Shown here: positions 1-43,607 of the stretch, piece after piece | How positions within the stretch are numbered: the first letter of the stretch is position 1 | How the letters are laid out: the number at the start of each line of letters is the position of its first letter | Source: a virus | Taxonomy: Duplodnaviria > Heunggongvirae > Uroviricota > Caudoviricetes | Length of the DNA: 43,607 nucleotides | Virus record (IMG/VR): IMGVR_UViG_2541047966_000006 | Span: 1-43,607 of that record | Reading direction: 5' to 3' (one strand) | The notes under the pieces: model-generated | The model's database searches: none | Told to the model about the DNA's origin: nothing | Seen by the model: the letters and a program-made list of their open reading frames with translations, nothing else | Translations under genes and position numbers: made by a program

Positions 1-1254
1 ATGCTGGAACAAATGGGCATTGCCGCGAAGCAAGCCTCGTATAAATTAGCGCAACTCTCCAGCCGCGAAAAAAATCGTGTGCTGGAAAAAATCGCCGATG
101 AACTGGAAGCACAAAGCGAAAGTATCCTCAACGCTAACGCGCAGGATGTTGCAGACGCGCGTGCCAATGGCCTTAGCGAAGCGATGCTTGACCGTCTGGC
201 ACTGACGCCCGCACGGCTGAAAGGCATTGCCGACGATGTGCGCCAGGTGTGCAATCTCGCCGATCCGGTGGGGCAGGTAATCGATGGCGGCGTACTGGAC
301 AGCGGCCTGCGTCTGGAGCGCCGTCGCGTGCCGCTGGGGGTGATTGGCGTGATTTATGAAGCGCGCCCGAACGTGACGGTTGATGTTGCTTCCCTGTGCC
401 TGAAAACCGGTAACGCGGTGATCCTGCGCGGCGGCAAAGAAACCTGTCGCACTAACGCTGCAACGGTAGCGGTGATTCAGGACGCCCTGAAATCCTGCGG
501 CTTACCGGCGGGTGCCGTGCAGGCAATTGATAATCCTGACCGTGCGCTGGTCAGTGAAATGCTGCGTATGGATAAATACATCGACATGCTGATCCCGCGC
601 GGTGGGGCTGGTTTGCATAAACTGTGCCGCGAGCAGTCGACAATCCCGGTGATCACAGGCGGTATAGGCGTATGCCATATTTACGTTGATGAAAGCGCAG
701 AGATCGCTGAAGTATTAAAAGTGATCGTCAACGCGAAAACTCAGCGACCAAGCACATGTAATACGGTAGAAACCTTGCTGGTAAATAAAAACATCGCCGA
801 TAGCTTCCTGCCCGCATTAAGCAAGCAAATGGCGGAAAGCGGCGTGACGTTACACGCAGATGCTGCTGCGCTGGCGCAGTTGCAGACAGGCCCCGCGAAG
901 GTGGTGGCGGTTAAAGCCGAAGAGTATGACGATGAGTTTCTGTCATTAGATTTGAACGTCAAAATCGTTAGCGATCTTGACGATGCCATCGCCCATATTC
1001 GTGAACACGGCACGCAACACTCCGATGCGATCCTGACCCGCGATATGCGCAACGCCCAGCGTTTTGTTAACGAAGTGGATTCCTCCGCTGTTTACGTTAA
1101 CGCCTCTACGCGTTTTACCGACGGCGGCCAGTTTGGACTGGGGGCGGAAGTTGCGGTAAGCACACAAAAACTCCACGCGCGCGGCCCAATGGGGCTGGAA
1201 GCACTGACCACTTATAAGTGGATCGGCATTGGTGATTACACCATTCGTGCGTAA
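1..1254 (+). CDS. proA: gamma-glutamyl phosphate reductase (host gene, full length 417 aa)
   Basis: 417-aa ORF starting at base 1; near-identical to my recollection of E. coli ProA along its whole length. Confidence 0.95.
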
Positions 1255-1368
1255 ATAAAACCGGGTGATGCAAAAGTAGCCATTTGATTCACAAGGCCAT
1301 TGACGCATCGCCCGGTTAGTTTTAACCTTGTCCACCGTGATTCACGTTCGTGAACATGTCCTTTCAGG

Positions 1369-1444
1369 GCCGATATAGCTCAGTTGGTAGAGCAGCGCAT
1401 TCGTAATGCGAAGGTCGTAGGTTCGACTCCTATTATCGGCACCA
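1369..1444 (+). tRNA. thrW: tRNA-Thr (anticodon CGU), integration target
   Basis: 76-nt sequence GCCGATATAGCTCAGTTGGTAGAGCAGCGCATTCGTAATGCG...GGCACCA with cloverleaf-compatible arms, anticodon CGT, 3' CCA; sits directly after proA as thrW does in E. coli. Confidence 0.9.
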
Positions 1445-1446
1445 TT
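1399..1446 (+). repeat. att core within thrW (left prophage junction)
   Basis: 48-bp ATTCGTAATGCGAAGGTCGTAGGTTCGACTCCTATTATCGGCACCATT, identical to 42110..42157. Confidence 0.85.
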
Positions 1447-1458
1447 TAAATCAATAAG

Positions 1459-2619
1459 TTACCTCACATTTAAGTAAACCACGTTCTCCTCTTGTGCCGT
1501 ATTTGTGCCATTGCGACTTATAATCGCATCGATTTTGCTCGCGTGCTCGGTGAGATGCCCGGCTGAAAGGTGAGCGTATCTTTGAACCATTTCGAGAGTT
1601 TCCCATCCTCCCATCTCTTTAAGTGCAAGAAGAGAGACACCGGACTGAACCAGCCAGCTTGCCCAAGTATGCCTCAAGTCATGGAATCGGAAGTTGCTAA
1701 TGCCTGCCCGCTTTAACGCTCCCTTCCATGCCTTGTTGCTGTCGGTTCTCATCTTCCTTACCGCTGCTGTTTTTGTTCCGTCGCTTCGGTAGGCAGGTTT
1801 GGTGTGGACAAATACCCATCTCTTATGGAGACCCTGCTGTTTTCTTAATATCTGGCATGCGGTTTCGTTAAGAGGAACTCCGATCGCATTGCCAGCTTTT
1901 GTTTCATCAGGGTGCATCCATGCCATTTTCTTATCCAGATCGACCTGTGACCACTCAAGGTCTGTAACGTTGGAGCGGCGAAGGCCTGTCGTGATTGCAA
2001 ACATGACAACAGGGAAGAAATGAGGAGCTATTTCTGCAAACAGGCGCTTTGATTCTTCTTCTGTAAGCCATCTAATGCGTCCATTCTTAACGCGTGGTGT
2101 TGATATTTTTGGCGCCCTGTCAATCCATCCCCATTCAACAGCCATATTGAGAATGGCGCGAAGTATTGCCAGATGCCTCGTCTTCGTTCCTTTGCTTGCC
2201 AGCTTTGGTTTATACTCCGGCACTGGCTTGCCAAGCCGCAAACACCTGTCCCGGCTCATCTCCCAGTTCAGGCGATGGCGGCGGTTTTCCATCCCGTCTA
2301 CCGCCTCCATTATTTTTTCTGTTGTTATGTCAGAGAGAATGGTTTCTCTGAAGTGCAACATCCAGAACGATATAATGCTCTTGTCATCATCAATGGACTT
2401 CTTATCCGATTTCTCACGCAGCCACCGTATGCAGGCTTCCTTGAATAGCTTTTTCGGCGATTCCCCGAGATTTTTTACTCTCCACGCTTCTGCTTTCAGA
2501 CGATCGTGAAGTTCTTGCGCTTGCCTTTTGTCCGATGTTTCAAGAGAGCGTCTAACTCTTGATCCATCTGGCGCGACGAAATCGCAGTGCCACGTGCCAC
2601 CGCGTAGTTTGATTGACAT
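1459..2619 (-). CDS. int: tyrosine integrase, P22 Int-like
   Basis: 386-aa ORF adjacent to tRNA; strong similarity to P22 Int as recalled; C-terminal HDLRHTWASWLVQ...VQRYAHL catalytic motifs; SD CAGGAGG upstream of ATG. Confidence 0.9.
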   Translation of the reverse strand: MSIKLRGGTWHCDFVAPDGSRVRRSLETSDKRQAQELHDRLKAEAWRVKNLGESPKKLFKEACIRWLREKSDKKSIDDDKSIISFWMLHFRETILSDITTEKIMEAVDGMENRRHRLNWEMSRDRCLRLGKPVPEYKPKLASKGTKTRHLAILRAILNMAVEWGWIDRAPKISTPRVKNGRIRWLTEEESKRLFAEIAPHFFPVVMFAITTGLRRSNVTDLEWSQVDLDKKMAWMHPDETKAGNAIGVPLNETACQILRKQQGLHKRWVFVHTKPAYRSDGTKTAAVRKMRTDSNKAWKGALKRAGISNFRFHDLRHTWASWLVQSGVSLLALKEMGGWETLEMVQRYAHLSAGHLTEHASKIDAIISRNGTNTAQEENVVYLNVR

Positions 2620-2843
2620 GCTTTAACCTCCTGCACATCAACCGCATTCACCGCGCTATTGTGTCTCACAGACTTAAGCGCCGCAATGCAGTCTGACTTG
2701 CAAATGCGATATGGGCTTTTAGGTTTATCTGGATTTATCTTTGCGGCCTGAAGTCGTCCACTTCGTATCCACTGCGTGATAGTGCCTTTGTCTACCTTCA
2801 GATACGACGCAGCTTCTTCACGAGTGAAGATTTCTTCTTCCAC
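2496..2843 (-). CDS. xis: excisionase-like DNA-binding protein
   Basis: 115-aa ORF immediately upstream of int, overlapping its 5' end; HTH-like segment FTREEAASYLKVDKGTITQWIRSGRL; GTG start with GGAGA SD; extent of overlap uncertain. Confidence 0.6.
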   Translation of the reverse strand: MEEEIFTREEAASYLKVDKGTITQWIRSGRLQAAKINPDKPKSPYRICKSDCIAALKSVRHNSAVNAVDVQEVKACQSNYAVARGTAISSRQMDQELDALLKHRTKGKRKNFTIV

Positions 2844-2951
2844 TTGGAATCTCCATTTATTGAATTGGTATTATTGCGGTAGGTCTGGATATCTTGAGAA
2901 ATGAACAGGCCTCATCGAGTGTGAGGCGGTGTGATTTCTTTATTTCCACTC

Positions 2952-3167
2952 TTAATGTTTGTCAGTGAATGGTTTCTCCATCTCCATTAATGCCTTATTC
3001 ATCTCATTTCGTAACTCTATAGCCATCCTGACGGCTTCAACTTGTGCAGGATGTCGGTTAATTGCTGGAGAATATCGTCGGGAGCGAAGGATTGAGAAAA
3101 CAAAGATAATGCAAGCAACTATCTGAATTGCATTGCATGTTATTGATACAATGTGAATTGCAGCCAT
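2952..3167 (-). CDS. hypothetical small protein with hydrophobic N-terminus
   Basis: 71-aa ORF in early-left operon orientation; ATG start; N-terminal hydrophobic stretch; no recognised homolog. Confidence 0.3.
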   Translation of the reverse strand: MAAIHIVSITCNAIQIVACIIFVFSILRSRRYSPAINRHPAQVEAVRMAIELRNEMNKALMEMEKPFTDKH

Positions 3168-3191
3168 CTACTACCCCCAAAAAAACCGCCA

Positions 3192-3359
3192 TCAGGCGTT
3201 TTGGTGTTCTTTCAGTTCTTCAATTCGAATATTGGTTACGTCTGCATGTGCTATCTGCACCCACAGCATCCAGTGGTCATAGCAGTCATTGATGTTCTCT
3301 GCTTCGATAACTCTGTTGAATGGTTCTCCATTCCATTCACCTGTAACTCGGAAGTGCAT
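3192..3359 (-). CDS. hypothetical small protein (55 aa)
   Basis: Hand-translated ORF MHFRVTGEWNGEPFNRVIEAENINDCYDHWMLWVQIAHADVTNIRIEELKEHQNA with SD GGAGATG 5 nt upstream; below the ORF-track size cut-off. Confidence 0.3.
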   Translation of the reverse strand: MHFRVTGEWNGEPFNRVIEAENINDCYDHWMLWVQIAHADVTNIRIEELKEHQNA

Positions 3360-3431
3360 TTATCATCTCCATAAAACAAAACTCGCCGTAGCGAGTTCAG
3401 ATAAAAGAAATCCCCGCGAGTTCGAGGATTG

Positions 3432-3716
3432 TTATTCATTGCCGATATTCACCTTTATCGCGAACACCTTTACCGGTTTATCGCCGAAGTGCGGATGTGT
3501 GATTGTCTTGATTTCATATCCGTCATACGGAACATCAATTCTACGGCTGGAATCGTCGCGCTTCGGATATCCCTTTGTGATAATCAGGCGATCATACTCC
3601 CGGAACATAATTCGCTTATTCCAGTAGTCATTACACAGGCGATACTCTTCCGTTTTCTCTCTGCGAATCATGGCATCGAAGTATTCACCTTTAACGGCAA
3701 GTTGTAGGTTAGCCAA
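3432..3716 (-). CDS. ASCH-domain-like protein (putative RNA-binding)
   Basis: ORF with AVKGEYFDAMIRREKTEEYR motif typical of ASCH domains; probable TTG start at 3716 preceded by AGGAGG and overlapping the upstream stop. Confidence 0.45.
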   Translation of the reverse strand: MANLQLAVKGEYFDAMIRREKTEEYRLCNDYWNKRIMFREYDRLIITKGYPKRDDSSRRIDVPYDGYEIKTITHPHFGDKPVKVFAIKVNIGNE

Positions 3717-4752
3717 GGTTAACCTCCTGCGGCGGTTCTGCTGCAAAATACGCAATACCTTTATCCCAGATGGATTTTATGGTCGTCCATGTGACTGGTA
3801 CTTTAATTTCAATCCGCCCGCTACCGTCACAGGTATCGCAATCATCATCGCCAAAGCATTCCGGGCAGCTGATAAACGTAGTTTCTGAAAATTCACCGGA
3901 TAGCGCACCCTTAGCGCCGTTCTCGGCTGTTAGTCTCTTCGGCACCATGACCCAACCATCCGGAGTTACCGGAGAGTTGCCCGACAGCTTGTTCAACTTG
4001 TAAGTCTGGCTTACAGGTTTGGCACCATGAAGCATGGCGGCACGACAGGCGTTCCAGCCTCTCACCTCTGCAATAGCTGCAACCGCATCAACCGCATACA
4101 TGCTAAGAGGGTTCGGCATTGGTTTTTCTTCCGGTACTACTGGCGATGGCTGTTTAGCTTCTAAATCAGCAATTCTGTCAACTACGGCATCTACTGCATC
4201 TGAAAAACTGAAACAGTTACTCCATTCCGGCCTGTTCCCGGTTGCTGCAAAATACATATCAGCTAAAGCATACTCAGCATGGTCACGCTCGTTGATGAGT
4301 TGCTCTTCGCTTTTCTCCAGTTCAGCAATACGCTTACTCCCATCCGAGATAACGCCCTCGTAATACTCACGCTGCTCGTTGAGTTTTGATTTTGCTGCTT
4401 CAAGCTCAACGCGCAGCTTCCCTACCGTAAGCGCAATATCCTCGTTCTCCTGGTCGCGGCGTTTGATGTATTGCTGGTTTCTTTCCAGCTCATCCAGCAG
4501 CGCCAAGACGGTAGCGGGATTGGCTGCGGCGATGAATTCAGCATTGGCCTGCTGTTCCATTTGGAAATCTTCATCGAAACCGCTTTCTGGATGCGCCCCT
4601 TCAATTCTGCAAATGGGAATATATCCAGCAGCCTCGCGATGAATTAGAGCATCATCACCATCAAATCGGCCCTCTCCATATTCGAGCGACCACTCGCCAC
4701 ACGTTGCTTTTTCTGCCTTAGCACGCAGTGCCTGATAATCAATCTGGCTCAC
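3709..4752 (-). CDS. Ead/Ea22-like protein with C-terminal Cys-rich (zinc-ribbon-like) domain
   Basis: 347-aa acidic coiled-coil-rich protein in the int-proximal early-left region; resembles lambdoid Ea22 family; C-terminus CPECFGDDDCDTCDGSG. Confidence 0.65.
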   Translation of the reverse strand: MSQIDYQALRAKAEKATCGEWSLEYGEGRFDGDDALIHREAAGYIPICRIEGAHPESGFDEDFQMEQQANAEFIAAANPATVLALLDELERNQQYIKRRDQENEDIALTVGKLRVELEAAKSKLNEQREYYEGVISDGSKRIAELEKSEEQLINERDHAEYALADMYFAATGNRPEWSNCFSFSDAVDAVVDRIADLEAKQPSPVVPEEKPMPNPLSMYAVDAVAAIAEVRGWNACRAAMLHGAKPVSQTYKLNKLSGNSPVTPDGWVMVPKRLTAENGAKGALSGEFSETTFISCPECFGDDDCDTCDGSGRIEIKVPVTWTTIKSIWDKGIAYFAAEPPQEVNLG

Positions 4753-5354
4753 TGGTTGCCTCCTTTGCGAAGCTGGGCAGCAAAGTCAACTAACCACTCA
4801 GTCATTTCAACCTTCCCTACCAGGTCTGAACCAGGGTGCATACAGCAATCACTCTGCGCCGCTTTGAAATCCTTATACTCATATTCTTGGGCCACCAGAT
4901 TTTTTGCAGCTTCTATAGCAGCATCCACCCCCTGCGCCCGCACTTCAGACAGGAAAGCATCGGTAGCTGGAGTTTCGATATCGTTAATTTCAGGAAGAAT
5001 CTCTTCCCATGTAGCGATATCGCCATTCAAATGCCATCCGGCAATTCCACTGGAGTTATCCGCAACACTCCGAACGGCTTCAATAGTTTCATGCATTGCC
5101 GCATTCTCCGCCGCAAGCGCCGAAAACTTCTCGTGTGCCAACTTAACAGCTGCATCAGCCTGCTTAATTGACTCAATCGCTCTCTGCTGGTCTTCGGACA
5201 GAGCCGAAATCTTGGCCTCCGCTTCAGCAAATTTACGCACCAGATATTCAGCATTTGTTTCGTTAACCTTTAAATCTCGTGGGATGCATTTACCTTTCAG
5301 AAAACCATCCATCTCAATTAGTGACATTTGTTTCATTTCTTCCCACTCCGCCAC
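4749..5354 (-). CDS. Ea22-like early protein
   Basis: 201-aa acidic ORF; start may be the internal ATG at 5336 (ATGA overlap with an upstream small ORF). Confidence 0.55.
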
Positions 5355-5497
5355 ATCGCATTCAGATATTTGTTTTGATTCACTGATGGAAAAGAATTTC
5401 TCTTAAGCAATTCCTCTCTCGATGGCATTGGCTTTACGCGTTGGCGAATAATCATTTCTGCTGGAAGAATGCCGGGATTGTATGCAAGTCCTCTCAT
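5333..5497 (-). CDS. hypothetical small protein (54 aa)
   Basis: Hand-translated [28 protein letters not shown]... with SD GAGGAA; stop overlaps downstream start (ATGA). Confidence 0.3.
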
Positions 5498-5513
5498 GGT
5501 AAATTCCTCTTTG

Positions 5514-5828
5514 TTAATTTATTCGTATGCCTGTTCTCTCTTCATCGAGTTTTTTTAGCTTGTATCGCATAGCTCTTACTGAATAAATTGAGCGGCAGGT
5601 TGCAATTGCTATTTCTTCTGCGGAGAACTTACCGAAAAGTGATACTTCGGCTCTTGTCCATCGTCTTCCACGAAGTCGGCTAACAATGTCAGCGCCAATC
5701 CTTGTTGCTTTCGCCATTACTGCTTTTTCAGTCCTTTCCAGTTTTTCAGCGATAACTTCAACTGGCATTGTCGCCGCCACTTCGCGCAAGAAATCGACTT
5801 CCCATTTCTCCCATGGAGTCTTTTTCAT
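5514..5828 (-). CDS. hypothetical early protein with two HTH-like repeats
   Basis: 104-aa ORF, 4-bp spacing patterns with neighbours; internal repeat W-x-x-W-E/W-T-R-A-E ... EEIA. Confidence 0.45.
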
Positions 5829-5839
5829 AGGCGATACAA

Positions 5840-6328
5840 TTATTTGATAAGAAGTGAAGGTTTCCCAACTTTGAGTTGAGCACCGGGGATATTTATTCCT
5901 GCTTTTAGTTGGTGTTTGATTGCCAGTTTGTCGGCTTTAATTGTCGTTTCAAACTCAACGTATTCAGGAGGAATGGCGCTTGAGTCGATGATTTCTACAG
6001 TTTCTGACGGTTTGCGGATTGTTACCTGGTGAATACCTGCTCGAATCTTTTTCTTGCCAACCATTTCAAGCGATGACGCTATATACGCCATAATGCTGTC
6101 AATCTTATTTTGAATTACTGCGGCTCGCTCATTTAGTGACTTTGCCTCTTCCTTGAGGCGTTCAGCATAACCAGATTCATTTTTAATAATGGCGAGAAGT
6201 TGCTCTATTTTATCGGTAAATTCTCCTTCCATGCCTTCTATTGTGTCAGCAATCATCTCTGGCTCTAAATCTGAATCCATCAATTTTGCGTATTCATTGG
6301 CAATTTCATACAGTTTGCTCACTGGCAA
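5840..6328 (-). CDS. Siphovirus Gp157-like protein (RecT-associated)
   Basis: 162-aa ORF directly downstream of recT, overlapping its stop; N-terminal LYEIANEYAKLMD...coiled coil and C-terminal PPEYVEF pattern resemble Gp157 family as I recall it. Confidence 0.5.
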   Translation of the reverse strand: MPVSKLYEIANEYAKLMDSDLEPEMIADTIEGMEGEFTDKIEQLLAIIKNESGYAERLKEEAKSLNERAAVIQNKIDSIMAYIASSLEMVGKKKIRAGIHQVTIRKPSETVEIIDSSAIPPEYVEFETTIKADKLAIKHQLKAGINIPGAQLKVGKPSLLIK

Positions 6329-7208
6329 CCTCCAGTTTCGCTTTGCATTCTGCGTAAATGGCTTGTACGTTCTGCTGCAATTTCATTCCAGCTGTCAGGC
6401 GATATGCTTCTGCAAAATATCGCTTCAAATCATCCATGTTTTCTGCCTGAGCCATTTCATCACAAAGAAGTTGTGCTTTATCCATTATTTCCTGCTGGCG
6501 TTTCCGTTCATCTTCGCGTATATCTTCCTCTGATTTGTGCGGCATAACTGGTTCAGTCCATACACCTTCTTCTTCATTTAATACGTGAATAGCACTATCA
6601 AGACGTGATGCTTTAGGCCAGTATTTGCTGGCGCGTTTAACTATTGTTTTACGTGCCATCTCTTCCCAGAATGTCTTCCACGGTCCATTCTTTGCCTTGC
6701 TCGTTGCTTCCACAGCTTTAATTTCTGCCAGACTCATTTCTTCAGTCAGGTAGTCACCATCTGCTGTTTTAACCGTGCAATAACCACCAACAATAGAGCC
6801 TCGCTCACCAAATGCGGTGTATTTGTGGGTTGGCGCTGAATCAAGGCCGTTTGATTCATAGGTGTCGTTTGAGTACACCAGTTTACATTGCCCCCACTTA
6901 ATTGATCCTGTCGACTGTGCAAGGTGAAGTAATCCCATATAGCTGATATCAAGGCAAACCATGCCGTCGCGCGGAACTAGATAAGCAAGTTTGCTGGCCG
7001 GGTTTAAGGTGATGCCGATCGCCGCAACATTGATGATGGCGTTCTGTGCGCTGGTTGGATTTGCCAGTGCCGTTTTAGCCAGGTAATCATTTTTCTGGAA
7101 ATACTGAATTGCAAACTGGCTTTCCTTAGCCCATGTCACCGTCTGTTCAGTCAATGCTCCGCAGAATAACTGCTCTTGCTGTTTAACGAATTCAACGATA
7201 TTGCTCAT
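6306..7208 (-). CDS. recT: RecT-family single-strand annealing recombinase
   Basis: 300-aa ORF; RecT/Bet-like sequence features recalled from memory; position in the recombination module of the early-left operon. Confidence 0.8.
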   Translation of the reverse strand: MSNIVEFVKQQEQLFCGALTEQTVTWAKESQFAIQYFQKNDYLAKTALANPTSAQNAIINVAAIGITLNPASKLAYLVPRDGMVCLDISYMGLLHLAQSTGSIKWGQCKLVYSNDTYESNGLDSAPTHKYTAFGERGSIVGGYCTVKTADGDYLTEEMSLAEIKAVEATSKAKNGPWKTFWEEMARKTIVKRASKYWPKASRLDSAIHVLNEEEGVWTEPVMPHKSEEDIREDERKRQQEIMDKAQLLCDEMAQAENMDDLKRYFAEAYRLTAGMKLQQNVQAIYAECKAKLEVASEQTV

Positions 7209-7516
7209 GCTGCTTCTCCAAAAATGTGTCTGCGTTTGAATATTGCGAAGGCATATTCAGCCTTAACTCTTTCGGTTATTGCATCCCAGAACCATTCAGC
7301 GGCTTTTTCCTGATAGTTACAGTCATCATCTTCCAGCCAGTCGATAGCGTCCTTAGTGTGTTCATCTGGTTTATATGAGCGAAGCATTTCGCTTATTGGG
7401 TCGCAACGTTTGCAGAGGCGATCAACTTCACTGTTGATTCGCTCGTAATCTTCATCAGTAAAACTTGCGATTATTTGCGATATTTCACGCTTATCATTCA
7501 GAGTCAGAATCATCAT
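7205..7516 (-). CDS. hypothetical early protein (kil-position)
   Basis: 103-aa ORF with ATGA-type overlap with recT start; no recognised domain. Confidence 0.45.
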   Translation of the reverse strand: MMILTLNDKREISQIIASFTDEDYERINSEVDRLCKRCDPISEMLRSYKPDEHTKDAIDWLEDDDCNYQEKAAEWFWDAITERVKAEYAFAIFKRRHIFGEAA

Positions 7517-7597
7517 CTTTCTCCTGTTCTTTGTGCTGATTGAGCATTTTGTTCATCTGACGAATGAATTCTTCGTCTGACCAGTTATCCGTAAAAC

Positions 7598-7768
7598 TCA
7601 TGGACGGCCTTGTTGTTTCAAAATATCCCAAAGCTTTTCGAGCAAACTTTTCATTCTTGGTTGTTTAAAGTCTGCTCCGGTTAAAATATTTTTTCGTGAA
7701 TGCTGCACCGATAAAATCGGGTTGAAAGGGCGAACCGATGCCGCCCCTGCAATAGCGAACTGTTGCAT
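7598..7768 (-). CDS. cIII-like protease inhibitor peptide (56 aa)
   Basis: Hand-translated MQQFAIAGAASVRPF...KSLLEKLWDILKQQGRP; resembles lambda CIII (MQYAIAG...LIDILNQPGVP); SD AAGGAG upstream. Confidence 0.45.
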   Translation of the reverse strand: MQQFAIAGAASVRPFNPILSVQHSRKNILTGADFKQPRMKSLLEKLWDILKQQGRP

Positions 7769-7843
7769 AGGATGCTCCTTCTGTTTGATTGCATAACGAA
7801 AACGCCTCGAGTGAAGCGTTATTGGTATGCGGTAAAGCCGCGC

Positions 7844-8212
7844 TCAGGCGGCTTTGATAGTCATATCATCTGAATCAAATATTCCAGATGTGTCGATATC
7901 GGTAATTCTTATTCCTTCACTACCATCCATTGGAGGCCATCCTTCCTGACCATTTCCATCATTCCAGTCGAACTCACACACAACACCATATGCATTTAAG
8001 TCGCTTGAAATTGCTATAAGCAGAGCATGTTGCGCCAGCATGATTAATACAGCATTTAATACAGAGCCGTGTTTATTGAGTCGGTATTCAGAGTCTGACC
8101 AGAAATTATTAATCTGGTGAAGTTTTTCCTCTGTCATTACGTCATGGTCGATTTCAATTTCTATTGATGCTTTCCAGTCGTAATCAATGATGTATTTTTT
8201 GATGTTTGACAT
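7844..8212 (-). CDS. hypothetical early protein
   Basis: 122-aa acidic ORF just downstream of the tL1-like terminator in leftward operon. Confidence 0.5.
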   Translation of the reverse strand: MSNIKKYIIDYDWKASIEIEIDHDVMTEEKLHQINNFWSDSEYRLNKHGSVLNAVLIMLAQHALLIAISSDLNAYGVVCEFDWNDGNGQEGWPPMDGSEGIRITDIDTSGIFDSDDMTIKAA

Positions 8213-8230
8213 CTGTTTATATCCTCACAG

Positions 8231-8258
8231 ATAAAAAATCGCCCTCACACTGGAGGGC
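8231..8258 (-). terminator. rho-independent terminator (tL1-like) in early-left operon
   Basis: Minus strand GCCCTC-CAGTGT-GAGGGC hairpin followed by GATTTTTTAT. Confidence 0.55.
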
Positions 8259-8475
8259 AAAGAAGATTTCCAATAATCAGAACAAGTCGGCTCCTGTTTA
8301 GTTACGAGCGACATTGCTCCGTGTATTCACTCGTTGGAATGAATACACAGTGCAGTGTTTATTCTGTTGTTTATGCCAAAAATAAAGGCCACCATCAGGC
8401 AGCCTTGTTGTTCTGTTTACCAGGTTCTCTGGCAATCATTGCCGTAGTTCGTATTGCCCACACCATTGATTCTTA

Positions 8476-8562
8476 TCAATAGTCGTAGTCATACGGATAG
8501 TCCTGGTATTGTTCCATCACATCCTGAGGATGCTCTTCGAACTCTTCAAATTCTTCTTCCAT
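8476..8562 (-). CDS. acidic aromatic microprotein (28 aa), putative
   Basis: ORF MEEEFEEFEEHPQDVMEQYQDYPYDYDY 8 nt downstream of N stop with SD GAGGTGA; coding status unproven. Confidence 0.3.
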   Translation of the reverse strand: MEEEFEEFEEHPQDVMEQYQDYPYDYDY

Positions 8563-8570
8563 ATCTCACC

Positions 8571-8897
8571 TCAAATAAGTGGTTTGCTGCCTAATTTCAT
8601 TTTCTGGCGACCAACACAAGTCACACCCATTTCACTGCGTGGCTTGCTGTACCATGTGCGCTGATTCTTGCGCTCAATACGTTGCAGGTTGCTTTCAATC
8701 TGTTCGTGGTATTCAGCCAGCACCGTAAGGTCTATCGGATTCAGTGCGCTTTCTACTCGTGATTTCAGTTTGCGATTCAGCGAGAGAATAGGGCGATTAA
8801 CTGGTTTTGCGCTTACCCCAACCAACAGGGGATTTGCTGCTTTCCATTGAGCCTGTTTCTCTGCGCGACGTTCGCGGCGGCGTGTTTGTGCATCCAT
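8571..8897 (-). CDS. N: antitermination protein N (lambda-type)
   Basis: Protein from ATG 8897 begins MDAQTRRRERRAEKQAQWKAANPLLVGVSAKPVNRPIL..., near-identical to lambda N (arginine-rich motif); SD AGGAGA. Confidence 0.9.
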   Translation of the reverse strand: MDAQTRRRERRAEKQAQWKAANPLLVGVSAKPVNRPILSLNRKLKSRVESALNPIDLTVLAEYHEQIESNLQRIERKNQRTWYSKPRSEMGVTCVGRQKMKLGSKPLI

Positions 8898-9007
8898 CTG
8901 GATTCTCCTGTCAGTTAGCTTTGAGTAACGCGCCGTGATGCTTATCTCCACGGTTGCTGTCTTGCAGCTGCATTTCGCGCTACTCAAAGCTTTCTGCTTT
9001 GAATGCT

Positions 9008-9038
9008 GCCCTTCTTCAGGGCTAAATTTTTAAGAGCC
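9008..9038 (-). promoter_or_regulatory. nutL (boxB hairpin and boxA)
   Basis: Reverse complement contains GCCCTGAAGAAGGGC (lambda boxB) and CTCTTA boxA-like element between pL and N. Confidence 0.7.
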
Positions 9039-9083
9039 TCACCTTCAATGGTGGTTAGTGCGTCCTGCTGATGGCTTAAAATT

Positions 9084-9151
9084 ACAAGAAAGATTGTATG
9101 TTGTAAACAAGAAATATTGTAAAAAAGGGCGTGAAAAACAAATTCCATTGT
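9084..9151. promoter_or_regulatory. OL operators (three 434-type 14-bp sites) and pL region
   Basis: ACAAGAAAGATTGT (9084..9097), ACAAGAAATATTGT (9107..9120), ACAAATTCCATTGT (9138..9151) match the ACAA-N6-TTGT 434 operator consensus. Confidence 0.75.
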
Positions 9152-9201
9152 TTTTAAACGGAAAATAGTTTGTTTTTTGGTTGTCGAAATCGAGGTGAGG
9201 A

Positions 9202-10560
<1,359 letters not shown>

Positions 10561-10568
10561 GACATTCC

Positions 10569-10600
10569 CGCTCTTACACATCCCAGCCCTGAAAAAGGGC
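10569..10600 (+). promoter_or_regulatory. nutR (boxA CGCTCTTA and boxB hairpin)
   Basis: CGCTCTTACACAT followed by GCCCTGAAAAAGGGC between cro and cII. Confidence 0.75.
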
Positions 10601-10676
10601 ATTACCAGAAACAAATCTCTATGGTTTTGCGTTTCTTTGCGAAGCCAACTCTATCTAATCATTAAGGAAATTATCT

Positions 10677-10958
10677 ATGGGTACTATTGCAACTAAAAGC
10701 AAGAAAGCGGCTCGCATCGAGTCGGCCTTGCTGAACAAACTGGCACTGATGGGGCAGAAGACATTCGCTCGAGCAATGGGGGTTCCTGAATATCAGGTAA
10801 GCCGATGGAAGAATGGTTTCTTCTCGCAGGTAAGCATGATGCTTGCTGTTCTGGAATACGGAATCGAAGACGATGAAATGGCTGAATTGACTAAGCAGCT
10901 TGCCGATTACCTGACAAAAGAAAAAGCCCCGAAGAACGGCGAATTCTTCGAGGCCTGA
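10677..10958 (+). CDS. cII: CII-like transcriptional activator
   Basis: 93-aa ORF with [11 protein letters not shown]...VSRWK...MLAVLEYG pattern shared with lambda CII; position after nutR. Confidence 0.8.
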
Positions 10959-10992
10959 TGTAGAAAGACTGGATCAATCCACAGGAGTAATT

Positions 10993-11139
10993 ATGACAAA
11001 ACAACTCAGTCCTTACCAGGACAAAATTCACAAACACATACTACGTGATCGCTTCCTGTCCAGCTTCAAGCAGCCTGGTCGATTCCGGGCTGAGTTGGAA
11101 AAAGTGAAGCTGATGCAGAAGGAGAAAGGTCATGAGTAA
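10993..11139 (+). CDS. hypothetical small protein (48 aa)
   Basis: Hand-translated [31 protein letters not shown]...; SD AGGAGT upstream; overlaps start of replication gene. Confidence 0.4.
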
Positions 11140-12031
11140 CATATCTAATCTAGCCGAAGCCAGAGAGGCCAGAAGGCTACAACAACCGCATCAAAGCAGC
11201 GGTAAGGGGTATGCCTTGCTGCACCGTAAAATTATGGATGTGCCGTTTTACAAGGACGCAGAAGCAGCGCATCTGTGGGTTCACTTAATCCTCAAAGCAA
11301 AGCATACGCCTGAGTATGTAATGACTGACGCAGGAGAAATTCTGGTAGGCAGAGGGAAGCTACTTGGCGGTAGAAACTCTCTGGCGTTTGAAACAGGACT
11401 CAAACCAGATCGCGTTCAGTACCTGCTTAGAAAGTTCAAAAAACTCGGCATGATTGACTGGGTTTCACACGGTAAATTCTCAGTTTTCTCGGTAGAGAAA
11501 TATGACGATTATCAGTCAAATTTTGTACCAGCAGATTACCAGCAAATTACCACCTCAAAGCCAGCAATACCAATGCCTGCAAGCAATACTGTACCAGCAG
11601 ATTACCAGCAAATTACCACAGATAAAGAATATAATAATATTATCTCTAATACTGACGTATTAGAGAGTACCGCAGCAGACAAAAAGTCTGACAAGAAAAA
11701 ACCTTCCGTCAGCTGTCAGGATGTTGTCGATGCTTACCACGAAATCCTTCCTGAAGCGCCAAGAATCCGCGCACTGAATGACAAGCGTAAAAACCAGATC
11801 CGAACGTTCTGGCGCAAAGCCGGAGTGATAACCCGCCAGCTTGACGGGCATGGGTTCACGATGCAGGACTGGAGAAATTATTTGAGCTACGTAGGCGAAA
11901 ATTGCCGATGGATGTTCGAAGAGCGTCCAAACCATCAACGCGGAACCGTCTGGCACAAAAAGGGATTTGATTTCCTGCTTAACGATAATACCTACCTGAA
12001 AGTTCGTGAGGGTGAACACGATGACCGATAA
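11132..12031 (+). CDS. replication initiation protein (O-like) containing origin iterons
   Basis: 299-aa ORF directly upstream of helicase gene; internal tandem repeats at DNA and protein level ([10 protein letters not shown] x2); helicase-loader position. Confidence 0.65.
11524..11618 (+). repeat. putative origin iterons inside the initiator gene
   Basis: Two 29-bp direct repeats GTACCAGCAGATTACCAGCAAATTACCAC (11524..11552, 11590..11618), each with internal ATTACCA sub-repeats. Confidence 0.5.
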
Positions 12032-13457
12032 TTTTTATGCGCCGCCCCATAGCATCGAGGCAGAGCAGGCGGTGATTGGTGGATTGCTTCTGGATGATGA
12101 CAGCAGTGAGCGCGTCCGGAAAGTCCTGGCGATGCTGAAGCCTGATTCATTTTACAGCCGACCACACAAAATCATTTTCGAAGAAATAACCAGAATGCAC
12201 CGTGAGCAAAAGCCAGTAGATGGCCTGACGCTTTTCGATGAACTGGAGCGTAAATCGTTAACGGTGTCTGTTGGCGGTTTTGCTTATATCGCTGAGATCG
12301 CAAAGAACACGCCAAGCGCAGCAAACATCGTTGCCTATGCAATGCAGGTTCGTGAAACCGCAATGGAACGCTACGCCATCAACCGCATGACTGAAGCGAC
12401 GGAATTGCTCTATTCCCGCAACGGAATGACTGCAACGCAGAAGTACGAAGCTATTCAGTCGATTTTCACGCAACTGACAGACCATGCAAAAACCGGATCG
12501 CGTCGCGGCCTTCGCTCATTTGGTGAGGTCATGGAAGACTGGGTTAGCGACCTTGAGAAGCGATTTGACCCGTCAGGCGAACAACGAGGAATGAGCACAG
12601 GGATCCCATCGCTGGACAGGATGCTGTCACCGAAAGGCCTGGTGAAAGGCTCTCTGTTTGTCATTGGCGCTCGCCCTAAGATGGGGAAAACGACGCTATA
12701 CAGCCAGATGGCAATCAACTGCGCAGTGCATGAGAAAAAGCCCGCTCTGATGTTCAGCCTTGAAATGCCCGGTGACCAGATACTGGAAAAACTGGTAGGA
12801 CAGAAGTCAGGTGTTAACCCGAATATTTTTTACCTTCCGGCGACAAATGACGCTGATGACGGCTATCAGGGTGATTACGATGGTGACTTCAACAGGGCGA
12901 TCGAAACAGCCAATCGCTTGAGTGAAATCGACCTGCTTTACATCGACGACACGCCGGGATTATCTCTGTCTCAAATCGTCAGCGAAAGCCGTCGAATCAA
13001 GCGAGAAAAAGGATGTGTTGGCATGATTCTGGTCGATTACCTGACACTAATGACCGCTGAAAAGGCCGATCGCAACGACCTTGCTTACGGCATGATCACC
13101 AAAGGACTGAAGAACCTTGCCAAAGAGCTTGATTGCGTTGTTGTGCTTCTGACACAGCTTAACCGCGCACTGGAAAGCCGAACCAATAAACGCCCATTGC
13201 CAAGTGACTCACGAGATACAGGGCAGATTGAACAGGATTGCGATTATTGGGTGGGGATCCATCGTGAAGGTGCTTTTGATGACAGTGTTCCACCTGGTGA
13301 AACCGAACTAATCCTTCGCCTCAATCGTCATGGCAATACCGGCACGGTGTATTGCATTCAGGCAAATGGCGCTATTTATGACACAGACCAACAGTCTGCT
13401 GAAATGCGCCGCCGTGAACGCGAGGAACCGCAGTCCAAGAAGAAAGGAGGATTCTGA
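12021..13457 (+). CDS. DnaB-family replicative helicase (P22 gene 12-like)
   Basis: Walker A GARPKMGKT, DnaB N-terminal domain IEAEQAVIGGLL; ATG at 12021 after GAGGGTGAA; the ORF-track start at 12006 is GTG. Confidence 0.85.
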   Translation: MTDNFYAPPHSIEAEQAVIGGLLLDDDSSERVRKVLAMLKPDSFYSRPHKIIFEEITRMHREQKPVDGLTLFDELERKSLTVSVGGFAYIAEIAKNTPSAANIVAYAMQVRETAMERYAINRMTEATELLYSRNGMTATQKYEAIQSIFTQLTDHAKTGSRRGLRSFGEVMEDWVSDLEKRFDPSGEQRGMSTGIPSLDRMLSPKGLVKGSLFVIGARPKMGKTTLYSQMAINCAVHEKKPALMFSLEMPGDQILEKLVGQKSGVNPNIFYLPATNDADDGYQGDYDGDFNRAIETANRLSEIDLLYIDDTPGLSLSQIVSESRRIKREKGCVGMILVDYLTLMTAEKADRNDLAYGMITKGLKNLAKELDCVVVLLTQLNRALESRTNKRPLPSDSRDTGQIEQDCDYWVGIHREGAFDDSVPPGETELILRLNRHGNTGTVYCIQANGAIYDTDQQSAEMRRREREEPQSKKKGGF

Positions 13458-13537
13458 TGACCATCTACATCACTGAGCTAATAACAGGCCTGCTGGTAAT
13501 CGCAGGCCTTTTTATTTGGGGGAGAGTAAATCGTGGC
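13457..13537 (+). CDS. hydrophobic micropeptide (26 aa), putative
   Basis: MTIYITELITGLLVIAGLFIWGRVNRG with strong SD AAAGGAGG 6 nt upstream; overlaps helicase stop (TGATG). Confidence 0.35.
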
Positions 13538-13739
13538 TGAGTTTATGCTCGTCGCATTCAAATGCGTTGGCGTTGGATGGATTCTTCTGACGTTTTTTAT
13601 TGTTCTGCATAGCTACATTCGTCTTGTGAATGACGGTAAAGACCCATGGTATACGTTGTTTGGCGCTGCATTTGTCTGGGTGATTATCGGTGTTATGCCT
13701 GTTGTCGTAGCAAAAATGGCGTGGCGTTTTGTGAGTTGA
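13533..13739 (+). CDS. small membrane protein (2 predicted TM helices)
   Basis: 68-aa ORF, GTG start after GGGGGAGAG; highly hydrophobic. Confidence 0.4.
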   Translation: MAEFMLVAFKCVGVGWILLTFFIVLHSYIRLVNDGKDPWYTLFGAAFVWVIIGVMPVVVAKMAWRFVS

Positions 13740-13756
13740 ACTGAGGGTAAGTATCG

Positions 13757-14041
13757 ATGGACGAATCAAGAAAGCAGTTTGAAGAAAGTTGGTTGCGACG
13801 TGGAGGCGAATCATCAGACCTTATCCGTTACCCTGAAAATCACCATGAAATTGGCAGTGGTGATATTGGTGGTCAATACGTGATGGACGATGTTCAAGGC
13901 CACTGGAAAACGTGGCAGGCATCGCGAGCAGCTATTGAAATTGAGTTGCCTGTATGGTTTGTCAGTGATGCTATTGCTGTGTACGACCGTGACGATATCG
14001 ATGAATCCATCCGCGCCGCTGGAATCAAAGTGAAGGAGTGA
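13757..14041 (+). CDS. hypothetical nin-region protein
   Basis: 94-aa ORF with SD GAGGGT; acidic; no domain recognised. Confidence 0.45.
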   Translation: MDESRKQFEESWLRRGGESSDLIRYPENHHEIGSGDIGGQYVMDDVQGHWKTWQASRAAIEIELPVWFVSDAIAVYDRDDIDESIRAAGIKVKE

Positions 14042-14043
14042 GT

Positions 14044-14229
14044 ATGAGTCGACGAAGTAGCTTTTTGGGGTTTGTAATATTCCTGTTCTGCACTGGTTAC
14101 ATCGTAATCTGGTCAATTTCGAACATTGACCGTGGCGGGGAATATCTCATTGTAATGTTCTTTCCTTTGTTTCTTGGGTGGTACGCCGCAAGGTTGCTGG
14201 AAGAATGGGGTTACAGGCATAAAAAATAA
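14044..14229 (+). CDS. small membrane protein (2 predicted TM helices)
   Basis: ATG 14044 after AAGGAG; MSRRSSFLGFVIFLFCTGYIVIW... hydrophobic. Confidence 0.4.
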   Translation: MSRRSSFLGFVIFLFCTGYIVIWSISNIDRGGEYLIVMFFPLFLGWYAARLLEEWGYRHKK

Positions 14230-14240
14230 AGGAGTATTCA

Positions 14241-14651
14241 GTGAAGCAAACAATCTTCCTCCGAACTAAGCAACAACAGCAAGCTGCAATAAATGCCATC
14301 CTCGCAACACCACTCGATAAAGACAAGCCAGTCACAATCCGCATTACTGACTACAAGCGCAACCTTGACCAGAACGCAAAATTTCACGCGATGCTGGCGG
14401 ATATCGCACGTCAGGTTCAATGGTGCGATAAATGGTTAAAACCAGAACAATGGAAGGTTTTGTTGATAAGCGGTCATGCAGTGGCGACAAAGCAGGAAGC
14501 TGATGTTTTGCCCGGGCTTGAAGGCGAATACGTCAACATTCGTGAGAGCAGCGCACAGATGAGCGTGAAGCGTATGGCAAGTCTGATTGAGTACACGACA
14601 GCATGGGCTATTGGTAAGGGTGTCAGATTTACCGACAGGAGGTACGAATGA
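14241..14651 (+). CDS. ninB: NinB recombination protein
   Basis: 136-aa ORF with [20 protein letters not shown]...W pattern matching lambda NinB; GTG start. Confidence 0.8.
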
Positions 14652-14824
14652 GACGACAGCGACGAAGTATCACCGACATCATCTGCGAAAACTGCAAATA
14701 CCTTCCAACGAAGCGCTCCAGAAATAAACGCAAGCCAATCCCAAAAGAATCTGACGTAAAAACCTTCAACTACACGGCTCACCTGTGGGATATCCGGTGG
14801 CTAAGACATCGTGCGAGGAAATGA
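14648..14824 (+). CDS. ninE: NinE-like small protein
   Basis: [27 protein letters not shown]... (58 aa) with ATGA overlap to ninB stop; matches my recollection of lambda NinE. Confidence 0.55.
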
Positions 14825-15228
14825 CAATGCTTTTAATTCAACCTGGATTTGGACTTAGCATCAAAAAAGGCCACATGTTTGGCGAGAAAGAGTCACAACG
14901 AAAAATGGTGTCTATCCGGTTGCCATTTATCAGTATTTATTGGCTAAACAGGGAGGCAACAAATTATTGGTATACATGCGCCAGAGCAGCATTTAACGAC
15001 CCTGACTGGTTTGTGAAAAACCACCACGCAGTTCGTCAGGCAAAGAGAAAGGCCAACATGACATACATGAAGGCGTATCAAAAAGCATGGAAAGAACACC
15101 GCGATCGATACCAACAAGACATGGAAAAGCTTGAATCAGAAAACATGGAATTAAGACGAAAGCTTGGTGAAGCAAAACGAGACATTGATGCTTACAAGCG
15201 ACTTTTTAATGGTGAAAGCCATGCTTAG
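14821..15228 (+). CDS. hypothetical nin-region protein with C-terminal coiled coil
   Basis: 135-aa ORF from ATG 14821 (ATGA overlap with preceding gene). Confidence 0.45.
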
Positions 15229-15397
15229 CCCATCCCAATCCCTTCAATACCAGAAAGAAAGCGTCGAGCGGGCTTTAACGTGCGCTAACTGCGGCCAGAA
15301 GCTGCATGTGCTGGAAGTTCACGTGTGTGAGCACTGCTGCGCAGAACTGATGAGCGATCCGAATAGCTCAATGTACGAGGAAGAAGACGATGAATGA
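15221..15397 (+). CDS. ninF: NinF
   Basis: C-terminal ESVERALTCANCGQKLHVLEVHVCEHCCAELMSDPNSSM.EEEDD matches lambda NinF; ATG 15221 overlaps upstream stop. Confidence 0.7.
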   Translation: MLSPSQSLQYQKESVERALTCANCGQKLHVLEVHVCEHCCAELMSDPNSSMYEEEDDE

Positions 15398-16112
15398 GTT
15401 AATAAATGGCAATGCCATCAAAATGACAAGCATTGAAATCGCTGAGTTGGTGGGAAGTCGTCCAGATAACGTAAAAATATCAATAGAGCGCCTTGCTAAA
15501 TCTGGAGTTATTCAACTTCCTGCATTGCAGGTTTTCGAAAAAATCAATAACTTAGGACTGCGCCGTAGTGTCGAGGCTTACGTCTTCGAAGGCGAACAAG
15601 GTAAGCGCGACAGCATTATTGTCGTTGCCCAGTTGTCGCCGGAATTCACCGCTCGTCTTGTTGACCGTTGGCGAGAGCTTGAAGAAGCTGCGGTTAATAT
15701 CCCCAAAACGCTACCAGAAGCGTTGCGCCTTGCTGCTGATCTTGCTGAGCAGAAAATGCAACTGGAAAACCAGCTCGCAATTGCCGCACCTAAAGTTGAG
15801 TTTGCCGATCGCGTTGGCGAGGCCAGTGGAATTTTGATTGGAAACTTTGCAAAGGTTGTTGGAATTGGTCCAAACAAACTGTTTGCGTGGATGCGCGATC
15901 ACAAAATCCTTATTGCTTCAGGTTCCCGGCGCAATGTGCCAATGCAGGAATATATGGATCGCGGCTATTTCACAGTGAAAGAAACAGCAGTCAATACAAA
16001 TCACGGAATACAGATATCGTTCACCACAAAAATCACCGGGCGTGGTCAACAGTGGCTGACCAGAAAGCTGCTCGATAACGGAATGCTGAAAGTAACAGGG
16101 GAGGCTGCTTAA
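15390..16112 (+). CDS. Rha-N / KilA-C (ANT-like) two-domain regulatory protein
   Basis: 240-aa ORF inserted between ninF and the DUF1364/rusA genes; N-terminal Rha-like HTH region and C-terminal antirepressor-like region (domain calls from pattern recollection). Confidence 0.6.
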   Translation: MNELINGNAIKMTSIEIAELVGSRPDNVKISIERLAKSGVIQLPALQVFEKINNLGLRRSVEAYVFEGEQGKRDSIIVVAQLSPEFTARLVDRWRELEEAAVNIPKTLPEALRLAADLAEQKMQLENQLAIAAPKVEFADRVGEASGILIGNFAKVVGIGPNKLFAWMRDHKILIASGSRRNVPMQEYMDRGYFTVKETAVNTNHGIQISFTTKITGRGQQWLTRKLLDNGMLKVTGEAA

Positions 16113-16402
16113 TGGCTAACCTACGCAAAGAAGCTCGCGGCAGAGAATGCCAGGTACGTATTTACGGCATATGCAATGGCAATCCTGAAACTACAGTTCT
16201 GGCACATTACCGGATGGCTGGAATTTGCGGAACTGGAATGAAGCCTGATGACCTGATCGGCGCATGGGCTTGTAGCGCGTGTCACGATGAAATCGACCGA
16301 CGCACCCATAATCTCGACAACAAAGACGCCAGACTTTACCACCTCGAAGGCGTGATCAGGACGCAGGCGATACTGCTGAAGGAGGGGAAGATTAAGCCAT
16401 GA
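16112..16402 (+). CDS. DUF1364-like nin-region protein
   Basis: 96-aa ORF with conserved Cys/His (C..VR.YG.C...C.AC.HDE) immediately upstream of rusA. Confidence 0.55.
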   Translation: MANLRKEARGRECQVRIYGICNGNPETTVLAHYRMAGICGTGMKPDDLIGAWACSACHDEIDRRTHNLDNKDARLYHLEGVIRTQAILLKEGKIKP

Positions 16403-16761
16403 ACGAATATCAGTTTGTGCTTCCTTACCCGCCGTCGGTGAATACCTACTGGCGAAGACGGGGAAGCCAATACTACATCAGCGATAAAGGCCAGAAATAC
16501 CGAAAAGACGTTCAGCAAATCATCCGCCAACTCAAGTTAGACATTTTCACCAAATCACGACTCCGCATCAAAGTCATCGCAGACGTTCCAGACTCCCGCC
16601 GCCGCGACCTCGATAACATCCTGAAGGGCTTACTCGACTCCCTTATCCACGCCGGGTTTGCGGAAGATGACGAGCAATTCGATGACATTCGCGTAATTCG
16701 TGGCGTGAAAGTACCAGGCGGAAGGCTTGGAATAAAAATCACCGAACTGGAGAACGCATGA
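16399..16761 (+). CDS. rusA: Holliday junction resolvase RusA
   Basis: 120-aa ORF with RusA-like sequence (PPSVNTYW...DLDNILKGLLD) in the nin region. Confidence 0.85.
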   Translation: MNEYQFVLPYPPSVNTYWRRRGSQYYISDKGQKYRKDVQQIIRQLKLDIFTKSRLRIKVIADVPDSRRRDLDNILKGLLDSLIHAGFAEDDEQFDDIRVIRGVKVPGGRLGIKITELENA

Positions 16762-16946
16762 ACGCCACAATTCAAACGATACCAGAGCTTCTTATCCAGA
16801 CACGAGGCAATCAGACCGAAGTGGCGAGGATGCTTTCCTGCGCAAGAGGAACAGTGCTCAAGTACAACCGAGACAGCAAAGGCGAGCGTCACGTAATAGT
16901 TAACGGCGTCCTGATGGTCAAACAGGGCAAGAGGGGTAGACCATGA
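16758..16946 (+). CDS. ninH: NinH
   Basis: 62-aa ORF, TIPELL...GNQTEVARML.C.RGTV.KY motif matching lambda NinH. Confidence 0.8.
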   Translation: MNATIQTIPELLIQTRGNQTEVARMLSCARGTVLKYNRDSKGERHVIVNGVLMVKQGKRGRP

Positions 16947-17566
16947 GACTCGAAAGTGTAGCTAAATTTCATTCGCCAAAAAGCCCGATGATGAGCGACT
17001 CACCACGGGCCACGGCTTCTGACTCTCTTTCCGGTACTGATGTGATGGCTGCTATGGGGATGGCGCAATCACAAGCCGGATTTGGAATGGCTGCATTCTG
17101 TGGTAAGCACGAACTCAGCCAGAACGACAAACAAAAGGCTATCAACTATCTGATGCAATTTGCACACAAGGTATCGGGGAAATACCGTGGTGTGGCAAAG
17201 CTCGAAGGAAATACTAAGGCAAAGGTACTGCAAGTGCTCGCAACATTCGCTTATGCGGATTATTGCCGTAGTGCCGCGACGCCGGGGGCAAGATGCAGAG
17301 ATTGCCACGGTACAGGCCGCGCGGTTGATATAGCAAAAACAGAGCAGTGGGGGAGAGTTGTTGAGAAAGAGTGCGGAAGATGCAAAGGTGTCGGCTATTC
17401 AAGGATGCCAGCAAGCGCCGCATATCGCGCTGTAACGATGCTAATCCCAAACCTTACTCAACCCACCTGGTCACGCACTGTTAAGCCGCTGTATGACGCT
17501 CTGGTGGTTCAATGCCACAAGGAAGAGTCAATCGCAGACAACATTTTGAACGCGGTCACACGTTAG
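16943..17566 (+). CDS. Q: late antiterminator Q (lambda type)
   Basis: 207-aa protein MRLESVAKFHSPKSPMMSDSPRATASDS..., near-identical to lambda Q as recalled. Confidence 0.95.
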   Translation: MRLESVAKFHSPKSPMMSDSPRATASDSLSGTDVMAAMGMAQSQAGFGMAAFCGKHELSQNDKQKAINYLMQFAHKVSGKYRGVAKLEGNTKAKVLQVLATFAYADYCRSAATPGARCRDCHGTGRAVDIAKTEQWGRVVEKECGRCKGVGYSRMPASAAYRAVTMLIPNLTQPTWSRTVKPLYDALVVQCHKEESIADNILNAVTR

Positions 17567-17608
17567 CAGCATGATTGCCACGGATGGCAACATATTAACG
17601 GCATGATA

Positions 17609-17637
17609 TTGACTTTTTGAATAAAGTTGGGTAAATT
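17609..17637 (+). promoter_or_regulatory. late promoter pR' with qut region
   Basis: TTGACT-17 bp-TAAATT followed by sequence nearly identical to the lambda pR'/6S leader. Confidence 0.8.
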
Positions 17638-17780
17638 TGACCCAACGATGGGTTAATTCGCTCGTTGTGGTAGTGAGATAAAAAGAGGCGGCGCTTACTA
17701 CCGATTCCGCCTAGTTGGTCACTTCGACGTATCGTCTGGAACTCCAACCATCGCAGGCTGAGAGGTCTGCAAAATGCAAT

Positions 17781-17837
17781 CCCGAAACAGTTCGCAGGTA
17801 ATAGTTAGAGCCTGCATAACGGTTTCGTGATTTTTTA
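17781..17837 (+). terminator. tR' (end of 6S RNA)
   Basis: Stem CCCGAAAC...GTTTCG(T)G then TTTTTTAT; one G-to-T difference from the lambda stem as recalled. Confidence 0.7.
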
Positions 17838-18388
17838 TATCTGCACAACAGGTAAGAGCATTAAAGAACTGGCAAAGAGCTTAACGGTCTGCGAAAGCAT
17901 TTCTTAGTGGCACAACTGGCCGGTACAACTGAGTGCTCTTTCCGGTGTGGTGAATGCGCAGGCTGATGCGCGCAGGAGAGCTTCGGAAGAACAAGGTGCC
18001 TGTATACAAGCCGGAGATCAGCGCCGGCCACCACAGCCAAATCCACCCAGAGCAAAACCGTTGTTCATCCTTACCATTCCCTCAGTATTTTGGGCTACAA
18101 CCCTCAGCCCATTTTTTAAAGCGTACTTCCACCAAGAACCAGACCTAACCAACTCATTGCTGACACTCTGTGGATACGGTTGTCTAGTGCGCTTTAAAAA
18201 AGAAAACCCAGCATCAATGGCTGGGCTTCGTGATATGAGCGGCATGTATTGTTGGCGCAATCCACGCCTGATTTGCTCATGAATGCGGTCACGAACAAAC
18301 CCGTTACAAATCAACCGTAACCCGGATTTGTTCAAGCGACCATATCTATAATTCCTAATTTGAACAGATCCCCTTCTGGGGGTAAGAC

Positions 18389-18712
18389 ATGAAGATGCCA
18401 GAAAAACATGACCTGTTAGCCGCCATTCTCGCGGCAAAGGAACAAGGCATCGGGGCAATCCTTGCGTTTGCAATGGCGTACCTTCGCGGCAGATATAATG
18501 GCGGTGCGTTTACAAAAACAGTAATCGACGCAACGATGTGCGCCATTATCGCCTGGTTCATTCGTGACCTTCTCGACTTCGCCGGACTAAGTAGCAATCT
18601 CGCTTATATAACGAGCGTGTTCATCGGCTACATCGGTACTGACTCGATTGGTTCGCTTATCAAACGCTTCGCTGCTAAAAAAGCCGGAGTAGAAGATGGT
18701 GGAAATCAATAA
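18389..18712 (+). CDS. S: holin S (dual-start S107/S105)
   Basis: [39 protein letters not shown]... identical in pattern to lambda S; ATGAAGATG dual start. Confidence 0.95.
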
Positions 18713-19172
18713 TCAACGTAAGGCGTTCCTCGATATGCTGGCGTGGTCAGAAGGAACAGATAACGGACGGCAGAAAACCAGAAATCACGGTTATGATGTT
18801 ATTGTCGGTGGCGAGCTGTTCACTGATTACTCCGATCACCCCCGCAAACTTGTCACGCTAAATCCGAAACTCAAATCAACAGCCGCCGGACGTTACCAGC
18901 TTCTTTCCCGTTGGTGGGATGCCTATCGTAAGCAGCTTGGCCTGAAAGACTTCTCTCCGAAAAGCCAGGACGCTGTGGCACTGCAACAGATTAAAGAGCG
19001 TGGCGCTTTACCGATGATTGATCGCGGTGATATTCGTCAGGCTATCGACCGTTGCAGCAATATCTGGGCTTCACTGCCTGGCGCTGGTTATGGTCAGTTC
19101 GAGCATAAGGCTGACAGCCTGATTGCAAAATTCAAAGAGGCTGGCGGAACGGTCAGAGAGATTGAGGTATGA
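18696..19172 (+). CDS. R: endolysin R (lytic transglycosylase)
   Basis: 158-aa protein [35 protein letters not shown]... lambda R-like. Confidence 0.95.
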
Positions 19173-19606
19173 GCAGAGTCGCCGCGATTATTTATGCTCT
19201 GGTTATCTGCATCATCGTCTGCCTGTCATGGGCTGTTAATCATTACCGTGATAACGCCACCGCCTACAAAGAGCAGCGCGATAAAGCCATATCCATCATC
19301 GCTGATATGCAGAAGCGGCAACGTGATGTAGCAGAACTCGACGCCAGATACACAAAGGAGCTTGCTGATGCTAACGCGACTATCGAAAGTCTCCGTGCTG
19401 ATGTTTCTGCTGGGCGTAAGCGCCTGCAAGTCGCCGCCACCTGTGCAAAGTCAACGACCGGAGCCAGCGGCATGGGCGATGGAGAAAGCCCAAGACTTAC
19501 AGCAGATGCTGAACTCAATTATTACCGTCTCCGAAGTGGAATCGACAAGATAACCGCGCAGGTTAACTACCTGCAGGAGTACATCAGGACGCAATGCCTG
19601 AAATAA
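19169..19606 (+). CDS. Rz: spanin inner-membrane subunit Rz
   Basis: 145-aa ORF with N-terminal TM and coiled coil; lambda Rz-like N-terminus [28 protein letters not shown]. Confidence 0.85.
19368..19553 (+). CDS. Rz1: spanin outer-membrane lipoprotein Rz1 (embedded in Rz, +1 frame)
   Basis: ORF within Rz encoding [20 protein letters not shown]... with lipobox and proline-rich segment. Confidence 0.7.
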
Positions 19607-19636
19607 TTTTTTTGCAAATCACAAAGTCAATTTAAT

Positions 19637-19662
19637 GAGCCTCGCGATGCGGGGCTTTTTTA
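19637..19662 (+). terminator. putative rho-independent terminator after lysis cassette
   Basis: GAGCCTCGC-GAT-GCGGGGCTT imperfect stem followed by TTTTTTAT. Confidence 0.45.
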
Positions 19663-19808
19663 TGTCCGCAGTAAACGCGCTTCACACGCGCGACTTATGA
19701 ACACAGAACCTTTCAGGATGACCCTTGAGGATGCCGGTTTGGTGATCGGTGCCTTTCTGTGGGCCGGAATCCTGTGTGACAAGGTTCATCACTAAAAGGT
19801 GAACACTG

Positions 19809-20351
19809 ATGAATTATCCAACTATCGTTAACGGCATCGATTTCCGAGATCTGATTTTTGTGGCAAACAACGATCCGGTTACAGATTCTTTTATGGTGGC
19901 AAAAGCATTTGGAAAGCTGCCGAAGAACGTAGTTCGTGACATTGAACGAACCATAGAAGCTTGCCCTCCTGAGTTTGATACAAAGCTCAACTTTGAGCTT
20001 TGCTATAAAAACAATGAGTTACAGAATGGTAAGCCGCAAAAATTCTACCGTCTCCGCAAGGATGGGTTGATGCTTTTGGTTATGTCCTACACCAAAAAAG
20101 AAGCAATGCGTATCAAAATTGCTTACATCAACGCATTCAACTGGATGTACGCCATGCTTCAGGTTGGTCATCGTCAATTTGAAGAAGAGCGAAACGCCGT
20201 AATGCTGGAGTACATGAAAGAAAAGGATGTCGCCAGCATGTCTGGCCGTCTGCTCAATCGCTGGGGAAAAATTAAGAAGCCTCAGCTAATGGCGAGAATT
20301 GAACGCCTTGAACAGCACGGGCAAACCGTAATCCCCGGACTCACTAATTAA
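19809..20351 (+). CDS. rha: Rha-family phage regulatory protein
   Basis: 180-aa ORF with Rha-like N-terminus (MVAKAFGK...NVVRDIE); position between lysis genes and terminase as in P22. Confidence 0.7.
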   Translation: MNYPTIVNGIDFRDLIFVANNDPVTDSFMVAKAFGKLPKNVVRDIERTIEACPPEFDTKLNFELCYKNNELQNGKPQKFYRLRKDGLMLLVMSYTKKEAMRIKIAYINAFNWMYAMLQVGHRQFEEERNAVMLEYMKEKDVASMSGRLLNRWGKIKKPQLMARIERLEQHGQTVIPGLTN

Positions 20352-20579
20352 CGGCAGTACCGCGAAACAACCCAAGCCAGAAAGTGGGGGAAATAACACT
20401 GGCAGCCACTGAAAGATGAACCCCCTGCCTTATGGCAAAAAAGATTCTTTGTGGTGGCGGACTGATGGAAAGACATCGGTTATTGCAGAGACCATTCAAT
20501 GAGTGGTCTCGACAATGGCTTATACCCTGCACGGGATAACTTAACTGATATCCCTTTTAACGGATAAACGGAGCCAACA

Positions 20580-20822
20580 ATGGCAGAGATTATTCCCATG
20601 ACTGAAGAACAGAAATTCCAGTTAGAGATTTACAAACTGGTCATGAACCAGAACGCAGCCGCAGAGGAAGCATTTCAATTCATTGGTACTGACGAACTGA
20701 AGCTTGAGCTATTCAAAATTCACTTCCAGTCAGGTGGCGCTAATTCGGATATCACGATCCGCACATTGGAAGCGGTGCGTAAATCGAAGGAAGCGTTAGA
20801 CCTGTTCACTACCGGAGCATGA
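20580..20822 (+). CDS. hypothetical protein
   Basis: 80-aa ORF with SD GGAG upstream; no domain recognised. Confidence 0.45.
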   Translation: MAEIIPMTEEQKFQLEIYKLVMNQNAAAEEAFQFIGTDELKLELFKIHFQSGGANSDITIRTLEAVRKSKEALDLFTTGA

Positions 20823-20824
20823 TG

Positions 20825-21004
20825 TGAGCCGCGTAATCAATTTGGGTAAGGAGAAGAAATTCCCAATTACTCAAGAGCTATACGAGAGGCTGGAAAGCGT
20901 CATCCATGATTACGATGGTGAAATCAGTTTATGCGAGGAGATTGGCACACTCGAATTGCTGAAGCAGTCACTGATTGAAGGCGCGAAAGAGTCCTTAACC
21001 TGAA
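20825..21004 (+). CDS. hypothetical small protein (59 aa)
   Basis: Hand-translated GTG-start ORF MSRVINLGKEKKFPITQELYERLESVIHDYDGEISL...; coding status uncertain. Confidence 0.3.
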
Positions 21005-21026
21005 ATAACGATTAAGTGAGATGAAT

Positions 21027-21515
21027 ATGGCAGCACCAAAGGGCAACCGATTTTGGGAGGCCCGCAGTAGTCATGGGCGAAATCCTAAATTCGAATCGCC
21101 TGAGGAGCTGTGGGCTGCTTGTTGTGAATACTTCGAGTGGGTGGAAGCTAACCCGCTATGGGAGATGAAGGCGTTCTCGTATCAGGGTGAAGTGATACAA
21201 GAACCTATCGCCAAGATGCGAGCGATGACCATTACCGGCCTCACTCTGTTCATTGATGTGACGCTTGAAACATGGCGCACATATCGCCTGAGAGAAGATT
21301 TATCTGAAGTCGTTACGCGAGCAGAGCAGGTCATCTACGATCAGAAATTCTCTGGCGCAGCCGCTGACCTTCTCAACGCTAACATCATCGCCCGTGATTT
21401 GGGCCTCAAAGAGCAGTCGCAAGTTGAAGACGTGACACCTGATAAGGGAGATCGCGATAAGCGACGCTCTCGTATCAAGGAGCTATTCAACCGTGGAACT
21501 GGACGCGATTCTTGA
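21027..21515 (+). CDS. terminase small subunit (P22 gp3)
   Basis: [56 protein letters not shown]... near-identical to P22 gp3 as recalled; the ORF-track ATG at 21021 is 2 codons upstream. Confidence 0.9.
21294..21315 (+). promoter_or_regulatory. pac site (headful packaging initiation) within gene 3
   Basis: GAAGATTTATCTGAAGTCGTTA matches the P22 pac consensus as recalled. Confidence 0.7.
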
Positions 21516-22992
21516 TAACCTGAGCGACGAAGAGCAAATCGAGTTGCTCGAGCTACTCGAAGAAGAAGAGAACTACCGGAACACACACTTGCTATATGAA
21601 TTTACGCCATACAGCAAACAGCGTGAGTTCATCGACGCCGGACATGACTATCCAGAGCGATGTTTTATGGCTGGTAACCAGCTTGGTAAGTCATTTACTG
21701 GTGCTGCTGAAGTCGCGTTTCACCTTACCGGGCGTTATCCGGGCACAAAAGGCTATCCTGCTGATGGTAAATATGGCGGGGAGTGGAAAGGTAAGCGTTT
21801 CTATGAGCCTGTTGTCTTCTGGATTGGCGGCGAGACAAACGAGACTGTAACCAAAACGACTCAACGTATCCTGTGCGGTCGTATCGAAGAGAATGATGAG
21901 CCTGGCTACGGTTCCATACCGAAAGAAGACATCATTAGCTGGAAGAAGTCTCCTTTCTTTCCGAACCTTGTTGATCATCTTCTGGTTAAGCATCACACGG
22001 CTGATGGCGTTGAAGATGGCATTTCAATCTGCTACTTCAAACCATACTCGCAAGGCCGTGCTCGCTGGCAGGGTGACACAATCCACGGCGTGTGGTTTGA
22101 CGAAGAGCCACCATACAGCATTTATGGCGAAGGTCTTACCCGTACCAACAAATACGGGCAATTCTCAATTCTGACGTTTACCCCGCTGATGGGGATGTCT
22201 GACGTTGTTACCAAGTTCCTGAAGAATCCCAGCAAGTCGCAGAAAGTGGTCAACATGACCATCTACGACGCTGAGCACTACACAGACGAGCAGAAAGAGC
22301 AAATCATCGCATCCTATCCCGAGCATGAGAGAGAGGCGCGTGCTCGCGGTATTCCTACGATGGGTAGTGGTCGAATCTTCCAGATACCGGAAGAGACGAT
22401 TAAGTGTCAGCCGTTCGAGTGTCCTGATCACTTCTACGTAATTGGCGGGATGGATTTCGGATGGGATCACCCACAGGCGCAGGTTCAGCTTTGGTGGGAT
22501 AAGGACGCAGACACAATCTACGTTTCACGCGTGTGGAAGGCGAAAGAAAAAACAGCCGTTCAGGCATGGGGAGCTGTTAAATCATGGGCGCATAAAGTGC
22601 CAACCGCATGGCCTCATGACGGAAACCAGCACGAGAAGGGCGGCGGTGAGCAGCTCAAAGGGCAGTATGCAGATGCTGGTTTTATGATGTTGCAGGAGCA
22701 TGCGACATGGCCTGATGGCGGTAATGCTGTGGAGCCTGGCATCACTGAATTGCGCGACATGATGATCGACGGTCGCTTCAAAGTATTCAACACCTGTGAG
22801 CCATTCTTTGAGGAGTTCCGCCTCTATCACCGTGATGAAAACGGGAAAATCGTCAAGCTTAACGACGACGTTCTCTCAGCCGTTCGCTATGCATACATGA
22901 TGCGCCGCTTCGCCAAAATGATGCGCGACATCAAAAAACCAAAAGAGAAAAAGATACCAGCCCCAATCAGGCCCATCGCACGGAGAACTTAA
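21493..22992 (+). CDS. terminase large subunit (P22 gp2)
   Basis: 499-aa ORF overlapping gp3 end; Walker-type ATPase and nuclease regions; GTG start. Confidence 0.9.
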
Positions 22993-25158
22993 ATGGCCGA
23001 CGAAAACAGACTCAATTCCATTCTGTGTAAGTTTGACGCAGACTGGATGGCGAGCGATGAAGCCAGAACCGAGGCGACAAATGACCTGTATTTTAGCCGA
23101 GTGTCGCAATGGGATGACTGGCTATCAAACTACACGACCCTGCAATATCGCGGACAATTCGATGTTGTTCGCCCGGTGGTCAGGAAACTGGTCGCAGAGA
23201 TGCGCCGGAACCCTATCGACGTTCTCTTCCGACCCAAAGACGGCGCTAATCCTGATGCAGCCGATGTGTTGATGGGGATGTATCGTACTGATATGCGCCA
23301 TAACACGGCAAAGATTGCCGTTAACGTTGGCGTTCGTGAGCAGATAGAGTCTGGCGTTGGTGCATGGCGTCTGGTCACGCAGTACGAAGACAACGATCCA
23401 ACAAGCAACAATCAGGTAATTCGACGCCTGCCAATCCATGAGGCCTGCTCACACGTCATATGGGACGCCAACAGCAAGCAGATGGATAAGAGCGACGCTA
23501 AGCACTGCACGGTGATTAACGCTTTGTCACGCAATGGCTGGAAAGAGTTCGCAGAGGATTACGGTATTGATCCTGACACCCTGCCATCTTTCCAGAATCC
23601 GAACGACACATGGCTGTTTCCGTGGGTATCGAATGATGTCGTCTACGTCGCCGAGTATTACGAGGTAGAAGAGAAGAAGGAGAAAGTCTTCATCTACCGC
23701 GACCCGCTGACAGGTGAGCCGGTCAGCTATTACCAGCAGGATATTAAAGACGTTATCGACGACCTGGCTAATCGTGGATTCATTAAGGTAGCAGAGCGCA
23801 AGGTGAAGCGTCGGCGTGTGTATAAGTCGATCATCACCTGCACGCAGATACTGAAAGACCGCGAGAAGATAGCCGGAGAGCATATTCCAATCGTTCCAGT
23901 GTATGGCGAATGGTCATTCGCTGGTGACAAGGAGTGCTACGAAGGAGTGGTAAGGCTGACGAAAGACGGTCAGCGGCTTCGTAACATGATCATGTCATTC
24001 AACGCCGATATTGTTGCTCGTTCACCGAAGAAGAAACCGACCTTCTTCCCTGAGCAAATCGAAGGCTACGAATACATGTACGGTGGAAATGATGACTATC
24101 CGTACTATCTGCAGAACAGGACCGATGAAAACGGTAACGACCTGCCGATTGGTCCAATCTCCTACATGGAAAACCCTGAAGTGCCGCAAGCCAACGCTTA
24201 CATGCTTGAGGCTGCCACCAACGCAGTGAAAGAGGTGGCTAGTCTTGGTGTGGATGCGCAGGCAGCAAACTCTCAGGTCGCTTTCGATACCGTCAATCAA
24301 CTGAACATGCGGGCAGACCTTGAGACATACGTGTTTCAGGATAACCTGGCTACCGCAATGCGACGTGATGGCGAGATTTATGCCTCAATGGTCAACGATA
24401 TTTATGACGTTCCTCGTCATGTAACGCTGACACTTGAAGATGGAAGCGAGAAAGACGTTCAACTCTATGCGCAAGTTGTCGATTACCAGTCCGGCAATGT
24501 GGTCACACTCAACGACATTCGCGGTCGCTATGAGTGCTATACAGACGTTGGGCCATCCTTCCAGAGCATGAAGGAACAGAATCGCGCAGAGATTCAGGAG
24601 TTACTCACCAAGGTTCCGCAAGGTACTCCAGAGTTCCAGATGCTGATGCTGCAATACTTCACGCTGCTTGACGGTAAAGGCGTCGAGATGATGCGAGAGT
24701 ACGCGAACAAGCAACTGGTGATGATGGGGCTGAAGAAACCAGAAACACCTGAAGAGATGGATATGGTACAGCAGGCTCAACAGCAGCCGCAGCAGCCATC
24801 AGCAGAGCAAATTCAGGCGCAGGGTATCCTTCTGCAAGGTCAGGCTGAATTGCTCAAGGCAGAGAACCAACAGGCGCAGATTCAGGTTGAAGCCGCCAAG
24901 GTTGAAGCCCAAAACCAACTCAACGCCGCGAAGATTGCAGAAATCTTCAACAATATGGACCTCGACAAACAGGCAGAACTGCGTGAGTACCTCAAGCTCG
25001 TAGGCCAATTCCAGCAACAGCGCAGCAAAGACGCTCGCGCTAACGCTGAGCTGCTTCTTAAAGATGCAGACCAGACTCATTCACAACGCATGGATTTCGC
25101 GAATCTTATGCGTCAAGTTCAAATCCCCTCCGGCGGAGTAGCCGAGACACCTCAATAA
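22993..25158 (+). CDS. portal protein (P22 gp1)
   Basis: 721-aa protein highly similar to P22 portal along its length, including Gln-rich C-terminal barrel region. Confidence 0.95.
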
Positions 25159-25171
25159 GAGAGAGTTAACC

Positions 25172-26083
25172 ATGGACCAAACCACCGACATTCAGGCTTC
25201 TGAAGAATTAACCCTGCCCGGCAATCATGCAGCGGCATCTGCTGATGGCTTAGTTGTCGATAATGCCAACGACAACGCAGGTCAGGAAGAAGGCTTTGAG
25301 ATTGTCCTGAAAGACGATGAGAAACCAAAACAAGACCCGGCAACTAATGCTGAATTTGCCCGTCGCCGCATCGAACGCAAACGCCAGCGTGAGCTTGAGC
25401 AGCAGATGGAAGCGGTTAAGCGTGGAGAGTTGCCGGAGCACCTGCGGGTGAACCCTGAGTTACCAAAACAACCAGACCCTAACGATTATCTTTCCGAAGA
25501 TGCACTGGCTAAGTACGACTATGACCAGAGCCGCGCACTGGCTGCCTTCCAGCAGGCAAACAGTGAATGGCAGATCAAGGCTATGGACGCACGAAGCCAG
25601 GCTGTCGCCGAGCAGGGTCGCAAAACTCAGGAGTTCACCCAGCAATCAGCGCAATACGTCGAGGCAGCCCGTAAGCACTACGACGCAGCGGAAAAGCTCA
25701 ATATCCCTGACTATCAGGAGAAAGAGGATGCATTCATGCAACTGGTGCCGCCAGCAGTCGGTGCCGACATCATGCGCCTCTTCCCGGAGAAATCCGCTGC
25801 TCTCATGTATCACCTTGGTGCTAATCCTGAAAAAACACGCCAGTTGCTGGCGATGGAAGGACAATCAGCGCTGATTGAACTCACTCGACTGTCAGAACGT
25901 TTAACTCTCAAGCCTCGAGCAAAACCTGTTTCAGAAGCCCCGTTACCTGATGAACCCATTCAGGGACATGCTGTTGCTGCAAATATCTCTGCGATTGAAA
26001 AGCAGATGGAAGCGGCAGCAAACAAAGGGGATGTAGAGACATACCGCAAGCTCAAGGCGCAACTGAATAAAGGAATTCGATAA
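25172..26083 (+). CDS. scaffolding protein (P22 gp8)
   Basis: 303-aa acidic helical protein following portal; P22 gp8-like. Confidence 0.9.
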
Positions 26084-27378
26084 TGGCATTAAATGAAGGT
26101 CAACTGGTCACGTATGCTCTGGATGAAATCATCGAAACCGTCCAGAACCTGACGCCAATGGCGTCCAAAGTGACAAAATACACCCCTCCGGCAGAATCCA
26201 TGCAACGTTCAAGCAACACCGTGTGGATGCCTGTTGAGCAGGAAGCGCCAACTCAGACTGGCTGGGATTTAACTGGCAACGCTACCGGTATTCTGGAACT
26301 GTCCGTGAAATGCAACATGGGCGATCCGGATAACGATTTCTTCGAGCTTCGTGCAGATGACCTGCGTGATGAGCGTTCTTACCGTCGCCGCATCCAGGCA
26401 TCCGCCAAAAAACTGGCGAATAACATTGAGTCAGCAATTGCCAAGCAGGCAACTGAAATGGGCTCACTTGTTGTTCACGATACCCGCGCAATTGGTCCAT
26501 CTACTGGCCTGTCTGGCTGGGATTTTGTGTCTGATGCAGAGCGCCTGATGTTCTCCCGCGAGCTAAACCGCGACATGGGAATCAGTTACTTCCTGAACCC
26601 TGACGATTACCGCAAAGCAGGCCGCAACCTGGTAGATGGTGACATCTTCGGGCGCGTTCCTGAAGAAGCGTATCGCAACGGTACTATTCAGCGTCAGATT
26701 GCTGGCTTTGATGAAATTCTTCGCTCACCGAAACTTCCGGCAGTTACCAAGTCAACCGCGACTGGTGTAACTGTTTCTGGTGCGCAGAAGTTTAAGCCGC
26801 AGGCATACACCCTTGATACCGATGGTAACAAAGAGAACGTCGACAACCGTGTTGCAACGGTGACCGTATCCTCCACCACCGGGTTTAAGCGCGGCGACAA
26901 AATCAGCTTCACTGGTGTGAAATTCCTGTCTCAGATGGCGAAGAACGTGCTGACTGATGATGCTACTTTCTCAATCACCCGTGTGATCGATGGTACTCAC
27001 ATCGAAATCACGCCGAAACCGATTGCACTGGATGACGCGTCACTGACAAAAGAAGAGAAGGCTTACGCTAACGTAAACACCTCTCTTGCTGATACCACTC
27101 CGGTAAACGTTCTGAACGTGGCAACAACCACCGCTAACGTGTTCTGGGCTGATGACTCAATCCGCCTGCTGTCTCAGCCGATCCCGGTAACCCATGAACT
27201 GTTTGCTGGCATGAAAACGTCTTCCTTCAGCATTCCTGGCATTGGTGTTAACGGCATCTTCGCAACGCAGGGTGATATCAACACTCTGTCTGGTAAGTGC
27301 CGTATTGCTGTGTGGTATTCAGCATGTGCTGTACGACCAGAGGCAATTGGTGTTGGTCTGCCTAACCAGACCGCGTGA
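26083..27378 (+). CDS. major coat protein (P22 gp5)
   Basis: 431-aa protein [10 protein letters not shown]...GLPNQTA with high similarity to P22 coat as recalled. Confidence 0.95.
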
Positions 27379-27384
27379 TAACCA

Positions 27385-27409
27385 GAGGGAGCTTCGGCTC
27401 CCTTTTTTA
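27385..27409 (+). terminator. rho-independent terminator after coat gene
   Basis: AGGGAGC-TTCG-GCTCCCT followed by TTTTTT. Confidence 0.7.
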
Positions 27410-27422
27410 TCTGGAGACAAGC

Positions 27423-27665
27423 ATGACACACATGATCTTTCGTCATGGCGACATGAAGAAATGGAAAGGCGTTGGCTACGACTTTGAAATCGTGAAAGCC
27501 GAAGAGCTTCAGGAATATCTGGATGCTGGCTGGTTTTCACATCCTGATGACCTTTTGAAGGATGTTGCAGAGCCAGAGCCAGAGCCAGAGCCAGAAGAAA
27601 AACAGCGTAAAAAGCCTGGTCGAAAACCTAAGGCGGCAGCAGATGAACCTGACAACGAAGGGTGA
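27423..27665 (+). CDS. small acidic protein with Pro-Glu repeat
   Basis: 80-aa [19 protein letters not shown]...[29 protein letters not shown]; overlaps gp4 start. Confidence 0.5.
27571..27594 (+). repeat. hexanucleotide tandem repeat (AGCCAG)x4
   Basis: Four perfect tandem copies encoding (EP)n within the small ORF. Confidence 0.8.
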
Positions 27666-28143
27666 TTTAGTTCTTGCGGCATTACGTAAGCTCGGTGTGG
27701 CATCAAATGCCACGTTAACCGATGTAGAACCGCAGTCTATGGAAGACGGCGTCAACGACCTTGAAATGATGATGGCTGAATGGCTTGGCGGTGATGTGTC
27801 ACCAGGTATCAACGTTGGCTACATTTTCGCTGATGCAGATGTCGCTCCAGATCCGGGAGATGAGCACGGTTTATCAAATAACGCTATCAATGCCGTCATT
27901 TTCAACCTTGCCTGCCGCATTGCACCGGATTATGCGCTGGAAGCGTCAGCAAAACTTATAACCACTGCCAGATACGGGAAAGAGCGACTCGTCAAACTGT
28001 CTGCAATGGACAGAGCAAAAGCCGCTAAATGTAAGTCCGGTTATCCAAACCGTATGCCTGTTGGTAGCGGTAACCAGTTGGCGAAGTGGAACGGTTGGAA
28101 TTACTTCCACCGAAAGGAACCTTGCGATAACGGGAGCGAATAA
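27643..28143 (+). CDS. head completion / tail accessory protein (P22 gp4)
   Basis: Protein from ATG 27643: [33 protein letters not shown]... P22 gp4-like. Confidence 0.85.
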
Positions 28144-29562
28144 ATGCCTATTCAGCAACTTCCGCTTATGAAAGGTGTCGGCAAAGACTTCCGAAATGCC
28201 GACTATATCGACTATCTGCCAGTGAATATGTTGGCTACACCCAAAGAAATCCTCAACAGCAGCGGATATCTTCGCTCATTCCCGGGCATTGCCAAACGTT
28301 CTGATGTGAACGGCGTATCGCGAGGCGTCGAGTACAACATGGCGCAGAATGCTGTTTATCGCGTGTGTGGCGGCAAGCTCTACAAAGGCGAAAGCGAAGT
28401 CGGTGATGTTGCCGGAAGTGGTCGCGTATCAATGGCGCATGGGCGGACATCACAGGCGGTAGGCGTTAATGGTCAACTGGTCGAATACCGCTATGATGGC
28501 ACGGTTAAAACCGTCTCAAACTGGCCTACAGACAGCGGATTCACGCAGTATGAGTTGGGTTCTGTTCGTGACATTACGCGCTTACGCGGGCGTTATGCGT
28601 GGTCAAAAGACGGAACTGATTCATGGTTTATCACTGACCTTGAAGACGAATCGCATCCTGACCGCTACAGCGCACAATATCGCGCAGAGTCTCAGCCTGA
28701 CGGCATCATCGGCATCGGAACATGGCGAGATTTCATCGTCTGCTTTGGTTCATCGACGATTGAATATTTCTCCCTGACGGGTGCAACCACCGTTGGTGCT
28801 GCTTTGTATGTCGCACAGACATCTCTTATGGTGCAGAAAGGCATTGCCGGGACTTACTGCAAAACGCCATTCTCTGATTCTTATGCGTTCATCAGCAATC
28901 CGGCAACAGGTGCTCCGTCTGTGTATATCATCGGCTCCGGTCAGGTATCACCAATCGCCAGCGCGAGCATTGAGAAAATTCTCCGCTCCTACACTGCTGA
29001 TGAACTGGCTGATGGTGTGATGGAGTCTCTGCGATTTGATGCGCATGAGCTGCTGATTATCCATCTTCCGCGCCATGTTCTCGTGTACGACGCATCTTCA
29101 AGCGCCAATGGTCCGCAATGGTGTGTACTGAAAACAGGCCTGTATGACGATGTGTACCGCGCTATCGACTTCATTTACGAAGGCAATCAGATAACGTGCG
29201 GCGATAAGCTGGAATCCGTGACCGGGAAATTGCAGTTCGATATCAGCAGTCAGTACGACAAGCAACAGGAACATATTTTATATTCTCCTTTAATAAAGGC
29301 AGATAACGTTTTAATAAATGACCTTGAATTAGAAACATCTGGCGGCGTGTGTGATAGAATAGATAGAATATTTATATCAGCAACTACAGATGGAATTAAT
29401 TACGGTCGTGAGCAAATGGTCGTATTACAAAAACCATTTGTATATGACAATCGCGTTTTATGGCGAAAAGTTGGTCGAGTTAGACGCCTCATTGGATTTA
29501 AATTCAGAGTTATTGCAAAAGGTCCTGTTACATTATCAGGCCTTTCTATTCGTGTAACATAA
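28144..29562 (+). CDS. tail accessory protein (P22 gp10)
   Basis: 472-aa ORF in gp4-gp10-gp26 order; last ~95 codons are markedly AT-rich. Confidence 0.85.
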   Translation: MPIQQLPLMKGVGKDFRNADYIDYLPVNMLATPKEILNSSGYLRSFPGIAKRSDVNGVSRGVEYNMAQNAVYRVCGGKLYKGESEVGDVAGSGRVSMAHGRTSQAVGVNGQLVEYRYDGTVKTVSNWPTDSGFTQYELGSVRDITRLRGRYAWSKDGTDSWFITDLEDESHPDRYSAQYRAESQPDGIIGIGTWRDFIVCFGSSTIEYFSLTGATTVGAALYVAQTSLMVQKGIAGTYCKTPFSDSYAFISNPATGAPSVYIIGSGQVSPIASASIEKILRSYTADELADGVMESLRFDAHELLIIHLPRHVLVYDASSSANGPQWCVLKTGLYDDVYRAIDFIYEGNQITCGDKLESVTGKLQFDISSQYDKQQEHILYSPLIKADNVLINDLELETSGGVCDRIDRIFISATTDGINYGREQMVVLQKPFVYDNRVLWRKVGRVRRLIGFKFRVIAKGPVTLSGLSIRVT

Positions 29563-29583
29563 ATCGAAACTAAAGGAGTAGAT

Positions 29584-30129
29584 ATGTTGAGTGAAAACGC
29601 AAAAGATATTCCTGGATATGAAGGTTTATATGCCGTAACAGAGGATGGGCGAGTATATTCTCACTCACGTGTTGTTAAGGCTGCGCATGGCAGCACGCAA
29701 CTCAGAAAGGGTCGGTGGCTAAAACAACACGAGAATAATAAAGGTTATCTATATTTGCCACTTAGTGTTGATGGAGTTAAAGTAAAATGGCTTGTGCATA
29801 GGCTTGTCGCTCTTGCTTTCGTCCCCAATCCAGAAGGCAAGCCGTTCATAAATCACATAGATAACAACCGAAAAAATAATAATGCTTCTAATTTAGAGTG
29901 GTGTACTCAAAAGGAGAATATGAAGCATTGCTCATCTCAAGGCAGGGTGAAGTTTCCGGCTTTAAAAGGAGAAAATAATCCAATTTCAAAGCTCTCATAT
30001 GAGCAAGTAATAGAAATAAAGAAATCAAAGGGAGTTAATCAAAGAGAGCTTGCTAAAAAATACTGTGTCAGTCAGACGGTGATTCACAATATCCAGTCTG
30101 GTAAATCGTGGAGGCATGTTAATGGCTGA
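29584..30129 (+). CDS. free-standing HNH homing endonuclease (NUMOD4/HNH_3-like with C-terminal HTH)
   Basis: [16 protein letters not shown] and [16 protein letters not shown] motifs; AT-rich; inserted between gp10 and gp26; SD AAAGGAG. Confidence 0.75.
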
Positions 30130-30970
30130 TTCGAATCTCAATGTGCCGGTAATCATCCAAGCTACGCGACTCGACACATCAGTGCTTCCACGCAATATCT
30201 TCTCGCAGTCGTATCTGCTTTACGTTATCGCACAGGGTACTGATGTTGGTAATGTGGCGAACAAGGCCAACGAGGCCGGACAGGGCGCTTATGACGCACA
30301 AGTCAGGAACGATGAGCAGGATGTGATTCTCTCTGACCATGAGCAGCGAATTTCTGCTGCGGAAGCAACGCTTGTTAATCATGAGGAGCGAATCAGCCAG
30401 GCAGAATCAACTCTTCAGGAACATGAAACGCGAATCGCTCAGAATGAAAGCGATATTGCGTCGCTTGATACCAGAGTTCAGTCGCTGGAATCGCAGGTTT
30501 CAGACCATGAAACGCGCATCGATGCTCTGGAGTATGCCACTACTCGCAAGAAGTCAGAGGTTGTTTACTCTGGCGTATCTGTAACCATCCCGACAGCGCC
30601 GACCAACCTTGTTAGCCTGCTGAAAACGCTCACGCCGTCATCCGGCACGTTGGCACCATTCTTCGACACCGTTAACAACAAGATGGTTGTGTTCAACGAG
30701 AACAAAACCTTGTTCTTCAAGCTGTCGATCGTCGGGACGTGGCCCAGCGGAACCGCCAACAGGTCAATGCAGCTAACCTTTTCCGGCTCTGTTCCTGACA
30801 CACTGGTAAGCAGTCGCAACTCGGCGACAACAACCGATAACATCTTGTTAGCTACGTTCTTCAGCGTGGATAAAGACGGCTTTCTTGCCACAAATGGCAG
30901 CACGTTAACCATTCAGTCAAATGGTGCGGCGTTTACTGCCACAACCATCAAAATCATTGCGGAGCAGTGA
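30122..30970 (+). CDS. tail needle (P22 gp26-like) with divergent C-terminal knob
   Basis: N-terminus [43 protein letters not shown] matches gp26; central heptad repeats; C-terminal ~140 aa not P22-like. Confidence 0.8.
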
Positions 30971-31449
30971 TGGAAATAAAGCTCATCGATAATCCGGTGA
31001 AGCTTGCAGAATTCCTCAACAACCCGGCAAACACGGGAAATATCGTAGACAGTGGAGATAAATACTACATCAAGCCTGATGCGGTATACCTCGGCATCTA
31101 CGAAGGATTAGTGCTGGCTGGCGTTCATGAAGTGCGTAACTTCTGGCATAGCGTTGTTGAATGCCATGCGGTGTACGACCCCGGATTCCGTGGTGAATAT
31201 GCACTGCAAGGGCATCGATTATTCTGCAAATGGCTTCTCGAAAACTCACCATTCCTTAACAGCATCACCATGGTTCCTGACACAACGAAATACGGACGGG
31301 CAATTATCCGTTTGCTTGGCGCTACCCGTGTTGGTCACCTCGATGATGCTTATACCAGCAATGGAAAGCCTGTAGGCATCACGATTTATCAGTTACCGCG
31401 CTCAAAATACGAGGAGCTAAAGAATGTTAATTTTCCAGATTGCCAATAA
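30967..31449 (+). CDS. P22 gp14-like protein
   Basis: 160-aa ORF in the gp26-gp14-gp7 order; call is by position. Confidence 0.5.
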
Positions 31450-32077
31450 GCACCTCAGCAAAACTGTTTACTGCAAAGGTGGCAGTGATGGCGGTTCAAA
31501 AGCCCAGGCACGCGCAACTGAAAAGGGCATCGAATTGCAGCGTGAAATGTGGCAAACGAACATGCAGAACCTTGCACCGTTCACGCCACTCGCTCAGCAG
31601 TACGTATCACAGTTGCAAAATCTTTCCTCTCTTCAGGGGCAAGGTCAGGCGCTTAACCAGTATTACAACTCTCAGCAGTATAAAGACCTTGCAGGGCAGG
31701 CGCGCTATCAGAGTCTGGCAGCAGCAGAGGCAACGGGTGGATTAGGCTCTACAGCAACAGGAAACCAGTTAGCAGCAATCGCACCTACACTCGGTCAAAA
31801 CTGGCTGTCAGGTCAGATGAACAACTACAACAATCTGGCAAATATCGGCCTTGGTGCTCTTACAGGTCAGGCAAACGCTGGGCAGAACTACGCTAACAAC
31901 GTCAGCCAATTGTATCAACAGCAGGCGGCAGCATCTGCGGCTAATGCGAATAAACCATCAGGATTTCAGAGCGCCTTGGGTGGAGCGGCAGCAGGTGCAG
32001 CTGCAGGTACTGCAATCATGCCTGGTTGGGGTACAGCAATTGGTGCTGGCGTCGGTCTTCTTGGTTCACTTTTTTAA
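31424..32077 (+). CDS. ejection protein (P22 gp7-like)
   Basis: 217-aa Gln/Ala/Gly-rich protein with C-terminal hydrophobic segment; position. Confidence 0.6.
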   Translation: MLIFQIANKHLSKTVYCKGGSDGGSKAQARATEKGIELQREMWQTNMQNLAPFTPLAQQYVSQLQNLSSLQGQGQALNQYYNSQQYKDLAGQARYQSLAAAEATGGLGSTATGNQLAAIAPTLGQNWLSGQMNNYNNLANIGLGALTGQANAGQNYANNVSQLYQQQAAASAANANKPSGFQSALGGAAAGAAAGTAIMPGWGTAIGAGVGLLGSLF

Positions 32078-32089
32078 TGGAGGTGTCTC

Positions 32090-43607: not shown

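Follow-up and report, generated by a model that had tools for sequence, protein, structure and literature searches.

The closest described relative of the gene examined here is roi, which received its name in phage HK022 in 1996. In that year Clerget and Boccard are said to have described HK022 Roi as a helix-turn-helix DNA-binding protein, whose target reportedly sits inside the roi gene itself, close to a site for IHF, and whose binding is reportedly stabilized by IHF. Wild-type Roi is said to prevent lytic growth in IHF-deficient hosts, a block that single amino acid changes in Roi reportedly relieve, and the C-terminal half of the protein is said to resemble P1 Ant1 and KilA. P1 Ant1 belongs to the antirepressor system immI; Ant1 of P1 and P7 and KilA have C-domains homologous to that of Roi (PF03374), but their N-domains differ. 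The Rha proteins are known from phages phi80 and P22 (Henthorn and Friedman 1995). Their phenotype is an IHF-conditional inhibition of phage growth (PMC4936722). AriS, from Listeria phage phi10403S, has a two-domain layout like that of Roi, with a variable N-domain followed by KilAC, and the pRha+KilAC combination is among the forms listed for such proteins (PMC9043618), although the host of AriS is Listeria and that of Roi is Gram-negative.

The window, by which we mean the whole 43,607-nt stretch of DNA that was analyzed, holds a P22-like prophage at proA/tRNA-Thr, with P22-type portal, scaffold, coat, ejection proteins, and tailspike. A first-pass annotation of this DNA had drawn attention to a 240-aa open reading frame on the plus strand and placed it between ninF and the DUF1364/rusA pair. 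Both the frame, with its ATG start, and its neighbors, recognized by PF05810 upstream and by PF07102 and RusA downstream, are as that annotation had them (Table 1). We regard it as virtually certain that this frame is the lambdoid-phage gene roi. The encoded protein shares 91% identity with HK022 Roi (219 of 241 residues; E=1e-161), which equals it in length to within one residue, and all 22 differences between the two fall within aa 22-63, leaving aa 64-240 identical. HK022 is an HK022-type siphovirus, whereas the window phage is a P22-like podovirus; the order ninE, ninF, roi, DUF1364, rusA, ninH, Q is the same in both, and the run from ninF through roi and DUF1364/rusA to ninH and Q is found in HK97 and HK620 as well. 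Overall, we think it probable that the locus is a roi orthologue whose product acts as an accessory regulator through DNA binding and IHF and is not a classical antirepressor.

Table 1. Features of the roi and rha loci, in window coordinates
Feature	Coordinates	Strand	Basis or description
ninF, upstream neighbor of roi	15188..15397	+	PF05810; RefSeq call in DLL7555 prophage
roi CDS	15390..16112	+	240 aa; orthologue of HK022 Roi
Rha-type winged-helix N-domain of Roi, aa 12-99	15423..15686	+	PF09669 and AF2 model
Mosaic hypervariable patch, predicted recognition helix/wing, aa 21-67	15450..15589	+	HK022 roi alignment
6-1-6 palindrome CCTGCATTGCAGG, hypothetical candidate protein-binding dyad	15519..15531	.	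Patch-type comparison
IHF consensus WATCAANNNNTTR (AATCAATAACTTA) within roi	15542..15554	+	Exact consensus match
KilAC/ANT C-domain of Roi, aa 126-228, including HTH-like unit aa 150-170	15765..16073	+	
DUF1364/YbcO gene	16112..16402	+	PF07102, 149 bits
rusA Holliday-junction resolvase	16399..16761	+	PF05866 and phrog_34
Terminator-like hairpin and T-run between Rz and rha	19637..19665	+	
rha, 180 aa	19809..20351	+	Rha domain aa 25-113 and ORF11CD3 domain aa 125-176

The gene is widespread among lambdoid phages and in E. coli. It is also annotated in HK97 (gp65), HK620, H-19B/933W, and most Stx phages, and a search of 50,697 phage records at the nucleotide level found at least 80% of it in 214, under the labels roi, "DNA-binding protein Roi", and "anti-repressor". 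It always lies between ninF (an ant gene in some Stx phages) and either DUF1364-rusA or ninG. Of the 5,426 complete E. coli genomes searched, roi is present in 1,046, and in 975 of these at least 80% of its length is covered. One perfect nucleotide match (100%), encoding WP_021514115.1, lies in E. coli DLL7555 within a matching gene order; the identity that we claim to the DLL7555 prophage is that of roi and the shared gene order alone, as indels occur elsewhere. The first-pass annotation had spoken of the gene as inserted in the nin region, which is apt by comparison with lambda and P22, where roi is lacking and ninF is followed directly by ninG, but not by comparison with HK022, HK97, HK620, and most Stx phages, in which this is the usual slot for roi. 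Our literature search returned no functional work on Roi after 1996, the year of the Clerget and Boccard paper (J Bacteriol 178:4077) that is cited for Roi in passages of PMC3430580 and PMC4587872. Roughly a fifth of complete E. coli genomes and most Shiga-toxin phages carry roi, and an effect of its poorly understood product on lytic commitment, SOS, or prophage cross-talk, if shown, would bear on Stx production.

roi lies in the nin region, downstream of replication gene P and ahead of antiterminator Q. Genes in the window run from a DnaB-like P (12006..13457) through ninB, ninE, a phrog_1511 reading frame, ninF, roi, DUF1364, rusA, and ninH to Q, with a tR2-like terminator hairpin at 13486-13509 ahead of the nin genes. 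The first 8 nt of roi fall within ninF, its stop codon shares bases with the ATG of DUF1364 (TAATG), and most adjacent genes from ninB to Q overlap by 1-8 nt; how far the frame preceding ninF runs into it, at most 41 nt, turns on the ninF start chosen, and a PHROG match suggests an alternative start at 15221. roi is translationally coupled within the nin operon. Our crude consensus scan of the plus strand of the nin genes found no sigma-70-like site, and given this lack of a promoter-like site of its own and the gene overlaps, roi should be made only on readthrough from PR. This layout fits a delayed-early operon transcribed from PR after antitermination.

Such timing bears directly on whether Roi could be a true antirepressor that binds and inactivates CI-type repressors. 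Acting on the repressor of the phage that encodes it, Roi would commit that phage to lytic growth; acting on those of other lambdoid prophages in the cell, it would induce them. The repressor of the window prophage is LexA-like (9603..10235). KilAC takes its name from phage antirepressors, and Roi is labeled "anti-repressor" by annotation pipelines, as with phrog_63 ("anti-repressor Ant"), which takes in the whole protein (7e-97). The resemblance of the Roi C-terminus to Ant1 is upheld, at 64% identity to the protein recorded as Ant1 in phage vB_EcoM-813R1, and in some Stx phages roi adjoins an Ant gene called a lytic induction enhancer (PMC3430580). However, a delayed-early gene without its own promoter-like site would be made only after the resident repressor had been overcome. 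The window prophage, moreover, already encodes a P22-type Ant (P22_AR_N and P22_AR_C; 38000..38968), with its sar antisense RNA at 37998-38065, and phages of this type have this Ant as their dedicated antirepressor. P22 Ant and Roi are both annotated "antirepressor" and both occur in the window prophage, yet they belong to unrelated families, and the label on KilAC proteins is a transferred annotation, not a function demonstrated for Roi. We know of no report of Roi binding a repressor, and its orthologue was characterized as a DNA-binding protein. We consider an antirepressor function unlikely, and the role in inter-prophage induction proposed in the first-pass annotation finds no support in a prophage that has its own Ant and sar and carries roi in the nin operon with no promoter-like site.

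The domain composition of Roi is that of a two-domain regulator, as had been suggested at first pass. PF03374 (ANT/KilAC) matches aa 126-228 with 113.3 bits against a Pfam cutoff of 25.3 (E=9e-33). Phage_pRha (PF09669) aligns along its full length (profile positions 1-91 of 91) with aa 12-99, but at 20.9 bits the match of this allele stays under the Pfam cutoff of 29.9. The match is clear in sister alleles: PF09669 was hit by each of the 18 close alleles compared (88-98% identity), always at E<=0.01 and at best at E=2e-19. At 49-55% full-length identity, homologues from Vibrio, Photobacterium, and Citrobacter all combine PF09669 with PF03374. The weak score of the window allele reflects replacement of its recognition-helix region, in which Pro takes the place of His25, a nearly invariant residue of the RHDNV motif. 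Judged by these profiles, the N-terminus of Roi is a Rha-type domain. NCBIfam profiles gave no match for Roi, and PDB sequence and profile searches gave no match for Roi and only noise for Rha; the strength of the profile matches that were obtained rules out chance for the domain and gene calls.

Structure prediction is consistent with this composition. The AF2 model of Roi, drawn from 93 sequences (mean pLDDT 71; about 83 for the N-domain), has a strand-helix-helix-hairpin arrangement (strand-helix-helix-strand-strand) at aa 11-67, long helices at aa 68-132, and a strand-helix-helix unit at aa 148-170 followed by a hairpin at aa 194-215. Its weak structural matches are mostly to MerR-type, excisionase, and MarR/TFE-type winged-helix DNA-binding domains. 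Roi is thus predicted to consist of a Rha-type winged-helix N-domain, a long helical linker, and a KilAC domain with a second HTH-like unit.

The KilAC domain also raises the possibility that Roi works as AriS is proposed to, with the Rha domain regulating phage genes and KilAC damping the host SOS response, probably via RecA, which would tune induction of its own and co-resident prophages. KilAC of Listeria AriS and that of two homologues inhibit SOS on overexpression (Azulay et al. 2022, PMC9043618), and the N-domains found in such proteins are AntA/B, Bro-N, or pRha (PMC9043618), Roi being of the pRha+KilAC form. Further, Roi KilAC is 33-35% identical to antirepressors of Listeria phages (E=3e-10). 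This identity is low, however, and the activity is known from Listeria only and from overexpression only; at native levels, deletion of KilAC left SOS transcription unchanged (PMC9043618). An AriS-like function would also leave the IHF-dependent phenotype of Roi unexplained, and although it is a reasonable role for Roi, whether as an alternative or as an addition to DNA binding, we give it an outside chance.

Downstream of the lysis genes, the second Rha-family gene reported in the first-pass annotation is indeed present. It is unambiguously rha, the gene on which the Rha family was founded. Its product matches PF09669 with 77 bits against the cutoff of 29.9 and TIGR02681 with 84.8 against 45.95, and its C-terminus is an ORF11CD3 domain (PF10549, 90 bits). 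The gene follows holin (18389), lysozyme (18696), and Rz (19169) in the late operon, behind a strong terminator-like hairpin (19637-19657), and occupies the canonical P22 slot, in which Rz, rha, orf80/DUF2560, orf59c, and gene 3 follow one another. P22 Rha is 55% identical to the window protein, with the C-terminal 60 aa nearly identical. Both roi and rha are accordingly named, long-known genes in canonical positions.

Roi and Rha are related through their N-domains, that of Roi belonging to the Rha domain family, and differ in their C-domains (KilAC in Roi, ORF11CD3 in Rha) and in their operons, roi being delayed-early and rha late. BLASTP between the two window proteins was not significant (E=0.05), so they are not recent paralogues, and the case for N-domain homology is made by profile evidence, including that of phrog_63, in which both align to one and the same region. 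The IHF-conditional phenotype that Roi and Rha have in common plausibly derives from this common N-domain family.

Comparison of the window allele with HK022 roi reveals a mosaic gene. Of 65 nucleotide differences, 54 are concentrated in gene nt 61-200, a patch of 140 nt that is ~39% divergent from HK022 roi DNA, compared to ~2% elsewhere. This patch over the predicted recognition helix and wing occurs in at least six types among 126 roi genes drawn from phage records and an IMG/VR scan, with recombination between its helix and wing segments. A further mosaic junction falls in the inter-domain linker, at about aa 99-110, and the N- and C-terminal halves of Roi are found separately in other phages. 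Replacement of the patch at the predicted recognition helix and wing, together with the change of His25 to Pro, means that the DNA target of the window allele may differ from that of HK022 Roi.

Several natural alleles disrupt the gene. In L056, an in-frame deletion fuses roi codons 1-22 to DUF1364; in Stx1_EH2197, roi carries a premature stop; and IS629 insertions in roi of Stx2a phages have been published (PMC4587872). This deletion, this stop, and these insertions support the dispensability of Roi. Optional cassettes in mosaic slots, as roi and rha are, might be anti-phage defence or anti-defence cargo, the more so as both founder proteins block phage growth when host IHF is lost and a hypervariable N-terminal patch can reflect an arms race. 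The inhibition on record, however, hits the carrier phage of the gene itself, and roi and rha lie in lytic operons rather than in lysogeny-expressed moron positions. Searches of PADLOC-DB at E<=0.01 matched no family for either Roi or Rha, so that the defence or anti-defence role raised at first pass goes unsupported, and we judge it highly improbable for either protein.

By comparison with these alternatives, an accessory DNA-binding regulator of the HK022 kind accommodates the position, the domains, and the dispensability of Roi. Expression of roi would occur when PR transcription enters the nin region after infection or induction. If the HK022 orthologue is a guide, Roi would be a sequence-specific DNA-binding regulator that binds in the roi coding sequence next to a site for IHF, and IHF would stabilize the Roi-DNA complex. 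The likely outcome would be to limit Roi expression or action, since Roi without IHF reportedly blocks lytic growth. Roi may thus be a dispensable and probably self-limiting accessory regulator of the early lytic program, with IHF as cofactor. For the allele in the window, we favor this DNA-binding and IHF mechanism, transferred by analogy, by slightly better than an even chance.

The IHF component can be followed in the DNA of the gene. The 43.6-kb window has three exact IHF consensus matches, one of them inside roi; with 2.8 expected, the window-wide count is not above chance, and therefore only the position and conservation of the roi site are informative. Among nine intact phage alleles compared, eight have the consensus at gene nt 153-165, and it is co-positioned in HK022, HK97, HK620, Stx2-86, HK629, and others. 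Five of the six patch types keep it although the surrounding sequence is 35-40% divergent, the type found in phage 1717 being the one without it. As the IHF-like 13-mer encodes a conserved peptide, INNLG, constraint at the protein level could explain this conservation.

Alongside the IHF consensus, and 10 nt upstream of it, lies the palindrome CCTGCATTGCAGG (15519-15531). At the equivalent position, the HK620 type has CCTCAAATTGAGG, which differs from CCTGCATTGCAGG by two compensatory pair changes, while type F has the palindrome TCCTCAAATTGAGGA and the HK022 type the palindrome CTGCATTGCAG. Five of six pairs are kept at this position in the HK629 type, and the phage 1717 type has no palindrome. 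The comparison amounts to two compensatory pair changes across ~6 lineages, with one 5/6 match and one loss. Co-variation of the palindrome with the recognition helix was considered as evidence for an operator and rejected, since tight linkage of the palindrome to the patch predicts such co-variation. The palindrome may hypothetically be an operator, and we offer it as a lead rather than a result.

A bolder reading would make Roi proteins allele-specific self-targeting regulators. The patch would then encode the recognition helix and wing and also contain the candidate operator of the protein, a palindrome altered between types by compensatory substitutions, beside the conserved IHF site, with protein specificity and target swapped as one cassette; were an AriS-like, SOS-damping KilAC activity added, the alleles could set induction of and cross-talk between co-resident lambdoid/Stx prophages. 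We regard this combination as improbable.

Palindromes are also numerous in roi as a whole. The gene contains four perfect 6-arm palindromes versus ~0.6 expected from synonymous-codon shuffles, a post hoc comparison with P ~0.008, and 3.5% of stretches of equal size reach four. For palindromes of the 6-1-6 form, 3 of the 17 in the window fall in roi.

Comparison of 126 roi genes shows a hypervariable mosaic patch (window 15450-15589, aa 21-67), which covers the predicted recognition helix and wing. At least six patch types are present among these genes, and recombination between the helix and wing segments is also seen. The inter-domain linker (aa 99-110) is the site of a second mosaic junction. 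Within this gene, a segment of ~100 nt (nt 190-297; window about 15579-15686) encodes YVFEGEQGKRDSIIVVAQLSPEFTARLVDRWRELE, and phages of Hamiltonella (APSE), Pseudomonas, Ralstonia and Klebsiella carry counterparts that are 77-80% identical to it at the DNA level. The N-terminal and C-terminal halves of roi are each found apart in P1-like and Klebsiella phages. The nt 190-297 segment may be a hotspot of domain shuffling.

A 6-1-6 palindrome lies at window 15519-15531, separated by 10 nt from the IHF consensus that follows it in roi. The dyad symmetry of this palindrome is preserved by compensatory changes in other roi allele types. Perfect palindromes with 6-nt arms number 4 in roi, against about 0.6 expected (P of about 0.008 in a post hoc test). 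The 15519-15531 palindrome is a candidate, unproven operator for Roi.

Loss of roi has occurred naturally. The phage record L056 (IMGVR_UViG_2778261535_000012; minus strand, starting at reverse-complement position 922) carries a clean deletion: the upstream ninF is intact, and codons 1-22 of roi continue directly, in the same reading frame, into DUF1364/YbcO at its codon 3. In the Stx1a phage Stx1_EH2197 (L008, positions 301-435), roi is a pseudogene, since its reading frame is cut short by a stop at codon 45. Insertions of IS629 in roi have been published for Stx2a phages (PMC4587872). Database Roi homologues of greater length were also found (P0016 and P0017, 304 aa; P0236, 331 aa), two with an N-terminal extension matching PF25212 and one combining PF07102 (YbcO), Rha and KilAC. 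These longer forms may be gene-call artefacts or genuine fusions with neighboring nin genes.

Between Rz and the DUF2560 gene lies a slot (window 19607-20579) that holds the separate rha gene and is likewise a mosaic site, conserved only in its flanks and in the region for the C-terminal ORF11CD3 domain. The same Rha allele occupies this slot in Sf101, CUS-3 and POCJ13, whereas P22 has a different Rha there and ST104 and SE1 have a KilA-N domain protein.

Elsewhere in the window, the sequence of 37998-38968 identifies it as a canonical P22 immI module. Upstream of immI, in a low-GC region, a 140-aa ORF (37059..37481) without a match in Pfam begins 5 nt after the SocA/Panacea ORF, and this couple (36604-37481) is a possible PanA-type toxin-antitoxin pair. 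The NUMOD4/HNH_3 ORF is flanked by a gp10-like gene and the tail-needle gene and coincides with a local GC trough (about 0.41). Positions 1369-1461 probably represent the prophage's attL arm.

Coordinates of features in the window
Feature	Position	Strand	Remarks
tRNA-Thr(CGT)	1369-1444		
Exact IHF consensus	1449-1461		Directly after tRNA-Thr(CGT)
Integrase gene	1459..2619	-	Next to IHF consensus 1449-1461
Other roi palindromes	15406-15418, 15871-15885, 15968-15980		
NUMOD4 + HNH_3 ORF	29584-30129		Homing endonuclease-like
SocA/Panacea antitoxin-domain ORF	36604..37053		PF13274, 87 bits
83-aa ORF	37494..37745	-	Same length as Mnt
sar antisense RNA	37998-38065	-	Rfam RF00262, 92 bits
Ant gene	38000..38968		P22_AR_N + P22_AR_C domains

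Follow-up and report, generated by a model that had tools for sequence, protein, structure and literature searches.

The stretch of DNA analysed here (the window, 43,607 nucleotides) carries a nuclease gene between two tail genes of a P22-like prophage, and comparison with related loci showed that this gene is transferred together with a divergent 3' end of the upstream gene, gp10, at fixed junctions. Positions 29274-30129 are most probably a mobile cassette consisting of a diverged, AT-rich gp10 end of 95 codons, a spacer and a free-standing gene for a homing endonuclease of the I-HmuI type, spread by nuclease-driven repair.

Organization and composition of the gp10-gp26 region

The features of the region, all on the plus strand, are as follows.

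28144-29562, +, gp10, full open reading frame; 472 aa; Pfam Phage_stabilise (PF11134), E = 1e-282
28144-29273, +, native part of gp10, codons 1-377; tail hub / head closure protein Hc3, "packaged DNA stabilization protein"; left homology arm
29274-29562, +, recoded AT-rich gp10 tail, codons 378-472 plus stop; part of the proposed mobile cassette; GC 0.34
29563-29583, +, 21-nt spacer with the AAGGAG Shine-Dalgarno sequence of the HNH gene; ATCGAAACTAAAGGAGTAGAT directly 5' of the ATG
29584-30129, +, predicted free-standing HNH endonuclease gene, I-HmuI-like; 181 aa; NUMOD4, HNH_3 and C-terminal helix-turn-helix; GC 0.40
30100-30129, +, right junction, 3' end of the HNH gene, TGGAGGCATGTTAATGGCTGA, with a new GGAGG Shine-Dalgarno sequence for gp26
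30122-30970, +, gp26 tail needle, Sf6 knob type; right homology arm; Pfam Phage_tail_NK, E = 1e-117

The PF11134 match spans residues 4-471 of the 472 residues of gp10 and positions 1-468 of the 469 of the profile, and the open reading frames and Pfam assignments agree in placing the HNH gene within the tail-accessory cluster between gp10 and gp26, as the original prediction had proposed. The HNH gene is free-standing in that gp10 is complete upstream, neither an intron nor an intein is present and the gene has its own Shine-Dalgarno sequence, the AAGGAG lying 7 nt upstream of the ATG; a search for a promoter or terminator of its own gave nothing beyond chance level, and no second HNH copy was detected in the window. 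Regarding gp26, translation probably starts at 30122 (MADSNLNV) and not at 30116; the alignment with Sf6 and HK620 begins at MADSNL, and the PGAP annotation of identical loci places the start 8 nt within the HNH open reading frame, whose stop codon overlaps codons 2-3 of gp26.

The GC content falls from about 50% to 37.5% across positions 29274-30119, compared to a mean of 46.8% (sd 4.1%) for 846-nt segments of the window. In 200-nt segments, values of 0.50-0.54 drop to 0.36-0.41 between approximately 29200 and 30100 and return to 0.51 thereafter, and the GC content of third codon positions (GC3) is 0.53 in gp10 nt 1-1131, 0.18 in the gp10 tail (0.61 in the tail of Sf6), 0.35 in the HNH gene and 0.57 in gp26. 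About five other AT-rich islands are present in the window, all of them outside the virion gene cluster.

Alignment with P22-like genomes lacking the insert located both junctions. Per-60-nt-block identity to Sf6, HK620 and UPF_BP1 is 85-100% up to gp10 nt 1131 (29273/29274) and about 55% beyond, a sharp step without indels, so that gp10 remains 472 aa long. The native part shares 94-95% DNA identity with Sf6, HK620 and HZ41, and 319 of its 377 codons are identical to those of Sf6, while the 95 codons of the tail comprise 18 identical codons, 41 synonymous differences and 36 amino acid changes relative to Sf6. The distance from this junction to the last base of the gp10 stop codon is 289 bp; thus the predicted start of the AT-rich segment at 29270, about 290 bp before the stop and continuing through the HNH gene, is accurate. 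On the right, similarity to phages without the HNH gene restarts at TAATGGC (approximately 30119-30125), the old gp10-stop/gp26-start sequence, in alignments of Sf6, HK620 and the locus L005, an example of a second HNH allele. Phages of different genera that lack the HNH gene share CAGATAAGGATTGAGTAATGGC almost without variation; in carriers it is disrupted. Both junctions fall in stretches conserved among all gp10 and gp26 genes, and neither terminal repeats nor a target duplication were detected at the cassette.

Distribution and transfer of the cassette

Among complete Escherichia coli genomes with gp10, the cassette tail is present in 52 of 920 (approximately 5.7%); all 52 have the spacer, and those listed also have the start of a NUMOD4 gene. 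A single E. coli genome can hold up to three gp10-bearing prophages, and many of these prophages are defective. The tail and the HNH gene occur together in all eight IMG/VR contigs (8/8), in phage HZ41 (one of 130 phage records), on a single Salmonella contig, on a single metagenome contig and at more distant P22-like loci, including Providencia, the linkage being found at L008, L009, L046, L048, L050 and L052. Every copy of the tail examined has an HNH gene directly downstream, and the tail was not detected in any of the HNH-less relatives examined. The other 129 P22-like phage records matching the region, including Sf6, HK620, UPF_BP1 and P22, have neither the tail nor an HNH gene at this site, and 22 HNH-less gp10 loci of GTDB species representatives have tail protein identities of at most 65%; relatives without the nuclease do not, in these sets, share the AT-rich gp10 end. 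HZ41, which has the cassette, is syntenic with Sf6, HK620 and UPF_BP1, which lack it; presence or absence is polymorphic at one fixed site.

Across loci, the cassette is 96-100% identical, compared to 72-96% for its flanks. At L043, the tail is 100% and the HNH gene 99.8% identical, compared to 90.7% for the 5' part of gp10 and 78% for that of gp26; at L044, the corresponding values are 95.8% and 97.0% against 82.4% and 71.8%. The trees are incongruent, as all tails linked to the HNH gene group in one deep clade that excludes every HNH-less tail and spans several phage genera, while the N-terminal parts of gp10 interleave with those of HNH-less phages. For instance, the N-terminal part of L052 neighbours that of an HNH-less Buttiauxella locus; identity between these two loci is about 92% as far as nt 1140 and 55% beyond. 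The left crossover varies within the E. coli set (gp10 nt 1101 or nt 1131), and the boundary always lies within gp10 nt 1101-1140 (junctions at 1101, 1131 and approximately 1140). The conservation of the cassette above that of its flanks, the tree incongruence and the unchanged length of gp10 support the earlier proposal that the endonuclease arrived with flanking sequence and replaced the native gp10 C-terminal coding sequence in frame. The tail is not an occasional co-conversion tract but belongs invariably to an old cassette lineage. The link between tail and HNH gene persists although identity has fallen to 60% in the HNH gene and 70% in the tail, two different HNH alleles are found at this one site, and the spacer is conserved in both alleles, in L048, L050 and L052, and upstream of a second-site HNH gene in UPF_BP1. 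The latter belongs to a cassette of the same design at the 5' end of gp10, between gp4 and gp10, and at L014 and L043 two homing endonuclease genes (HEGs) bracket gp10.

Regarding the source of the tail, a native full-length AT-rich gp10 was not found by tblastn of 50,697 phage records (best non-cassette hit 66%), only cassette copies exceeded 66% in a collection of 5.8 billion proteins, and the best match in GTDB species genomes was at most 65%. The Providencia rettgeri prophage L046, with a tail of the cassette clade (70% identical) and an HNH gene 69% identical, was considered as a source and rejected: its gp10 is uniformly 42-45% GC, and its tail GC3 of 0.46 is not low and so fails to explain the composition. 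Since the tail GC3 of 0.18 is below that of the HNH gene and of every related tail (0.28-0.46), simple import from an AT-rich host is an insufficient account.

The nuclease and its probable mode of spread

The 181-aa open reading frame is predicted, from sequence and structural modelling, to encode an intact I-HmuI-type HNH endonuclease. Pfam detected NUMOD4 (E = 2e-11, 44.1 bits, cut-off 23.4), HNH_3 (E = 2e-10, 40.8 bits, cut-off 24.8) and a weak C-terminal HTH_3 match (E = 0.005). I-HmuI (PDB 1u3e) is matched in sequence at E = 2e-12 with approximately 27% identity, and a Foldseek search with the AlphaFold2 model (pLDDT 90.6) yielded a full-length match to 1u3e (182 columns, E = 6e-9) as its sole hit with E < 0.001. 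The HNH motif is not degenerate: residues N90, H91, N103, N112 and H115 are invariant in an alignment of 63 sequences and all present in the protein of the window, and that they are unchanged in proteins sharing only about 40% identity points to selection on activity.

Other classes of element were considered and rejected. No Rfam intron family matched positions 28800-30500 at E up to 1, and gp10 and gp26 are both uninterrupted, which does not fit an HNH gene encoded by a group I intron, nor does the lack of terminal repeats or target duplication fit a transposon. A terminase-associated HNH protein like HK97 gp74 is encoded next to the terminase or portal genes of a cos phage; the cassette gene is located between gp10 and gp26, and the large open reading frames at 21493-22992 and 22993-25158, taken to be terminase and portal because of where they stand in the P22-like gene order, are more than 4 kb upstream.

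Nuclease-driven homing, which we infer from these comparisons, could proceed as follows. The nuclease would be expressed from the late operon, as suggested by its own Shine-Dalgarno sequence and the lack of a detectable promoter or terminator of its own. On meeting an HNH-less P22-like genome, either in co-infection or as a resident prophage, it would nick or cut that genome, perhaps within the 3' end of the native gp10 or where, in conserved sequence, the gp10 stop meets the gp26 start; CAGATAAGGATTGAGTAATGGC as the candidate target is a guess. The break would be resected beyond the region too divergent to pair (about 55% identity), and repair would copy the cassette from the HNH-bearing genome, one crossover falling in conserved sequence shortly before gp10 nt 1101-1140 and the other within the opening codons of gp26. 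The recoded tail keeps gp10 full-length and in frame and, by removing the native sequence, would protect the carrier genome from cutting. At the right junction, the sequence shows that the HNH 3' end substitutes for the gp26 ribosome-binding site formerly located in the gp10 3' end, and the overlap of the HNH stop codon with the start of gp26 preserves translational coupling.

Several observations count against homing. A frequency of 5.7% is low for efficient drive, though many of the prophages are defective, plain homologous recombination without a nuclease would give the same comparative signal, the searches found no native full-length AT-rich gp10 donor, and the tail GC3 is not accounted for by a simple import from an AT-rich host. 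Furthermore, the protein of the window and all 62 aligned relatives have N90 where I-HmuI, the closest solved relative, has D74. I-HmuI is itself a nickase and not a double-strand cutter.

The most serious rival, though an unlikely one, is a passive mosaic module, in which tail and HNH gene are exchanged by ordinary homologous recombination at conserved flanks and the nuclease is inactive or irrelevant to spread. P22-like phages are known for mosaicism (PMC10307801), and the position of the junctions in generally conserved stretches and the rarity of the cassette would fit such exchange, but it would leave unexplained why catalytic residues are invariant in such divergent proteins, why tail and HNH gene are still linked, only 21 nt apart, after divergence, and why two HNH alleles were recruited at one site and a cassette of the same design at the opposite end of gp10. 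Recoding of the gp10 tail in place, under selection for resistance to the adjacent nuclease and without import, is highly improbable: synonymous changes at 41 of the 59 amino acid-conserving codons and an AT shift greatest at third codon positions would fit it, but 36 of 95 residues differ too, the left junction is abrupt and without a gradient, and the tail belongs to a deep clade, spread over several genera, apart from all HNH-less tails.

It is also improbable, and somewhat more so than passive exchange, that the HNH protein mainly serves the phage and not its own spread, either as a weapon against competing P22-like phages and prophages (marker exclusion) or as a DNA-processing factor of the terminase type. 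In phages SPO1 and SP82, I-HmuI and I-HmuII give flanking markers a competitive advantage, which is alluded to in PMC2988022, and a nearly invariant candidate target in HNH-less phages of several genera, together with up to three gp10-bearing prophages per E. coli genome, would offer such a weapon opponents. Such competition is, however, compatible with homing and would follow from the same cut. The HNH gene is absent from about 94% of related E. coli prophages and from nearly all sequenced relatives and is thus not needed for growth. As to DNA processing, the gene is 6.6 kb from the terminase genes, and packaging in P22-like phages is headful.

Beyond homing as such, it is tentatively suggested that the nuclease gene and the recoded end of gp10 are long-standing partners, a "portable immune gene-end" that has co-diverged in P22-like phages of several genera. 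Paired with the mirror-image 5' cassette, so that gp10 is enclosed on both sides, it could lead to the entire tail-hub gene being replaced in exchanges between phages and resident prophages. Selection might then lie behind the extreme AT bias of this gp10 end, since a tail unable to pair with native alleles would never allow the nuclease gene to be separated from its resistant target.

Significance and relation to known homing systems

In temperate P22-like phages, for which full genetics and tail-machine structures are available, the cassette offers a clean, naturally occurring case of probable intronless homing; most such evidence so far comes from T-even and ICP1 phages. It accounts for one sharp mosaic boundary in the P22-like group, at which the essential tail hub gp10 has gained a chimeric C-terminus with its function apparently retained. 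For annotation, a "NUMOD4 domain-containing protein" in these prophages flags a mobile cassette, the adjoining gp10 proteins being chimeric and the HNH gene supplying the start and ribosome-binding site of gp26, and the nuclease may serve marker-driven editing of P22, Sf6 and HK620. A literature search for earlier descriptions in P22-like phages returned only an unrelated HNH fusion in the early region of epsilon34.

I-HmuI, encoded by an intron of SPO1 (PDB 1U3E), shares with the cassette HNH protein a beta-rich NUMOD4 N-terminus, the HNH beta-beta-alpha-metal core and a C-terminal helix-turn-helix, its general base H75 corresponding to H91 and its metal-binding N96 to N112; the cassette gene is instead free-standing, and the proteins differ in their low overall identity and in the Asn at the position of D74. 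In T-even phages, intronless homing is accompanied by co-conversion and marker exclusion, and SegF, SegG and MobE resemble the cassette in being nuclease genes located between conserved genes, present or absent among syntenic phages and co-transferred with flanking coding sequence of a neighbour (PMC2988022). The host of the cassette is, in contrast, a temperate P22-like phage, and most copies reside in prophages; the co-transferred tract is variable and near-identical in T-even phages, whereas that of the cassette is a fixed, deeply diverged and always linked gene end of 289 nt. In Barth, Dunham and Seed (2023; PMC10448857), HEGs are described at recombination boundaries beside essential genes, including "HEG islands", with HNH_3-type HEGs adjoining essential structural genes, as in the cassette, and other alleles able to replace the cognate HEG; the pairs of HEGs around gp10 at L014 and L043 are a further parallel. 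P22-like phages are apparently outside that study, and the cargo of the cassette is a gene end and not a whole gene or operon. The cassette appears to be a clear, if unexceptional, instance of intronless homing in phages.

Gene neighbourhood and composition of the recoded gp10 end

The window is a prophage of the P22-like group (Lederbergvirus, Sf6/HK620-type) whose late genes stand in the usual order, ORF positions placing the terminase, portal, scaffold and coat genes upstream of gp4.

Features of the late region and AT-rich islands of the window
27562-28143, gp4
28144-29562, gp10 (recoded tail, codons 378-472 and stop, from 29274)
29584-30129, + strand, 181-aa ORF (HNH)
30116 or 30122 to 30970, gp26
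30967-31449, gp14, with the ejection proteins next
about 5200-6750, 7300-8800, 35560-37700, 38720-40300 and 40630-43607, other AT-rich islands

Regarding base composition, GC in 200-nt windows falls from 0.50-0.54 to 0.36-0.41 at about 29200-30100 and then returns to 0.51, with 37.5% GC over 29274-30119 and 46.8% over the whole window. The step is clearer in third codon positions, GC3 being 0.53 in gp10 codons 1-377, 0.18 in codons 378-472, 0.35 in the HNH gene and 0.57 in gp26. About five further AT-rich islands, defined as 846-nt windows below 42% GC (minimum 29% near 42640), occur in the early region and around a 901-aa ORF (39069-41774) taken from its size and position to be a putative tailspike, none of them within the virion gene cluster. 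What singles out the step in gp10 is not its composition but its location within an essential gene.

Alignment of gp10 with its 472-aa counterparts in the phages Sf6, HK620 and UPF_BP1 is gapless, codon for codon, and identity per 60-nt block is 85-100% to nt 1131 and about 55% from there to the stop codon. Compared with Sf6, codons 1-377 comprise 319 identical codons, 53 synonymous differences and 5 amino-acid changes, the tail 18, 41 and 36, respectively. The GC and GC3 step together with the alignment break at nt 1131 thus bear out the original prediction of an AT-rich switch inside the gp10 3' end, with coordinates and description accurate, and the gapless alignment agrees with its claim that the native C-terminal coding sequence was replaced in frame. 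Over its first 1095 nt, gp10 shows 100% identity to a prophage of E. coli DLL7555. The gp4 is of a type common to phage HZ41 and the compared loci L005 and L007 (97-99% identical), without a blastn match to the gp4 region of Sf6 or HK620, and its identity to the P22-type gp4 found in UPF_BP1 is no more than about 67%, so there is a mosaic boundary at the gp4/gp10 junction too.

The HNH gene and its junctions

The Pfam profiles NUMOD4 and HNH_3 both recognise the 181-aa product above their thresholds, HTH_3 matches its C-terminus weakly, and its closest solved relative is I-HmuI (1u3e, E = 2e-12). Among PDB folds, only I-HmuI significantly matches an AlphaFold2 model built from 63 homologs (pLDDT 90.6), and it does so along the full length. 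Residues N90, H91, N103, L104, W106, N112 and H115 are invariant in the 63-sequence alignment, H91 and N112 aligning with the general base H75 and the metal ligand N96 of I-HmuI. The protein therefore belongs to the NUMOD4/HNH_3 I-HmuI-like family, with all of the defining features examined, and the HNH motif, whose degeneration had been set beforehand as evidence against the prediction, is intact. PGAP already labels the gene 'NUMOD4 domain-containing protein'. An AAGGAG ribosome-binding site of its own precedes the gene within the 21-nt spacer, no intron family matched the surrounding region and no terminal repeats were detected at the cassette; the nuclease gene is thus free-standing, as had been proposed, and lies in the late operon. 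A search for a promoter or terminator of the HNH gene gave no signal above chance. In two loci (L007 of E. coli M160133, at 2865-3562, and its IMG/VR copy L041) an IS1 element has inserted downstream of the gp10 stop and ahead of the HNH gene, splitting the latter from its ribosome-binding site.

Relative to Sf6 and HK620, the last 289 nt of native gp10 are replaced by 846 nt of recoded tail, spacer and HNH gene, a net gain of about 560 nt. The HNH-less phages have a gp26 start overlapped by the gp10 stop (GAGTAATGGC), preceded by an AAGGA ribosome-binding site. Similarity of the window to these phages picks up again at TAATGGC; the HNH reading frame ends in TGG AGG CAT GTT AAT GGC TGA and thereby provides a new GGAGG ribosome-binding site from its 3' end, while its stop overlaps gp26 codons 2-3. 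A mechanical ORF call starts gp26 at 30116 (MLMADS...), whereas homology and PGAP on identical loci give 30122 (MADSNL...); the latter, which lies 8 nt into the HNH ORF, is probably the correct one (MADSNLNV). Translational coupling of gp26 is kept, now supplied by the HNH gene. The left crossover in the E. coli set lies at nt 1131 (window, HZ41, L007, L010-L012) or nt 1101 (L005, L006, L013-L015), irrespective of which HNH allele is present. This boundary is nearly constant because nt 1050-1131, just upstream, are conserved in all gp10 genes; the tails are too diverged for recombination.

Linkage of tail and HNH gene and movement among backgrounds

Within the phage collection, the same tail and HNH gene were detected in HZ41 only (99.8% identical), and both were absent from the site in the remaining 129 gp10-matching phage records. 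Close gp10 genes are present in 920 of 5426 complete E. coli genomes, 52 of which have the AT-rich tail and spacer. The same 181-aa HNH follows the tail in 16 of these carriers; identity bands and all matches listed indicate that the others have the start of a second HNH allele. This allele (177 aa, WP_000947776), with intact motif and 49% identity to that of the window, follows this tail at an identical position in most of the 52 carriers (L005 2834-3367, L013 2311-2844 and others). The two alleles share no more than about 90 nt at their 5' ends and about 21 nt at their 3' ends, so the nuclease genes are themselves mosaic. One of the two alleles was found in all eight IMG/VR contigs containing a tail-specific 31-mer, as well as in one Salmonella contig and one metagenome contig.

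More distant HNH homologs (85, 75, 68 and 61% identical) all lie between gp10 and gp26 after spacers of 21-27 nt, beside tails with 83-88% protein identity to that of the window (Providencia rettgeri 70%) and 61-63% to that of Sf6. GC falls at the same place in these loci except in Providencia, where the whole gp10 has about 43% GC. The tails of 22 HNH-less gp10 loci in GTDB species genomes are at most 65% identical, with no HNH gene nearby. Thus no HNH-less relative sharing the AT-rich tail, which would have spoken against the prediction, was found among the 129 phage records and 22 GTDB loci, and neither a tail without HNH nor an HNH at the site without the tail was present among all loci examined.

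Identity to the window of cassette and flanking parts
L043 (IMG/VR contig): tail 100%, HNH 99.8%, gp10 5' part 90.7%, gp26 5' part 78%
L044 (compared locus): tail 95.8%, HNH 97.0%, gp10 5' part 82.4%, gp26 5' part 71.8%
HZ41: tail 100%, HNH 99.8%, gp10 5' part 94.3%, gp26 5' part 77.6%

Several gp4 types and several gp26 types, the latter including P22-type needles (233 aa) and knob-type proteins (284 and 316-317 aa), occur beside the cassette. In neighbour-joining trees, HNH-linked tails form a single clade, with Providencia basal, apart from all HNH-less tails, while HNH-linked and HNH-less phages interleave for gp10 residues 60-377. One carrier locus (L052) is about 92% identical to an HNH-less Buttiauxella locus (L022) up to nt 1140 and 55% beyond. 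These sequence comparisons show recent transfer of the cassette among diverged backgrounds; the higher identity of cassette than flanks, the tree incongruence and the complete linkage support arrival of the endonuclease with flanking gp10 sequence.

Outside the window, a mirror-image HNH cassette is present at the other end of gp10 in Salmonella phage UPF_BP1 (L002, 1384-2176), E. coli K56-43-un (L014, 198-990) and L043 (2804-3596), and in 18 complete E. coli genomes. It consists of 92 nt left over from the native gp10 5' end and followed by stop codons, a spacer and Shine-Dalgarno identical to those of the window, a 194-aa HNH (54% identical to the window HNH overall, the first 46 residues nearly identical) and recoded gp10 nt 1-120 with 8 of 40 residues changed. 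Both cassettes occur in one prophage in L014 (339-923 and 2311-2844) and L043 (2945-3463 and 4917-5459), where an HNH gene flanks gp10 on each side; the two genes point the same way and have about 160 nt in common at 87% identity. This arrangement fits the 'HEG island' idea of Barth et al. 2023 (PMC10448857).

Origin of the cassette and known systems

The comparisons show that the I-HmuI-type nuclease gene is intact, sits at one fixed site, is completely linked to a recoded gene end and has moved recently among diverged backgrounds. The proposed mechanism is that the nuclease would nick or cut HNH-less genomes in the replaced interval, and that repair from a carrier genome would copy the cassette into the cut genome, as in T-even intronless homing, in which the HNH-less genome is cut and repaired by copying from the carrier (PMC2988022). 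As a hypothesis only, the strongest candidate for the cut site is the junction of gp10 and gp26, CAGATAAGGATTGAGTAATGGC, which is split and rewritten in carriers and almost invariant in 11 HNH-less phages of Escherichia, Salmonella, Pseudescherichia, Citrobacter and Buttiauxella, a near-invariance due to the gp26 ribosome-binding site within it.

The same pattern in the comparisons would arise from passive mosaic exchange in which the nuclease plays no part. Such exchange does not account for catalytic residues being conserved in a family whose members have diverged to about 40% identity, for the lasting linkage between tail and HNH, or for two HNH alleles having been recruited to one site. 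Recoding of the gp10 tail in place is excluded by its 38% protein divergence and its deep, separate clade. A terminase-accessory role for the HNH protein is unlikely given the gene position, and marker exclusion in phage competition would not rival homing as an explanation, the two being compatible. Regarding the source of the tail, its GC3 of 0.18 (29275-29559) is lower than the 0.35 of the linked HNH gene and the 0.28-0.46 of cassette tails from other backgrounds, for which import from a known AT-rich host does not account, and no full-length gp10 of the AT-rich lineage was found in phage records, the protein collection or GTDB species genomes. Since the E. coli tail is more AT-rich than its own HNH and related tails, import from an AT-rich host is not demonstrated; the AT bias may instead reflect selection to diverge as far as possible from the native alleles (GC3 about 0.6).

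Overall, arrival of the HNH gene with flanking sequence, by homing with co-conversion, is supported, with nuclease cutting inferred from sequence. No prior description of the cassette or the recoded gp10 end was found in the searchable literature, one key comparative paper on P22-like phages lying outside its coverage. The element behaves like the free-standing HEGs SegF, SegG and MobE of T4, and is similar to the HNH_3 HEGs at recombination boundaries in ICP1 and other phages (PMC10448857).
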